A stretch of 64,000 nucleotides of DNA from Bacteroidales bacterium (lineage in GTDB: Bacteria; Bacteroidota; Bacteroidia; Bacteroidales; UBA1715): contig JAZRVS010000183.1 of assembly GCA_045599365.1 (NCBI GenBank), positions 8,052 to 72,051 on the forward strand. Direction: 5' to 3'. Below, one piece after another: positions 1-64,000 of the stretch. Made by a program: the position numbers and the translations under genes. The notes below the pieces were generated by a model. That model saw nothing but the letters and a program-made list of their open reading frames with translations. It made no database searches and was not told the origin of the DNA. How positions within the stretch are numbered: position 1 is the stretch's first letter; each line of letters begins with the position of its first letter.

Positions 1-2933
1 ACTTAGTTATTGAACCAGATGATGCTTCTATCTCGAAAATAGAATGGTCCTGCAGTTCTACTGACGCTCTTGTTTCAGACGGAATTGTAAGCGCATTTGA
101 CGTAAATAGCGATACTGAAGTAACAATTACCGCAAAGGTTACGACTAAAGATGATTCATTTAAAACCGCCGATATTACGATTACTATTACAAATGCAACA
201 ACGCCAATTTCTTCAGTGATATTTAATAACACTACAGATTTAATTGTCGAAGAAGGCTCAACAATTGATTTGTCGAAGTATGTGACTATAAATCCTTCAA
301 ATGCTTCAATAGTAAAAACCGAATGGTCATCAAACTCACCATATGCGTCCGTAACAAATGGTGTTGTTTCAGCTGGAGAAGTTGATACAGATACCGATGT
401 CCAAATTACAGTATCTCTCACTGATTCTGAAGGAACGACTGAATCTGCAACAGCAACGGTAACTATCAAAAATGGTTGTGCTTTAATTGCACCTACAGTT
501 ACAAATGCAAATCAATCTATTTGCGATGGCAACAGCGAAAAAATAACATTTACAGCTACTGGCGATAATACTGCTTCTTGGGTTTGGACAGATGCATCAG
601 ACAAAATTGTTAATACAACAAGTTCTTTCTCAACAGCAACAGAAGGTACATACTATGTATATCAGACTAAGGGAGAGTGTGAAAGTGCAAAGACCACAGT
701 AAGTCTTTCAAAAAAGACAAAACCAGCAACTCCAATTATTGCAAATGTGGCTGTTTGTGAGGGAGAACAAGGAACATTTTCTTCAAATGTAGTTGCTACA
801 TGGTATTCAAGTAGCGATGTACAATTAGCAACAGGCAAAACATACGCGCCTTCAGTGGCAGGAACATACTATGCTAAACAAGAATTAGACGGATGTTTTA
901 GTGATGCTGCGACAATTACATACACTATCAACGAAAAGCCAACATTGACAGGAAACGATGTAACAATCGTTTACGGAGCAACAATTCCTAACTTAACAGT
1001 AACAACTGCATCTTCAAATACAGTAACATGGTATTACAATAATGCCCAAGTAGGTACGGGGACATCATTCGCAACAAACCAAACAGAAGTTGGCTCGTAT
1101 GTTTATTATGCTGTAGCAGAAAATGCAAATGGTTGTTCTTCAGAAAAAGTTGCAGTTACATTACAAATTTCTGATTGCGATTTAGATGCTCCTACCATTA
1201 CAAACGATTCTCAAAGTATTTGTGAAGGAAAAACCAATCCTTCATTTACTGTTTCTGCAACCAACAGTGTTGCTTGGTACTCTGACGCAAAACTAACAGA
1301 TTTAGTTTCTACGTCAAAAACATTTAAATCAACAGAAACAGAACCTGGCTCATATTTCTACTACGTAACTCAAAAAGGAACGTGCGAATCTCCAGCGCAG
1401 AAAGTTACATTTACAATCAACGAATTACCAATTGTTTCTATCAACGCTGAAAGTGAATTAACAACTGCTGACGAAGCAATTACAATTGCTGTATCCCCAA
1501 TGGGTGGAACTTTAAGTGGGAAAGGTGTAAGCGGTTCCAAATTTAATCCAGCTATTGGAGCAGGAACGTATACATTGACATATACATACGAAGATTTAAA
1601 TGGATGTACAAACACAGCTACAACACAAATAATCGTAACAAAAGCTATAACAATTGATAGATCCCAATTGGGCGATACAATTGAACGAGCTAACACAATT
1701 AGCACATTGTATATGTCAGATAATTCGTACCCAGCGACCGCAAAAAATACTCTTACAAAAGCTATTGCAACTGCTCAAAACTACTATGACAATTATGCTA
1801 ATTACACACAAGCTCAAATAAATAGTCAAGTTACTACTTTAAGTAAAGCAATTCAAGATTTCTTAAACAGCAAAGTTGAAGCTATTGATTTGTCAATTTT
1901 GGAAGCAAAAATCAATGAGGCACTTACCGACATTCAAGTTAACGAATACAGACGTGGAACGTCTGTTGGATTTATCCCAGAAGCAAGTTTCACCATGCTA
2001 CAAAATGCTGTGACGGTTGCAAATAGTATATTATCAAATCCTCCAGCGACTCAAAATGAAGTACGCGCAGCAGTAGCAACATTGCAAAGTGCAATTGATG
2101 CATTCTTTGCCTCTGAGATTAAAAATAAAGTTGAAAGTATGGAATTTACGACATCAAAAATATATATGATTGTTGGAGATGAAATCACTCCAGAATTAAT
2201 ATTCTCTCCTGTTGGAGCTTCAACGGCATTAACATGGAAGTCATCAAATACGGATGTTGTAAACGTAACTGGTGCAGGCAAAATTATTGCGAAAAAAGCA
2301 GGTTCAGTTTCTGTAACAGCAACTTCTGTAGATAACCCAGCCTTATCAGATCACGTTACAATCATCGTAACAGAAAAACCTGTTTTACAATCTGTTACAA
2401 TGAACAATAAAGGGACTCAATTATATCTTCAATTCACAGAAGAAATGGCAGAACCAGATAAAGCTAGCATCTTCACTGATTTGTATATATATGGAACAAA
2501 GATTCCTATGTACAACGTGTTAGACGTTGCAACTTGGCCACTTGATCAAAAACGTTTGGTGGTTACTTTAGGAACTCCAATAGATGACATAAATGATATA
2601 ACGATTTCATATACTGGAACATCTCTTACATCAATATACGGAGGTAAAACACCCGACTTTAAATATAAAGTTGGAGCAACATCTGTTGACAATATTACAA
2701 AATATGACATTTATGCCTACCCAACACAAGCAACAACGTCAGTTACATTAGTTGGATTACCTCTTAATGCACAAATCATTGTACTATCATCAAATGGTAA
2801 AAAAGTTCTAACATTACTGTCAGAATCCGAAGAAGAAGAAATTCAAATTTCTCATCTCGTAGCTGGAACTTATCAAGTAATGATTTACTACAACAATAAA
2901 TCAATTGCACAAACAACATTCATCAAACAATAA
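1..2933 (+). CDS. Cell-surface adhesin-like protein, 5' partial. Contains Cys-framed Ig-like repeats, FIVAR-like helical repeats, a Big_2-like domain and a T9SS type A C-terminal sorting domain.
   Basis: The frame is open from base 3 (LVIEPDDASISKIEWSCSS...), and this upstream stretch repeats the following module, so the GTG at 216 is not the real start. Repeated ~75-aa modules follow the pattern C-x-G...W(Y/V)...G(T/S)YYY..Q...C(E/S)S. The Big_2-like stretch is KIIAKKAGSVSVTATS. The last ~75 aa (YPTQATTSVTLVGL...GTYQVMIYYNNKSIAQTTFIKQ) resemble a Por/T9SS CTD. Confidence 0.8.
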   Translation, partial: LVIEPDDASISKIEWSCSSTDALVSDGIVSAFDVNSDTEVTITAKVTTKDDSFKTADITITITNATTPISSVIFNNTTDLIVEEGSTIDLSKYVTINPSNASIVKTEWSSNSPYASVTNGVVSAGEVDTDTDVQITVSLTDSEGTTESATATVTIKNGCALIAPTVTNANQSICDGNSEKITFTATGDNTASWVWTDASDKIVNTTSSFSTATEGTYYVYQTKGECESAKTTVSLSKKTKPATPIIANVAVCEGEQGTFSSNVVATWYSSSDVQLATGKTYAPSVAGTYYAKQELDGCFSDAATITYTINEKPTLTGNDVTIVYGATIPNLTVTTASSNTVTWYYNNAQVGTGTSFATNQTEVGSYVYYAVAENANGCSSEKVAVTLQISDCDLDAPTITNDSQSICEGKTNPSFTVSATNSVAWYSDAKLTDLVSTSKTFKSTETEPGSYFYYVTQKGTCESPAQKVTFTINELPIVSINAESELTTADEAITIAVSPMGGTLSGKGVSGSKFNPAIGAGTYTLTYTYEDLNGCTNTATTQIIVTKAITIDRSQLGDTIERANTISTLYMSDNSYPATAKNTLTKAIATAQNYYDNYANYTQAQINSQVTTLSKAIQDFLNSKVEAIDLSILEAKINEALTDIQVNEYRRGTSVGFIPEASFTMLQNAVTVANSILSNPPATQNEVRAAVATLQSAIDAFFASEIKNKVESMEFTTSKIYMIVGDEITPELIFSPVGASTALTWKSSNTDVVNVTGAGKIIAKKAGSVSVTATSVDNPALSDHVTIIVTEKPVLQSVTMNNKGTQLYLQFTEEMAEPDKASIFTDLYIYGTKIPMYNVLDVATWPLDQKRLVVTLGTPIDDINDITISYTGTSLTSIYGGKTPDFKYKVGATSVDNITKYDIYAYPTQATTSVTLVGLPLNAQIIVLSSNGKKVLTLLSESEEEEIQISHLVAGTYQVMIYYNNKSIAQTTFIKQ

Positions 2934-2937
2934 AAAT

Positions 2938-2966
2938 AAAGACGTGCCAACCGCACGTCTTTTTTA
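2938..2966 (+). terminator. Rho-independent terminator
   Basis: Perfect 10-bp stem aaagacgtgc / gcacgtcttt with a 5-nt loop, followed by a T-run, 5 nt after the stop codon. Confidence 0.7.
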
Positions 2967-2977
2967 ATTCTATTATC

Positions 2978-4126
2978 ATGAAACGACTATTTTTTACATT
3001 TTGTTCTCTTTGTTTCGTACTGACGGTCTCAGCTCAACTTCGCACTGCTAACGAAGTTAAAACTACTTTTTCGCCCAAAAATTTAATGGCAAACAATATT
3101 GAATTCTCTTTGTCCAAAATTTATGCACAATTAGGCATTGAATTGCAAGATATTCAAGGAGACATTCAAAAAGTTTCATTCTCCAAAGACAATAATAATT
3201 GGTGTGAATGCATTTTCAACAATGAGAATCAAATCTCTCAAATAAAAAAAGACGACAAAGATATTTGTAAATTTGTCTATAACTCCAATTCAAAAGTTGA
3301 AGTAATTCAATTTGAAAACGAAATTATCGCAATTACATACGATAAAAAAGGTCGTGTCGCAAGTGAAGCAATATTGTATCCATATCAGTCAAAAAATACT
3401 CTAACTGACGGTAAGAAATCAATTACGGTAATGACTGACGATTATATTTTCACCAATTTGTGGCAATCGCAAAAAGCAACTGATTCTACAGCTCGCATTT
3501 ATCTATACGAAGTAAAGGGGCAAGGTTTATTACAAGAATGGGCTATAAAACAATTATTCTCTTATACTTACAAAGGGAATGGTTTAATGAAAACAAAAGT
3601 TGAAATAGCATCAAACCCATATCGTGACGCAATTTTTGATTTTTCATACAAAAAGAAAGTCCTTGATCAACAAGTAAAAACTTATACCAATAGCGATATG
3701 GTTGAGGGAACAACATACTTTTACGAAAATGGACAATTGGTAAAAGTAAACAAAGGATACTTTAGAGCAGCAAAAGGTAAAAATCCTCCGCTCATCAGTT
3801 CAGAAACGAACACAATGACGTACGATTCGCTTGGCAACATGACAACATATACAAGTACCGACGGATATAGACAAGACATTTGTACGTTACAATACGATAC
3901 AAATAAAAGAATTGTAAAAGTTCAAAAGCAACAAGAAAATGGAGAACAAATACCAATGTTCCAATGTGAATACAACGACCAAAACATTGTTGTGAAATCA
4001 ACACAAAGCAATGGACAACAAAAAATTTCATTCGATTATGATGAAAAAGGGAATTGGAATAAACAAACAATAGTTAAAAATAATGGTACAACGCAAGTTG
4101 TTGAACGTGTAATTACATACAAATAA
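2978..4126 (+). CDS. Secreted hypothetical protein with YD/RHS-like repeat signatures
   Basis: N-terminal signal peptide MKRLFFTFCSLCFVLTVSAQ. Recurring motifs of the type YD..G....(Y) (ITYDKKGRV, MTYDSLGNMTTYTSTDGY, FDYDEKGNW). Confidence 0.5.
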   Translation: MKRLFFTFCSLCFVLTVSAQLRTANEVKTTFSPKNLMANNIEFSLSKIYAQLGIELQDIQGDIQKVSFSKDNNNWCECIFNNENQISQIKKDDKDICKFVYNSNSKVEVIQFENEIIAITYDKKGRVASEAILYPYQSKNTLTDGKKSITVMTDDYIFTNLWQSQKATDSTARIYLYEVKGQGLLQEWAIKQLFSYTYKGNGLMKTKVEIASNPYRDAIFDFSYKKKVLDQQVKTYTNSDMVEGTTYFYENGQLVKVNKGYFRAAKGKNPPLISSETNTMTYDSLGNMTTYTSTDGYRQDICTLQYDTNKRIVKVQKQQENGEQIPMFQCEYNDQNIVVKSTQSNGQQKISFDYDEKGNWNKQTIVKNNGTTQVVERVITYK

Positions 4127-4162
4127 TTCTATTCATTGTACAATCCATGACAAAATTCGTAT

Positions 4163-4801
4163 ATGAAGTATTTGATTACGTTTTTACTCCTTTTATCTTC
4201 GATAGCCTCATTTGCACAATCGCAATTTGAAGGAGAAATCACGTATGTAAAAACAAGTTACTCCGATACGCTATATTACGTTTACAGCATAAAAGATAGT
4301 TGCGTACGAATAGATGAATATGACAAATTTAATCGTCCGTCCCGAGCATATATTGTCAACCTACAAGATGAATCTATTATGGTTATAAACCCCAACAAGC
4401 AACTATATGCAAAAATGGAAAGTTTACCTCAAAATGAACAATCTCAAAATTTAGAGGTTATTTCAACAGGAAACTACAAATACATCAATGGCTATAAATG
4501 CAGTCAATGGAGAGTACGAAATATAGCCACTAATAATGAAATAACATATTGGATGACAGGTGATAATTTCAATTTTTACACTCCAATGTCCCAGATTGCA
4601 ATGTCTATAGAAGATTATTTTCTCTTTTTCAAAGCTTTGCCAATTGCAAAAATGAAGGGATCTATACCAATGCTCATAGAAAACAAAACTCTCACTCGAG
4701 CATCTAAGGCAACGATAAGTGTAACAAATGTAAAACCACAGAGTGTTGACACATCAATTTTCAATTTGTCGCAATATCAAAAGTTTGAGAATTTACGATA
4801 A
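4163..4801 (+). CDS. Secreted hypothetical protein
   Basis: Signal peptide MKYLITFLLLLSSIASFAQ. A 212-aa ORF with no overlapping competitor. I cannot assign a family with confidence. Confidence 0.5.
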   Translation: MKYLITFLLLLSSIASFAQSQFEGEITYVKTSYSDTLYYVYSIKDSCVRIDEYDKFNRPSRAYIVNLQDESIMVINPNKQLYAKMESLPQNEQSQNLEVISTGNYKYINGYKCSQWRVRNIATNNEITYWMTGDNFNFYTPMSQIAMSIEDYFLFFKALPIAKMKGSIPMLIENKTLTRASKATISVTNVKPQSVDTSIFNLSQYQKFENLR

Positions 4802-4811
4802 ATCCTCGTAT

Positions 4812-5213
4812 ATGCTGATAAAAAAACTCATATTACTATGTTGCATATTGTTCGTAGCAACAACATCATTTGCAGGTTGGTCACCCGATTATAGTACGAT
4901 TTTGTGTCCCAATATGAGCAACGAAGAAATACACAAATGCCTACACACTTTTATTCCAAAAGATGCTGAAATCATCAAAGAAGACGACAACTTCTTATTG
5001 GCATATATGTACGGAAAAACAAAAAATTGTTCTGCTGTACTTTATACTTTCAAGTTTATTATTGATAAAGAACAAGTCCGTTATGGATTATATTTTGGAA
5101 AAAGTAAAAACGATGTCGGTCATTTTTGCATAAATGAAATAACTCTTCAAATGCAAACATTTGAAGACGAACTACTCAAATGTTTTGGTAAGACCAATAA
5201 AGCATCCGAATGA
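4812..5213 (+). CDS. Small secreted hypothetical protein
   Basis: The internal ATG at 4812 gives MLIKKLILLCCILFVATTSFAGW (signal peptide). The upstream part of the tracked ORF (from 4743) overlaps the previous gene and is probably not translated. Confidence 0.45.
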   Translation: MLIKKLILLCCILFVATTSFAGWSPDYSTILCPNMSNEEIHKCLHTFIPKDAEIIKEDDNFLLAYMYGKTKNCSAVLYTFKFIIDKEQVRYGLYFGKSKNDVGHFCINEITLQMQTFEDELLKCFGKTNKASE

Positions 5214-5244
5214 TAGCAACTACAATCTAATGTGGTTAAAAATA

Positions 5245-5410
5245 GGGAATAATATACATCCTGGCAGTAATTTAGTTGTCAGTTTCCATTTGTCAGTTGT
5301 CAGACGAATCTCTTTGTGTAATCAACTTACCATTATGAAAATAAAACTGGGAACTGACTACTGATACCTAATTACAAATGATTGTGTTGCCAACTTGTAT
5401 ATTGTTTCCT
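5245..5410 (-). repeat. Interspersed ~165 bp repeat element, copy A (inverted relative to copies B and C)
   Basis: Its reverse complement (AGGAAACAATATACAAGTTGGCAACACAATCATTTGTAAT...CTGACAACTAAATTACTGCCAGGATGTATATTATTCC) aligns end to end with 40742..40906 and 42322..42480. Confidence 0.8.
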
Positions 5411-5413
5411 TGC

Positions 5414-5456
5414 AAAAAAATAAGAGAGGATTCAATCATAACTGAACCCTCTCTCG
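5414..5456 (-). terminator. Rho-independent terminator of pckA
   Basis: On the minus strand there is an 11-bp stem with one mismatch (agagagggttc / gaatcctctct) followed by tattttttt, 23 nt after the pckA stop. Confidence 0.7.
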
Positions 5457-5478
5457 CTAATATGAAAAAACTATCTTA

Positions 5479-7083
5479 TTATAGTTGTGGACCAGCAGAA
5501 ACCAATGCTTTACCAGCTTCGTTACCAGTGTATTTAGCGAAGTACTTGATGAAACGAGCAGCAAGATCTTTTGCTTTTTCTTCCCATTTGCAAGCACAAT
5601 CGTAAGTGTCGCGTGGGTCAAGAATTGCTGGGTTAACATTTGGTAAAGATGTTGGAACTGTAAAGTTGAACATTGGGATTTGTTTTGTTTCAGCTTTAAG
5701 GATAGAACCATCAAGGATTGCATCAATGATACCTCTTGTGTCAGGAATAGAAATACGTTTTCCAGTTCCGTTCCAACCTGTATTTACTAAGTATGCTTTA
5801 GCACCTGATTTTTCCATTTTCTTTACAAGTTCTTGAGCATATTTTGTTGGATGTAATTCCAAGAATGCTTGACCGAAACATGCAGAGAATGTTGGAGTTG
5901 GTTCTGTAATACCACGTTCTGTACCAGCCAATTTAGCTGTGAAACCAGACAAGAAATAGTATTGAGTTTGTTCTGGAGTCAAGATTGATACTGGAGGAAG
6001 AACTCCGAATGCGTCAGCTGACAAGAAGATAACATTCTTAGCTGCTGGAGCAGCAGAAATTGGAGTTTGAATGTTTTTGATATGGTTGACTGGATAAGAA
6101 ACCCGAGTGTTTTCTGTAACTGATTTATCGTTGAAATCAATTTTTCCATCAGCAGCAACTGTTACATTTTCCAACAAAGCGTTACGTTTGATTGCGCCAT
6201 AGATATCTGGTTCGTTTTCTTTAGAAAGACCGATAACTTTTGCATAGCAACCACCTTCAAAGTTGAATACGCCATTGTCATCCCATCCATGTTCGTCATC
6301 ACCAATCAATTTACGTTTTGGATCTGTTGACAAAGTTGTTTTACCTGTACCTGACAAACCGAAGAAGATAGCTGTTTCTTTACCTTCCATATTGCAGTTT
6401 GCAGAACAGTGCATAGAAGCAATACCTTTAAGTGGCAAATAGTAGTTCATCATAGAGAACATACCTTTTTTCATTTCACCACCATACCAAGTGTTGATGA
6501 TAACTTGTTCACGAGAAGTTACGTTGAAAGCAACGCAAGTTTCTGAGTTCAAACCTAATTCTTTGTAGTTTTCAACTTTTGCTTTTGAAGCATTGTAGAT
6601 AACGAAGTTAGGTTCGAAGTTAGCCAATTCTTCAGCTGAAGGTTGGATGAACATGTTCTTTACAAAGTGAGCTTGCCATGCAACTTCAACGATGAAACGA
6701 ACAGCCATACGAGTATCTTTGTTAGCACCGCAGAAAGCGTCAACTACATAAAGATTTTTGTTGCAAAGTTCTTTCTTAGCGATTTCTTTTACTTTTGCCC
6801 AAACTTCTTCAGACATTGGGTGGTTGTCGTTTTTGTATTCGTCAGAAGTCCACCATACAGTGTTTTTAGAATTTTCATCCATAACAATGTATTTGTCTTT
6901 AGGAGAACGACCTGTGTAAACACCTGTCATTACGTTTACAGCACCAAGTTCTGTTTCTTGACCTTTGTCGAAACCTGTAAGACCAGCTTTAGTTTCTTCT
7001 TCGAAAAGCATCTCGTAAGAAGGATTGTGAGCGATTACTGTTGCACCAGTAATGCCGTACTTTGTTAAATCTAAATTTGCCAT
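5479..7083 (-). CDS. pckA: Phosphoenolpyruvate carboxykinase (ATP)
   Basis: 534 aa. Kinase-1a loop [13 protein letters not shown], plus GDDEHGW and NTGWNG motifs. The N-terminus [13 protein letters not shown] is typical of Bacteroidales PckA. Confidence 0.95.
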
Positions 7084-7148
7084 TTTGTTGACGTTTATAA
7101 ATGAATTAATATTAACTACTTATGTCCAAGATTTTATCTCAAACCTTG

Positions 7149-7156
7149 CAAAAATA
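7149..7156 (-). promoter_or_regulatory. Bacteroidota -7 box (TAnnTTTG) for pckA
   Basis: The minus strand reads TATTTTTG about 65 nt upstream of the pckA ATG. Confidence 0.4.
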
Positions 7157-7195
7157 GTAAATTTTTAGAAATGATAAATCAATTAAGATTATTTT

Positions 7196-7203
7196 CTATT
7201 TTT
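7196..7203 (+). promoter_or_regulatory. Bacteroidota -7 box (TAnnTTTG) for the epimerase-like gene
   Basis: TATTTTTG lies 46 nt upstream of the ATG at 7250. Confidence 0.35.
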
Positions 7204-7249
7204 GACCTTGAAAATTCTTCATTTTGAAAAATCTAATACGTCTTCTTTT

Positions 7250-8269
7250 ATGAAAAAAGCATTATTCATCGGAGGAACAGGAACAATCAGTACAGCAATT
7301 TCTAAGTGTGTAGCAGAATCAAAGGAATGGGATTTATATGTCATAAATAGAGGCTCACGAAACTCAATTTTACCTTCTAACGTACACACAATAACCCTAA
7401 ACGATATAAACAATGAGTCTGAAGCAAAAGAAAAACTTTCGGGATTGACTTTTGACTGTGTTTGCGATTTCATTGGATTTGTTCCTTCTCAAATCGAAAG
7501 AGATTATCGCTTATTTTACGATAAAACCAAACAATTTATGTACATAAGTTCCGCTTCTGCCTATCAAAAACCAATTAGCAACCATATCATTACAGAAGGT
7601 ACTCCATTAGCAAATCCATATTGGCAATACTCTCGAGATAAAATTGCATGCGAATCATTTTTAATGGAAAAATATAGAGAAAATGGTTTTCCAATTACCA
7701 TTATTCGTCCAAGTCATACCTACGATGAACGCTCTATTCCACTTGGTGTACATGGTAAAAATGGTAGTTGGCAAGTAGTTAAAAGAATGTTGGCTGGAAA
7801 GCCTGTCATTATACATGGAGATGGTACCTCGCTATGGACTATGACACACAACAGCGACTTTGCGAAAGGATTTTTCGGACTCATGGGAAACCCTCACGCA
7901 ATTGGAGAATCGTTCCAAATAACATCCGACGAATCTCTTACATGGAATCAAATCTACCAATGTATTGCTGATTGCCTAAATGTACCATTAAACGCATATC
8001 ATATAGCATCGGAATTCCTCGCTGCAACGAGCGACTACGATTTTACAGGTAGTTTAATTGGTGACAAGGCCAATACCGTCATTTTTGATAATTCAAAATT
8101 AAAACGAGTCGTTCCAAATTTTAAACCAACTGTCCGTTTTGACCAAGGAATTCGAACTACTATTGAATATGTGTTAGCTCATCCTGAATATCAAAAAGAA
8201 GACATTGAATTTGATTCTTGGTGCGATAAGATTATTCAAGTATTAGAATCAGCAAAAAAAGAATTCTAA
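7250..8269 (+). CDS. NAD-dependent epimerase/dehydratase family (extended SDR) protein
   Basis: Starting at 7250 gives MKKALFIGGTGTIS, a Rossmann GxxGxxG motif. Length is ~340 aa. The substrate is unknown. Confidence 0.7.
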   Translation: MKKALFIGGTGTISTAISKCVAESKEWDLYVINRGSRNSILPSNVHTITLNDINNESEAKEKLSGLTFDCVCDFIGFVPSQIERDYRLFYDKTKQFMYISSASAYQKPISNHIITEGTPLANPYWQYSRDKIACESFLMEKYRENGFPITIIRPSHTYDERSIPLGVHGKNGSWQVVKRMLAGKPVIIHGDGTSLWTMTHNSDFAKGFFGLMGNPHAIGESFQITSDESLTWNQIYQCIADCLNVPLNAYHIASEFLAATSDYDFTGSLIGDKANTVIFDNSKLKRVVPNFKPTVRFDQGIRTTIEYVLAHPEYQKEDIEFDSWCDKIIQVLESAKKEF

Positions 8270-8294
8270 TCTTTTATATGCAAAAATTACACTT

Positions 8295-9593
8295 TTACAA
8301 CCGTCCAAAATCGAGGAATAGAGCGTAAAAGAAGATTGCGAATATGATAGCCATTCCTATTGCTTGAGCTTTCATCAAGAATTTTTCGCTTGGCTTTCTG
8401 CGAATTATCAACTCTACTATCAAAAATAGCAAGTGACCACCATCCAAACCTGGAATTGGCAGAATATTCATAAATGCCAAGATAACAGAGAACAAGGCCG
8501 CCAATGACCAAAAATTTCGCCAATTCCACGTTTCGTCGTACATTTTTCCCATTGAAACGAAACTACCTACTTGCGTTGAACCTTCTTTTGTGAACACCAA
8601 TTTGAATTGTTTCACGTAAAAGGTCAACGTATTTACTCCCATTTGGATTCCTTTGGGAATTGACTCAAGCAAAGAATACGTTTCTGTCATAATTTCAAAT
8701 TGATCGTATGCAGTTTTTGTCCATGCGCCAATTTTCCCTTCTTCAGAAATTGTAATTGGAATTTTTTCTTCAAATCCATGACGCAACACAGTCAATGTTA
8801 CCGCTTTACCTTTAAAATCTTTAACATTCAATGTAAATGACTGAAATAATTCGGTTGAAATAGAATCAATTGCCAAAATTTTATCCCCCACACGTAAATC
8901 AGAATTTGCTGCTGGCGTATTTGGCATAATGGAATCTATTACAAACGGAAAACCTTCCATCAAAAAGAATGAATTTGGATTTGCAATTATCTGTCGTCCA
9001 ATATCTTCTGGAACAGACAGTTCTACTTCGCGACCACTACGATTTACTGTAACAGTTTTTGCATCGTTCAACAAAATATTAGTTACTGCATCAGCCAAAG
9101 TTTTTGGTTCCTCGCCGTCAACGTGCAAGATTTTATCGCCATTTTGGAAACCCATATTCAATGCGGTTGAATCACAAAAAACACCATATTCTAAGTTTTT
9201 CAATGGCAAATACGAATGTCCCCAAGAATACGCCATAGCTGAATAGATAATGATAGCAGCAATAAAATTAAACAGCACACCACCAATAATAATCATAAAG
9301 CGCTGTCCCCACGGCTTTGAACGATATTCCCATGGTTGAGGCTCAGATTTCAATTGATCTGTGTCCATTGACTCGTCAACCATTCCCGCAATCTTACAAT
9401 AGCCGCCAAGTGGCAACCAACCAATTCCGTAAGTAGTTTCTCCCTTTTGAAATTTAAACAACGAAAACCATGGGTTAAAGAAAATATAAAACTTGTCAAC
9501 TCGCGTTTTCGACAATTTGGCAAACGTAAAATGTCCAAATTCGTGAACAAGAACTAAAAGAGTGAGTGTAAGAATAAGTTGTAATGCTTGCAT
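8295..9593 (-). CDS. rseP: RIP site-2 zinc metalloprotease RseP (M50 family)
   Basis: HEFGHF zinc motif near the N-terminus, PDZ-like central regions, and the NILPIPGLDGGH motif near the C-terminus. The probable start MQALQLIL is at 9593. Confidence 0.9.
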   Translation of the reverse strand: MQALQLILTLTLLVLVHEFGHFTFAKLSKTRVDKFYIFFNPWFSLFKFQKGETTYGIGWLPLGGYCKIAGMVDESMDTDQLKSEPQPWEYRSKPWGQRFMIIIGGVLFNFIAAIIIYSAMAYSWGHSYLPLKNLEYGVFCDSTALNMGFQNGDKILHVDGEEPKTLADAVTNILLNDAKTVTVNRSGREVELSVPEDIGRQIIANPNSFFLMEGFPFVIDSIMPNTPAANSDLRVGDKILAIDSISTELFQSFTLNVKDFKGKAVTLTVLRHGFEEKIPITISEEGKIGAWTKTAYDQFEIMTETYSLLESIPKGIQMGVNTLTFYVKQFKLVFTKEGSTQVGSFVSMGKMYDETWNWRNFWSLAALFSVILAFMNILPIPGLDGGHLLFLIVELIIRRKPSEKFLMKAQAIGMAIIFAIFFYALFLDFGRL

Positions 9594-9878
9594 TATGTCT
9601 ATAATATTGTTCTCTGCAAATGTACTGAAAAATCCATCATTTAGATAATACACTATTCAAAATGCTAATATTGAAGAGAACAGTTCGTACATTCAGAAAA
9701 CTGTCGCTGAATATAATAATGTTGTGCGTTAGATCTTCTCACCACCTTGTCTCCAAAAATTTCGTTGTTTATTTCGATTAGGATACGATGATGTCACATA
9801 ACTGATGAGGTTCAATGAAGACTGGAGTACCTTCTTGCATTGCTATATAAAGAATTATTATTTCATCGAACTATGCTA

Positions 9879-9942
9879 ATTTTAGTATGTTGAAATAACA
9901 TGAACTGATAAATAATTTTGTATACTAAAATATTCCATACTA
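9879..9942 (+). promoter_or_regulatory. Putative C-box-like operator set plus -7 box of the C-protein/REase operon
   Basis: A perfect 10-bp inverted repeat, ATTTTAGTAT (9879..9888) / ATACTAAAAT (9922..9931), flanks a TAATTTTG -7 box (9913..9920). A further half-site CATACTA (9936..9942) abuts the ATG. Confidence 0.35.
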
Positions 9943-10154
9943 TGAATAGCAAAAACATACTTACGATATTTGGTAATAATGTTCGAAAATACAGAAAAGA
10001 ACAACAATTGTCTCAAGAAAAATTGGCAGAATTTGCTGATGTACATAGGACATACATTGGTATGATTGAACGTGCTGAAAAGAATATTACACTATTGAAT
10101 ATGGAAAAAATAGCAAAAGCATTACAAATCGAACTAACAGAATTATTAAAATGA
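9942..10154 (+). CDS. XRE-family HTH protein, candidate R-M controller (C) protein
   Basis: 70 aa from the ATG at 9942. The HTH_3-like stretch is LSQEKLAEFADVHRTYIGMIERAEKNITL. Its stop overlaps the start of the next ORF (ATGA at 10151..10154). Confidence 0.7.
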   Translation: MNSKNILTIFGNNVRKYRKEQQLSQEKLAEFADVHRTYIGMIERAEKNITLLNMEKIAKALQIELTELLK

Positions 10155-10984
10155 ATAAGAAAGGTCTTTCAATACAACAAGCAGTCTCTAATTTTAAAAA
10201 TTTAATAGAAACATCCGTAAAAACAGGCGGAAGTGCTGCCAAAACAGCCATGATTCGTTCTTCAAAACCTATTATGAATATTCACGATGCTGTAAAATGG
10301 GAATTGATAAAAATGGGTATAAAAGAAGATTTAATTTATCCACATTTATTTGAAAGTAAACCAGAATTAAGGTTCGCAGGGTCATTGAAACAAAAAGATC
10401 AAGATATATGTGTCGTCCCAAATGATAGAAAACCTAAGAAAGAAATTTTAAAAGAAGGTTTGTTGCAAGGTGTGGAAGATGAATATGGGAAATTTTTTAC
10501 CCAGGAAACATTGACAATAAACGTTAGAAGTCAAACAAGTAGTCTTCAGAAAAACTTTGATACATTATATGAAAGGACTATCTCAGAAGCACAAAACTTA
10601 CATGATAGATGTCCACAAATGGTATTAGGAGAGGTATATATGGTTGCAATTCCAGAATATGACGATTCTATGTTTAAAAAAAAGAAATGCGTTTTTAAAG
10701 AAAACAAAGTAGGACTCGCCGAAAAATATATAAAATCATTTCATGCAATATCAAATAGAAAATCTATCAATAAAAATTTTTACCAATATGAAGCAACCTG
10801 TCTGCTTATCGTTGATTTTTCCCAAAAATCTCCGAAGATATACAATTCTACAAAAGAATTAATATCGGCAGGATTATTACCTAAAAACACAAAAGTCAAA
10901 TATGAGGGATTAGATTGGTCCTCTTTCACAAAAAGAATTTTAGATGCTTATAACCATAGATTTGGTTTAGATAAATTAAGATGA
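10151..10984 (+). CDS. Putative type II restriction endonuclease (assigned by context only)
   Basis: A 277-aa ORF translationally coupled to the C-protein and convergent with an N6-adenine methyltransferase. I could not find a clean PD-(D/E)xK motif by eye. Confidence 0.45.
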   Translation: MNKKGLSIQQAVSNFKNLIETSVKTGGSAAKTAMIRSSKPIMNIHDAVKWELIKMGIKEDLIYPHLFESKPELRFAGSLKQKDQDICVVPNDRKPKKEILKEGLLQGVEDEYGKFFTQETLTINVRSQTSSLQKNFDTLYERTISEAQNLHDRCPQMVLGEVYMVAIPEYDDSMFKKKKCVFKENKVGLAEKYIKSFHAISNRKSINKNFYQYEATCLLIVDFSQKSPKIYNSTKELISAGLLPKNTKVKYEGLDWSSFTKRILDAYNHRFGLDKLR

Positions 10985-12816
10985 TATTTTGCTTCTAAAA
11001 AAGCATCAATTTCTTTTTTGTCACTTATTTGATTTAATTTGAGTAATTCTTCGTTTGTGAAGTTTGGTATTGAAAATTTTTCAATAAAATTTTTTTGATA
11101 ACAAGGATATCCGCCTTCAATCATAACGCTGGTTTTTGTAATGTAATAATCCATAATAGAAGAATTGAGAATTTTTATTACAGCATCTATATTATCTTCT
11201 TTGGATATTGGATTTTGAATGTCAAATAAAGACATTGATTGATTTTTTTTGAAAAAAATTCCATATCCATTGGTAAAAAATGCTATTTCTTCTTCGGTTT
11301 TTAAGAATCTTGGCGACAGGCTAAATGTGGGATTTAGAATCTTTTTTCCAAAGCGATTTAATCCTTGCGTTCTTCCCCATACATAAAAAGGAGTGTATTT
11401 TACCTTTCCTTTGTCTCTTGATAGTAAGGAATCTTTCTCAGACAACAAGTATTCATAACATCTTGGGTATAATTTTTTAAATCTATTTTCATCTATAACT
11501 TTAGCAGAGTAGTTTGTAAACTGATATGGACAAATAATACGTCTTGTGTTTAATTCCAATTCTTTTTGTGTTTTAAAATCTGATATTTTGTACACAGGCC
11601 TTGTAATTTCTTTTTCTATTCTGAAAGTTCCTTTAACAGTAGTTTTGATGTAATAATTATCTTGTTCTTTCAAACCATCTACAAAAAAAACATCGTCTTT
11701 TAATGTTGCAATTCCAGCACATATGTCGAATAATTGACCTATAGGTGTTCCAATAGATTCTATATTTTTTATATTTTCTTGTTCATCTGATTTTAAGAGT
11801 CTCCATTTTTTCAAATTCAAATTAGAATAAAAATTCTTGGAAAAATTAATCCTACCTAAGAAAGATTCAGGATCTAATTCATTCTGAATTCTATCGTAAT
11901 ATAAAAAATCATTCTTTTTCTTGTTCATAAAAGTTAATGCTGTATAGGTTTGGACATCAAAAACTTTTTTACTACAAAAATCAATAATTTTACTTACGCA
12001 CTTTTCATTTTGAAAATATTTCCGAAGAGATTCTCCTGCCAAAGATGTAAAGTAATTATTAGGCGTAATATATCCTAACGCCCCCCCATTATTCAAAATT
12101 TTGTATCCTAATTCAAAAAATGCAAAATATAAATTGAATGTCCCTTTTTCAATGGATTTGTAGTTGTTTAAAAGGTAATCCCGATTATCATCGGACAAAT
12201 CTTGAAATTTAACATAAGGAGGATTTCCCATTACATTATCATATTTTTCTGTCCAATTATATCTAATACTATCTCTTGTAAATAAGTTAAAATCATCTTC
12301 ACATATTTTTTCTCCATTTTGCAATGCGTAGATTGAAATTAACAATTTTGCACGTCGTATATTATATTCCAATATATCCGTTCCGAAAATATTTTCTCGT
12401 ATAATATCTTTAATTTTTTTGTTATACGTTTTCTGATAATATCGAATAAGTCCCAACAAAAAAGCACCGCAACCACAACTAGGATCTATGTTTTTATCTT
12501 TTTCTTTTGGAGATAATTCGTTTATAATAAAATTAACTATATATGGAGGAGTGAAAAAAGCTCCGTTTGTTTTTCTATCATCTTGAGGTATCAATAATTC
12601 CAAACAATTTTCTAAATCATTAATAGTAGAACAATCAACAGATTTTATTTCCTCATATAATCTATTGTTCGTATTATAACTTTCAAAATATTCCTCTAGT
12701 ATAGTAGAGTCCTTGTATGTAAGGTTTTGGTTATTTAAAAAACATAAAAATAATATTTTTTCTATATCATCATGTTTATATTTTGAGACAATTGAATTAT
12801 ATAATGCTGTATTCAT
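10948..12816 (-). CDS. N6-adenine DNA methyltransferase, gamma class (Eco57I/TaqI-like) with a C-terminal target-recognition region
   Basis: GAFFTPPYIV, then motif I DPSCGCGAFLL, then motif IV GNPPYVKF, then a long C-terminal TRD. 622 aa. Confidence 0.85.
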   Translation of the reverse strand: MNTALYNSIVSKYKHDDIEKILFLCFLNNQNLTYKDSTILEEYFESYNTNNRLYEEIKSVDCSTINDLENCLELLIPQDDRKTNGAFFTPPYIVNFIINELSPKEKDKNIDPSCGCGAFLLGLIRYYQKTYNKKIKDIIRENIFGTDILEYNIRRAKLLISIYALQNGEKICEDDFNLFTRDSIRYNWTEKYDNVMGNPPYVKFQDLSDDNRDYLLNNYKSIEKGTFNLYFAFFELGYKILNNGGALGYITPNNYFTSLAGESLRKYFQNEKCVSKIIDFCSKKVFDVQTYTALTFMNKKKNDFLYYDRIQNELDPESFLGRINFSKNFYSNLNLKKWRLLKSDEQENIKNIESIGTPIGQLFDICAGIATLKDDVFFVDGLKEQDNYYIKTTVKGTFRIEKEITRPVYKISDFKTQKELELNTRRIICPYQFTNYSAKVIDENRFKKLYPRCYEYLLSEKDSLLSRDKGKVKYTPFYVWGRTQGLNRFGKKILNPTFSLSPRFLKTEEEIAFFTNGYGIFFKKNQSMSLFDIQNPISKEDNIDAVIKILNSSIMDYYITKTSVMIEGGYPCYQKNFIEKFSIPNFTNEELLKLNQISDKKEIDAFLEAKYHLNLSKPNLWL

Positions 12817-12818
12817 AA

Positions 12819-13115
12819 TTATTTCAATTTACTATATTCGACAACTGCTTCATGAGCAATGTTTAGTATTTCATTGGCATTATCTTCCTCTGCAACAATA
12901 GAATATACTTTTTCTGCCAACCAAAGGTTTATCAATTGAATTTCGTCCACTTCCAAGAGGATAGCAATCTTCTCTACTTGTTCTCTCTTTAATGGACGTT
13001 CTCCCCGCTCTATACGACTATACATTGGTGTATCTATGTCTAATAGTGCGGCTAACTTTTTCTGTGGAATTTTTTTATTTTCTCTTAGCGCTTTTATTGT
13101 CTCATAGAAATTCAT
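12819..13115 (-). CDS. XRE-family HTH regulator encoded immediately upstream of the methyltransferase
   Basis: Starting at 13115 gives MNFYETIKALRENKKIPQKKLAALLDIDTPMYSRIERGERPL (HTH_3-like). Its stop lies 2 nt before the MTase start. Confidence 0.7.
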   Translation of the reverse strand: MNFYETIKALRENKKIPQKKLAALLDIDTPMYSRIERGERPLKREQVEKIAILLEVDEIQLINLWLAEKVYSIVAEEDNANEILNIAHEAVVEYSKLK

Positions 13116-13117
13116 AG

Positions 13118-13154
13118 TTGTCAAAATTTGATTTGTCAGATTTTGACAAAAATA
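13118..13154 (-). promoter_or_regulatory. Putative autoregulatory operator overlapping the -7 box of the HTH-MTase operon
   Basis: TTTGTCA-GATTT-TGACAAA palindrome at 13132..13150, plus an extra TTGTCAAAAT half-site at 13118..13127. The minus-strand TATTTTTG -7 box at 13147..13154 overlaps the palindrome. The whole set lies 3-40 nt upstream of the HTH ATG. Confidence 0.45.
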
Positions 13155-13395
13155 CAATTATTTATGAATAAATCAAAAATTTTAAATAATTTCAAGGACT
13201 TTGCAACTCCAAATATAAAGCAACAATTGTTAGTTGGAATCTCCCGACAGGCATTTTCTGGTTGCGTTCACTCTTCTAAACAAATCAGATATTTACGAAA
13301 ATATAGAAGACGTACCTTCTACAAATTAAATACCTATATATGATAGGAGACTTGACTCCCACAGATAAAAGAAAACTCCTCTAAAGAAACTTATC

Positions 13396-13617
13396 CTAAC
13401 TTTCCAAGCCATTCATCAACTCATACAAATACGCAGGACTTTGCACATACAATTCAGCTTCTTCGTCTTGCAACATTGTCATTATGGGAGAGTTATAAAC
13501 ACGCTCCATAGCTTGCTCTGCACTACAATTTGTATCTTCCATCACATACTTTACCAACTCACTTATGACATAGTTTGTTAGATACGTTGCTATTTGATGA
13601 TGATTTGGCTGACTCAT
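13396..13617 (-). CDS. Small acidic helical protein (DUF3791-like), third gene of the coupled trio
   Basis: 73 aa. Its start overlaps the stop of the 162-aa ORF (4-nt overlap at 13614..13617). Confidence 0.55.
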   Translation of the reverse strand: MSQPNHHQIATYLTNYVISELVKYVMEDTNCSAEQAMERVYNSPIMTMLQDEEAELYVQSPAYLYELMNGLES

Positions 13618-14102
13618 AATATTTCAACAGCAATTTTTGTTAACGATTGTAATGCCCTTTCGGTACCAAAATAATATTGTTGGTCAAGATATTTATCTTG
13701 CAATAATTGAGATGCTTGTTCTGGTGTATAAATTCCCTCGCGATAATTTGTCAATTGTAATACGACGCCATCATCAGCAATTGGACCGATAACAATATCG
13801 TATTTATGAATAGAAACATTGTCCTTTTGACTACGATTAGAGTCCACAAACAAAAACCATTCTACACTCGCTTTTTTTGGAAAAACTTTAACATTTAAAT
13901 TAGAACATAAAGCTGATTCGTCAAATTCGTAACTGATGAGTGTTGCCGTTCCACCAAAAAGACGAGTCTTCTTGTTTGCCATACGAATTGCCGTATTCCT
14001 ATCTGATGTCAAATAAAAGCCAGCCCCAAAATCTTTGTGTTTCAAGCCTTTATTCAAATCTATTGTTTCAATATCAGTATTTGTACCATGATATAGTTTC
14101 AT
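13614..14102 (-). CDS. DUF3990-like protein of unknown function, possibly with an ADP-ribosyltransferase-like fold
   Basis: 162 aa. The N-terminus MKLYHGTNTDIETIDL...DFGAGFYLTSDRNTAIRMA is the signature I associate with DUF3990. It has 4-nt overlaps with both neighbours. Confidence 0.6.
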   Translation of the reverse strand: MKLYHGTNTDIETIDLNKGLKHKDFGAGFYLTSDRNTAIRMANKKTRLFGGTATLISYEFDESALCSNLNVKVFPKKASVEWFLFVDSNRSQKDNVSIHKYDIVIGPIADDGVVLQLTNYREGIYTPEQASQLLQDKYLDQQYYFGTERALQSLTKIAVEIL

Positions 14103-14314
14103 GCAAGCGTACCTCCATTTTTTTTACAAATAACAAGCAAATCGTCTATAGTTTCGTCCATTGATTGTAGATGTTCCACATCATAAAATTCAATTAAAAA
14201 TGCCAATCCCTTATGCTCTTTCAAATAACGATACGCAGACTGTCTCGACATATCATATCGTTGTCCAAATGCATATATGCAAGCCGTAAAATATGGTATT
14301 TCAAACTTACTCAT
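14099..14314 (-). CDS. Small DUF3791-like protein, first gene of the coupled trio
   Basis: 71 aa (MSKFEIPYFTACIYAFGQRYDMSRQSAYRYLKEHKGLAFLIEFYDVEH...). Its stop overlaps the start of the 162-aa ORF. Confidence 0.55.
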   Translation of the reverse strand: MSKFEIPYFTACIYAFGQRYDMSRQSAYRYLKEHKGLAFLIEFYDVEHLQSMDETIDDLLVICKKNGGTLA

Positions 14315-14383
14315 TTCTATATTGTTTCAATACCCCAAACATCTATTGCGAAAATAAACACAATTTTTGAATACAGTATAAAA

Positions 14384-15538
14384 TCACAATAAAGATTTTG
14401 CGTATTTCATTGATTCTTCGTGCGTTGCAACGTAATCTTCAAGTGTTGGTTCTGCTATGAACGAAATTGTTTGCATTGTTTTTTCAATCAAATCCGACAT
14501 ACCGAAGAAGGAAATTTTGTCCTGCAAAAATGCTGCAACAGCAACTTCATTCGCCGCATTCATAATACAAGGCATATTTCCGCCAGTTTCGATTGCCGAA
14601 AGTGCAATATTTAAATTTCTAAATAATGTACGGTTCGGTTGTTCAAATGTCAAGTCCTTGTATTCAAACAAATTAACACGTGGGAAATCTGCTTTAAGGC
14701 GGTCTGGATAACTAAATGCGTATTGAATTGGAATTCGCATATCTGGCATTCCAAGCTGTGCTTTGATAGAACCATCTTCGAACTGAACAGCCGAGTGAAC
14801 GATTGATTGCGGATGCACCAAAACCTCAATATCTTTTGGTGCAACATTGAACAACCATTTGGCCTCAATCACTTCCAAACCTTTGTTCATAAGCGATGCC
14901 GAATCTATTGTAACTTTTGCGCCCATGCTCCAGTTTGGATGCTTCAAAGCCTGCGCTTTTGTTACCGTTGCTAATTGTTCTTTGGTAAAACCACGGAATG
15001 GTCCGCCAGAAGCAGTCAATAATATTTTTTCGGGTTTGTTGCCACACTGTAATTCTCCGTGTAAGCATTGAAAAATTGCCGAATGTTCTGAGTCAACGGG
15101 AACGATGCCTGATTTTGGATGCTCTTTCAAAAGTTTGTTTACCAATTGTCCTGCAACGACAAGAACTTCTTTGTTTGCCAATGCAATAATTTTGTCGTGT
15201 TCAATAGCATTGATTACAGGCGCAAGACCAGCATAGCCGACTAAAGCCCCCAAAACCATATCAACCGACTCCATTTCAACCACATCGTTCAACGATTCGT
15301 TACCAGTGAACACTTTTATCATGTATTTTTCCAAAGCCTTCGACACATATTCGTACTTGTCGGGATTGGAAATGACAACCACATTTGGATTGAATTTGAT
15401 AGCTTGTTCAATCAATAAATCTGCATTGTTGTGCGCAGTTAAAACTTCAACGGAAAATTCATTTGGATGACGTGAAATCACATCTAACGCTTGTGTTCCA
15501 ATGGAACCCGTTGAACCTAAAAGAGCTATTCGTTTCAT
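14384..15538 (-). CDS. dxr: 1-deoxy-D-xylulose 5-phosphate reductoisomerase
   Basis: MKRIALLGSTGSIGTQALDV NADPH-binding motif, LANKE, VDSEHSA(I)FQC and HPNWSMG motifs. The probable start is at 15538. Confidence 0.95.
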   Translation of the reverse strand: MKRIALLGSTGSIGTQALDVISRHPNEFSVEVLTAHNNADLLIEQAIKFNPNVVVISNPDKYEYVSKALEKYMIKVFTGNESLNDVVEMESVDMVLGALVGYAGLAPVINAIEHDKIIALANKEVLVVAGQLVNKLLKEHPKSGIVPVDSEHSAIFQCLHGELQCGNKPEKILLTASGGPFRGFTKEQLATVTKAQALKHPNWSMGAKVTIDSASLMNKGLEVIEAKWLFNVAPKDIEVLVHPQSIVHSAVQFEDGSIKAQLGMPDMRIPIQYAFSYPDRLKADFPRVNLFEYKDLTFEQPNRTLFRNLNIALSAIETGGNMPCIMNAANEVAVAAFLQDKISFFGMSDLIEKTMQTISFIAEPTLEDYVATHEESMKYAKSLL

Positions 15539-15573
15539 AATGTTCTTTGATAAATCACGCAAAGATAATCATT

Positions 15574-16185
15574 TTACGGAATAGGTTCTGCAACTCTCAT
15601 TTCTTCTAATATTGATGAAGCCAAACAATCAGAAGCTTGCATTATTGAACAAAGCGGACACATATTTTTTGCGCAAGAATAATTATTCTGGATATCAGAA
15701 CTTTGCATTGGCAAATCCCATGCCGACATGTGCCAACGAATTGCCATAATTTCGTCATTTGTCATCTCAAGACCAATCCGTAACAACATAATAACAGATT
15801 TCTCACCATGCCCTAACGGAAATTTTGAATAATCAACTGTATAACCAATATATTTCTCCCAATAGCCATTTGCATTCTTACGATTTTTCAATTCTTCCTT
15901 ATAGATATTTGCTTTGCACAAATCGTGTAACAATGTTGCAATTATTACACTTTCCTTTGGCAATTTTTCTGCAATACTTGGTTTCTGACGAATCATCATT
16001 TCCCTCAATTCCATGCCAATTTTGTAGCAATTGAATGAATGCTCCGCTAAACCACCAGCATAATTACCATGAAAATTTGTTGACGCAGGCGCTGTAAAAA
16101 AATCTGATTTTTCTAAATAAGCAACTACTTCTTCTACTCCTTTTCGATTCGTTGAACGCAACAACGATATTATTTCTTCTTTCAT
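15574..16185 (-). CDS. HD-domain phosphohydrolase-like protein
   Basis: Contains H...HD (ATLLHDLCK) and later H/D residues. 203 aa. Confidence 0.65.
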   Translation of the reverse strand: MKEEIISLLRSTNRKGVEEVVAYLEKSDFFTAPASTNFHGNYAGGLAEHSFNCYKIGMELREMMIRQKPSIAEKLPKESVIIATLLHDLCKANIYKEELKNRKNANGYWEKYIGYTVDYSKFPLGHGEKSVIMLLRIGLEMTNDEIMAIRWHMSAWDLPMQSSDIQNNYSCAKNMCPLCSIMQASDCLASSILEEMRVAEPIP

Positions 16186-16291
16186 ATAATATTTGTGTAC
16201 TTTTTACACAAACAAAAATAAAAAACTTTTTTTACGAATCACATTTTTTTCAAAAAATTACGTTTACAAATGATAATCTACCGACTTTTCA

Positions 16292-16299
16292 TACATTTG
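16292..16299 (+). promoter_or_regulatory. Bacteroidota -7 box (TAnnTTTG)
   Basis: TACATTTG ends 8 nt before the ATG at 16308, implying a very short leader. Confidence 0.35.
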
Positions 16300-16307
16300 C
16301 CATTCGG

Positions 16308-18824
16308 ATGGGAAAATTACTAAAAATCGTCGGAATTGTGCTTGCTACAATTGTATGTATAGTTGTAGTTGCGGCTTTTACTATTCCTCATTTTTACAAG
16401 GACGAAATACTTCAAATTGTAACCGAAAAAGTGGGAAAACAAATCAAAGCAGACATTTCCTTAAAATCTGTTGATTTAACCCTCTGGGGAAATATTCCGA
16501 ATATTTCTATACAAATGCACGATGTATATGCAAAATCAACCCAAACATTTAACAAAAAAGAATTTCCTAAGGAATCAACCGACACTGCATTGTACGCAAA
16601 ACGGATATTACTCTCGTTCAATATTTTAGACTTCTTTTTTGAAAATTACGTAGTAAAAGAAATTGTTGTCCGCGATGCAATTGTAAATTTTTATTTAGAT
16701 TCACAATCTCACCACAATTGGAATTTTTCAATTGAGTCCGATAGCAGCGAGAATAGTCTATTTTTGGAACTTTCAAAAATACGATTCCAAAATACCCTTG
16801 CCAACTACAACGATGTGAACAACAAAATTGTAGCTTCAGAATGGTTTGATAAAATAAATTGTTCTGGACAATTCCACGGTGATGAATTCTTTATTGATGT
16901 ATATGCCGCATTTACAAATAAAAACTTTAAATACGATAACAAAACTTTCTTCTCCAAATCTTCGTTCAAATGTGATTTAGGACTCTCTCGAGACAGTTCA
17001 ACTTACACGTTAAAAAATTTCAAATTTGAAACTCCTGTTGGATTGGTTATTTCTGATGGAACCATCAAATTATTAAAAAATAACGATATAAATCTCAATC
17101 TTAATCTCAACGTAGAAACCGCATTTAAAAAGATTCTTGATGTACTTCCGCAAAAAACAGTTGAATCACTTGCACCATACAAAATAGAAACCGACATTTT
17201 CGTAGAAGGTATTGTTAATGGCACTATTTCAAAGAATTCAATGCCTAAAATTACATGTAATCTTGCTTGCACAAAAGGAAGTGTTATTTTTGAAAAAACA
17301 AAATATTCTTTCAATACCAAAGGGAATATTACTGCCAAAGACTTCTCAAAACTTGAAACTTTTGCATTTACTTCAACCGCGACAACAATATCAACAGAAA
17401 AATCAAAAATTGAACCGACAAACTTTACTCTTACCAATTTTTTAGATCCAAAACTTTCAATTGCTGGAGATGTCCAAATTACTCTCGAAGATATTGATTT
17501 GCTTGAAAATATTGAAGAATACCGCCTTTCTGGAAATGTTGTAGGTTCTGTTTCTTGCGAAGGATTAATTGACAATCTTACCAACTTTACAAACGATTAT
17601 TTTACGCGCAACAACATTGTCGCAGATGTCAATTGCAACAATCTTTCAATTGTCGCTCCAGAAAATTCACCGTACGATTTTCAAAATGTATGTGGTAATA
17701 TCCACTTTTCTAATGGCGATATTAAGATTGACAGCACTTCAGGAATCCTTCATAATCAAAAGTTTACACTACAGGGTAAAGCATCTAACTTCGTCCAATA
17801 TCTTGCATTTGACCACGTTGACACACATTGTAACTTCAATTGTACCATAGAAAGTCTAAATGCTACTCCATTCTACGAACACTATCTAACACTTGCTTCA
17901 TCACCAACAAGTGGCTCTTTTTTAGGTAGTATTCGCTTTGAAACAAAAAAATTGGATTTCGACCCTTATTTTCTTATGAATGCCGCCACAATAGTTCGAT
18001 TTACAGAGAACGCAATTGAACTATCTGAAATAAATGCAACTACACTACAAGGGAAACTGATTGCAGGGAACTTCAAAATCGTTGACTTACCCAACAAACA
18101 AAAAAAATGCATTGCCTCTGGGAACATTGAAAAGATGTCAGCAAAAGATATTTTTTCTACTTTTAACAACTTTGACCAAACTGTTATAACAGACAAACAA
18201 ATTGATGGCTTATTGTCTGGGAAATTTATGTTTACTTCAAATATGGATTCCGATTACAACCCTATCTACTCCACAACCGATGCAACTGCCGACATTGTAA
18301 TTGAAGATGGAACAGTTAGAAATGTTGAAACACTACAAGAAATTGGGAAAAAAATGAAAATGGAGGAAGAATTTACAAATGTTTCATTCTCCACTCTAAA
18401 AAATACCATACGCATAAAAAATGACACACTATATATTCCTAATATGAAAGTCATTTCAAATGCCTTCGAAATGACTTTTGCGGGGAAACACAACATTGAA
18501 AATAATAATTTTGATTACTACGTGATGCTCTTCTTGAAAAAAACATTGTCGCTTAAATTTAATAACAAGAATAAAGACTTTGAAGACTTCGGAGAGATAG
18601 AAAAAAATACCGATGGCAACTTTAAAGTCCCTATCAAAATCTACGGAAATCCAGATCAATACGAGATTGTTTATGATTTGAAGAAGTCTAAAGAAAACGT
18701 AAAACAAAGTCTTGATAATCAAAAATCCGAATGGAAAGAAATTTTAAACAAATCGGAAGATTCAACTTCTAAAAAAGAAGTAGAAAAGCCTATAGAATCC
18801 AACTTTGAAATTGAATGGGATTGA
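16308..18824 (+). CDS. AsmA-family outer-membrane biogenesis protein
   Basis: Starting at 16308 gives MGKLLKIVGIVLATIVCIVVVAAFTIPHFYKDEI, an N-terminal TM anchor. This is followed by a long beta-rich region and an AsmA-like C-terminal segment. The upstream 52 codons of the tracked ORF overlap the divergent HD gene. Confidence 0.7.
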   Translation: MGKLLKIVGIVLATIVCIVVVAAFTIPHFYKDEILQIVTEKVGKQIKADISLKSVDLTLWGNIPNISIQMHDVYAKSTQTFNKKEFPKESTDTALYAKRILLSFNILDFFFENYVVKEIVVRDAIVNFYLDSQSHHNWNFSIESDSSENSLFLELSKIRFQNTLANYNDVNNKIVASEWFDKINCSGQFHGDEFFIDVYAAFTNKNFKYDNKTFFSKSSFKCDLGLSRDSSTYTLKNFKFETPVGLVISDGTIKLLKNNDINLNLNLNVETAFKKILDVLPQKTVESLAPYKIETDIFVEGIVNGTISKNSMPKITCNLACTKGSVIFEKTKYSFNTKGNITAKDFSKLETFAFTSTATTISTEKSKIEPTNFTLTNFLDPKLSIAGDVQITLEDIDLLENIEEYRLSGNVVGSVSCEGLIDNLTNFTNDYFTRNNIVADVNCNNLSIVAPENSPYDFQNVCGNIHFSNGDIKIDSTSGILHNQKFTLQGKASNFVQYLAFDHVDTHCNFNCTIESLNATPFYEHYLTLASSPTSGSFLGSIRFETKKLDFDPYFLMNAATIVRFTENAIELSEINATTLQGKLIAGNFKIVDLPNKQKKCIASGNIEKMSAKDIFSTFNNFDQTVITDKQIDGLLSGKFMFTSNMDSDYNPIYSTTDATADIVIEDGTVRNVETLQEIGKKMKMEEEFTNVSFSTLKNTIRIKNDTLYIPNMKVISNAFEMTFAGKHNIENNNFDYYVMLFLKKTLSLKFNNKNKDFEDFGEIEKNTDGNFKVPIKIYGNPDQYEIVYDLKKSKENVKQSLDNQKSEWKEILNKSEDSTSKKEVEKPIESNFEIEWD

Positions 18825-20344
18825 TGAATTTTTCAAATTATCATAGTAGACTCCGAATCAAATGGTTGTTTTTCATTTTTGCCATTATTTTGCTTTTCGT
18901 AGGATTCTTTTTCCTTAATAGCACGATTAATTTCATTCGAAAAGAAGAACGCAAAAAAGTTCTTTTATGGGCCGATGCCGTTGAACAACGCAATAAACTA
19001 CTTGACTACGCATCTCAACTTTTTGGAAAATTACAAGAAGAAGAACTTCAAAAAGTTGAATTATGGAAAGAATCTCAACAACTGATTATGGAAGTGGAAG
19101 ATTCTCAATTCCTCACATTTTTACTCAATATTATTTCCAATAACAAAAATATTCCCCTCGTCTTAACTGATGCAAATTTGCACGTTATTACCACGATGAA
19201 TTTAACTGATGGCCCACAAATTGGTGAAACATTCTCAACCACAAAATCATCTATATTTTCAAAATACGAACCTTTACAATTATTTTATAAAAATAAACTC
19301 ATAAATTATATTTATTATTCTGATTCTCAAATATTTAACGAGTTACAACAAATGATAAATGATATGGTTCATTCATTTATTGTTGAAGTAACACAAAACT
19401 CTGTATCTGTCCCCGTTGTCATTACCAACAACGACACAACCGAAATATTTTCATACGGAAATATTACTGAAAAACGCGTAAAAGAATTACAATCTGATTC
19501 TGTGAAAGTGTTCGTGCAAGAACGTATGTCCGAAAATCAGGCAATTCCTATAGTGATAAATCAGATAAAAACAGGTTTAATTTTTTATGAAGAATCCGAG
19601 TTGATTACAAAATTGAGATACTACCCTATTATTATTTTGATTATTTCACTCATCATTTTGATAGGTGCATACCTCACATTCCGTTCGTTTGAAAAACACG
19701 AAAAAGATCAACTTTGGGTTGGTATGTCGAAAGAAACTGCGCATCAATTAGGAACCCCTATTTCTTCGCTTATGGCGTGGCTTGAATTACTCAAAATGAA
19801 AAACTTAGAGCCAGAAATCGTTTGCGAAATTGATAAAGATATAACTCGTCTAAATACTATTGCAAGTAGATTTTCAAAAATCGGTTCTAATCCCAATTTA
19901 ACAATAGAAAATATCGTAACAATAGTTCAAAATGCAGCGAACTATATGAAAAATCGTTCTCCTAAAGACATTTCCTATGCATTTCATACACAACAAGATG
20001 AAATATCTGTGATGGCAAACAATGCTCTTATTGAATGGGTAATTGAAAACATTTGGAAAAACGCGATAGATGCAATGCAAGGTTATGGCTCACTAACGAT
20101 AGAAATTGCTCAAGAAAATAACCACACAACAATTGACATTACCGATACTGGGAAAGGATTACCCCGCAATAAATTTAAAACCATTTTCAAACCAGGTTAT
20201 ACTACAAAATCACGCGGTTGGGGACTTGGTCTCAGTTTAGCACAACGCATTGTGCAAGAATATCACCACGGAAAAATATTCGTAAAATCATCGGAAATAG
20301 ACAAAGGGACAACCATTAGAATCAATTTACCTATAGTACATTAA
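18815..20344 (+). CDS. Sensor histidine kinase (two TM segments, HisKA and HATPase_c)
   Basis: H-box ETAHQLGTPISSL, N-box IWKNAIDA, G-boxes DTGKGL and GWGLGLS. No response regulator is adjacent. Confidence 0.85.
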   Translation: MGLMNFSNYHSRLRIKWLFFIFAIILLFVGFFFLNSTINFIRKEERKKVLLWADAVEQRNKLLDYASQLFGKLQEEELQKVELWKESQQLIMEVEDSQFLTFLLNIISNNKNIPLVLTDANLHVITTMNLTDGPQIGETFSTTKSSIFSKYEPLQLFYKNKLINYIYYSDSQIFNELQQMINDMVHSFIVEVTQNSVSVPVVITNNDTTEIFSYGNITEKRVKELQSDSVKVFVQERMSENQAIPIVINQIKTGLIFYEESELITKLRYYPIIILIISLIILIGAYLTFRSFEKHEKDQLWVGMSKETAHQLGTPISSLMAWLELLKMKNLEPEIVCEIDKDITRLNTIASRFSKIGSNPNLTIENIVTIVQNAANYMKNRSPKDISYAFHTQQDEISVMANNALIEWVIENIWKNAIDAMQGYGSLTIEIAQENNHTTIDITDTGKGLPRNKFKTIFKPGYTTKSRGWGLGLSLAQRIVQEYHHGKIFVKSSEIDKGTTIRINLPIVH

Positions 20345-20544
20345 CGTGAGTTCGATGAATTATAACTACAAGAACTTCAATTGATAAGAATGATTTGGGT
20401 GTTGATTCTTTCAAGATTTATCATGAGGCTATAATGAACTTGTATTTTTACATAATGAAGATAAGTCTTCGCTATCATTTTAATAATCAATTAAAGAACC
20501 ACAATCTAACATCTAATGCATGACAATAATAGAACTTGCATCCA

Positions 20545-20574
20545 CAAAAAAAGAGACCGCATAGAGTCTCTTTT
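20545..20574. terminator. Bidirectional terminator hairpin between convergent genes
   Basis: Stem aaaagagac / gtctctttt, flanked by an A-run on the left and a T-run on the right. Confidence 0.55.
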
Positions 20575-20608
20575 CAAAGTAACCGAGATTCACCCCGTTT
20601 CTGAAATA

Positions 20609-21382
20609 CTATTCTCGACTATTCAATTTTGCTAACAAACGCAAAATTTCAAGATACAACCAAACAAGTGTCATCATAAGACCAAACGCACAATACCACT
20701 CCATATATTCTGGTGCGCCTTGTTCTACTCCATTTTCAACATTTTTGAAGTCAAGAATGAAATTCAATGCAGCAACAGCAACTATGATTACACTTATTCC
20801 TATTCCAAGAGGTCCTGAACTATGTAAGAAACCTATTCCAGAACCAAAAAATCCCATAATCAAATCTACTAAATAAACGAGAGCAATTGCTCCAGTTGCT
20901 GCCAACAATCCAATAGTAAACTTTTTTGTTGGTTGGATAATACGTTCTTTGTACAATATTAACATAACGGCAAACACACCTATCGTCAATAATACGGCAT
21001 TAAAAACAATACCATTTCCAAGTAATGATGTTGATTCTGGATTTCTCGTTGACATTTCGTATATAGCAGAGATGCCGCCAAGTACCAAACCTTCAGCAAT
21101 TGCATAAATAATAGATGTGAATTTTGCTTTTTCTGGTTTAAAAATCGTAATAAACGAAAAAATTGTTCCAACTATCATTCCTCCAATCATAAATGGGAAT
21201 GTTAGTGAACTTCCAGCAAATGCCATTTTCCACGTAAGTACAGCAGCAACAAAAATTATTGCTAACAATGTTAAACTCTTATTGACAGTGCCTTTCAACG
21301 TCATTGTATTCGTTGAGTACGCATTAAAAACATTTCGGAAAACCGATTCTGAAAAAGCTGGATTTGAAGTTTTTTGTAACAT
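20609..21382 (-). CDS. Bax inhibitor-1/YccA-like integral membrane protein
   Basis: 257 aa. A soluble N-terminus (SNPAFSESVF) is followed by ~7 hydrophobic helices, and the C-terminus is charged. Confidence 0.55.
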   Translation of the reverse strand: MLQKTSNPAFSESVFRNVFNAYSTNTMTLKGTVNKSLTLLAIIFVAAVLTWKMAFAGSSLTFPFMIGGMIVGTIFSFITIFKPEKAKFTSIIYAIAEGLVLGGISAIYEMSTRNPESTSLLGNGIVFNAVLLTIGVFAVMLILYKERIIQPTKKFTIGLLAATGAIALVYLVDLIMGFFGSGIGFLHSSGPLGIGISVIIVAVAALNFILDFKNVENGVEQGAPEYMEWYCAFGLMMTLVWLYLEILRLLAKLNSRE

Positions 21383-21427
21383 AGTTATTTATTTTTGGTT
21401 ATTATCAAATTAAATTCTTTGGAGTCT

Positions 21428-22087
21428 TTAACAAAATTCTACTATTTCAAGTAACTCTTTTGTTTGTAACTCAAATTTCGTTCCTTTATTTTGTTCTCGA
21501 AGATATTTAATTTTTTCAAAAATAAAAGATTTATACGTATCACAACGAAATGTGAGTTCTTGGACAACTTTCGAAATAGCCTGAAATACGAATAAATCGT
21601 CAGTTTTTATATCTTTTTCAATTTGTGAACAAATAACTCGTAATTGAGGTTCACTCACGAAAATTTTTTTCATAGCCAAACGAGCAATTGTCATATATCC
21701 AGACATTTTGACATATTTATTTTCATTTTTTATCCAATTCATTGACAATTCTTTCACCTGTGGCAACTGTGAAAACAAGTGCATTACTGCTATTTCTACC
21801 ATTTCGTTATTCACACAACCATTCACATACGATTCAATTTCTTGATTTGAAATAGTATTTGGATTTGCAAACATTAATGATATTAGTTTTGCCTCTCGAA
21901 AATTTTCCTTCCAAAGTTGATTTGCAAGGTCTTGATTTCTACCTTTCTCTTTGGCAAAATTTGAAAGAAGCATAGACGACACTCCATAATTCATATTGTA
22001 ATGCAATCCACTATTGCGAATTTTTTCTGCAATTTCTCCATCCTGATGATGACGAATAAACTGTAATGTTTCTGATAAATCTGACAT
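21428..22087 (-). CDS. HEAT-repeat protein, DNA alkylation repair (AlkD-like) family candidate
   Basis: 219 aa, all-helical, with a LWKENFREAKLISL-type repeat. The assignment rests on resemblance only. Confidence 0.4.
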   Translation of the reverse strand: MSDLSETLQFIRHHQDGEIAEKIRNSGLHYNMNYGVSSMLLSNFAKEKGRNQDLANQLWKENFREAKLISLMFANPNTISNQEIESYVNGCVNNEMVEIAVMHLFSQLPQVKELSMNWIKNENKYVKMSGYMTIARLAMKKIFVSEPQLRVICSQIEKDIKTDDLFVFQAISKVVQELTFRCDTYKSFIFEKIKYLREQNKGTKFELQTKELLEIVEFC

Positions 22088-22090
22088 CGT

Positions 22091-24679
22091 CTATAATTTA
22101 ATTCCAACAACTAAAATATCATCTAATTGTGGTGTTTCTCCCATCCATTCGGAAAGTTGCTTAGAAAGATTGATATATTGCTCCGACATATCCATTGATT
22201 GCATATCAACCAACATTTGTTCAAAACGCTTTGAAGTGAAGCGTTCTCCTTTTTCTCCTCCAAATTGATCTAAGAAGCCATCACTATACAAGTACAATGT
22301 TGTGTTTGGCTTGATAGGTATAACCTCATCTTCAAAAATGCATACTTTCTTTTGTTTAAACGCGTGCATTCCTCCAATTGAAAACAAAGAGCCTTCGTAA
22401 TTCATTATTGTACCATCCGTTACAACTGTTATTTTTTGTCCAGCACCTGAAAATGTTAATTGAGAATTGGTTTTATCATACTTGATAAGCGAGATAACCA
22501 TACCATCTTCTTGAGAATCAATATCGTCATTTTGGCGAAGAATTTTTATCACTTCGTTATCCAAAATAGAAAGAATTTCCGATGGCTTTTCTATTTTCAT
22601 TTCGTTTACAATTTGATTGAACAAAGTATTCCCAACCATTGACATAAAACCACCTGGAACACCATGCCCTGTACAATCGGCAACGGCAAAATACACAACA
22701 TCACCACATACCGACATCCAATAAAAATCGCCACTCACAATTTCTTTTGGCATATAGAAAACAAAATTTTGAGGGAAAACCTCACTCACAGCCTCTCGCG
22801 ATGGCAAAATTGAGCGTTGAATTCTCTTAGCATACGTAAGACTTTCTATGATTTGCGAGTTTTTCTTTCCTAAAATTTCATTCGTATTTTTTATTTCAGC
22901 ATACGCTTTTTCAACTTCTTGTTGTTTTTGTATCAAAAGCGTGTTCGCGTGTTTTTTCTGTTTAAATTGTCTATACAACAAGGTAGCAAATACTATAATT
23001 GCCAACAAAATTGTAGCCAACAAAATCAAATAAATTCTCGTTTGTACGTGTTTTGATTCTGATTGTGCAATTGTAAGCGCTTGAACCTCATTTTGATGTT
23101 CTAATATTTTTATATCCGATTCAAACTCAATTTCGGCAATTCTTTTTTGATTTTTATCGTTTTCTATTGCCCTATCAGTTTCAACAAATTGCTCAAAATA
23201 CGAAAGGGCTTCAGTATATTTATTTTGTTCTTTTTTTAGATTGTACAATGCAAAATAAATGTCTCTAACAAGCGTTTTCTCTTCGCACTTTTTTGCTTGC
23301 TCTAATGCGAGTTCATAATAAGAATTTGCCGATGTATTTTGAAATTTCTGAAACAATTTACCTTGATTATACGCAACGTACGCTAAGCTCAAATCATTAT
23401 TAACAGAATAACGAGCAGCATTCTCGTAACACAACTTCGCAAAAGTGAAATCACCCTTATCTGCACACAAATTTCCATAAAAATTATACACACGACCTAC
23501 ACTTGCTGAATCTTCAATTTGCCGATAAATGAAAATAGCTTTATCATAAAAATCCGAGGATTGCTGATAGACACTTGAATCTTTATAAATCATACCCAAT
23601 CGTTCATAAGAACTTGCTATTGTCTTTTTACTTCCCAATTTTTGGTTAAGATTAAGAGCTTGTTCATACATTTCAATCGACTTACTATATTCTTTTTGGT
23701 TTTTATACAAACCACCTATTGCGTTGTAAATCAATGCTTGTGCCTCCTTATTGTCGGTTTGCTGTCGAAGTTCAAGCGCTTGATTATAGTATTTTAACGC
23801 TTCTCTAACATTTCCCAAATCACGATGAACCGTGGCAACATTAAACAAAGATGCAGCAACATCATTTTTATCTGCTAATTTCCTTCTAATTTCTAATGAC
23901 TTGGTGTAATATTCTTGTGCCTTATCATACACCTTTAAATGAAAATAAAAATTTCCAATTCCATTAAGGGAATAGGCTTCTTCAGATTTATTACCCAATG
24001 TTTGTTGTATTTCAACTGCTTGATTTAAATAACGTAGAGCATCTGAATATTTTCGAAGTCCAACAAACGCAGAACTCATACTATTATACAACAATGCTAT
24101 CGCCTTTTGATTGCCATCTAATTTTCGTTGTTCAAGAGATAGATTATAATACTCCAACGCATCATCATATTTTGCCATTTGCATATACACGTTACCTATA
24201 TTCTTGTAGCAAGTGGCAACTTCTTCTCTGTTACCCAAAGTTTGTTGTAAACGAAGTGCCTGATTATGAAAAACTAATGCAGAATCATAATTGCTCAAAT
24301 CTTTATATAATACACCTAAATTGTCAAGTATTTCTGCAGATTGTTCGTTCGTTTCGCACGTTTTTAAAGCAAGTCGCAAATATTGATTTGCAGAATCAAA
24401 CGAACTTGTTTGGAAATGCAATTTCCCCAAGTTGCAATACGTATTAGACAATAATGATGAATTATCTGTATATGTGGCATAATAGTACGCTTTATGAGCA
24501 GTTTCCATTGCTTTTTGCGGAGAATCTGTCATATACAATTTAGACAACTCCATTAAGATTTCTATTTTTGAATCTCCACGTGACTTTTCTAATTTATTTT
24601 CAAGGCTATCTATTGCTTTCTGCTGCGCACAAACACACACCGAAATCAACGAGAACAAAAGTACAAACCGAATTTTCAT
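22091..24679 (-). CDS. TPR-repeat / transmembrane / PP2C-type (SpoIIE, RsbU-like) serine phosphatase
   Basis: Signal peptide, then ~10 TPR-like units (A..Y...AL.....G), one TM segment (IYLILLATILLAIIVFATLLY), then the SpoIIE signatures SGDFYW and DCTGHGVPG. Confidence 0.8.
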   Translation of the reverse strand: MKIRFVLLFSLISVCVCAQQKAIDSLENKLEKSRGDSKIEILMELSKLYMTDSPQKAMETAHKAYYYATYTDNSSLLSNTYCNLGKLHFQTSSFDSANQYLRLALKTCETNEQSAEILDNLGVLYKDLSNYDSALVFHNQALRLQQTLGNREEVATCYKNIGNVYMQMAKYDDALEYYNLSLEQRKLDGNQKAIALLYNSMSSAFVGLRKYSDALRYLNQAVEIQQTLGNKSEEAYSLNGIGNFYFHLKVYDKAQEYYTKSLEIRRKLADKNDVAASLFNVATVHRDLGNVREALKYYNQALELRQQTDNKEAQALIYNAIGGLYKNQKEYSKSIEMYEQALNLNQKLGSKKTIASSYERLGMIYKDSSVYQQSSDFYDKAIFIYRQIEDSASVGRVYNFYGNLCADKGDFTFAKLCYENAARYSVNNDLSLAYVAYNQGKLFQKFQNTSANSYYELALEQAKKCEEKTLVRDIYFALYNLKKEQNKYTEALSYFEQFVETDRAIENDKNQKRIAEIEFESDIKILEHQNEVQALTIAQSESKHVQTRIYLILLATILLAIIVFATLLYRQFKQKKHANTLLIQKQQEVEKAYAEIKNTNEILGKKNSQIIESLTYAKRIQRSILPSREAVSEVFPQNFVFYMPKEIVSGDFYWMSVCGDVVYFAVADCTGHGVPGGFMSMVGNTLFNQIVNEMKIEKPSEILSILDNEVIKILRQNDDIDSQEDGMVISLIKYDKTNSQLTFSGAGQKITVVTDGTIMNYEGSLFSIGGMHAFKQKKVCIFEDEVIPIKPNTTLYLYSDGFLDQFGGEKGERFTSKRFEQMLVDMQSMDMSEQYINLSKQLSEWMGETPQLDDILVVGIKL

Positions 24680-24823
24680 ATATAATTCATATTATTTAAC
24701 TGCACGGACAAATATAAAAAAACTACGTATAACATTAATTTGAAAAGAAAAAAACTATCTTTGCGTCACTGTTTTGAACACCCCACATGACAGTACTTAT
24801 TGTTTTACTTAAATTTTTCTATT

Positions 24824-25747
24824 ATGAAAAAGTCATTCATCTATGTCCTTGCAAGTGGACTGTTACTTGCTTCAGCGTGTTCAAAAAACGAAACAAAATC
24901 GAAAGACATTTTTGAACCAAAAGAAATTGAAGGATACACCTTGCAATTGTGTGATTTCAATGTTGTTTCTAAAGAAGTTACAAATTACAAAAAAACGCTT
25001 CCTCAAGATGCGTATTTCTATGATTTAGAAGATGTTTTATTCGTTTATGGTTATCTTCAACTTCAAAATGGAAGCAACAACTACAATATCATTGTTGACA
25101 GCATTCTTTTCAATGATATAGCAAACAACTATCCAAAAAACGATGACGCAGTAATCAAAGTTGCTAAAAAAGTTACTTGTGCTGACGATACAACATACGA
25201 ATTTGTTCAAAAAAACATAAAACTCCAATTAAATACAGCAATTCCTTGCCACGATACAATTAGTGTAATTCAAAATACAGAAGGAATATACCTACCAAAA
25301 CTATACATGTATTGTTTGAATGAAGAAGAAATTTTCATCACATATACATTTTTTGACAAATGCGGGAACAACTATGCCGATAATAAATCAGATATTTTTG
25401 ATGAAGCAGGGAAAACAATCGGTCAAAACTATAGCGATTACGTGAAAGGTATTTTCAATATGAAAGATACTACTGATAACGTACGAGAAAAGGTTCTATA
25501 CTACACGAACTGCTCTTACTTATTATACAACCACATTCAACGAGTTGAAAATCAAAACAATCAGCAATTTTGTCATTCCTTTTATAGTTCAGTTTCTGAA
25601 AATTTCAATATTTCTAACAAAAATGATTTTGAAAATCTTTTCATAAAATACCCTTATACGTTAGACGATTTTGAGACAACTAACATAGATGGAAAAGATT
25701 TTCAAACATATCTCAACGATTTGAGGAAAATCTTGCAGATTAAGTAA
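24824..25747 (+). CDS. Hypothetical lipoprotein
   Basis: Starting at 24824 gives MKKSFIYVLASGLLLASAC, a lipobox. Confidence 0.5.
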   Translation: MKKSFIYVLASGLLLASACSKNETKSKDIFEPKEIEGYTLQLCDFNVVSKEVTNYKKTLPQDAYFYDLEDVLFVYGYLQLQNGSNNYNIIVDSILFNDIANNYPKNDDAVIKVAKKVTCADDTTYEFVQKNIKLQLNTAIPCHDTISVIQNTEGIYLPKLYMYCLNEEEIFITYTFFDKCGNNYADNKSDIFDEAGKTIGQNYSDYVKGIFNMKDTTDNVREKVLYYTNCSYLLYNHIQRVENQNNQQFCHSFYSSVSENFNISNKNDFENLFIKYPYTLDDFETTNIDGKDFQTYLNDLRKILQIK

Positions 25748-25844
25748 TTGACAACTTGATTTCAAAAGAGTTATCGAAAACACCTCTTGGTAAACTACAC
25801 TTTCAATTACGATTGATATAAGTAATCCTATTCAAGGCTCTATG

Positions 25845-25886
25845 CGAATAGCAACTTTTATATATTTTGTTGCTATTCGTATTTTG
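25845..25886 (+). terminator. Rho-independent terminator
   Basis: Perfect 11-bp stem cgaatagcaac / gttgctattcg with a 13-nt AT loop, then tattttgtt. Confidence 0.6.
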
Positions 25887-25942
25887 TTGAAAAGTATTCT
25901 AATTTTCTCAAAATCTTACAAATAGATTATCAAAAGATTATG

Positions 25943-25950
25943 TATTTTTG
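25943..25950 (+). promoter_or_regulatory. Bacteroidota -7 box (TAnnTTTG)
   Basis: TATTTTTG lies 21 nt upstream of the ATG at 25972. Confidence 0.4.
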
Positions 25951-25971
25951 CGAAAATTAATTACTATTGCT

Positions 25972-26646
25972 ATGCCTTATAGAAGACTTCCAAATACTGA
26001 TGCAGCAAGAACGAGAGCGTTACAAAAAGCAGTCGAAAAAGCTCCTGATTTTCTTCGCGATAAAGATTTATTATTAAAAGCTCGATACTTTCTCATTACC
26101 TTCCAAAAAGGTATTGTACAGTGTCGTTCTGAATATTCAAAAACAGTTAAAACTGGTGCAAATTTTGCCCAATTACAAAGGAAAACGAAAATGTACGTTT
26201 CGCACTTTATTCAAGTGCTCAATATGGCAATTGCACGCGGAGAAATGAAAGCAAATGCTCGTGAGTTTTACGGATTAAAAGACAAAAAATTACCCCAACT
26301 TGAAACGACAGAACAAATTCTTGAATGGGGAGAAAAAATCATAAAAGGCGACAAAAAACGTATTGAATCTGGTGGTTCAATGATGCAAAATCCGCGTGCG
26401 GCCTTGGTCAAAATAGAATACGACAAACTGTTGTATGCATCTCAAGAGAATAAATCGCAAATGACAAAAGATAAAGGTAGTTCTGATTATATGAACTCTC
26501 TGAGGACTCAAGCCGATGAAATTATTCTCACGCTATGGAATGCTATTGAAGAACATTTTGCTGATTTAGAACCAGAAAAAAGGCGCGAAATTTGTAGCGA
26601 ATATGGCATTTCGTACGTATATAGAAAAACAGAAAAAAAATCTTAA
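25972..26646 (+). CDS. Hypothetical protein (basic, helical)
   Basis: The ORF from the ATG at 25972 begins MPYRRLPNTDAARTRALQKAVEKA. I recognise no family. Confidence 0.45.
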   Translation: MPYRRLPNTDAARTRALQKAVEKAPDFLRDKDLLLKARYFLITFQKGIVQCRSEYSKTVKTGANFAQLQRKTKMYVSHFIQVLNMAIARGEMKANAREFYGLKDKKLPQLETTEQILEWGEKIIKGDKKRIESGGSMMQNPRAALVKIEYDKLLYASQENKSQMTKDKGSSDYMNSLRTQADEIILTLWNAIEEHFADLEPEKRREICSEYGISYVYRKTEKKS

Positions 26647-26695
26647 TATATAGTATTGAATATCTATACATTAAGGTTCCTAAAAAAAGAATAAT

Positions 26696-27040
26696 ATGAA
26701 AAAGATAATTTTTTCTTTCTTACTCGCTCTCATAGCATTTTGTGGTTGTAACAAAAAACCAACATTTACTGAAGCAGATTTGGTTGGTCGATGGCAATGT
26801 GGAACTCTTTGGGAGCGCTATGTATCTGGAGGATCTGGCTATACTTGGGATACTGCCGATGATGTAGATGAATCAGAAGCGCAAACATTCACATGGAAGT
26901 TGGAAGAAGATAAACTTACCCAATATCACCAAATGGAAATGGGAGGACTTGTTCCCAAACAATACACTATCACAGAACTGACGGGTACAACACTTCGATA
27001 CGAAGCCAATGGTAGAACATACACATTTACAAAACGATAA
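26696..27040 (+). CDS. Lipocalin-like domain lipoprotein
   Basis: Lipobox LIAFCGC, then LVGRWQ...TWKLEEDKLT...YTITELTGTTLRYE, typical of small Bacteroidota lipocalin-like proteins. Confidence 0.55.
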   Translation: MKKIIFSFLLALIAFCGCNKKPTFTEADLVGRWQCGTLWERYVSGGSGYTWDTADDVDESEAQTFTWKLEEDKLTQYHQMEMGGLVPKQYTITELTGTTLRYEANGRTYTFTKR

Positions 27041-27079
27041 AGACTATCTTCTAATCTCATTCAACGAAAAATCATAACT

Positions 27080-30000
27080 ATGAAAAAGTTTCTAAAAATC
27101 TTTGGTATCTCGCTTGGTTCTATAGTTGGGATTTCTCTTATTGGCGTATGTATTGCTATTTGGTGCGTTTTTACACCAGCAAAACTTACTCCAATTGTAA
27201 AAAAATATATTCCACAATTCGTAAACTGCCAAACAGAATTGGATACTGTTGATTTAACATTTTTCAGCACGTTCCCAAATTTCGGCCTTCGTTTGAACAA
27301 TGTGGCTTTAATCAATCCTATGGATGGAGCACAATCCGACACAGTAGCAAGCATAGAAGAATTAATCGCAACTATTGATGTCAAAGAATATCTTTCAAAC
27401 GAAAATATCATTATCAATGGCGTGTATCTTAATAATACACAGGCAAATATCTATGTTAATGCTGATAGTATTGCCAACTATGATGTTTTTGTTTCTGATA
27501 CAACAACAGTTGAGGACACAACAACAACGTCAATTTTCAAATCGCTGGCTATCAAAGACGTAGAATTGAAAGATATTTCTGCTTCGTACGTCGATGTGCC
27601 GTCAAAAATGAATGCTTCCATAAAAGATATCAATTTAAGTGCTGATGTGTTGATGGAGGATGATGCTATAGCAACTGATTTGGAAATGACTTCGGGTGCT
27701 ATTGATTTTGCTTTGACTGATTCCACGCAATTGGTTGCTGCAATCAATAATCTTGAAACAAAATTTTCGGGTGGAATCGGCAACTACAATGACATACAAG
27801 GAACCTTAAAATTGTTTTTGACTGGGGTATCTGCTACAATGGGCGAAACACAATATGCAGATTCATTGAATGTACAAGCTGAATTACCTTTAGAAGCTTC
27901 TCTTGATTCTTTGAAATTCATTCTCACAAATGCTTTAATTGGCATAAACGAACATCAAATCTCATTAGATGGAAACGCACAGATTGGCGACGACATCAAC
28001 ATGGACATAAACTTTTCTACTAACGAAATTATTGTCAACAAACTATTACAACTCGTTCCACAAGAGATGGTAAAAGAATATCTTGATGGTATACAATTAG
28101 ATGGAACGCTTCAACTTGCTGGAAGCGTGTCTGGTACAATGAACGACACGTTAATGCCTTTAATTGCTGCCGATGCAACATATTCTGCGGGAACAGTAAT
28201 CATAAATGGATTGGGACATGATTTGCGAGACGTAAATGCAACAATTCACGCAAAAGTTGATTTGAATGAAGAAAAAAATTCAGCTTTAAAAATCACTTCT
28301 CTATCTGCAAAAACTGGCAAATCAAGTATTACTGCAACTGGCGAAATTTCGGATTTGTTGAACAAAATGAATTTCGATTTAAAAGCAAATGCTAATTTGT
28401 GGTTACTTGACCTAAAAAATGATATTCCCGATTATATTTTTGCCACAGGTTGGGCTGACGCTGTTATTCTTGCAAAGTGCGATTTGGACGCTTTAACAAA
28501 TGTGGACTTAAAAAGAATAAAAGCGAATGGAAACATTATTTTGAAAGATTTTGACGCAATTTACGAGGATTCAACCTTTGTTAATAGCAAAAAAATGACA
28601 GTTGACTTTACATTGCCAAGCACACACACAACAAAGGAATTCAAAGAAATGCTTGATTTTGCAATAAAAAGCGACAAGTTGAATGTAGAAATGACAGATT
28701 TTTTCAAAACAGACTTGCAAAATGCTGATTTGCGTCTCGGTCTCTCTGATGTGATGGACACTACTCAAGATGTAGCACTCGCATGTGATTTTGATATTAA
28801 AGAACTCGATTTTATTATGGAAGCAGATACTATTTCTGCTCACGCACGACACCCAAAAGGATCTGCTAAAATGTATCCAAAGGGGAAAAATACAGGGTAT
28901 GTTTGTGTATTCAACTGCGATAGTTTATATGCAAAAGTTGCTGAAGATCTTGCTGCTCGTACTGGAATTATTGCAATTGATGCAAAAGCAGAATATGACG
29001 AAAAAGTGGAAGATGTTTTGTTACAATGGAATCCAGAAGTAAAAATAAATTTCAATCAAGGACAAATTGCAACAAGTGCTGTTGACGCTCCAATAAAAGT
29101 TTCCAAAATACAATGCGACTTCAACAAAAATCGCTTCAACATAGACCAGAGTAAAGTTATTTTAGGGAATTCTGATTTCCAATTGACTGGAATTATCAAA
29201 AACATTGCTGACTATATCAATGGAGAAGACATTTTACAAGGGAATTTGCAATTCACTTCGGACTACACCGATGTTATGGAACTTATGGATATGTTCAGCG
29301 GTGTTGGAGATACAACGGTCGTTGCCGAAACACAAGTAGAACCACAAGACACAACAACCAAAGTTGAAGAAGACAACCCATTTATGGTTCCTCTTGGTGT
29401 TGATGTTGTTCTAAAAACCGACATCAAAAAAGCTTCTGTCGGGAAAACAATTATTGAACACGCTGGAGGTGGCGTAACAATCCGTGATGGAGTGTTAGTT
29501 CTTGAAGAAATGGGTTTCACATGCGATGCAGCTCAAATGCAACTTACAGCAATGTATCGTTCCGCACGAAAAAATCACCTATTTACTGGACTTGATTTTC
29601 ACTTGATTGACATTAGCATTGCCGATTTAATTGAGATGATTCCAGACATTGACACATTAGTTCCAATGTTGAAATCATTCTCTGGAAAAGCAGAATTTCA
29701 CTTGGCAGCAGAAACATACTTAAAATCTAATTACGATCCTAAATTCTCTACCCTTCGTGGCGCAGCTGCCATTAAAGGCAAAGATTTAGTTGTAATGGAC
29801 AACGAAACCTACCAGCAAATATCAAAACTATTGTTATTCAACAAGAAAAAGACTAAAAACGTGATTGATAGCCTTGATGTAGAAATGACAGCATTCCGCA
29901 ATGAAGTTGATTTATATCCATTCATCGTTTCTATGGACAAATACCAAGCAATATTATCGGGTTATCATAACCTTGATATGACATACAATTATCATATTTC

Positions 30001-30211
30001 ACTCACCAAATGTCCGCTACCTCTACGACTTGGACTAAACATTATGGGAAATCTTGATGATCTTAAATTTAAATTGGCTAAATGTCAATACAAGAAGTTA
30101 TACAAACCAGAAAAGCAAGGTGTTGTTGACAACGAAATTCTAGAACTTAAGAAAATTATTAGTTCTTCACTACAAGCTAACGTAAAGAATCAAGAAGTCC
30201 TTTTGAAATAA
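27080..30211 (+). CDS. AsmA/TamB-like large envelope protein
   Basis: 1043 aa. An N-terminal TM anchor (IFGISLGSIVGISLIGVCIAIWCVF) is followed by a long repetitive beta-rich body and an AsmA_2-like C-terminus. Confidence 0.65.
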   Translation: MKKFLKIFGISLGSIVGISLIGVCIAIWCVFTPAKLTPIVKKYIPQFVNCQTELDTVDLTFFSTFPNFGLRLNNVALINPMDGAQSDTVASIEELIATIDVKEYLSNENIIINGVYLNNTQANIYVNADSIANYDVFVSDTTTVEDTTTTSIFKSLAIKDVELKDISASYVDVPSKMNASIKDINLSADVLMEDDAIATDLEMTSGAIDFALTDSTQLVAAINNLETKFSGGIGNYNDIQGTLKLFLTGVSATMGETQYADSLNVQAELPLEASLDSLKFILTNALIGINEHQISLDGNAQIGDDINMDINFSTNEIIVNKLLQLVPQEMVKEYLDGIQLDGTLQLAGSVSGTMNDTLMPLIAADATYSAGTVIINGLGHDLRDVNATIHAKVDLNEEKNSALKITSLSAKTGKSSITATGEISDLLNKMNFDLKANANLWLLDLKNDIPDYIFATGWADAVILAKCDLDALTNVDLKRIKANGNIILKDFDAIYEDSTFVNSKKMTVDFTLPSTHTTKEFKEMLDFAIKSDKLNVEMTDFFKTDLQNADLRLGLSDVMDTTQDVALACDFDIKELDFIMEADTISAHARHPKGSAKMYPKGKNTGYVCVFNCDSLYAKVAEDLAARTGIIAIDAKAEYDEKVEDVLLQWNPEVKINFNQGQIATSAVDAPIKVSKIQCDFNKNRFNIDQSKVILGNSDFQLTGIIKNIADYINGEDILQGNLQFTSDYTDVMELMDMFSGVGDTTVVAETQVEPQDTTTKVEEDNPFMVPLGVDVVLKTDIKKASVGKTIIEHAGGGVTIRDGVLVLEEMGFTCDAAQMQLTAMYRSARKNHLFTGLDFHLIDISIADLIEMIPDIDTLVPMLKSFSGKAEFHLAAETYLKSNYDPKFSTLRGAAAIKGKDLVVMDNETYQQISKLLLFNKKKTKNVIDSLDVEMTAFRNEVDLYPFIVSMDKYQAILSGYHNLDMTYNYHISLTKCPLPLRLGLNIMGNLDDLKFKLAKCQYKKLYKPEKQGVVDNEILELKKIISSSLQANVKNQEVLLK

Positions 30212-30313
30212 AAGAATAAACAAAATGGATATCACCACCACATTTTAATATCAATTTGTTTATTGTTATTTATTTTATTTTACCTTTGCGTTGCGTGTAT
30301 AGATGAGTTAAAA

Positions 30314-31774
30314 ATGCGAAAACAATTAGCTGTTTGCTGTGCTATTTTTATTTCCGTATTCGGGTTTGCTCAACAAGCGACCATCATAGGTTGTTCCGAG
30401 GAATATGCAAACCAAACTATTAGTGTCTATCAATATTCCGATTATCTCACAAAAACGGAAGAACTTGTCGGCACGTTTACAACCGATGCAACAGGATATT
30501 TCTCGTTTACATTTGATTGCGAAACAACTCGAGAAATTTATATGTACTTAGGTATTTACAAGGCTTTTGTATTCGTGTCTCCAAACAAAGAATACGAGCT
30601 CGCAATGCCACCATACGAAGAAAAAACGCTTGCACAAGAACTTAATCCCTATTATCAACCGACAGACATTAGCCTTGGCGTGATAAATAGTGAATCGCAA
30701 AGCGACATCAACATACTAACGCTTTCTTTCAACTCAGTGTACGAAACATTCCTGAGTGAAAAAGGTCAAGACGTTTTTATTTATCGCGATAAAGGGAAAG
30801 TTGTTGATTTTGAGAAAAACATTGATAGTTCTTTCTCTCGATACGATAACGAAGAATTTTTTAAGATTTATAAAAATTATCGTTTATATGCTCTTCGCTA
30901 TATGGCATATCAACGAGACAACATGAGTGTTACACGAAAGCATTACCTCAATCAACCTGTTTATTATTACAATCCAGCCTACATGAATTTATTCAAAATG
31001 ATGTGGAAAGATTACATTATAAACAACCATACTCGCGATATAGGTAAAAATTTAAAAGTTGACATCATTTACGGGAAAAGCCCTACAATGTTCAAAAAAA
31101 CACTTGAAAAAAATCAAGCATTTCGAAATGACACACTTAAAGAACTATTTTTATTGCAATGCTTAGACGATTGTCTTCGCGATCCAGAGGTTTTCCCTCC
31201 TGCTCCAGTGTATCAAACTCTTGATTCTTTGATAATCATGACGAATATACCAGAACATAAAAAGATTGCAGAAAACATCAAACAAAAACATACTGCCTTA
31301 GAATTTCACGATGAAGCGCCGTATTTTGAACTCTATAATCAAGATAGTGTATTATATACATTAGAAAAATTTAAAGGCAAGTATGTATATTTAAACTTTT
31401 GTCGTTCAGAGAATTATGCTTGTATAAAAGACTACAAAGTATTAAAGAAAATGAACGAAAAGACTAAACGTGACTTATATGTCGTTACTTTGAGTTACGA
31501 AAAATCGTTTGAAGATTTCCGTTCTTTTAAGAAAGCAAATCCACAATATAATTGGGCATTCCTTTACGCGGGAGACAATCCTGAAATTGGGCGACAATAT
31601 AAATTGCGAGGAATGCCAACATATATGTTGCTTGACAGGAATGGGAAAATAGAACTTATTTCAGCACCAACGCCATCCGACAATTTTCAGCAAACATTTG
31701 CAGACATTGTACTGAAGGAAAAACGCAATCAAGCAGCGAAGAAACGTCGTGATACAAAAATCCGAACGTGGTAA
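30314..31774 (+). CDS. Secreted protein with a C-terminal TlpA/thioredoxin-like domain lacking a canonical CXXC
   Basis: Starting at 30314 gives a signal peptide, MRKQLAVCCAIFISVFGFAQQ. The C-terminal stretch FKGKYVYLNFCRSENYACI...GMPTYMLLDRNGKI matches the TlpA/ResA pattern, but the WCxxC motif is replaced. Confidence 0.6.
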   Translation: MRKQLAVCCAIFISVFGFAQQATIIGCSEEYANQTISVYQYSDYLTKTEELVGTFTTDATGYFSFTFDCETTREIYMYLGIYKAFVFVSPNKEYELAMPPYEEKTLAQELNPYYQPTDISLGVINSESQSDINILTLSFNSVYETFLSEKGQDVFIYRDKGKVVDFEKNIDSSFSRYDNEEFFKIYKNYRLYALRYMAYQRDNMSVTRKHYLNQPVYYYNPAYMNLFKMMWKDYIINNHTRDIGKNLKVDIIYGKSPTMFKKTLEKNQAFRNDTLKELFLLQCLDDCLRDPEVFPPAPVYQTLDSLIIMTNIPEHKKIAENIKQKHTALEFHDEAPYFELYNQDSVLYTLEKFKGKYVYLNFCRSENYACIKDYKVLKKMNEKTKRDLYVVTLSYEKSFEDFRSFKKANPQYNWAFLYAGDNPEIGRQYKLRGMPTYMLLDRNGKIELISAPTPSDNFQQTFADIVLKEKRNQAAKKRRDTKIRTW

Positions 31775-31835
31775 CTCAAAAAAATAGAGCCACGAACAAT
31801 CGCAACTCTATTTTTATACTCTTACACTAAAATCG

Positions 31836-32747
31836 CTACAATTTAAATTCTGTCAATTCTTTGAATTTTAGAATACGATTTTTTATATCCGATGCCGATA
31901 GATTTTCTAACGCTTCAGTTCCCATTTTTTCAACTGTAAACGAAGCCATAGCCGAAGCTACAATTACAGCTGTTTTCATTGTTTCAAAATCGGTGTTGTC
32001 TTGTTGAGCAATATATCCAATAAATGCACCAGCAAACGTGTCACCTGCTCCTGTTGGATCAATTACTTCATCAAGAGGTAGAGCAGGTGCAATAAATACT
32101 TTGTCCTTATCAAATAACATTGCTCCGTGTTCACCTTTCTTTATTATAACATATCGAGGACCCATAGCACAAATTTTACGAGCAGCCTTAGGCAAACAAC
32201 GTTCACCAGACAATTGTTGTGCTTCTTCATCATTGATAATGATAATATCAACCATTTTCAATGTAGTTTTCAATTCATCAAGCATAATATCCATCCAAAA
32301 ATTCATAGTATCAAGAGCTACGAATTTTGGTTTATGATGCAATTGTTCTAAAATACTTCTTTGCAATATAGGGCTACCATTGCCCAACATTACATATTCG
32401 GTGTCCTTATATGATTCTGGAAGAATAGGTTTAAAATTTTCAACCACGTTCAATTCTGTCACCAACGTCTCACGTTGATTCATATTATCAAAATAGCGAC
32501 AAGCCCAAAACATTGATTTTTCATCTTGTTTTACGAGCATACCATCGGTATCTATACCTTTATCCTGGAGTTTTTTGATGTAATCTTGAGGAAAATCATA
32601 ACCTACAGCAGAGATAGTTTGTGGTTTTACGAAATAAGAAGCCGAAAAACAACTATAAGTTCCTGATCCTCCGAGGATTTTGTCAGTTTTTGCATACGGA
32701 GTTTCGATAGCATCGAAAGCAATTGTTCCAAAAATTATTGCACTCAT
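31836..32747 (-). CDS. PfkB-family carbohydrate/nucleoside kinase
   Basis: DPTGAGDTFAGAF (PfkB signature 2) and an N-terminal GG dipeptide region. 303 aa. Confidence 0.8.
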   Translation of the reverse strand: MSAIIFGTIAFDAIETPYAKTDKILGGSGTYSCFSASYFVKPQTISAVGYDFPQDYIKKLQDKGIDTDGMLVKQDEKSMFWACRYFDNMNQRETLVTELNVVENFKPILPESYKDTEYVMLGNGSPILQRSILEQLHHKPKFVALDTMNFWMDIMLDELKTTLKMVDIIIINDEEAQQLSGERCLPKAARKICAMGPRYVIIKKGEHGAMLFDKDKVFIAPALPLDEVIDPTGAGDTFAGAFIGYIAQQDNTDFETMKTAVIVASAMASFTVEKMGTEALENLSASDIKNRILKFKELTEFKL

Positions 32748-32791
32748 GTTTATTTTTTTTGCAAAGTTATTTTTTTATTCAAAATAACTCT

Positions 32792-32799
32792 TATATTTG
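32792..32799 (+). promoter_or_regulatory. Bacteroidota -7 box for tRNA-Asn
   Basis: TATATTTG lies 24 nt upstream of the mature tRNA 5' end. Confidence 0.5.
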
Positions 32800-32823
32800 C
32801 ACTGCTTTTTCGGAAGCAAACAT

Positions 32824-32897
32824 TCCCAAATAGCTCAGTTGGTTAGAGCATCTGACTGTTAATCAGAGGGTCACTGGTTCAAGTCCAGTTTTGGGAG
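32824..32897 (+). tRNA. tRNA-Asn (GTT)
   Basis: Acceptor stem TCCCAAA/TTTGGGA, D-arm GCTCAGTTGGTTAGAGC, anticodon loop CTGTTAA, T-arm ACTGGTTCAAGTCCAGT. CCA is not encoded. Confidence 0.9.
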
Positions 32898-32900
32898 CAA

Positions 32901-32934
32901 AAAAAGCACTTACAAATTGTAAGTGCTTTTTTTG
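32901..32934 (+). terminator. Rho-independent terminator after tRNA-Asn
   Basis: Stem aaaaagcacttaca / tgtaagtgcttttt, followed by a T-run. Confidence 0.75.
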
Positions 32935-32968
32935 TAATGTAATAATGAGTTTTTTGCGTAACACACGT

Positions 32969-33406
32969 TTATCCTACACGTAATCCATTCAATTTCTTCC
33001 ACTCATTTATAAATGGAGGCATTGTCCACATAAGGTTCATATTTGTATCAAGAAAAACTTGTATTGTATGACCTGTAGCACACAAATCGTTTGTTTCGGT
33101 ATTATATATTTCGTAGTCAAATTCCAATTTTGCCACATCAGAATTGTGGTATTTAATTACAATTTTTGCTTTATCCTGATATTTTAATGGTTTGCGATAA
33201 TTCACTTTGAGTTCTACTAACGGAGCATAAAATCCGAATTCGTACATTCTCATGTATTCTAAATGGTATTTTCTACCAAATTCTTCACGAGCATCTTCAA
33301 AATATAATGCGTATGAACCATGCCATACAATTTGCATTGCATCGACTTCACTAAAACGAATATCGAAATACTTTTCGGCAGTTAAAACTTGTGTTTCTTC
33401 CATCAT
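32969..33406 (-). CDS. Acyl-CoA thioesterase, hotdog fold (4HBT/YbgC-like)
   Basis: 145 aa. The N-terminal pattern IRFSEVDAMQIVWHGSY is typical of the 4HBT family. Confidence 0.7.
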   Translation of the reverse strand: MMEETQVLTAEKYFDIRFSEVDAMQIVWHGSYALYFEDAREEFGRKYHLEYMRMYEFGFYAPLVELKVNYRKPLKYQDKAKIVIKYHNSDVAKLEFDYEIYNTETNDLCATGHTIQVFLDTNMNLMWTMPPFINEWKKLNGLRVG

Positions 33407-33843
33407 TATCTACTCTCTTGATCAGTTAAAGCAACTTTTATTTCACATTCGGCAATCAAAACTCCACTAGTTTCAATTTTTGCATTCAAAAGTGTCATAT
33501 TCATCATACCACTAAAAGTTTCTTCCACTGTAGTAGTAAGTTTCTCTCCTATATGAGGATACGAATGTATGACAAGATTTTTTATAGAACCAATCACGCC
33601 AATTTTTACGGTTTGTGATTCTAAAAATTTATTGATGTAACCAATTCTGGCAGCACAGGTTTGCGCCATATTTTCAACAATTCCTCCAGCGGACAAACAC
33701 TCGTTATCGCCCAACATAACATTATCCTTGGTAATAAGGAACTGCGAAACTGCTATTTTTCCTTCAAATGAAACAAGTTCGTCAACCATATTGAATGGTG
33801 GGCGCTGGGGGATTAATTCTTGTGCTTGTATTGGAAAATTCAT
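33406..33843 (-). CDS. FabA/FabZ-like hotdog dehydratase-family protein
   Basis: Starting at 33843 gives MNFPIQAQELIPQRPPFNMVDEL, which matches the LPHRxPFLxVD-type N-terminus of FabZ-like proteins. There is a 1-nt overlap with the downstream thioesterase. Confidence 0.6.
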   Translation of the reverse strand: MNFPIQAQELIPQRPPFNMVDELVSFEGKIAVSQFLITKDNVMLGDNECLSAGGIVENMAQTCAARIGYINKFLESQTVKIGVIGSIKNLVIHSYPHIGEKLTTTVEETFSGMMNMTLLNAKIETSGVLIAECEIKVALTDQESR

Positions 33844-34009
33844 AGAAACTATTTTTACAAAAATAAAAATTTTAGGAATTGAAATCCCTCTTGAAATCAA
33901 AATATATACCAACAATCAAATGTGTAAATTAGTTCCACGTAGTATTATTTCTACCCTCAAAATGGACAAATAAAATTTTCTCAGTATATTTGAAAGAAAA
34001 AATAACAAT

Positions 34010-34711
34010 ATGAAAAAGATAGTTGTCTTAACTGGTGCAGGAATTAGTGTTGAATCGGGAATAAAAGCATTTCGTTCCGAAGATGGATTGTGGGAAAACC
34101 ATCGAGTAGAAGATGTTGCGACTCATAGTGCGTGGTATCGAAATCCGCAACTTATTCTTGACTTTTATAATACGATGCGAGCCCAATTAGCAAGCAAAGA
34201 ACCAAATGCAGCACACATTTGTCTTGCTGAAATGGAAAAACAATACGACATTTCTATTGTAACTCAAAATGTTGACAATTTGCATGAAAGAGCTGGAAGT
34301 ACAAAAATTATACATCTCCACGGAGAACTAACAAAGGCTTGTAGCTCAAGAGATGAAGCAGACTCACGCACCTTTGTAGAAATTGGATATAATCCAATAA
34401 AAATGGGAGATAAAGCAAGCGATGGCTCGCAATTACGACCACAAATCGTGTTCTTTGAAGAAGCCGTTCCCAATATTGAACCTGCAGCAAAGTTGACGCA
34501 ACAAGCCGACATTCTCATTATTATCGGTACTTCTATGCAAGTATATCCAGCTGCAGGACTTATTAGTTATGCTCAACCAAACATTCCTATTTACTTTATT
34601 GATCCAATGCCTCGCGTTTCTCCAAGACCCAACCTGACAGTGATTGCAGAAAAGGCTTCAATAGGTGTTGCAAAAGCATTTGAAATGATAGAAGAAAGAG
34701 ATGAGAATTAA
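34010..34711 (+). CDS. cobB: NAD-dependent protein deacylase, Sir2 family
   Basis: GAGISVESGIKAFRS, QNVDNLHERAG, and IIGTS...VYPAA motifs. 233 aa. Confidence 0.85.
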   Translation: MKKIVVLTGAGISVESGIKAFRSEDGLWENHRVEDVATHSAWYRNPQLILDFYNTMRAQLASKEPNAAHICLAEMEKQYDISIVTQNVDNLHERAGSTKIIHLHGELTKACSSRDEADSRTFVEIGYNPIKMGDKASDGSQLRPQIVFFEEAVPNIEPAAKLTQQADILIIIGTSMQVYPAAGLISYAQPNIPIYFIDPMPRVSPRPNLTVIAEKASIGVAKAFEMIEERDEN

Positions 34712-34775
34712 GAGATATGAGGTGTGTAGGGCGGTTTTGCAAACTGCACATATTACCATTTCGGATATTGATTCA

Positions 34776-34811
34776 AATAAAAAAGGTTGAAAATCAATGA
34801 CTTTCAACCTT
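34776..34811 (-). terminator. Rho-independent terminator after tRNA-Leu
   Basis: Perfect 10-bp stem aaggttgaaa / tttcaacctt. On the minus strand it is followed by ttttttatttg. Confidence 0.7.
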
Positions 34812-34813
34812 AG

Positions 34814-34897
34814 TACCAAAGGCGGGAATCGAACCCGCACGATATTGCTATCACTGGATTTTGAGTCCAGCGCGTCTACCAATTCCGCCACTTTGGC
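34814..34897 (-). tRNA. tRNA-Leu (CAA)
   Basis: The reverse complement reads GCCAAAGTGGCGGAATTGGTAGACGC...CTGGACTCAAAATCCAG...long variable arm...GCGGGTTCGATTCCCGCCTTTGGTA. The anticodon loop is CTCAAAA. Confidence 0.9.
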
Positions 34898-34908
34898 ATT
34901 TGGTGGTG

Positions 34909-34916
34909 CAAATGTA
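34909..34916 (-). promoter_or_regulatory. Bacteroidota -7 box for tRNA-Leu
   Basis: The minus strand reads TACATTTG 11 nt upstream of the tRNA 5' end. Confidence 0.5.
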
Positions 34917-35144
34917 AACAAAACTTTCATTTCTCATAGCGATATTAACTTTTTTTTCAAAATAATTCATAATCAATTTTCAGAACCCCCAAAATATCCA
35001 TAAGGTGACAATATGCAAGTTGATAGTAAAATTGATGGCAGTAAGCTATTTTGTATTTTGTTACACACCCAAGACTACGTCCTAGGTTACTTACCTATTA
35101 CCTTTTCAGGCAATTAATTAGGAGAAACACAATTCATTTCTTAA

Positions 35145-35228
35145 TTCTCATCTCTCATCTCTTATTTCTTATCTCTTATCTCTTATCTCTTATTTCTTAT
35201 CTCTTATCTCTTATTTCTTATCTCTTAA
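35145..35228 (+). repeat. Tandem heptanucleotide repeat, 12 units of (C/T)TCT(T/C)AT
   Basis: Counted directly, the units are ttctcat, ctctcat, ctcttat, ttcttat, ctcttat x3, ttcttat, ctcttat x2, ttcttat and ctcttaa, giving 84 bp. Confidence 0.95.
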
Positions 35229-35252
35229 TAGTGTTATTTTTCACGAAGTCAA

Positions 35253-35260
35253 TATATTTG
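35253..35260 (+). promoter_or_regulatory. Bacteroidota -7 box for the GH8 gene
   Basis: TATATTTG lies 19 nt upstream of the ATG at 35280 and 24 nt downstream of the end of the heptamer array. Confidence 0.45.
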
Positions 35261-35279
35261 TGAAAATTAACAAAACAAA

Positions 35280-36914
35280 ATGAAAAGCAAATATTTCAAT
35301 TTCGTATATGTATGCATTTTTGTATTCAGTTCTTTCTTTTTGTCTGCCCAATCCATAACGTATGGTAGTGGATATTCTGGTCCAATATGTGGCGATGATG
35401 ATGGCTCTGGAGCCTACTACACAGGCGAATATCGGAATTTATTTGTAGAAATACTTGGAAAATCTGAAGCCTCAGTACAGTCAAAAATAGACAAAGCTTG
35501 GAAACATTTTTTTACACCAGGAAAGTCAACTGCTGTATATTGCGAAGTTGGTGACGATATGGCATATATTCACGATGTAGGTAACAATGATGTACGTACA
35601 GAAGGGCAATCGTATGGTATGATGATTTGTGTACAACTCGACCATCAAACGGAATTTGATAAAATATGGCGATGGACAAAAAAATATATGCAACATTCTG
35701 GGAATGAATGGGATGGTTATTTCGCTTGGCAATGCAAAACAGATGGGACAATAATAGATTATGGTTGCGCTCCCGATGGAGAAGAATATTTCATTACAGC
35801 TCTTTTACTCGCATCAAATAGATGGGGCAACGATGGTGATATTGATTACAATGCTGAAGCTCAAAATATTCTTGAAAAAATAATGAACAAAACGGGAGTG
35901 AAAGGCGTACACAATATGTACGATGCAGAAAACCACATGGTTGTTTTCTCCCCTTTGTACGACAATGTAAAATTTAGCGATCCATCATATTGCTTACCCA
36001 GTTTTTTGGAATTATGGGCTCGTTGGTCGGAAACGAATAACGAATTTTGGGCTGAAGCAGCAACGGCAGCAAGAACATTACTACAAAAATCCTCTCATGA
36101 AACCACGGGACTATTCCCCGATTATAGTCAATTTGACGGAACGCCATATAAACCAAGTTGGCAATCGTACGATACAAAACAATTTAAATTCGATGCCGCT
36201 CGCTGTGCTTTGAATGTGGGAATGGACTACAACTGGTTCCGAAGTGATAGTGCTAATCAAGTAGCAATGATGTCTCGTCTTTTGACGTTTATGAACGATG
36301 ATGGTTTTCTTCACGGATATTTTGATTGGGACGGAGGAAATCCTGACGGACCATACAACGAAGCATTGTCGGGCGCAAATGGCGTTGGTTGTTTTGCTGT
36401 GAATGACACAGTTTTAGCGAAAAAAATTTTATCGAAAATGTGGTCAACACCTTTACCAACAGGACAATGGAGATACTTTAATGGTATGGTTTATTTTCTA
36501 TCTCTCCTAAATGTTTCAGGTAATTTTAGAGTGTATAAACCTATTACTGAAATGATAGATACAACTGTAATTAACTCGTTCAACGGAATTACATACGATA
36601 AGTCTGTTACTTTTTCTACAAATATTGGTTGCAAAATTTATCGTGTACACGTAATAGTTGACAATCCCGATAGCATTGAACCAGTAATTGATTATGGATT
36701 AAAATTGTATCCAAATCCAGCAAATGACAAAGTAACAATAGAATCTGAGAAAGAAATCTCATCGTTGGAATTGCTTGATATTGAAGGGAAATTACTTTCA
36801 ACAGCAATAAAATCTTGCGAATTATCCGTAACAGGATTAGCAAAAGGATTGTACTTTGTGAAAGTCAATTTTATGGACAACAACTATTCAACACTTAGCT
36901 TAACAATAAACTAA
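35280..36914 (+). CDS. Glycoside hydrolase family 8 enzyme with a T9SS type A C-terminal sorting domain
   Basis: Signal peptide. The TEGQSYGMM catalytic-Glu motif and the APDGEEYFITALLLASNRW region are typical of GH8. The C-terminus LKLYPNPANDKVTIE...GLYFVKVNF...LTIN is a Por CTD. Confidence 0.75.
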   Translation: MKSKYFNFVYVCIFVFSSFFLSAQSITYGSGYSGPICGDDDGSGAYYTGEYRNLFVEILGKSEASVQSKIDKAWKHFFTPGKSTAVYCEVGDDMAYIHDVGNNDVRTEGQSYGMMICVQLDHQTEFDKIWRWTKKYMQHSGNEWDGYFAWQCKTDGTIIDYGCAPDGEEYFITALLLASNRWGNDGDIDYNAEAQNILEKIMNKTGVKGVHNMYDAENHMVVFSPLYDNVKFSDPSYCLPSFLELWARWSETNNEFWAEAATAARTLLQKSSHETTGLFPDYSQFDGTPYKPSWQSYDTKQFKFDAARCALNVGMDYNWFRSDSANQVAMMSRLLTFMNDDGFLHGYFDWDGGNPDGPYNEALSGANGVGCFAVNDTVLAKKILSKMWSTPLPTGQWRYFNGMVYFLSLLNVSGNFRVYKPITEMIDTTVINSFNGITYDKSVTFSTNIGCKIYRVHVIVDNPDSIEPVIDYGLKLYPNPANDKVTIESEKEISSLELLDIEGKLLSTAIKSCELSVTGLAKGLYFVKVNFMDNNYSTLSLTIN

Positions 36915-36920
36915 AAAACA

Positions 36921-37427
36921 ATGAAAAGAATATTTAAACTATTTATTTGTTTACTTCCATTCGCAATGCAAGGATGTACATCAAACAAAACAACTAATCC
37001 TCGTGAGTATAAGTCAGAAAATATTGAAAACATGAAAGAAGTATATGAATTTGTAAAATCGTGTGGATATTATTTTATTGCCACAGTTGATGGCGACCAA
37101 CCAAGAGTAAGACCTTTTGGTACTGTAAATATCTTTGAAGACAAGTTGTACATACAAACAGGACACGTAAAAAGAACAGCTCAACAAATAGAAAAGAATC
37201 CAAAAATTGAAATTTGTGCTTACAATGGAACCACCGAATGGATGCGCATAGAAGCGACATTGGTAGAAGACGAACGTGTTGAAGCAAAACGAGCAATGTT
37301 AGACGCATACCCATCTCTCAAAAAAATGTACGATGCAGAAGACAATAATACCGCTGTCTATTTCTTAACAAAAGCTACCGCATACAAAAGTTCGTTTAGT
37401 GAACCAGAGAAAGTGTTGAAGTTTTAG
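36921..37427 (+). CDS. Pyridoxamine 5'-phosphate oxidase-like (FMN-binding split barrel) protein with a lipoprotein signal
   Basis: Lipobox FAMQGC, then YYFIATVDGDQPRVRPFG...NPKIEI, typical of the PNPOx-like family. Confidence 0.6.
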   Translation: MKRIFKLFICLLPFAMQGCTSNKTTNPREYKSENIENMKEVYEFVKSCGYYFIATVDGDQPRVRPFGTVNIFEDKLYIQTGHVKRTAQQIEKNPKIEICAYNGTTEWMRIEATLVEDERVEAKRAMLDAYPSLKKMYDAEDNNTAVYFLTKATAYKSSFSEPEKVLKF

Positions 37428-37451
37428 ATTGAGATTATATTCAAATAAGAA

Positions 37452-37673
37452 TTGCGTGAGATAATAGAAACGGAAAATATAAAAGAAGAAGAAACACGGA
37501 AATTCATAGCCGATAGTTTCGACAATGGTTCTGTAAAAGTAACAGGTACCGATGTGGCAAAAATCTTGCCACCTATATCACGCTTTGGCAAAAAAGGTTC
37601 TCACGATGAGAAACGAAAAACCGTTCTTGAAAAACTTTTGAATTTCTTCGATACATTCTTTGGAATGGTGTAA
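37452..37673 (+). pseudogene. Relic C-terminal fragment of a type I restriction enzyme R subunit (HsdR, EcoR124-type C-terminus)
   Basis: 73 codons, with ...ETRKFIADSFDNGSVKVTGTDVAKILPPISRFGKKGSHDEKRKTVLEKLLNFFDTFFGMV matching the conserved extreme C-terminus of HsdR proteins. There is an in-frame stop just upstream and no helicase or nuclease domains. Confidence 0.55.
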
Positions 37674-37767
37674 ATAAATTCCGTACTCGCTTTTTTGTCA
37701 TTGTATGCAGATAGGAAATAGTGATTTTCTTTTCATTGTATGCATCAATCACGGAGGTTTTCAAAAA

Positions 37768-37809
37768 TAAAAAAAGCAATTTATTGAATCTCAACAAATT
37801 GCTTTTTTG
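37768..37809. terminator. Bidirectional terminator hairpin downstream of tRNA-Gln
   Basis: Stem aaaaagcaattt / aaattgcttttt with an A-run and a T-run on either side. Confidence 0.65.
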
Positions 37810-37813
37810 AAAG

Positions 37814-37884
37814 TTGTCGTACAAGGATTCGAACCTCGACTAACTGGACCAAAACCAGTTGTGCTGCCATTACACCATACGACA
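37814..37884 (-). tRNA. tRNA-Gln (TTG)
   Basis: The reverse complement reads TGTCGTATGGTGTAATGGCAGCAC..ACTGGTTTTGGTCCAGT..GAGGTTCGAATCCTTGTACGACAA. The anticodon loop is TTTTGGT. Confidence 0.85.
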
Positions 37885-37903
37885 GTCCGCCCAAATGGGT
37901 GTA

Positions 37904-37911
37904 CAAATATA
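37904..37911 (-). promoter_or_regulatory. Bacteroidota -7 box for tRNA-Gln
   Basis: The minus strand reads TATATTTG 19 nt upstream of the tRNA 5' end. Confidence 0.5.
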
Positions 37912-38035
37912 CACTTTTTTCTTTTCGTACAACTACTTTGAAAAAAAATTTTCAGAAATATCTTTTTTAGGAATAATATGGGAACAATATAATGTTTGAA
38001 ATGCAGGCAGCAAAGGACGAAGCAACCCACTTCTG

Positions 38036-38524
38036 CTATTTTTTTATTTTCTTAAAATAATTCGTCGTTGAAAAACCATCTACAAAATCAATTGTTTTTA
38101 CTTCTCCCCCATTAGCTAATACCTCTTTTGCACCAACAATATTCTCAACAGAATAATCACTTCCCTTAACCAACACATTAGGCAAAAGTGTTGAAATAAG
38201 ATTAAGCGGTGTATCTTCTTCAAATGGAATCACCAAGTCAATATATTCAAAACTTGCAACTGTTAATGCCCTTGATTCCAATTCTTTAATTGGACGATCT
38301 GGTCCCTTCAAGCGTTTTATAGATTCATCTGTATTTAGTCCCAAAATCAATTTTGTTCCCAAATCGTGTGCTTGAGCAAGATAATAAACATGTCCTTTAT
38401 GAATTATATCAAAACAACCATTGGTAAACACTACTTTTTCGCCTTGTTGTTTCCATTCTTCAACAATGCGTTTTGCATCATTGAGTGTTACAATTTTATT
38501 GAGTATTTCGTTTAATTTATTCAT
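38036..38524 (-). CDS. rfaE2: D-glycero-beta-D-manno-heptose 1-phosphate adenylyltransferase-like cytidylyltransferase (RfaE domain II type)
   Basis: VVFTNGCFDIIHKGHVYYL nucleotidyltransferase motif. ~160 aa from the ATG at 38524. Confidence 0.7.
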   Translation of the reverse strand: MNKLNEILNKIVTLNDAKRIVEEWKQQGEKVVFTNGCFDIIHKGHVYYLAQAHDLGTKLILGLNTDESIKRLKGPDRPIKELESRALTVASFEYIDLVIPFEEDTPLNLISTLLPNVLVKGSDYSVENIVGAKEVLANGGEVKTIDFVDGFSTTNYFKKIKK

Positions 38525-39512
38525 TTTTAGTTGTTTTTCGAAAGACAAAATACAAAGACAACAAGCCCAAAATGATTTCTACTATAAGTTGTGATTCATG
38601 ACTAATTGTTGCATACAACAAACCTTCGGTATTAAAATCAAGACCATAAATAGTAAGAGCAAGTGCCACAATATAATGGAACGCGCCAATTCCTCCTTGA
38701 ACTGGAACTGCCATTCCAATACTTCCAACCACCAACAAGAACAATCCATCAGCAGCACCAAGATGTGCAGTTTGTGGTATTGAAAAACAAACAAACCACG
38801 TCATCAACCAATAACAAATCCAAAGAAGTACTGTATAAACAATAAATTGACCTCTTTTTTCAAGTTTGTAAATCGATTTTACGCCATCAAATATGCCTCT
38901 ACAAAACGATGTTACTTTACTTATGATGATATTTTCCTTTTTTCGTAAAAAATAAAAAATAGCAACGATACCAATAAGAATCAAAACAACAACAACGATA
39001 GTTGCATAACTAATTGATGATAATCTCCCAATAGTCGGCATTATGACTTCATTTGAGATAAATGAGCCAAACCTTTCCATTTGCAAAAAAACTGATAAAA
39101 GAGCCAACAAGCACATCATTACAACATCAAATACTCGTTCAACAATTACAGTACCGATAAGTTTATCAAATGGTAGTTTTTCTGTCTTTGAAAGCGCACC
39201 ACAACGAGTGATTTCGCCTATACGAGGCAAAGCCATATTTGCGAAATAGCCGAACATTTCAGCCCAAAAAGAATTCCATAAACTTGGTTTATGATCGCAC
39301 GTAGATTCAATAAGTAAATTCCATCGAGCAGCACGTATAAGATACGCAACGATTGCAAATATCAATGCTAAACCTATCCACCAATAATTTGCGTGGACAA
39401 TATCATTCCACATTGATGGCAAATCAACATCTTTGAAAACGTAAACAAGTAAACCTATGCCTATAATGGCAAAAACAATATAAGAGATTGTTTTTGATAG
39501 GTTTTTACTCAT
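38517..39512 (-). CDS. Flippase-like (UPF0104 / lysyl-PG synthase TM-domain family) membrane protein
   Basis: 331 aa, ~8 TM helices, with the LPxRxGE-type motif ALPRIGEITRCG. Confidence 0.6.
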   Translation of the reverse strand: MSKNLSKTISYIVFAIIGIGLLVYVFKDVDLPSMWNDIVHANYWWIGLALIFAIVAYLIRAARWNLLIESTCDHKPSLWNSFWAEMFGYFANMALPRIGEITRCGALSKTEKLPFDKLIGTVIVERVFDVVMMCLLALLSVFLQMERFGSFISNEVIMPTIGRLSSISYATIVVVVLILIGIVAIFYFLRKKENIIISKVTSFCRGIFDGVKSIYKLEKRGQFIVYTVLLWICYWLMTWFVCFSIPQTAHLGAADGLFLLVVGSIGMAVPVQGGIGAFHYIVALALTIYGLDFNTEGLLYATISHESQLIVEIILGLLSLYFVFRKTTKNE

Positions 39513-39514
39513 TT

Positions 39515-39865
39515 TCAGACGAGTTTATTGGTATTGGTATCAGGAAAAATGACTGTTGGTTGAAATGATTTTGCCTCTTCAAAATCCATCAATGCATACG
39601 AAATAACGATTGCAACATCGCCCACAGTAAATTTATGAGCAGCTGGTCCATTTAAGCATACAATACCACTACCTCTTTCTCCTTTAATAGCATACGTTTC
39701 TAAACGTTCTCCATTATTAAGATTGAGGACTTGCACTTTTTCATTAGGAATGATATTAGCCGCCTCCATCAAAGCTTCATCCAACGTGATACTACCGACA
39801 TAGTTAAGATTTGCTTCTGTAACCGTCACGCGGTGAATTTTCGATTTCATTATTTCAATCATCAT
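39515..39865 (-). CDS. panD: Aspartate 1-decarboxylase
   Basis: [23 protein letters not shown] includes the G-S self-cleavage site. 116 aa. Confidence 0.95.
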
Positions 39866-39869
39866 AACC

Positions 39870-40724
39870 TTATTGTTTTAGAGTTATGTTATCAATCAAG
39901 CGAACATCGCCAACATTCACTGTGATACAACCAACTATCCAACTTGCATCATTCCACGATGAAACTGGTTGCATTGTATATCCATCAACAATTTCAAAAT
40001 ATTCTACTTCCAATAGAGGAACATTATTGACTGTAGTTTCAACAAATTCCTTTATTTCTGCTATAGAGCATTGTTTTACCTTATCAGCAGCCTTGAACAA
40101 TGTTTGAGAAATTTGCACAGCTTGGCTACGTTGTTCTGCACTTAAACGGGCGTTTCGAGAACTCAAAGCCATTCCATCTTCTTCACGAACAATAGGGCAA
40201 GGGATAATTTCAATTTGTATGTTACGTTGACGAACCATTTCGCGAATAATTGCAATTTGTTGGAAATCTTTCATTCCAAAATACGCTCTATCAGCAGGGA
40301 CAAGTTCAAATAAACGATGGACAACAATACCAACGCCATTGAAATGACCAGGACGAGCAACACCCTCCATCACATTACCAATAGGTCCGAAATCGTATGA
40401 TTCTGTAACATTTTCCAAACCTTCTGGATACATAGTTTCAACTGAAGGAACAAATGCAATAGAGCAACCTACACTTTCTAACAATACTAAATCAGCATCA
40501 ATAGTGCGGGGATATGTTTGTAAATCGTGTTTATTATTAAATTGTGTTGGATTTACCAAAATACTAACCGCAGTACAATCATTTTCTGCAATAGATTTCT
40601 TAACCAACGAAATATGTCCATTATGCAATGCACCCATTGTAGGTATAAATCCCAATGAAAGCCCTTTGCTACGGACATCAGCAACAGCCTTTGCAATTTC
40701 TTCTCGCGTTTTACAAACTATCAT
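39870..40724 (-). CDS. panC: Pantoate--beta-alanine ligase
   Basis: [15 protein letters not shown] (HxGH), DFQQ and SSRN motifs. 284 aa. Confidence 0.95.
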
Positions 40725-40741
40725 CTCACATATAAATTAGT

Positions 40742-40906
40742 AGGAAACAACACACAAGTTAGTAGCACAATCATTTGTGATTAAGTGTCAGTAGTCAGTT
40801 CCCAGTTTGATTCCCATAATAGTAAGTTTATTACTCAAAGAAATTTAGCTAACAACTGATAACTGGTAACTGACAACTAAATTACTGCCAAATGTATATC
40901 ATTACC
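40742..40906 (+). repeat. Interspersed ~165 bp repeat element, copy B
   Basis: AGGAAACAACACACAAGTTAGTAGCACAATCATTTGTGAT...AACTGACAACTAAATTACTGCCAAATGTATATCATTACC aligns with copies A and C. The internal inverted repeat is 40787..40807 / 40861..40880. Confidence 0.8.
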
Positions 40907-41067
40907 AATTAGTATCGCAAAGGTACTATTTTTCATTGAAGTGAACAAATAAAAGGGTATTGAGCTTTCTTGATTTAGATAAATTCCAAAAAAAAACATA
41001 CTTTGAATCATAATTCAGATACTTTTACTATTTTAGCGAAAATTTTGATAGTTAATACGTATTATAT

Positions 41068-41760
41068 ATGGAAATAAAAAAATCTGAGAAAGCAAACCTT
41101 GAAAACAAGGTCGTTCTATTTAGAGAAATTGGATTTGTGGTTGTATTACTCATTATTTTAATTGTTTTCGAAATTGGAGTAAGCGAATCAAACAATGCAA
41201 ATCTTTTGAATACTGAAATTTCTGAAGACGAGACAGAAATGGTAGAAGTTACTCGCGAAGAACAACAACCAGAGCCAGAACAACCAAAACCAGAAATGCC
41301 AGAACCTCCACGAGCAGAAAATATTGAAGAAACTGAGGATGCAAACGAGGACCAATCAAATTTAATAAATGAAAATAATGATGATCAAAACGCAGAAGTG
41401 GAACAGAACTTTAATTTTGAAGAAGAAGAAGAAGTTCAAGAGACTGTTCACGTTCGTGTAGAAAAAATGCCTGGATTCCCTGGTGGAATGGGTTCATTGA
41501 TTAAATTCATTGGAGAACATTTGGAATATCCTCAAGAAGCAGCTGACCTTGGTTTGGAAGGAACTGTTGTTGTGAAATTTGTTGTAAACAAAAATGGTAA
41601 GGCAGTTAACCCAGAAATTATAAAAGGTGTTAACCCAATGTTGGATAAAGCCGCATTAGACGTTGTTGCAAAATTACCTGCTTTTGAGCCAGGAGAACAA
41701 GCTGGTGAAAAAGTGCCTGTATATTTTAATTTACCTGTACAATTTAAGTTAGGCAAATAA
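41068..41760 (+). CDS. tonB: Energy transducer TonB-family protein
   Basis: N-terminal TM anchor, a Pro/Glu-rich linker (EEQQPEPEQPKPEMPEPP), and the C-terminal TonB_C stretch PGFPGG...YPQEAADLGLEGTVVVKFVVNKNG. Confidence 0.75.
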   Translation: MEIKKSEKANLENKVVLFREIGFVVVLLIILIVFEIGVSESNNANLLNTEISEDETEMVEVTREEQQPEPEQPKPEMPEPPRAENIEETEDANEDQSNLINENNDDQNAEVEQNFNFEEEEEVQETVHVRVEKMPGFPGGMGSLIKFIGEHLEYPQEAADLGLEGTVVVKFVVNKNGKAVNPEIIKGVNPMLDKAALDVVAKLPAFEPGEQAGEKVPVYFNLPVQFKLGK

Positions 41761-41761
41761 T

Positions 41762-42322
41762 ATGGAAGAACTCGAATTAGTTATTGAAGATACAAAAGAA
41801 AGAATGGTTGCTCCCTTGCAACGATTGGATTCTGAATTAACAAAACTTCGTGCTGGCAAAGCATCTCCAGTGATGTTAGATGGTGTAAAAGTTGATTACT
41901 ATGGTTCTATGACACCACTTAGTCAAGTTGCCAACGTAAATACCCCAGATGCTCGTACGCTCGTAGTTCAACCATGGGAAAAGAAATTGATTGACCCAAT
42001 TGAAAAAGCTATCTTAGCTGCAAATTTAGGTTTAACCCCTATCAATGATGGTCAACTGATTCGCATTTGCATTCCTGTATTAACAGAAGAACGTCGTAAA
42101 GAAATCTGCAAACAAGTTCGTGCAGAAGCAGAAAACACAAAAGTTGTCATTCGTAATATTCGCCGTGATGCCAATGAAATGTTAAAAAAGCTTCAAAAAG
42201 ATGGACTTCCTGAAGATATGGCAAAAGATGGTGAAGTGCAAATTCAGAAAATCATTGATGGAGCTATCGCAAAGGTTGACGAAAAGGTTGTTGCGAAAGA
42301 AGCCGATGTAATGAAAATATAA
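41762..42322 (+). CDS. frr: Ribosome recycling factor
   Basis: 186 aa. LRAGKASPVMLDGVKVDYYG and IPVLTEERRKE motifs. Confidence 0.95.
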   Translation: MEELELVIEDTKERMVAPLQRLDSELTKLRAGKASPVMLDGVKVDYYGSMTPLSQVANVNTPDARTLVVQPWEKKLIDPIEKAILAANLGLTPINDGQLIRICIPVLTEERRKEICKQVRAEAENTKVVIRNIRRDANEMLKKLQKDGLPEDMAKDGEVQIQKIIDGAIAKVDEKVVAKEADVMKI

Positions 42323-42480
42323 GGAAACCATATACAAGTTGGCAACACAATCATTTGTAATCGGGTGTCAGTAGTTTGTTTTCGGTTTAAATTCCTTAAT
42401 GATAAGTTAGTTAGTTGATTACACAAAGAGATTCGTCAGACAACTGACAACTAAATTATTGCCAAGATGTAATCATTGCC
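42322..42480 (+). repeat. Interspersed ~160 bp repeat element, copy C (between the frr stop and the frr terminator)
   Basis: AGGAAACCATATACAAGTTGGCAACACAATCATTTGTAAT...CAACTGACAACTAAATTATTGCCAAGATGTAATCATTGCC aligns with copies A (reverse complement) and B. Confidence 0.8.
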
Positions 42481-42505
42481 AAATGAAATTTCTTCTCTAA
42501 ACTAT

Positions 42506-42539
42506 AAAAAGGAACGCAACGCATTGTGTTCCTTTTTTT
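42506..42539 (+). terminator. Rho-independent terminator of frr
   Basis: Stem aaggaac / gttcctt, followed by a T-run. Confidence 0.6.
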
Positions 42540-42559
42540 GTCTATACAATAAATTTTCC

Positions 42560-42567
42560 TACATTTG
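42560..42567 (+). promoter_or_regulatory. Bacteroidota -7 box for the NSS transporter gene
   Basis: TACATTTG lies 15 nt upstream of the ATG at 42583. Confidence 0.4.
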
Positions 42568-42582
42568 GAACAAAATAAAACT

Positions 42583-44367
42583 ATGGCTCAAAAGAAACAA
42601 GCTTGGGGATCACGGATAGGACTGATTTTAGCAATGGCAGGCAGTGCTGTCGGTATTGGAAATTTTATCCGATTCCCTGTTCAAGCAGTTCAAAATGGTG
42701 GCGGAGCATTTATAATTCCCTATATCGTATCGTTTCTTGTACTTGGGATTCCATTAGTATTAATAGAATGGTCTTTAGGGAAATATGCAGGACAATTCGG
42801 ACATCATTCTCCACCAACAATATTACCAACAATATGCAAAGGAAAGATTTTTCGTTACGTTGGGAGCATAAGTATATTTGCAAGCGCAATAATTTGTTCA
42901 TATTATTGTTTTATTGAAAGTTGGATTCTTTCGTATGCTATTCATTCTATTATCGGGACTTTCAATGGAATGAACGAATATGAAGTATCCAATTTTTTTG
43001 ACACCTATATTGATTTAGGGACCTCAACATTAGGAATTCCAGGAGACACAATGATTGCCTTTGTTGTATGTTTAGCTATTAACGTAGTGATATTATCTGG
43101 AGGTATAAAAAAAGGAATTGAAACCTCCGCCAAAATTTGTATGCCATTATTACTCATTTTTGGAATATTCTTAATTTTCAAGGCATACACAATGAAAGCT
43201 GGTGTAGATGGAGCATCGTTTGATAGTTCTATAGCCCTTAATTTCCTTTGGACTCCTGATTATAGTTCGTTAACCAATCCTAAAGTATGGCTTTCAGCTG
43301 CTGGACAAATTTTCTTTACCCTATCTTTGGGATTGGGTGTACTACATACCTATGCATCCTATATGAAAAAAGATGATGATATCGCTCTCAATTCTTTAAC
43401 TTCAGCATTTACCAACGAAGTTGGAGAGGTAATTTTAGGAAGCGCCATAATTATCCCTATTGCGATTGGTTATTTTGGTGTTGACAAAATGATGGAACTC
43501 ACGCAATTAGGTGGTTTCAGTCTCGGTTTCAGAACTATGCCATACCTATTTGAACAATGGGGACCAATATTATCAGCATTTGCGGGCTTAACATTTTTCG
43601 GAATTTTGTTTTTGGCTTCCATAACATCATCGGTTTCAATGGGGCAACCATTTATTGCGTTCTTATCACAAAGAAACGATTGGTCTCAGAAAAAAAGTTC
43701 CTTAGTATATGGATTCATATTGTTACTTTTGGCACTGCCATCTATTTTATTTTTCAACCAAGGAGTTTTTGACCAATACGATTTTTGGGCAGGAACAGTA
43801 TGTTTGTTCTTATTTGGAATGATTGAAGTGATTGCTTTTTCTTGGATTATGGGACTTGACAAAGGATGGGAACTTATAACAAACCATGCAGATATTCAAA
43901 TTCCCAAAATCTATAAATACATATTGAAGTACATCACCCCTACAATGTTGATAATCATATTTTTAGCAGCACTTATAAAACCAATCAACGACGATTGGTC
44001 GCAATTAAGTTTCAACGGATGGGAAGTTGATGGGTCAAGCATTATCGGAGAATTAACTCACAAAAATATTGGACCAAACCAAACATGGTTTGCCGATAAT
44101 TTTTATGCGGAAAACGAAGGAATTGTAAAATCAATTTCCGACTCCACAATCCTTATTGGAGAAAAAAGTTACACTCTACCCAAAGACGCAAAAATTTTGG
44201 TTGCAGAAGAGGATATGATTTCTATCGGGACACCAATTTATGAAGGAGATATTATCAATAATATATTTTACATTGATATGTCACGAATAAGTTTAGTAGT
44301 AATTTTGTTAATTATTTGCATTCTTGTAAAATTCTCAAATGTACGAATTTATAATTCAGAAATATAA
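42583..44367 (+). CDS. Sodium-dependent transporter, neurotransmitter:sodium symporter (SNF/NSS) family
   Basis: WGSRIGLILAMAGSAVGIGNFIRFP is the NSS signature. The protein has ~12 TM helices plus a C-terminal extension. Confidence 0.85.
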   Translation: MAQKKQAWGSRIGLILAMAGSAVGIGNFIRFPVQAVQNGGGAFIIPYIVSFLVLGIPLVLIEWSLGKYAGQFGHHSPPTILPTICKGKIFRYVGSISIFASAIICSYYCFIESWILSYAIHSIIGTFNGMNEYEVSNFFDTYIDLGTSTLGIPGDTMIAFVVCLAINVVILSGGIKKGIETSAKICMPLLLIFGIFLIFKAYTMKAGVDGASFDSSIALNFLWTPDYSSLTNPKVWLSAAGQIFFTLSLGLGVLHTYASYMKKDDDIALNSLTSAFTNEVGEVILGSAIIIPIAIGYFGVDKMMELTQLGGFSLGFRTMPYLFEQWGPILSAFAGLTFFGILFLASITSSVSMGQPFIAFLSQRNDWSQKKSSLVYGFILLLLALPSILFFNQGVFDQYDFWAGTVCLFLFGMIEVIAFSWIMGLDKGWELITNHADIQIPKIYKYILKYITPTMLIIIFLAALIKPINDDWSQLSFNGWEVDGSSIIGELTHKNIGPNQTWFADNFYAENEGIVKSISDSTILIGEKSYTLPKDAKILVAEEDMISIGTPIYEGDIINNIFYIDMSRISLVVILLIICILVKFSNVRIYNSEI

Positions 44368-44462
44368 TGTCAACATCGGCTCTTGTTATAATGCTTTCTG
44401 TTCAAATTACAATAGTAGCAATTACGATATATTTATTTTATAGAATTTTGAAAAAAAAATAA
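44367..44462 (+). CDS. 31-aa hydrophobic micro-protein, start-stop coupled to the NSS transporter (not in the ORF track)
   Basis: The ATG at 44367 shares its A with the transporter TAA (TAATG). Translation gives MSTSALVIMLSVQITIVAITIYLFYRILKKK, a single TM helix with a basic tail. Confidence 0.4.
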   Translation: MSTSALVIMLSVQITIVAITIYLFYRILKKK

Positions 44463-44464
44463 TT

Positions 44465-44992
44465 ATGGAATCATTTTTCGCTTTAGCACAAAAAAGAAGA
44501 AGTACTCGAAAATTTACAGACGAGAAAGTACCTCAAGAAATACAAGACAAATTAAAACAAATTGTTTTAATGAGTCCTTCTGGACACCGAGCAAATCCTT
44601 GGGAATTCATCTTCGTAGAAGATAAAGTAACATTAGAAGCAATTTCTCAATGCAAATCTGCTGGCGCAACATTTGTAAAAGATGCAGCACTTGCTGTTGT
44701 TGTTATTGCCGACACGACAAAAACTGATGTTTGGATTGAAGATTGTTCCATTGCTTCGGCATATTTACATTTAGCTGCCGAAGATTTAGGCTTGGGAAGT
44801 TGTTGGGTTCAAATGCGTCTTCGTTCACAAGAATCAGGGAATATGGCATCTGATGTTTTGAAAAAATTATTCAACATTCCAGCGCAATACGAGGTATTAT
44901 CGGTCGTTGCAATGGGTTATAAAGAAGAAGAACGAAAACCATTCGATTTAAATAGATTACAATTAGAAAAAATTCACACTGAAAAATTTTAA
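44465..44992 (+). CDS. Nitroreductase-family protein
   Basis: 175 aa. KRRSTRKFTDEKVP N-terminal motif, with P..(S)GHR(A)NPWEF following. Confidence 0.75.
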   Translation: MESFFALAQKRRSTRKFTDEKVPQEIQDKLKQIVLMSPSGHRANPWEFIFVEDKVTLEAISQCKSAGATFVKDAALAVVVIADTTKTDVWIEDCSIASAYLHLAAEDLGLGSCWVQMRLRSQESGNMASDVLKKLFNIPAQYEVLSVVAMGYKEEERKPFDLNRLQLEKIHTEKF

Positions 44993-44996
44993 GAAT

Positions 44997-45995
44997 ATGA
45001 AAAAGTTATTGATTTTCGCCATTGGAACGACATTGCTTGCTTCGTGCGTTTCACAAAAAAAATACGATGAATTGTATCGTAATTGTCAGTTTGACAAAGA
45101 TTCTTTAACATCAGTTCTATCTGATTGCAAAGCTAACTTGCAATCAATGACAGCTTTGGAAGAAGAACTTGAAGGAAAAGTTGTTTCACTTCGAGCTGAT
45201 TCATTATCGAAAAAACGTCAAATTGAAAACTTAAACACAGAAAATAGCGAGTTAAAATCTCTCAATACCAATTTGACGAACAAACAATCGGCTATGATGA
45301 AACAACAAGCTGAAGAAAGCAAAAAAACATTAGCAGAATTACAAACTGCACGTGAGAAACTACAAACTCGCGAAGATGAATTGGATTCTATACAATTAAG
45401 TTTGGAACAAGAACGTAAAAATCTTGACAAAATCCGTAAAGAACTTGGTATCAAAGACAACGAGATTTTACTAAAAAATAAGCAAATTGCAGAAATGGAG
45501 GAAATTCTTCGTAAAAAAGATTCCACGACGTTGGCATTACGCAATAAAATAGAAAAAGCCTTGAATGGATTTGAGGGTGATGGTTTAAACATAGTACAAC
45601 GAGATGGAAAAATTTATTTAGTCCTTGACGAATCATTATTGTTTAGTGTCGGTAAAAGTGACGTTGCAGCCAAAGGGCAAGAAGTATTGAAAAATCTTGC
45701 AAGCATCTTAGAGCAAAATCCAGACATCAATATTGAAGTAGAAGGTCATACGGATAATACTGGTGGAACAAAAGTAAACTGGGAATTAAGTACAAAACGT
45801 GCTTTAGCAATTTCACAAATTCTACTTGACAATTCCAACATTGAAGGAAAACGAATCACTGTTTCTGGTCGTGGACAATACTGCCCTGTTGATGAAGCAA
45901 ACACTCCTGAAGCACGTGCAAAGAATCGTCGGTCTGAAATCATTTTAACACCAGACTTACAAGAACTATATGACATTTTGAACGCAAAGGAATAG
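44997..45995 (+). CDS. OmpA-family lipoprotein with an N-terminal coiled coil
   Basis: Lipobox LLASC, a long heptad-like Q/E/K/L region, and the C-terminal OmpA_C stretch IEVEGHTDNTG....N..LS..RA......RR.EI. Confidence 0.8.
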   Translation: MKKLLIFAIGTTLLASCVSQKKYDELYRNCQFDKDSLTSVLSDCKANLQSMTALEEELEGKVVSLRADSLSKKRQIENLNTENSELKSLNTNLTNKQSAMMKQQAEESKKTLAELQTAREKLQTREDELDSIQLSLEQERKNLDKIRKELGIKDNEILLKNKQIAEMEEILRKKDSTTLALRNKIEKALNGFEGDGLNIVQRDGKIYLVLDESLLFSVGKSDVAAKGQEVLKNLASILEQNPDINIEVEGHTDNTGGTKVNWELSTKRALAISQILLDNSNIEGKRITVSGRGQYCPVDEANTPEARAKNRRSEIILTPDLQELYDILNAKE

Positions 45996-46031
45996 TTTAG
46001 TGTATAGTGATTAACGATTAGTAATTAATAG

Positions 46032-46060
46032 AGACGGAGTACACTCCGTCTTTACTTTAT
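46032..46060 (+). terminator. Probable terminator hairpin
   Basis: Stem agacgga / tccgtct with a 6-nt loop, followed by a T-rich tract. Confidence 0.45.
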
Positions 46061-46091
46061 AAAATCCCGTAAGGGGTTAAGGTAATTTTGT

Positions 46092-46904
46092 ATGCGAAAA
46101 ATTCTCTCAACAATATTCATTTCCCTTGTTTTTTGTTTTGATAGTTTTTCTCAGGATTTTCCATATCAATTCAAAAAAAGTATTGATATTCCAATCATTA
46201 CCTACTCTATTTTGTGTGAAAGTGGTAGTCTAATTTTAGAACATAACCAAAAAGCACCAACTATATCGAACATTGCAACCCTTTCAAAAAACGATATAAA
46301 TAAATTTGATCGTAAGGCTACCAATAATTATAGTGAGGATTTAGAAAAAACAAGTAAGTACTTCGCCTTTGGGACTGCATTTTCAAGTATTATATCCGTT
46401 GGATTACTATCTCTCGTAAATAGCAACACGTACCCTGATTTTTGGAAAAATTCCTTCTCATTTGCAGGTTTATACATTGAATCTATGGCATTGACTTTCT
46501 CAACGACCAACCTTGTAAAAAATTGTGTAACTAGATATAGACCTATCAATTACAACAATGATGTCCCGATTGATAAAAAAATAGAAAAAAACGCAGCTCA
46601 TTCTTTTTTCTCTCGACACACATCTCTTGCAGCAACAAGTACTTTTTTTGCAGCAAGTGTCATTTCAGAATATTATCCACATAGTTGGCAATCACGTACG
46701 GCTTGGATTGGAGCAATCATTTTGCCCGCTATTTGTGGAGTACTCCGAACAGAATCGGGGCAACACTTCCCAACCGACATAATCACAGGTTACGCGTTAG
46801 GTACACTATGTGGCATACTTGTGCCGTATTTTCACAAAAAACAAAACGAGAAGTTTAGTACATTTATATCTCCGTTTGGTGCAACAATGGTAGCAAGATT
46901 ATAA
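46092..46904 (+). CDS. PAP2-superfamily phosphatase (membrane)
   Basis: KNCVTRYRP (KxxxxxxRP), FFSRHTS (PSGH-like) and ESGQHFPTD (SRxxxxxHxxxD-like) motifs. Confidence 0.7.
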   Translation: MRKILSTIFISLVFCFDSFSQDFPYQFKKSIDIPIITYSILCESGSLILEHNQKAPTISNIATLSKNDINKFDRKATNNYSEDLEKTSKYFAFGTAFSSIISVGLLSLVNSNTYPDFWKNSFSFAGLYIESMALTFSTTNLVKNCVTRYRPINYNNDVPIDKKIEKNAAHSFFSRHTSLAATSTFFAASVISEYYPHSWQSRTAWIGAIILPAICGVLRTESGQHFPTDIITGYALGTLCGILVPYFHKKQNEKFSTFISPFGATMVARL

Positions 46905-46938
46905 GAAAATTTCTACCTTTGCATACGAAATTTTTGAT

Positions 46939-48822
46939 GTGGAAAAACTACTTGATAATATTAAATACCCCGCGGATTTACGTGCTTTGAGTATTGAGCA
47001 ATTACCCCAAGTTTGTAAAGAATTGCGTGAATTTATTATTGATGAAAGTAGTAAAAATCCTGGTCATTTTGGAGCGAGTTTAGGTACAGTAGAACTAACT
47101 GTTGCATTGCATTACGCATTTAACACTCCTGATGATAGAATTATTTGGGATGTTGGTCACCAAGCGTATGGACACAAAATTCTAACAGGGAGAAAAAATT
47201 CTTTTTCTACGAATAGAAAATTTGGTGGGCTTTCTGGATTTCCTAACCCACAAGAAAGCGAATACGATAGTTTTATTGCTGGACACGCATCAATTTCCAT
47301 TTCGGCAGCAACTGGAATGGCATTGGCAGCAAAGTCAAAAGGGGAAAATAGAAACATTGTAGCTGTTATCGGTGATGGGGCATTAACAGGTGGAGAAGCA
47401 TTTGAAGCACTTGATTATGCTGGAGGAAGTAAATCAAATATTCTTGTTATTTTGAACGATAATGATATGGCTATTGATGCAAATGTTGGTGGGCTACATC
47501 AATATCTTATTGACATTATCACGTCTCAGACATACAACAATCTACGAAACAAGACGTGGAATTTTTCACAAAGATTAGGAAACATAGGTTCTTACATTCG
47601 CTCTATTTTCAAAAGGATAGGACATGGTCTAAAATCCCTTTTTTTCAAAGAAAGTAACCTTTTTGAATCACTTGGATTCCGATATTTTGGTCCAATTGAT
47701 GGACACAATGTGTTTCAATTAACACGGACCCTACAAGACATTCAAAAAATTAATGGTCCAAAAATTTTACATATTCATACACAAAAAGGAAAAGGATTCG
47801 AACCTGCGGAAAAAGAGCAAACGGAATGGCACGCACCTCGTAAATTTGACAAAGAAACAGGCGAAATGATTCCTTTGCCCGACAAAGACACTATTCCTCC
47901 AAAATATCAAGAAGTTTTTGGAGAAACATTGTTGGAATTAGCGGAAAAAGACGAACGCGTAGTTGGTGTTACACCTGCAATGGCAACAGGTTGTTCAATG
48001 AATATTTTGATGAAAGCAATGCCAGAACGGGCATTTGATGTGGGAATTGCAGAACAACATGCAGTAACAATGTCGGCAGGATTAGCAAAAGAGGGAATGA
48101 TTCCTTTTTGCAACATCTATTCAACATTTATGCAACGAGCATACGACCAAGTAATTCACGATGTTGCACTCCAAAATTTACACGTAATATTTTGTCTTGA
48201 TAGAGCAGGTTTAGTTGGTGCCGATGGAGTAACTCATCACGGTATGTTTGATATTCCTTTTATGCGAGCAATCCCACATATATCCATTTGTTCTCCTCTC
48301 AACGAAATGGAATTGCGAAATATGATGTTTACAGCATATTCAACACCTCAACCATTTGCAATTCGCTATCCTCGCGGGAATGGAAATTTCATATCATGGC
48401 ACAATGAGTTACAATTATTACCAATTGGAAAGGGCGAATGTATTAAAAATGGTGAAAATATCGCCATTCTATCGTTTGGACCAATTGGAAATCAAGCGAT
48501 TAAAGCTGTTGATATTTTCTACACAGAAACTGGGAAATCAGTTGCAATTTACAATATGCGTTGGGTAAAACCACTTGACGTAGAATTACTTACAGAAATC
48601 TCGAAAACATTCAAGACAATCATAACCGTGGAAGATGGCATTTTAAATGGTGGTTTTGGTTCTGCAGTATTGGAAGCGTTACAAGATATTGATTTTCAAG
48701 GAAAAGTTGTTAGATTAGGAATAAATGATACCTTTGTAACTCACGGATCGCAAAATGAGCTATATAAATTATGTGGCTATGACTGTGATGGTATATTACA
48801 AACAATTAAACAAAACATATAA
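46939..48822 (+). CDS. dxs: 1-deoxy-D-xylulose-5-phosphate synthase
   Basis: GHFGASLG, DVGHQAY.HK, the IGDGALTGG ThDP motif, and a transketolase-like C-terminal half. The tracked ORF has a GTG start. Confidence 0.95.
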   Translation: MEKLLDNIKYPADLRALSIEQLPQVCKELREFIIDESSKNPGHFGASLGTVELTVALHYAFNTPDDRIIWDVGHQAYGHKILTGRKNSFSTNRKFGGLSGFPNPQESEYDSFIAGHASISISAATGMALAAKSKGENRNIVAVIGDGALTGGEAFEALDYAGGSKSNILVILNDNDMAIDANVGGLHQYLIDIITSQTYNNLRNKTWNFSQRLGNIGSYIRSIFKRIGHGLKSLFFKESNLFESLGFRYFGPIDGHNVFQLTRTLQDIQKINGPKILHIHTQKGKGFEPAEKEQTEWHAPRKFDKETGEMIPLPDKDTIPPKYQEVFGETLLELAEKDERVVGVTPAMATGCSMNILMKAMPERAFDVGIAEQHAVTMSAGLAKEGMIPFCNIYSTFMQRAYDQVIHDVALQNLHVIFCLDRAGLVGADGVTHHGMFDIPFMRAIPHISICSPLNEMELRNMMFTAYSTPQPFAIRYPRGNGNFISWHNELQLLPIGKGECIKNGENIAILSFGPIGNQAIKAVDIFYTETGKSVAIYNMRWVKPLDVELLTEISKTFKTIITVEDGILNGGFGSAVLEALQDIDFQGKVVRLGINDTFVTHGSQNELYKLCGYDCDGILQTIKQNI

Positions 48823-48843
48823 CAACAATTAAAAAACAAGTCT

Positions 48844-49242
48844 ATGAAAAAGTTATTCTTAATTTTTGTTTCGATGTTGGCAATGTTAACTACACAAGCG
48901 CAAATTACAGCAGGTGAGAGTATTCGACCTCCAGAAGACTTAGAAATTGGAAATCCATTGGGAACAATTGCCGTTGAAGAAGTTTTCACCGAAGACAGTC
49001 TAGATTGCGAATTCACGTGTGTAGTTATTCCAGAGTCAAATGCAATCCGTTTAACTGCAACAAATCCAAAGGGAATGTATTTAGTATTTCGACGTGGTTA
49101 CACGAAACTTTACACTCGCGATTTTGATGACAACGTAATCTTCCTTGACATAAAAGGAACATTTGATGGCAAATACATCATTGACATTTTTGACAAAGAC
49201 AAAATAAGGGTTAAATCGTATGTCATCGAACGTAAATTATAG
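48844..49242 (+). CDS. Small secreted hypothetical protein
   Basis: Signal peptide MKKLFLIFVSMLAMLTTQAQ. 132 aa. Confidence 0.5.
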   Translation: MKKLFLIFVSMLAMLTTQAQITAGESIRPPEDLEIGNPLGTIAVEEVFTEDSLDCEFTCVVIPESNAIRLTATNPKGMYLVFRRGYTKLYTRDFDDNVIFLDIKGTFDGKYIIDIFDKDKIRVKSYVIERKL

Positions 49243-49771
49243 AAAACTACAAACAGAAGAATTGCAACGTATTTCTGTTGACGAGTACAAACAATCATCA
49301 AAACATCCTATTGTTGTCGTTCTTGATAACATTCGTAGCGCAAGCAACGTTGGGTCTGCTTTTCGTACAGGAGATTCGTTACGAATAGAAGCCGTATATC
49401 TTTGTGGCATTACATGCGTGCCACCAAATAAAGAATTACAAAAAACAGCTCTTGGCGCGCAACTTTCCGTTGATTGGAAATATTTCAACGAAACTAAAGA
49501 AGCCTTAACAGAATTAAAATCATTAGGTTACGAAATCGTTTCTGTTGAACAAGCCGAAAATAGCACTATGTTGCAAAATTTTACGGTTGAAAAAAATAAG
49601 AAATACGCTTTCGTTTTTGGAAACGAAGTTCATGGCGTTGCAGACGATGTAATTGCAGAAAGCGATGTTTGTCTTGAAATTCCTCAATATGGGACAAAAC
49701 ATTCCTTTAATGTCTCGGTCACGTGCGGTATCATTTTGTGGGAAGCTGTTAAACAAATGGAATTCAAATAA
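49220..49771 (+). CDS. TrmH/SpoU-family RNA 2'-O-methyltransferase
   Basis: LDNIRSASNVGSAFRT, FGNEVHGV and IPQYGTKHSFNVS motifs. Confidence 0.8.
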   Translation: MSSNVNYRKLQTEELQRISVDEYKQSSKHPIVVVLDNIRSASNVGSAFRTGDSLRIEAVYLCGITCVPPNKELQKTALGAQLSVDWKYFNETKEALTELKSLGYEIVSVEQAENSTMLQNFTVEKNKKYAFVFGNEVHGVADDVIAESDVCLEIPQYGTKHSFNVSVTCGIILWEAVKQMEFK

Positions 49772-49795
49772 CCTCATTCCCGATTAAAATAATTA

Positions 49796-51694
49796 ATGAA
49801 AATTTTCATTTCAAATATTGTGCTCCTTATTAAGCGATTGCTTTTTTTAATGGCAATATACACGCTTTGTAGGATATATTTCTTGATTTGCAATCTTTCA
49901 AGTTTTCAACCAATTGAATTAAAAGAAGTTACTAATTCTTTTATCTATGGATTACGATTTGATTTTGCTGCACTATTTTTCCTTAATGTAATCTTTTATC
50001 CATTTCACTTTTTTGCATTCCAATTCGTTGAAAATCAGAAATATCAAAATGTATTACGACAAGTTGCTATCATTTTAAACGCATTGGGTTTATTACTCAA
50101 CATTATTGATACTGGATATTTTGGATTTCAAAATTGCCGAAGTGGCGCAGATTTCATTACCAATATATTATTCTCTGATGACACAGTAAATCTTCTACCA
50201 CAGTATATTTGTGACTATTGGTATCATTTATTGTTTTTTGTTTTTTTGATATTCATTTTGGAGAAATGGTTTCCACGATACAAATCATTATCTATTGAGA
50301 ATCAAAGATTTGTAGTATTAAAATGTACAATTATCGCAATCATACTATCTGTCGGGAGTTTCTTTTTGTATAGAGGTTTTGAAGTGAAACCGCTAAGTGT
50401 TATAGATGCAGCAAAATTTTCGACAGCGAAATATTCTTCACTTACACTCAATACGCCATTTACAATCGTTAGAACAATTGGGAAAAATGGCATTCTACTT
50501 CGATCATATTTTGACGATGAAACCGCAAAAAAACTTTATTCAGCGCAACGTCAATACCAATTTGCAGATGATGAATTTACGCGCAAAAATGTAGTAATTC
50601 TTTTATTAGAAGGATTTTCTCACCGAAGCATTGGAGCGTTGCACACAACAGAAAAAGGATATACACCTTTTTTAGATAGCATTATTTCAAAAAGTTATAG
50701 TTTCACCAATGCCTTTGCAAATGGGACAAAATCAATTCAAGCTTTACCTTCAATATTATCATCTATACCACAATTGTGCGATGAAACTATTATCGGGTCT
50801 TGATACGCAGCAAACAAAGTTGATGCACTACCTTTACTTCTAAAGAATGAAGGTTATAAAACAGCTTTCTTCCATGGCGCTTTCAATGGTTCTATGGGAT
50901 TTGATAAATATTGTCAGACTATTGGTTTTGACCAATATTACGGAATGAATGAATTTTTAGAATCACATTCGAAAAGCGGCAACTACGATAGTGATTGGGG
51001 GATTTTCGATGATAGATTTTTGTCATACACAAAGACTCAATTGGATTCTTTTTCGCAACCATTTTTTGCAACAATTTTTACCATCTCATCGCATCATCCT
51101 TATGTTCTTCCAGAGGAATATAGGGACAGATTTAACGAAAAAAGGCCAGAACTCAATGCACTTCGATACGCAGATTTGTCATTGCAATTGTTCTTTGAAA
51201 ATGCTCAAAAATCCGCTTGGTACAACAATACCATCTTTGTATTTGTTGCCGATCACACAGTACCATACGCTTTTGATCCTGATATTACCCAAGAATACAT
51301 TTCTCCTATAGATAGACGAAAAATTCCTCTAATCTTTTATATGCCAAACGATACCAGTTTTAAAGCAAAAGATGACAGAATTGTACAACAAATTGACATA
51401 GTCCCAAGTATATTGTATCAACTTCGCTACAACAAACCATTTATTGCTTTTGGTGAAAATGTATTTGATAATTCAAAATCACGAGCAATCTATTACAATT
51501 CTGGAACATACACATATATTGACTCAACATCTGTTGTTGAATTTGACGGGGAAACAGTTTCAAATTGCTACAAAATTTTGGAAAAATCCAGTCAAAAAAC
51601 TTCTGCAACCGATAATCAGTTATATCACCTAAAAGCGTTATTACAAGACTATTCGCAACGAATGAACTTCAATAAAACGAGTTTTTCAGAATGA
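49796..51694 (+). pseudogene. LtaS/sulfatase-family (alkaline-phosphatase superfamily) membrane protein interrupted by one in-frame TGA at 50801..50803
   Basis: ORFs 49796..50803 and 50894..51694 are in the same frame. The 30 codons between them (YAANKVDALPLLLKNEGYKTAFFHGAFNGS) are open and continue the sulfatase domain, which starts at NVVILLLEGFS. Confidence 0.6.
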
Positions 51695-52674
51695 TAGATG
51701 ACACAAAAATTGAACAACTCAGAATCATTCGAAAACAAAACAATGATTTTGCTTGGTTGGTGAGCGACTTTCTCAACAATTGTCCCGATGCTATTACTCC
51801 AGAACTCATCAAGGAAGTCAACGAAGATGGTTTTATTCCCGATGAAAAGCTTTGTAAATGTCTGCTAACTGGCTTTTTTGATTTACAGCCAGAGACAAAA
51901 GAAGATGATACAATTCTTATTAATGAATATCTCAATAAGTCAATCAAGAAACTAAATCCAATAGAATATTATCATAATCCATATTTTCATAACATTCACA
52001 TTCCCGATGTTCCATTCCAAAATTGGGAACTAACGCACACCACTTACAAACCATACGAATTATTTGTATGTAATGATATTATTCTTACAAAAGATTTTAG
52101 AGAAATTCCTCAACTTGGATTTTTCACGGAGCCATTTACATTCCCTGCGGTCCACGAAAATGGGAGGGAATGGATGGCAATAAAACCAAACGAAATTGAA
52201 ACAATGAGATTGGCAATTAGTAGAGTTTCTGGAAATGTTATCACATTTGGGTTGGGCTTGGGATATTTTGCCTATATAGTTTCCATGAAAGATGATGTCC
52301 AATCAATCACAATTGTTGAACGAGATAAAAATGTAATATCACTTTTTGAAACATTCATTTTACCTCAATTTGAACATCCTGAAAAAGTTTCCATTATTTG
52401 TTCTGACGCATTTCTATTTATGGAACAAGAAATGCCAAAATTATCTTTCAACTTCGCATTTGTTGATTTGTGGCACGATACACAAGATGGCTTGCCGCTT
52501 TATTTACGTTCTAAAGAATTGGAAAAAACGAATGCTCAAACAACATTTTTATATTGGATAGAAGATTCTCTTCATTCTGCATACCGTTGGAATAATTTTG
52601 ATTCAATTATAAATAAATCAAAAAGTTACGAAGAGGTTTGTGATAGATTAAGAAACGTGAAAGATATTAACTGA
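51691..52674 (+). CDS. Hypothetical protein, possibly a spermidine-synthase-like / class I SAM-methyltransferase fold
   Basis: VITFGLGLGYFA...ITIVERD...FAFVDLW resembles Rossmann-MTase motifs I, II and IV. There is a 4-nt overlap with the upstream gene. Confidence 0.35.
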   Translation: MIDDTKIEQLRIIRKQNNDFAWLVSDFLNNCPDAITPELIKEVNEDGFIPDEKLCKCLLTGFFDLQPETKEDDTILINEYLNKSIKKLNPIEYYHNPYFHNIHIPDVPFQNWELTHTTYKPYELFVCNDIILTKDFREIPQLGFFTEPFTFPAVHENGREWMAIKPNEIETMRLAISRVSGNVITFGLGLGYFAYIVSMKDDVQSITIVERDKNVISLFETFILPQFEHPEKVSIICSDAFLFMEQEMPKLSFNFAFVDLWHDTQDGLPLYLRSKELEKTNAQTTFLYWIEDSLHSAYRWNNFDSIINKSKSYEEVCDRLRNVKDIN

Positions 52675-52685
52675 CAAATTATATC

Positions 52686-52720
52686 AAAAAAAAAGAGACG
52701 AAGCACGTACGCTCCGTCTC
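52686..52720 (-). terminator. Rho-independent terminator of the TP-linker lipoprotein gene
   Basis: The minus strand shows a gagacggagc...gcttcgtctc hairpin followed by ttttttttt. Confidence 0.65.
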
Positions 52721-52746
52721 TACGATTCAAACAAATATAAATCCTC

Positions 52747-53703
52747 TTATTTTTTGTCTTCGTAAGTCAAATATACCTTTTTCAAGACCAAAGTACCAGC
52801 TGTTGCTCTCATTATCATTATTTGACCAATTTTATCTTTATCGAATGGTTCGTACATTTCATTAAAATCCAATGTTACAGATGTATCTCTTATTTCCGCA
52901 ACAGCTTTACCTTGAGCCAAATCTGCTTCATCAATAGTTCCATCTGTCAATTGTTGAGCCCATAATTGAACTTGGCAATCCGTTTCTTCAAATTCAAGAG
53001 TTATACTCTTGTAATCAGTAACATCAAGACCAGTCCCCCACCAAGCCCAGCCTTCGCCTGTCCAATCTTCATTAAACGTAATTGTTTTTGTTGCAGCATC
53101 GTATGACGATGCTCCCCAATTGAATGCTATACCATCAAGTGTTATTGTTGTTTCATCAATAGTAACACCTGGATCACGGTAATTTGGATCAACGCAAGTA
53201 TATGACAATTCTATATCGAATGTTTTATCGAAATATTTTTCAAAATCATCAACAACGAAAAGACATAGACATGGTTTCACCACAGTAGAAGATAGTTTAT
53301 ACGAAACAGTTCCGCTAACCTTACCTTCTTTTACAACTAATCTTTGTTGATAATCGTTATTTATCACATTCCAACCTGGTTCTCCGAAATCATCAGCAAC
53401 AGTATCAACAATACAAACCGATACATTTCCATCAGGAGCATCGGTTGTTCCATTGACTGTTATAGTGAAATTATACCCTTTAGGAGCACTTTCAGAAAGA
53501 GTAAAAGCAGCAAAACCCTGAGCATTTTCGCCACCATCAAATTTGTTGTCAATCAACTTAATAGAAATTTGTTCCGATGAAGGAGTTGGCGTAGGAGTTG
53601 GTGTTGGTGTAGGATCTGGAGTTGGAGTGTTATCATCATCTTTAGAACAACCAACCATTGCGCACAACGACGCACTAAGCAAAAAGTAAAGTAATTTTTT
53701 CAT
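52747..53703 (-). CDS. Lipoprotein with a (Thr-Pro)n linker and beta-rich, possibly carbohydrate-binding-like domains
   Basis: Lipobox AMVGCSKDDDN, then the linker TPTPDPTPTPTPTPTP. 318 aa. It lies directly downstream of the giant adhesin gene. Confidence 0.55.
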   Translation of the reverse strand: MKKLLYFLLSASLCAMVGCSKDDDNTPTPDPTPTPTPTPTPSSEQISIKLIDNKFDGGENAQGFAAFTLSESAPKGYNFTITVNGTTDAPDGNVSVCIVDTVADDFGEPGWNVINNDYQQRLVVKEGKVSGTVSYKLSSTVVKPCLCLFVVDDFEKYFDKTFDIELSYTCVDPNYRDPGVTIDETTITLDGIAFNWGASSYDAATKTITFNEDWTGEGWAWWGTGLDVTDYKSITLEFEETDCQVQLWAQQLTDGTIDEADLAQGKAVAEIRDTSVTLDFNEMYEPFDKDKIGQIMIMRATAGTLVLKKVYLTYEDKK

Positions 53704-53796
53704 TTTTTTTATTTTTAAGGTTACTATGCAAATATAACATACTTACGGTAAAAAGAGTTGCCAAGCTAAGATTTTTAAGATATAACAATACTTCTC

Positions 53797-56700
53797 TTAT
53801 CGAATTAACGTGACACTACCAAACTTTGTTTTTTTATTGTTCCCCGCATCAAAACCTTCCCACGTTTGACCATCAAGGAAAGTCGCTTCCATTTTCCAAA
53901 TGTACACATCGGACTGCATCATCTTTCCATCATAGGTTCCATCCCACATACCAACGAACATTCCGTCTTTTACTTCGTTTGAGAACCACAACAAATTCCC
54001 CCATTTGTCATACACCGAAATCTCACATGTTTTCAAATTATAACCTTTCGGACCAAATTGTCTTACGGTGTGTGCTGGATTTGTTGGAGAAAAAGCAGTT
54101 GGAACGAACAACGAAGATGTTACATTCACAAAAATACATTCATTATTCACATCAGTGCAACCATACGTATTTACAACTGTTAATGTTGGGCAATTGTATC
54201 CATAGGTGTAATTTCCAACTACAAACGGATAATAGCGATGTTCAAAATCGACAATTGTATCCACTATTGTTGGATCTTCACCTTGATAACCATAGTTCCA
54301 TTCCATTGTGTACATAATTGGTTCTGCGACTAATTCACCATCATCATTTTTGTACCATAAACTATCCTGAATTGTTGCATCAGTCAACTCTATTTTATTT
54401 GATGCACCTGGTAAATCCATTGTAAATGATGCTTTGGGAACTGGAGCAACACGAACGACCAATGTGTCGAATCCCTCGCAACCTGCCCATGTTTGTTCAT
54501 AAACCATTATGGTATCAATTCCAGCATTCAACCAATCAACATATCGCACTGACGTTGAAGACATATCTTTTGCATAATTTAAATTACCTCCCGTCACATT
54601 CCACATATAATTGCTGCCTTTCGTATATTGGGTATAATATTGTTCTGTCGCACTGACACACACTGAGTCAACGCCAAACAATTTCGTTTGAGCAGCAGGA
54701 GCAACTGTCATAGAAATGGTATCGTGTAAACTTTCGCAACCAAGATTGTTTTCCGTATCATATACGTCTCTATCGTAAATTTCAAATAAATACATTCCTG
54801 TATCGAGATCTTGCGTTTCAAATTTATATTTCGTTCCCTCATAAAATGTCGGTTTAACGCCCGAAAGACTTTGCCATACCATATTTGGACTTCCCAAAGC
54901 ACGTAAATCTTTTATCTCTGCTCCCTTACATATCACATTAGAAAATACTATTGGTGTTCTTGCTCGTTTTTTTACCTCATACGATATTGTTTTCACTTGA
55001 GAATTACAAGACACATTATCGTATTTATATCTATAAAACGCTGAAATCGTATACGTTCCAGTTTCTGAAATTACATCAACTGGTTGTATATTATGTTCCA
55101 TATTATCTACCAAAGCTACAGAGTTTCTCCCTTTTTCAATGTTCCAACCGATATATGAATTTTCTGTAATTGGAGGTTCAAAATCCATTGCTTGTATTAC
55201 CCTAATAGAATCATAAACACAAGCAATTATGTCCTCACCTATAGAAAAATTAGGCTGAGGAATTACATTTAATACAACTGGAACTATTTCGCTCAAACAG
55301 CCATTTTGTTCACGTTGCACGTACATAGTAAGCGAAGCATCTATTTGAGATTCCACTGGTGTATAATGATAACCCGTTGTTAAATACATTGTTGCATTAT
55401 TATCGGCATACCATTTATCAATATTCAAATTTGTTTCAAGTGATGGTATCAATGTATCTCCTTGACACATACTTGCTCCTATTACTATCGGATTTGAAGG
55501 TTTTGAATTAACACTAAACGATATCGGAGTCATTTCACCCTCACATCCATCAACTGTTTGTGACGCATAAAAACGTTTCATTCCAATTGACATATCATCA
55601 ACGCTATACGACTCTCCTTCTCCTATTTTTGAAAGCTTATCTGAAGCATACCAAACAATGTTTTCGCCCGAAGCAGTCAATAATGGTGCTTCATCATATT
55701 CACAAATATTATTTTGAGGCAATACAACAGGTACGCTTGGTAAAGGTTTAATCAAATATGTTGTAAGTGTCTTAGGGCCCTCACAACCATCTACAATTTG
55801 TGATGCATAATAGCTATACGTTCCTATAAAAATTTCTTTTGAAGCATACACTTTATTTCCTCGAAGCAGTTCCGATGAATTATTATCATACCATACAATC
55901 ACAGCATTATTCTCTCCCTCGGCAGTAATCTCTTTAGGATTATCACCATAGCAAATTTCAGCTGATTGAGTTGTTGGCTCACCTGGAATTGGTTTCACCA
56001 TAAACGAAACTGAAGTACGTTTACTATAGCAACCATTTGCCAATTGCAAAGCCCACACCGTGTGTTCTCCAACTTCTTCTTCAGAAGGAACAAACGTCAT
56101 TCCAGAACCACATTCCACCGAAGTTGGTTCACCTTCTGCATCAGGATCATTTTCAAACCAAAGTACATCACCAGCAAAATTAGTAGCAATCATTGTTGGA
56201 TTCTCGTCTCCAAAGCATACCATACCTGATTGAATTGAAGATGAAATCGTTGGAACATCCGTTGTGATTTTTGTCAATTTAACTTTTACTCGTTGACTTT
56301 CACAACCTTCTTCATTTGACAATCCATTGAGAGGAATTGAATTATATTCAGTAACGAAATATGTTGTAACATCTGATGTTAATTCTGCTGGCTGATACAA
56401 ACCATCTGTTGAACTATATTCAGGAATTGATGCTGTTTCGCTTGTATAATAGTTGAAAGATGATAAACTTGCATTACGTTCAGACCAATCATTTGTTGTG
56501 GCAGAAAGAGTTGGAATATCTTCATAATCACACGCAGATTCATCACTGATTGTTACAGATGGTATAGGACAATCAACAATATGAACATTTGCAATCGCTG
56601 GTTCACTAAAACAGCCATCCTTCGTTTGTCGAGCATAATAATTTTTATTTACAAGCTTGTCATACGCATCACCTGTTGCCCAAAGAGATCCTTCTCCGAC

Positions 56701-59700
56701 AGCATTTGTAGTTGAATTATCTGTCGTAAACCATTTCAAATCGGCATAATCTGGAGCCGTAGCAGAAATCTTCACAGGATTTTTTTGAGATGTCATTCCA
56801 TAAAAATCAGTTGTAACAGGTTGAGACAAATATATTACAGAGATATTTCGAGAAGCCGTATTTTTACACGATTTTGCATCGGTATAAGAATAAGTAATAG
56901 TGTAATTTCCAGACATTTCTCCATTCGTTTGAGGGTAGAAAATACCAGAATTACTAATTGCAGAAGCATCTCCTGTGACAGACCATAATCCCGAACCCTC
57001 TCCATTGGTTCCATAATCAACTGTTACTGCAATTCTTTCCGATGGTGTTGTATAACAAACTACAGACTCATCTTGGTCAAATGTTATCTCTGGCAATTTG
57101 TAAACAATAGTCTTCACATCGGCAGGCACAGACCAACAATATTTTCCACTTGTTGGTTCGTATGCTTCGTATTGTACTTTATAAGAATACGTTCCATTTG
57201 TAGATACATTTGTTTGTTTATAAGAATCTGTTGTACTTACTATGGTATTATTTTCATCCAACCATTTCCACGACTGTATTGTTGCTTCTGCTGGAGCCGT
57301 AGCCGACATTGTTGTCATTGATTCCAAAGAATTCTGACAAGCCGTTGCATCTATTACAGTTTGAACGGTCCATGGACAATCTACAATAGTAACTTTAGAT
57401 TCAGCACGTTCGCTCACGCATTCTCCAATTTGTTTTTCAACCCAATACGATTTTGAAACTTCTATTGCTGGGTCATCGCTTGTTGTGAATAATTCGCCCT
57501 CAAAAATTTCAGATATTGCTGTTTTGCTTTCATACCAATTGAATGATGCACTTGATTCTACATCTGCCGAACTTACCGCAAGTTCTACTACTTTTGGATC
57601 AGTCAAAATTCCATTGAAATTAGTTGGATTTGGAGTTTCTACATATTCAATATGGAATGTTTTGTCTTCTTCATTTGTACACGATGTAGTTGCATTGGTG
57701 TATGTATATTTCAGTGAAAAATCACCATCTGCTGAATTATCCTTGAAATTTGGAGAAATAATTCCCGATGCAGAAATTCCATTAGTTTCACCTTCAATTT
57801 TCCACAAACCATTTGTTGCAGGTTGGCCATCAACAGTTGCTTTTACTTCGTATTCCGTACCATCATAACACAATATTGGAATATCCTCAATTTCTATTTT
57901 TGGAAGAGCATTTACTGTTATAGAAACATCTGCTTTAGGTCCAAAACAACGACCACCAGCGCCATCATCACCATCTTGTGATACGCTAAATTTATAAACC
58001 TTCGTATCCATATCTTTTGTTGATACGTAACCAGCAAGTGTCGAAATATCAAGTATTGCAGTCGTTCCTATCAATTGATTTGATTCATCATACCATTGAA
58101 AATTTGCTCCCGTTCCTTGCGCGTCTATTGTCGGCAATGGGTCTCCTGCACAAATCATTTTTGACTCAGGATTAGGTGCTACCGTTGGACATTCTACTAT
58201 ATTCCATTTTGAAATTGCCAAAGCAGAACAACCATTCAATGTTTGTTTTATCTCGTATTGATATTCTCCTTCTCCAGTTATTTCACTTGTCATCACAACA
58301 GGACTACTTGTTGCAATTTCTGTATTTGTTTCATCCTTAACGCTCAAAATTGCACCCAATCCACTTGCATAATCTATATCCATAACTGGTAAAGATTCCA
58401 ACTTCGTTGAACTCCATACTTGTGGTGTTCCTATTCCCGTCCCCTTTGGAGCAAGAACATGTGTTACCGTGAATGTTTCTTCAACTTCACTAACACATTC
58501 TTTCGTCGCACCCCACGTTTCAACTGTTGTAAGTTTCAATTTTGTGTCGGTAACACTTGTTTGAGTTGCATCAAAATAAACTGACCATTTGCTATTATCT
58601 GTTATAGTTCCATTTTCGGCAGATAAAATTGAAACAATTGCGCCACCAGTTGTTGGAGCATAACTCACAGCTATTTCACCTGTTGTACTACAAATACTAC
58701 CAGGATTTGTTATTGTTGGCACAGGACGAGCATGAACATCAATTATTACGGGCGTTGCTGCACTAAAACAGTGGTCTGCCTCATAGTATTCTGCCACATA
58801 CACTGTAATAGTTTTTTCTTCGGTAAATAACGATTTTACGATTGTAAATGTTGCACCAGAACCATTTGCCGATGATTGTGCTTCACTTAAAGAAGCAACT
58901 GTACCCGTTGGGATATCAAATCTATCCGTAAACCAACAAAAATTATCAGCACCTGTTTGGTTTGAGATTGCGGTAGCTTCTACATCACTATCGTCGTTCA
59001 CGCAGGCATGATATGAACTTCCCGTTGGGGCTTTTGCTACACAATCTGTGATTGTTAATGTAACTTCTTTGGGTGTACTTTGACAACCATTTTGCGTTTG
59101 CGTTGCGTATGCAGTATAAGTACCCACTTCCATTTTTCCATCACCATCTGGGATAAATGTTTCTATGTAACTTTCACCAGTTGATTTTACTGCTGATGAC
59201 GTATCATTTTCTGCGTACCATTTTATGTTATCTCCTATTGCCATCAATACAGGTACTTCGGTTTGATTAGTTACATCCAATTTAGAAGCGCTCGCAGGAA
59301 CTACCTCTGGTTGTTCGGTATGATGAACCAACAGTGTCATTGAGACTTCTTCTGCCGAACATTCGTTTGCATCGACATAATTATACGTAATAGTATTTGC
59401 CCCTTTTATTTGCGTACTTGGCGTAAATATTTTCCCACTAACTCCTGTTCCAGCAAACACGCCATCTGTTATTCCCGAACCATTTACTTTTGCAGTCAAG
59501 GTTATTGGTTGCGCATAATCGCAGATTTCTGTTGGATTTGCTGTAATATCCGATACTGGACGAGCATGTATTTCCACTTCTGTTTCTATTTCATCGCTAC
59601 AATTATTTCCATCTGTATATTGTAATTTTATACTATGTTTTCCAGCAATTTCATTTTCTGGCAAGAAAGAGCCCGATGTTGCTTGAATTCCAGTAAGAGT

Positions 59701-62700
59701 CGGACTCGAATATACAAATGTTCCCGTTGTGACAGTTCCCGTTGTTCGCATCGTAACCTCATCGCTATTTGTTCCTCCTTTACAAACAGATGATTTACTT
59801 GGTGTAAGTGTAATATCTGGATTTTCATAAACTGTCACTGTTTTTGTCACCTGCTCTGCTACACAATGAGCCGAACTTTCAAAATCGTACGTTATTGTAT
59901 GGTCGCCCTTGCCTGCTACACTCGGTGTAAATGCTGCGGTTGTTTCTGTTGTTTTTACCGCAGGCATTCCCCACGTTCCAGTTCCTAAAATACCGTCTGG
60001 TTTTATAGTAGCCGTTATCGTTTGAGCATCATTTACTGATTCACACTGATTTGTCAAATTAGATAGTTCTACTGTTGGTATTGCATTGATTATTACCGAT
60101 TTATCCGTTGCAATTCCTTCACAACCATTTGCATCTTTTACTACTACACCTATAGAATATGTTCCTGCCAATGCAGTAGCTTGTATCGTTGGAGAAGCAA
60201 GTGTTGTTGAATTCAAGACATTTTCAGGCAAACACGTCCACGTTTGACTTGCGTAAGTTTGATTCAAACTCATAGCTATTGGTGTTCCCTCACATACGGC
60301 ATCCTCACTTGACGATATTACTGGCGTTGGTAGTGGATTTACAATCACATCTAACTGAGCAAAATCACTTTCGCAATCATTAACTGTTTGAGTTACATAA
60401 TACGTTGTTGTTGTTGCATCCATTACTGATGGTTTCGGCACACTTGGCAATTTTGCTTTATTTTCATCGTACCATGTTAATGTACCCTCTGCTGTTGCAG
60501 TTAAAGTAGAAACATCAGTTGCGTTTTTACAATACTTTACTGTTTCTGTTACTGGCTTTTGAGGAATTGCATTGACGGTGATAATTGTAGTTGCAGGAAC
60601 TGACTGAACGCAATTATCCTTTGACGTATAAACATACGAAATGGTTTCTGTTTTTGCAGTTGTTCCTGTAAAAATAGCCGTTGTTTCTGTAGACTCTACC
60701 GCATTGGTCCACACTCCCGTACCGCCTACTTCACTTGGAACTGCAGTAAGAGTTGTTGATGTTAAATTACAAATTGAACTTGACGAAGCAGAAATAGTGG
60801 CTGTTGGCAAAGGATGAACAATTATAGTTGCCGTATTTGATCCTTCACAATCATTAGCATCAACAACATCAACCTTAATTGTATATGATTTGTCTGCTGA
60901 TACAGATGGCGCAGTAAATACTTGCGTTGCAGCAGTTAAAGCATCATCAAAATATGAGGAAGCATCACCACTCCACGAAACAGATTTAAATGTTTGTGCA
61001 AGTTCAACCGATGCTGTTTTCCCAGCACAAAGTTCTGTACTACCTAAACTTATTGTTGGTGTAATTTTCGAGTTAATTGTTACCTTCAATGGATTAGAAA
61101 AATCTGATACACAGTTATCTTCTGTTTGTTTTGCATAATATGTTAAAGTTGTTGGAGAAGTTGTACTTGGCGTTGGAGTTCCCGCAATTGCAGTTTTATT
61201 TCCATCAAACCACGATAAGGTTCCCGTTGCAGTTGCCGACAACGGATTTGCCGAAGCATTTATGCAATATGACAAATCCTCCACAATTGGCGCAGCTGGA
61301 ATTGAATTGATTGTTATCGTTTTTGTTTTTTCAGTAGCAACACAGCCTGCTGAACTTGAGTAATTCAAACTCACTTTTATAGTTTCCTTGTTTGAAACTG
61401 TTTTCTTCAACGATGCAGTCAATCCATTAGACGTCAACGATTGAGTAGTTTCATCCGTAGTCCACGTTGCAGTTCCCACGCCACTATCGGAAGCAGTTGC
61501 AGAAAAAATTATTTCTGTTCCACTACACACCGCTGTTTCCGATGCTGTGATATCAGAAAGAGTTGGAATAGCATTAACTGTCAAAGTTGTTTTTTCGGAA
61601 CTTGAGCAACCATTTAATGTAGTTGTTACAGAATAGTCACCACTCATTGCCGTGGTAGTATTCGTCAATACTGGAGATGCTATTGACGAAGAAAAACCAT
61701 TTGGTCCAGTCCAAGAGAAACTTGCCGATGATTGATTAGATGAGCCTTTTAACGTAACCGCTGTTCCCGCACAAACCGAAGCCGAGCCATCTATTGAAGC
61801 CACGGCAGTAGGAATCGGTTTTATGGTAATAGTAGCAGAACCAGTCGTAGTTGTTGCCGTACAATAAGAATCTTTTAGAGCAGATACTGTATATGTTTTT
61901 GTACCTACAATTGTTGGCACAGCTGGGCTGTAAGTATTTTCATTGCTCGTAATATTTGAACTCGTTGTTGTTCCATCGGAATACGTGAACGTGTATGGAG
62001 CAGTTCCCGTGAATGTAAATGTTGCTGGCATAACAGTTTCTTCTTCACAATAGTCTGCTGTTCCAGAAATTGTTACTGTTGGTCTCTCTGCAGTTTTTAT
62101 TTCAATCTCAGCTGTTTTTGAACACTTTTCGAGCGTAGGATTTTCCACATCATATACTTTTATGGTATATGTACCAGCGTCACTTACCGTGTAAACAGCC
62201 TGATCTGTTGTTTTTGGATAACCAGAAATTATGACACCATCTTTATACCATTCTTGAGCAAACTGCGTTGCCGAAACTTGTTTTGTTGGCGTTAACGATG
62301 CCGTTTCACCAACACAAAGCACTTCATCTGAATCGGAACACGTAATTGTTACATCGGCAGGAGTTTCACATTTTACACCTTTGCAAAACAAACCGACCGA
62401 ATTTGTTATGAAATACGTTGCACACGGATTTGTTGGCTTTCCGTTTGTAGCAACCTGTTGCGCAACTGCTTTTGTTTCTCCAATTACAACACGAAACAAA
62501 GTTTCGCCATCTTCCAAATCTTCGCAGTAATGATTTTTAGTTGCTTCTGAGATTGTTATCCACGAAACGCCATCGGTTGACATTTGCCATACATAGCCAT
62601 AATTAGGGAATTGAGAAGCCCAATCGTCAAGATTTATTAAATTGGCAATGTGAACTGGAGTTGCCGCACAATCGAATCCACTAATGTATTTTTTTGATTC

Positions 62701-64000
62701 AACATTATCTAAACACAATACTGCCTGCGGAACTGTTTCCTGACAAATAGAAACTCGAAAATCATCAAATGCTACGGGAACATTCCAAGATGCTTTTCCC
62801 TTAGAAATAACCTTTACTGTAAGATTTCCCGTATAATCAAAAGGTAACACAAAAGAATAGACAAATTGTTTCCATTCGGGAGAACCCGAACCTCCTACTT
62901 TAATAGCATCGGAAACAAGTGTATTCCCAGAACCAGCTTGAACAAGGACTGAATATTCCATATCAGTCCACGAACTTAAAGTTATTGTCTTAAACGAGAA
63001 TATATAATTTTTACAATTGCAAAATGGACCTGCTATTGTCTTTTCAACCACAGTAGATTCCTGTCCACTTAATAATCGAGTATATAAAACAGCATCACCT
63101 TCAACGTGAGAATAATAATCTTCTAACTTTTTTTGATCGCAATCGTAATAACAAGTTGGATTTTTCTGTGGACCAATTGCAGTATAAGGATCACTTGTAA
63201 TTACGTAATCATTTCCTTTAAATTGATTTCCTGGTTCAGAGTATGAATTCAATTTTACAATTGGATTTGTTCGAAGCAGCGTTTTATCTATTACACCAAA
63301 ATCTTCTTTCCAAATCGTTTTCAAATTTTCTTTCAACGAGCAATCGGCAACGGGAGACACTCCAGCCAAAGTATTTGAAATTGAATAATATGAACAACCA
63401 TCTTGCGGACCACCATATTGCGCAATGTACTCTGCTTCAGTTTTTGCATCAGCAGAAGATGTTGAGCCTGTGATAATTACACGATATATTTCCGTTACAT
63501 CTGTTGGAACTTCCCATTCTATAACAGTCTTATCAATACCACTCACCGAGTTCATATTGTTCCATGTAACGCCACCATCAACAGAGCGTTGCCACAAAAA
63601 ATATACTTGTGAATAAATATCTTTCCAAGCGTCAAGGACCTCGGTTGGCACAGAAAATTTTGCAACAAACGCGCAACCAGTAGCACTTGTCGTACTCTCT
63701 TGTGAAACAGTACTCGTAGTGATAAATGGGTCCAAAACCTCTTTATCATCATAACGATATAATGAAATATCATCAATAACAAAGTCGTTACCGCAACCTC
63801 CATTTTTATGATTCACAACTTCAAGTTTAAGTTTGTCACCATCTCCCGCAACAAAATCAACTTTGAATTCTGACCATTTTCGTTCTGCAAACGGATTTGC
63901 ATAGCCAGATCCTGTATTCCCATTATCATCACTTCCATCGGCTTTTTTAGGCATTTCCCATAGTGGAATATCACCAGTTTCTACAGTTTTTACCAATATT
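53797..64000 (-). CDS. Giant cell-surface adhesin-like protein (>3,399 aa, N-terminus outside the window) with dozens of Cys-framed Ig-like modules and a T9SS type B (gliding-motility-associated) C-terminal domain
   Basis: An uninterrupted minus-strand ORF runs to the window edge. It contains many ~75-95 aa modules of the type C.G....L.A......WY......G.Y.Y...Q...GC.S. The C-terminus VPTAFSPTNP...ISVYDKWGNLLWFS...WDGTYDG...DVYIWKMEATF...FGSVTLIR matches the type B CTD pattern. Confidence 0.85.
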   Translation of the reverse strand, partial: ILVKTVETGDIPLWEMPKKADGSDDNGNTGSGYANPFAERKWSEFKVDFVAGDGDKLKLEVVNHKNGGCGNDFVIDDISLYRYDDKEVLDPFITTSTVSQESTTSATGCAFVAKFSVPTEVLDAWKDIYSQVYFLWQRSVDGGVTWNNMNSVSGIDKTVIEWEVPTDVTEIYRVIITGSTSSADAKTEAEYIAQYGGPQDGCSYYSISNTLAGVSPVADCSLKENLKTIWKEDFGVIDKTLLRTNPIVKLNSYSEPGNQFKGNDYVITSDPYTAIGPQKNPTCYYDCDQKKLEDYYSHVEGDAVLYTRLLSGQESTVVEKTIAGPFCNCKNYIFSFKTITLSSWTDMEYSVLVQAGSGNTLVSDAIKVGGSGSPEWKQFVYSFVLPFDYTGNLTVKVISKGKASWNVPVAFDDFRVSICQETVPQAVLCLDNVESKKYISGFDCAATPVHIANLINLDDWASQFPNYGYVWQMSTDGVSWITISEATKNHYCEDLEDGETLFRVVIGETKAVAQQVATNGKPTNPCATYFITNSVGLFCKGVKCETPADVTITCSDSDEVLCVGETASLTPTKQVSATQFAQEWYKDGVIISGYPKTTDQAVYTVSDAGTYTIKVYDVENPTLEKCSKTAEIEIKTAERPTVTISGTADYCEEETVMPATFTFTGTAPYTFTYSDGTTTSSNITSNENTYSPAVPTIVGTKTYTVSALKDSYCTATTTTGSATITIKPIPTAVASIDGSASVCAGTAVTLKGSSNQSSASFSWTGPNGFSSSIASPVLTNTTTAMSGDYSVTTTLNGCSSSEKTTLTVNAIPTLSDITASETAVCSGTEIIFSATASDSGVGTATWTTDETTQSLTSNGLTASLKKTVSNKETIKVSLNYSSSAGCVATEKTKTITINSIPAAPIVEDLSYCINASANPLSATATGTLSWFDGNKTAIAGTPTPSTTSPTTLTYYAKQTEDNCVSDFSNPLKVTINSKITPTISLGSTELCAGKTASVELAQTFKSVSWSGDASSYFDDALTAATQVFTAPSVSADKSYTIKVDVVDANDCEGSNTATIIVHPLPTATISASSSSICNLTSTTLTAVPSEVGGTGVWTNAVESTETTAIFTGTTAKTETISYVYTSKDNCVQSVPATTIITVNAIPQKPVTETVKYCKNATDVSTLTATAEGTLTWYDENKAKLPSVPKPSVMDATTTTYYVTQTVNDCESDFAQLDVIVNPLPTPVISSSEDAVCEGTPIAMSLNQTYASQTWTCLPENVLNSTTLASPTIQATALAGTYSIGVVVKDANGCEGIATDKSVIINAIPTVELSNLTNQCESVNDAQTITATIKPDGILGTGTWGMPAVKTTETTAAFTPSVAGKGDHTITYDFESSAHCVAEQVTKTVTVYENPDITLTPSKSSVCKGGTNSDEVTMRTTGTVTTGTFVYSSPTLTGIQATSGSFLPENEIAGKHSIKLQYTDGNNCSDEIETEVEIHARPVSDITANPTEICDYAQPITLTAKVNGSGITDGVFAGTGVSGKIFTPSTQIKGANTITYNYVDANECSAEEVSMTLLVHHTEQPEVVPASASKLDVTNQTEVPVLMAIGDNIKWYAENDTSSAVKSTGESYIETFIPDGDGKMEVGTYTAYATQTQNGCQSTPKEVTLTITDCVAKAPTGSSYHACVNDDSDVEATAISNQTGADNFCWFTDRFDIPTGTVASLSEAQSSANGSGATFTIVKSLFTEEKTITVYVAEYYEADHCFSAATPVIIDVHARPVPTITNPGSICSTTGEIAVSYAPTTGGAIVSILSAENGTITDNSKWSVYFDATQTSVTDTKLKLTTVETWGATKECVSEVEETFTVTHVLAPKGTGIGTPQVWSSTKLESLPVMDIDYASGLGAILSVKDETNTEIATSSPVVMTSEITGEGEYQYEIKQTLNGCSALAISKWNIVECPTVAPNPESKMICAGDPLPTIDAQGTGANFQWYDESNQLIGTTAILDISTLAGYVSTKDMDTKVYKFSVSQDGDDGAGGRCFGPKADVSITVNALPKIEIEDIPILCYDGTEYEVKATVDGQPATNGLWKIEGETNGISASGIISPNFKDNSADGDFSLKYTYTNATTSCTNEEDKTFHIEYVETPNPTNFNGILTDPKVVELAVSSADVESSASFNWYESKTAISEIFEGELFTTSDDPAIEVSKSYWVEKQIGECVSERAESKVTIVDCPWTVQTVIDATACQNSLESMTTMSATAPAEATIQSWKWLDENNTIVSTTDSYKQTNVSTNGTYSYKVQYEAYEPTSGKYCWSVPADVKTIVYKLPEITFDQDESVVCYTTPSERIAVTVDYGTNGEGSGLWSVTGDASAISNSGIFYPQTNGEMSGNYTITYSYTDAKSCKNTASRNISVIYLSQPVTTDFYGMTSQKNPVKISATAPDYADLKWFTTDNSTTNAVGEGSLWATGDAYDKLVNKNYYARQTKDGCFSEPAIANVHIVDCPIPSVTISDESACDYEDIPTLSATTNDWSERNASLSSFNYYTSETASIPEYSSTDGLYQPAELTSDVTTYFVTEYNSIPLNGLSNEEGCESQRVKVKLTKITTDVPTISSSIQSGMVCFGDENPTMIATNFAGDVLWFENDPDAEGEPTSVECGSGMTFVPSEEEVGEHTVWALQLANGCYSKRTSVSFMVKPIPGEPTTQSAEICYGDNPKEITAEGENNAVIVWYDNNSSELLRGNKVYASKEIFIGTYSYYASQIVDGCEGPKTLTTYLIKPLPSVPVVLPQNNICEYDEAPLLTASGENIVWYASDKLSKIGEGESYSVDDMSIGMKRFYASQTVDGCEGEMTPISFSVNSKPSNPIVIGASMCQGDTLIPSLETNLNIDKWYADNNATMYLTTGYHYTPVESQIDASLTMYVQREQNGCLSEIVPVVLNVIPQPNFSIGEDIIACVYDSIRVIQAMDFEPPITENSYIGWNIEKGRNSVALVDNMEHNIQPVDVISETGTYTISAFYRYKYDNVSCNSQVKTISYEVKKRARTPIVFSNVICKGAEIKDLRALGSPNMVWQSLSGVKPTFYEGTKYKFETQDLDTGMYLFEIYDRDVYDTENNLGCESLHDTISMTVAPAAQTKLFGVDSVCVSATEQYYTQYTKGSNYMWNVTGGNLNYAKDMSSTSVRYVDWLNAGIDTIMVYEQTWAGCEGFDTLVVRVAPVPKASFTMDLPGASNKIELTDATIQDSLWYKNDDGELVAEPIMYTMEWNYGYQGEDPTIVDTIVDFEHRYYPFVVGNYTYGYNCPTLTVVNTYGCTDVNNECIFVNVTSSLFVPTAFSPTNPAHTVRQFGPKGYNLKTCEISVYDKWGNLLWFSNEVKDGMFVGMWDGTYDGKMMQSDVYIWKMEATFLDGQTWEGFDAGNNKKTKFGSVTLIR

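Follow-up and report, generated by a model that had tools for sequence, protein, structure and literature searches.

A DUF3791–DUF3990 gene cassette in a Bacteroidales genome belongs to a widespread candidate defense family

Introduction

Some bacterial toxin–antitoxin (TA) modules use ADP-ribosyltransferases (ARTs) as toxins. DarTG is a TA module with an ART toxin of the H-Y-E clade and a proven role against phages. Antitoxins of type II modules are usually built with an N-terminal Xre helix-turn-helix (HTH) domain, and three-component modules, such as omega-epsilon-zeta, paaR-paaA-parE, and the toxin-antitoxin-chaperone systems, place in one operon a toxin and two small accessory proteins, of which one is regulatory.

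The protein domain DUF3990 has been described in several settings. Pfam assigns it to the ART clan (PMC7955679), and it forms the C-terminal toxin tip of type VI secretion system (T6SS) Rhs effectors, including Serratia Rhs5 and Enterobacter RhsA (PMC4524185; PMC10763514). An ART-fold family of the H-Y-E clade, Tox-ART-HYD2, was published in 2012 with the residue signature "H, D, GFY, W, R" (PMC3482391). A bioinformatic "guilt-by-embedding" search, which cites PrrC as the prime example of an embedded system, yielded 145 phage-defense candidates including PDC-M13 (Payne et al., bioRxiv 10.1101/2024.01.29.577857), and PDC-M13 ranked among the most abundant systems counted in 6,530 rumen genomes, where it occurred 3,324 times (PMC13356809). 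We found no papers testing PDC-M13 or PDC-M10, a further candidate treated below, and no experimental study of the family in the literature, which agrees with an earlier remark, made from the DNA letters, that no function had been defined by experiment.

Here, we analyze a three-gene cassette in a 64,000-nucleotide stretch of a Bacteroidales genome (hereafter, the window) and compare it with related loci and with the described systems.

Results

The cassette lies on the minus strand and consists of gene A (14099..14314), encoding a 71-aa DUF3791 protein and transcribed first; gene B (13614..14102), encoding a 162-aa DUF3990 protein that begins MKLYHGTN...DFGAGFYLTSDRNTA; and gene C (13396..13617), encoding a 73-aa acidic four-helix protein without a Pfam family. 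The three reading frames, the start of B, and the ATGA overlaps joining the genes are as the preliminary description gave them: the stop of A and the start of B share 14099..14102, and the stop of B and the start of C share 13614..13617, both on the minus strand. For comparison, we drew 80 related loci from species genomes of GTDB, in which DUF3990 loci number at least 575. The A–B junction is ATGA in 71 of 81 related cassettes and the B–C junction in 73 of 81, a further 3 having TTGA or GTGA. In 79 of the 80 loci, B is preceded upstream by a DUF3791 homologue, and a C homologue is present in all 80, directly downstream on the same strand except in one locus (L061), where it lies upstream. The recurrence of this order argues that the A-B-C arrangement is not due to chance. 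From the overlaps, we infer that the trio is a genuine operon; together with the conserved order, they indicate the co-transcription expected of type II TA genes. A 69-nt spacer (14315..14383, minus strand) separates the stop of dxr from the start of A and would be the sole space for a cassette promoter, unless transcription reads through from dxr instead. A consensus scan of the spacer found no sigma-70-like site and no terminator-like hairpin, Bacteroidota-type promoters being outside the consensus used.

The Pfam assignments proposed for A and B proved correct. A matched DUF3791 (PF12668; E 4.3e-20) with 71.9 bits against a cut-off of 25, over model positions 2–60 of 60, and B matched DUF3990 (PF13151; E 1.4e-42) with 145.4 bits against a cut-off of 32.2, its residues 1–155 covering model positions 1–151 of 152. 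The window C had no Pfam match, and no NCBIfam model matched any of the three proteins. In PADLOC, A matched PDC-M13A (PDLC04435; 2.2e-25), B matched PDC-M13B (PDLC04438; 6.4e-39), and C matched PDC-M13C (PDLC04444; 5.2e-15), so that the three contiguous, overlapping genes have the gene content by which PDC-M13 is called; B also matched PDC-M10A. The cassette had been put forward as a candidate uncharacterized module, which needs correcting in that the trio is already a PADLOC candidate, and the domain of B fits the Tox-ART-HYD2 signature of 2012 (PMC3482391).

Among the relatives, we found fusions of A and C in either order, A–C and C–A, each beside a separate B, and the A–C fusion protein corresponds to PDC-M10B (E 8.6e-69). 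On the strength of these A–C fusions, the three-gene PDC-M13 and the two-gene PDC-M10, which have separate entries in PADLOC, appear to be a single system in a split and a fused form. B and C are fused in 8 of the 11 long DUF3990 cluster representatives, with a separate A upstream. All three types of fusion imply a physical association of the parts, and covalent B–C fusions would be unusual if C were a simple stoichiometric antitoxin. The identity of the either-order A/C fusions with PDC-M10, the recurrence of B–C fusions, and an Xre HTH on A in at least 10 of the 80 loci are the new observations of this work.

The preliminary description had likened B to ARTs of the H-Y-E clade, and comparisons of structure and of profiles agree with this. 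The AlphaFold2 (AF2) model of B (pLDDT 86.5, pTM 0.81) had its best PDB matches with TM 0.47–0.52 in the ParT and RES toxins (Foldseek probability 0.99), and further PDB matches included PARP1/2/3, a PE-like toxin, and the A subunits of typhoid and pertussis toxins (overall TM 0.42–0.52). The top PDB match was a cyanophage pre-ejectosome protein, and in BFVD the model matched ART-PolyVal-like phage proteins (E about 1e-4) as well as polyvalent and MuF-fusion proteins. The predicted fold of B is, then, the split sheet of the ARTs, with a similarity that is moderate (TM about 0.5) and not high. In sequence, the ART-PolyVal model (PF18760) matched B with 22.3 bits, under the gathering cut-off of 31.2 and across residues 1–43 only, and it matched 57 of 101 diverse DUF3990 homologues; ART-PolyVal is a family related to B, of which B is not a member. 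Profiles built from close and from diverse B homologues gave only chance matches to solved structures in the PDB. The RES profile matched neither B nor the 101 homologues at E <= 0.05, and the conserved residues differ from the R-E-S signature; the DarT Pfam profile likewise did not match B. In PHROGs, the only match was a weak one, of the N terminus of B to phrog_4700, a family of unknown function. At 50% identity, the DUF3990 sequences fall into more than 2,000 clusters.

The viral resemblances bring up the reading that B derives from a phage or conjugative element and is an offensive effector, modifying proteins of the host or of rival elements as proposed for ART-PolyVal, in place of a suicide toxin of the host. 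The best viral fold matches and the cyanophage protein point this way, as do the 79 IMG/VR contigs that carry DUF3990. Against it, B stays under the ART-PolyVal threshold, the window protein stands alone with 162 aa, has two small partners dedicated to it, and has no phage genes near it, and the viral contigs usually hold the whole trio (58 of 79), in the manner of cargo. We regard this reading as very improbable.

Residue conservation, computed over the 101 diverse homologues, locates a putative NAD site. The residues conserved in at least 90% of them are H5, G6, D24, F25, G26, G28, F29, Y30, A38, F74, W82, F85, N89, R90, D102, G106, P107, A109, D111, and Q142, with R90 being invariant. The H-G-[ST] motif falls on a predicted strand at 2–7 (H5 and G6 each in 98 of 101, with S or T next in 96), and the aromatic-Tyr motif falls on a predicted strand at 29–32 (F29 and Y30 each in 99, with T32 being T or S in 92). 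The anticipated H/Y/E triad was borne out for its first two members but not for the third: the Glu expected at the start of strand 5 is missing, no Glu being conserved among the 101 homologues (E59 in 59%, E81 in 71%), and the conserved acidic residues, D24, D102, and D111, are all Asp, which makes the motif H-Y-D-like and not H-Y-E. D102, present in 98 of 101 and preceding a predicted strand at 103–107, may substitute for the catalytic Glu, as an Asp does in H-Y-D families, an equivalence read only from predicted secondary structure. B also displays the Tox-ART-HYD2 pattern, with H5, D24, G28-F29-Y30, W82, and R90, and the name of that H-Y-E-clade family implies an Asp as its third residue. 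Going by this shared signature, DUF3990 may be the same family as Tox-ART-HYD2. Because the predicted catalytic His is residue 5, B leaves no room for a signal or trafficking domain and would act inside the producing cell.

B could instead be a nontoxic regulatory or repair enzyme of the ART superfamily, such as a Tpt1-like phosphotransferase, a reversible ADP-ribosylating enzyme, or an NAD sensor, with A and C as its subunits or substrates. The ART clan does hold the nontoxic Tpt1 (PTS_2-RNA) and DUF952 (PMC7955679), and Geobacillus phage E3 carries B alone, so B is not necessarily lethal on its own. C is highly conserved, and A has an invariant His together with a Cys and a GG invariant within its subfamily, a pattern unusual for a mere antitoxin. 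The same domain, however, serves as a toxin tip of Rhs proteins, TA toxins are the nearest structural neighbors of B, and the distribution is patchy and multicopy, on plasmids and phages and in unrelated genomic contexts. Taken together, a nontoxic function seems unlikely.

The two small partners had been described as acidic and helical. C, with a pI of 4.16 and a net charge of about –9, fits this description very well, its AF2 model consisting of four helices (pLDDT 93.5), and the acidity is only mild for A (pI 5.5). Foldseek found no fold relatives of C in the PDB (best E 1.9), and among 922 C homologues, none has its own Pfam domain, while PF13151 is carried by one of the matches listed. 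Among close loci, the median identity is 80% for C and 72% for B, and C, being as conserved as B, does not resemble a fast-evolving sensor. Only one motif of A, [YF]-[DE]-x-x-H (H48), is retained in every distant member. The A homologues of at least 10 of the 80 related loci carry an N-terminal Xre domain (HTH_3; HTH E 7e-14); the window A, unlike these relatives, has no DNA-binding domain. The N-terminal 76 aa of the long A proteins were also considered as a hidden A- or C-like domain, which hhalign excluded, the segment being the Xre HTH. A and C do not appear to be diverged paralogues, either, with no BLASTP match and an hhalign probability of 2.7%.

In the window, the cassette occupies part of a 4.7-kb stretch (9654..14383) between the housekeeping genes rseP (8295..9653) and dxr (14384..15562), adjoining a complete type II restriction–modification (R-M) system. 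The earlier reading of this stretch as an insertion beside an R-M system is accurate as a description; the direct and inverted repeats that might mark an insertion were only short and at chance level around the cassette. The R-M adjacency is not conserved. None of the window neighbors, namely rseP, the restriction endonuclease, the methyltransferase, the HTH gene, dxr, the HD protein, and AsmA, had a tblastn match in the 80 related loci, so both the R-M adjacency and the dxr–rseP site are specific to this genome. The trio has a GC content of 34.6%, equal to the window mean, and the R-M block one of 28.4%, a difference suggesting that the two were acquired separately. The cassette is mobile in its own right, and the R-M system next to it is no conserved partner.

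These comparisons bear on a PrrC-style role, in which the R-M enzymes would keep the cassette silent until a phage antirestriction factor disables them and the cassette fires. PrrC is the model embedded system of the PADLOC candidate paper, and a cassette on a Moraxella osloensis plasmid (L082) is embedded in a type I R-M operon, where it separates hsdM from hsdS, with overlaps of 4 nt. Four further M. osloensis plasmids likewise have the match next to an annotated hsdM, and the window cassette directly adjoins a complete type II system. Very few of the loci have any R-M neighbor, though, and the window R-M genes recur in 0 of 80; the GC contents differ, and the cassette brings partners of its own. 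A guard of the adjacent R-M system is, therefore, quite improbable.

More generally, the immediate neighbors in the 80 loci are heterogeneous and mostly housekeeping genes, and matches to defense models form a small minority by a rough reading of a summary that gives the top families only. The suspected enrichment of homologues in defense islands is, consequently, weak in this sample. Copies are found on mobile DNA: 84 plasmid records carry DUF3990, some next to rep or parA, with the trio adjoining a replication gene on small Clostridium botulinum plasmids and parA on a Bacteroides uniformis plasmid. Two of the related loci (L036 and L071) hold two cassette copies each, about 4 kb apart.

The same biochemistry could serve purely for addiction, stabilizing mobile DNA through postsegregational killing and having no part in phage defense. 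The plasmid records, among them the trios next to replication and partition genes, agree with such a role, as does the scatter of chromosomal copies among housekeeping genes with few defense neighbors. Most chromosomal copies, that of the window included, have no recognizable mobility genes adjoining them, however, and the module embedded in the Moraxella type I R-M operon is of the kind on which PADLOC based its selection (10.1101/2024.01.29.577857). Addiction and defense are, moreover, not mutually exclusive. We consider an exclusively stabilizing module doubtful, while giving it some weight.

Discussion

The window copy is an ordinary member of its family, with no new biology of its own, and the cassette belongs to a widespread family that is already known and does not represent a novel class of system, although it lends itself well to experimental work. 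As to function, we lean, by a modest degree, toward a translationally coupled, self-contained, and horizontally mobile module of the TA or abortive-infection type, with a predicted NAD-using ART toxin at its center.

Under this TA-like or abortive-infection model, B would work in the cytoplasm as an H-Y-E-clade enzyme with the ART fold, in which an Asp probably takes the position of the Glu; the favored candidate is D102, which heads the strand corresponding to beta-5. NAD+ would be bound probably by the HG[ST] and GFY-x-T strands, and B would either transfer ADP-ribose to an essential target or destroy NAD+, as ParT and RES do, and growth would stop. A and C may jointly form the partner that silences B: A as a regulator or antitoxin-type component, many of its relatives having the Xre DNA-binding domain, and C as an acidic helical module that would bind B as a neutralizer, sensor, or adaptor. 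B might be released when the element is lost, when host synthesis is shut off, or in response to a phage product, and its release would lead to postsegregational killing or abortive infection. The fusions make parts of this scheme into explicit hypotheses, namely, that A and C act as one unit, that C touches B, that A controls transcription, and that a single system underlies PDC-M10 and PDC-M13.

Should this model be correct, an NAD-dependent suicide or addiction module under the unusual control of two partners would be widespread in gut Bacteroidales, and an H-Y-D ART would join DarT, ParT, and RES on the short list of ART toxins of TA and defense systems. A more far-reaching possibility, which we put forward tentatively, is that PDC-M13/M10 is a distinct three-module ART immune or TA system, in which C would be an autoinhibitory sensor that can be fused to B, like the antitoxin domain of CapRel-type fused modules; A, with its invariant His, a DNA-binding or regulatory adaptor; and B an H-Y-D enzyme with a target new for bacterial ARTs. 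As abundant as it is in Bacteroidales of the gut and rumen, such a system would be one of the main uncharacterized defense systems of the gut microbiome.

Among described systems, PDC-M13/PDC-M10 is the closest, the window trio being the same in gene content and order, a typical member in which nothing is structurally different. Tox-ART-HYD2 and the DUF3990 tips of Rhs proteins share with B the predicted ART fold and the "H, D, GFY, W, R" residues, and the Rhs tips carry its Pfam domain; the phyletic range of Tox-ART-HYD2, covering Bacteroidota, Firmicutes, and some eukaryotes, is also like that of DUF3990. Those domains are, however, the C-terminal parts of secreted polymorphic toxins aimed at other cells, whereas B stands alone, has no export signal, and is paired with DUF3791 and C. 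ART-PolyVal resembles B in profile over the H...GFY N-terminal part (residues 1–43) and accounts for its best annotated viral fold matches, but it typically occurs as one domain within very large injected proteins, whereas B stands alone and has two partners.

The ParT and RES toxins, the nearest solved structures, are small cytoplasmic ART-fold proteins that ADP-ribosylate Prs or degrade NAD+, and the antitoxin of the Xre-RES/ParST modules bears an Xre HTH, as does the long form of A in the relatives. B differs from these toxins in having no Pfam RES match and an H...GFY...D motif in place of R-E-S, and the cassette differs from their modules in having three components and not two, with DUF3791 and C lacking RES or ParS-type matches. 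By analogy, the cassette may work like ParST/Xre-RES, of which it is not a member. DarTG is set apart by the missing DarT Pfam match of B, by the absence of a macrodomain antitoxin from the cassette, and by the third catalytic residue. With the three-component TA modules, finally, the cassette shares its logic but none of its families, and the order here is partner-toxin-partner.

Anatomy and Family Membership of the Cassette

We confirmed the three minus-strand reading frames and their overlaps exactly as claimed in the preliminary description. Gene A (14314..14099; 71 aa) encodes a DUF3791 protein (PF12668, E = 4.3e-20) and gene B (14102..13614; 162 aa) a DUF3990 protein (PF13151, E = 1.4e-42), as had been recognized, while gene C (13617..13396; 73 aa), also on the minus strand, has no Pfam family. 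In the sequence, ATGA stop/start overlaps join A to B (14102–14099) and B to C (13617–13614). NCBIfam holds no model for A, B or C, and all three proteins match components of PDC-M13, a three-gene phage-defense candidate of PADLOC (2.2e-25, 6.4e-39 and 5.2e-15, respectively). All three are genuine genes.

Relatives of B number 2,715 in 90%-identity clusters and 2,141 in 50%-identity clusters (E ≤ 1e-3), and those of C 922. At least 575 related loci exist, and we sampled 80 from GTDB species genomes. The expected co-occurrence was borne out, with a DUF3791 homolog upstream of B in 79 of the 80 and C present in every one. In every locus but one, C follows B directly and on B's strand; in L061, from Segatella copri, its homolog is upstream. 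Among 81 related cassettes, the ATGA overlap was found at the A–B junction in 71 and at the B–C junction in 73.

The trio had been presented as uncharacterized, but PADLOC already lists the family as PDC-M13, and the window copy is a typical member of it. PDC candidates are genes embedded in BREX, DISARM and type I restriction-modification (R-M) operons, and 145 were released without testing (Payne et al., bioRxiv 10.1101/2024.01.29.577857). In rumen genomes, PDC-M13 is among the most abundant systems, with 3,324 occurrences that were counted only (PMC13356809). Our literature search found such counts and no experimental study of DUF3990, DUF3791, PDC-M13 or PDC-M10, in agreement with the earlier statement that no experimentally defined function is known for the trio.

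The Insertion Site and the R-M Neighbor

Between rseP and dxr, the cassette shares a stretch of 4.7 kb (9654..14383) with a complete type II R-M system. Its control (C) protein (9942..10154, plus strand; 70 aa; PADLOC Control_protein, 8.6e-25), an ORF below the ORF-list cutoff, ends in a TGA overlapping the ATG of the restriction endonuclease (10151..10984; REase_II, 2.9e-75), and the 3′ ends of the endonuclease and the convergent methyltransferase (10948..12816, minus strand) overlap by 37 nt. A second Xre HTH protein (12819..13157, minus strand) abuts the methyltransferase start directly upstream; its true start is likely the ATG at 13115, giving 98 aa (12819..13115). This HTH protein may serve either the R-M system or the neighboring trio, in relatives of which an Xre HTH is fused to DUF3791. 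Just upstream of it, a palindrome with 14-nt arms (13118–13131 and 13136–13149; 93% complementary, 4 nt apart) resembles an operator. We found no repeats flanking the stretch. Of the Rfam families, only three tRNAs scored above threshold in the window: tRNA-Asn(gtt) at 32824–32898, tRNA-Leu(caa) at 34813–34897 and tRNA-Gln(ttg) at 37813–37884.

The GC content of the R-M block is 28.4%, against 34.6% for the trio, which equals the window mean; this difference suggests that the two were acquired separately at one rseP–dxr hotspot. The position beside an R-M system stands, but the link is not conserved, as none of the 80 related loci shared the window's cassette neighbors. The 143 immediate neighbors of related cassettes were mostly unrelated housekeeping genes, with any Pfam family seen at most three times, and those matching defense models (MADS, DrmD, type III and IIG R-M, AbiEi and PDC-S01) were a small minority; the enrichment beside defense genes that had been put forward for checking appears weak in this sample. 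Given these heterogeneous neighbors, the cassette is an autonomously moving unit of 0.9 kb, and its R-M neighbor in the window is incidental. This weighs against the rival reading of the cassette as an R-M guard, which a Moraxella osloensis plasmid (L082, NZ_CP069435.1; 3454–6602) would favor: there, a type I R-M operon hosts the module between hsdM and hsdS in the permuted order B-C-A with 4-nt overlaps, and four other M. osloensis plasmids likewise have hsdM next to the match.

Plasmids and Viruses

The cassette is present in 84 plasmid records, adjoining the rep gene in Clostridium botulinum pCLI and parA in a Bacteroides uniformis plasmid. On the latter (L083; 4518–5087 and 6129–6917), a C-A fusion and B are followed by an ORF6N-domain gene and, ~1.2 kb further downstream, an HTH/Fic pair, forming a cluster of toxin–antitoxin-like cargo beside parA. 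Such settings would suit the rival reading of a module serving addiction only, against which its embedding in the Moraxella type I R-M operon speaks. Two loci, L036 (2167–2646, 5962–6480) and L071 (1902–2402, 6001–6474), carry two complete cassettes each, ~4 kb apart; the genomes are Hallella absiana and a Muribaculaceae MAG.

The family was also found on 79 IMG/VR contigs, with all three parts in 58. In Geobacillus virus E3 (L086), gp30 (2968–3576; 202 aa) is a DUF3990 protein, and no DUF3791 or C-like gene was found in its neighborhood, suggesting that B can exist without partners in a phage. The 79 viral contigs would fit a rival role as a phage offensive effector, whereas the complete trios on most of them speak for a cargo module.

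Partner Proteins and Domain Fusions

A and C show no detectable relationship. C is very acidic (pI 4.16) and is modeled as four helices (pLDDT 93.5), with no structural relative in the PDB. Median identities to the window proteins in close loci were 77% for A, 72% for B and 80% for C; C is conserved on a par with B. In distant members of A, the sole universal motif is [YF]-[DE]-x-x-H (H48); C63 and G67–G68 are invariant within the window's subfamily only.

Among the new results, the domain fusions proved the most informative. A C-A fusion of 147 aa beside a separate B occurs in the B. uniformis plasmid and two human-fecal "Bacteriophage sp." contigs. The reverse A-C fusion (146 aa), again beside a separate B, matches PADLOC PDC-M10B at 8.6e-69, which makes PDC-M10 the two-gene form of PDC-M13. 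Among DUF3990 cluster representatives, 11 reach at least 200 aa, and 8 of these are B-C fusions; a separate gene for DUF3791 still lies upstream wherever the context could be seen. At the N terminus of A, an Xre HTH_3 domain (E down to 7e-14) is present in at least 10 of the 80 loci; this is the usual build of type II antitoxins, in which a DNA-binding domain is joined to a toxin-binding one.

Fold of B and Proposed Mechanism

Pfam places DUF3990 in its ADP-ribosyltransferase (ART) clan (PMC7955679). B itself matches the ART-PolyVal HMM below threshold (22.3 bits against a cutoff of 31.2; residues 1–43), while 57 of 101 diverse homologs match it (E ≤ 0.05); profile searches with B never reached a solved structure at the sequence level. 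We modeled B with AlphaFold2 from 34 homologs (pLDDT 86.5, pTM 0.81). The top PDB match by E-value was a cyanophage pre-ejectosome protein, and the best by TM-score were ParT (probability 0.99, TM 0.49–0.50) and an Xre-RES toxin (TM 0.47–0.52), followed by PARP1/2/3, a PE-like toxin and the typhoid and pertussis toxin A subunits. A 202-aa protein, probably the phage E3 member of DUF3990, led the matches to predicted viral structures (TM 0.76); next came ART-PolyVal-like proteins, polyvalent proteins and a rifampin ART. Together, these matches support the proposed ART fold, known beforehand, at moderate structural similarity of the predicted model. A non-toxic ART function would accord with the high conservation of C and the lone B of phage E3; against it stand the matches to ParT and the RES toxin and the use of DUF3990 in Serratia and Enterobacter, where it forms the C-terminal toxin tip of T6SS Rhs effectors (PMC4524185, PMC10763514).

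A three-part toxin–antitoxin-like module is the best-supported model for what the analysis showed of anatomy and family membership, of fold and conservation, and of fusions and mobility. B would be a cytoplasmic, NAD-using ART-fold toxin, its putative catalytic His at residue 5 leaving no export signal, and may ADP-ribosylate a target or deplete NAD+, by analogy with ParT and RES toxins. A and C would jointly restrain it, A acting as a regulator or an antitoxin-type component and C binding B, with addiction or abortive infection as the outcome. The NAD chemistry, the toxicity, the neutralizing partner, the trigger and any defense role are inferred parts of the model. The toxin-module interpretation was broadly right, with its H-Y-E motif, novelty and R-M link corrected, and the window cassette is a well-defined experimental target, sharpened by the fusion evidence.

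Conserved Residues and Relation to Known Toxins

We aligned 101 full-length homologs, 31–58% identical to the window's B. Conserved in at least 90% were H5, G6, D24, F25, G26, G28, F29, Y30, A38, F74, W82, F85, N89, R90, D102, G106, P107, A109, D111 and Q142, with R90 invariant. H5 and Y30 of the anticipated triad hold and, on predicted strands 2–7 and 29–32, fit the first two ART motifs, but no conserved Glu was found in the alignment (E59 59%, E81 71%). D102 directly precedes predicted strand 103–107, the catalytic Glu site of H-Y-E enzymes, so that the motif of B appears H-Y-D-like, not H-Y-E. HG[ST]...GFY-x-T and [DE]-hydrophobic(3)-G-x-P presumably resemble the patterns of diphtheria toxin and exotoxin A, a lead only. 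The prediction of an invariant Glu fails, in a manner already known for H-Y-D toxin ARTs. Among these, the polymorphic-toxin family Tox-ART-HYD2 of Bacteroidota, Firmicutes and some eukaryotes has the signature "H, D, GFY, W, R" (Zhang et al. 2012, PMC3482391). It is the DUF3990 pattern H5, D24, GFY28–30, W82 and R90 of B, and from this shared signature we infer that DUF3990 and Tox-ART-HYD2 are one family.
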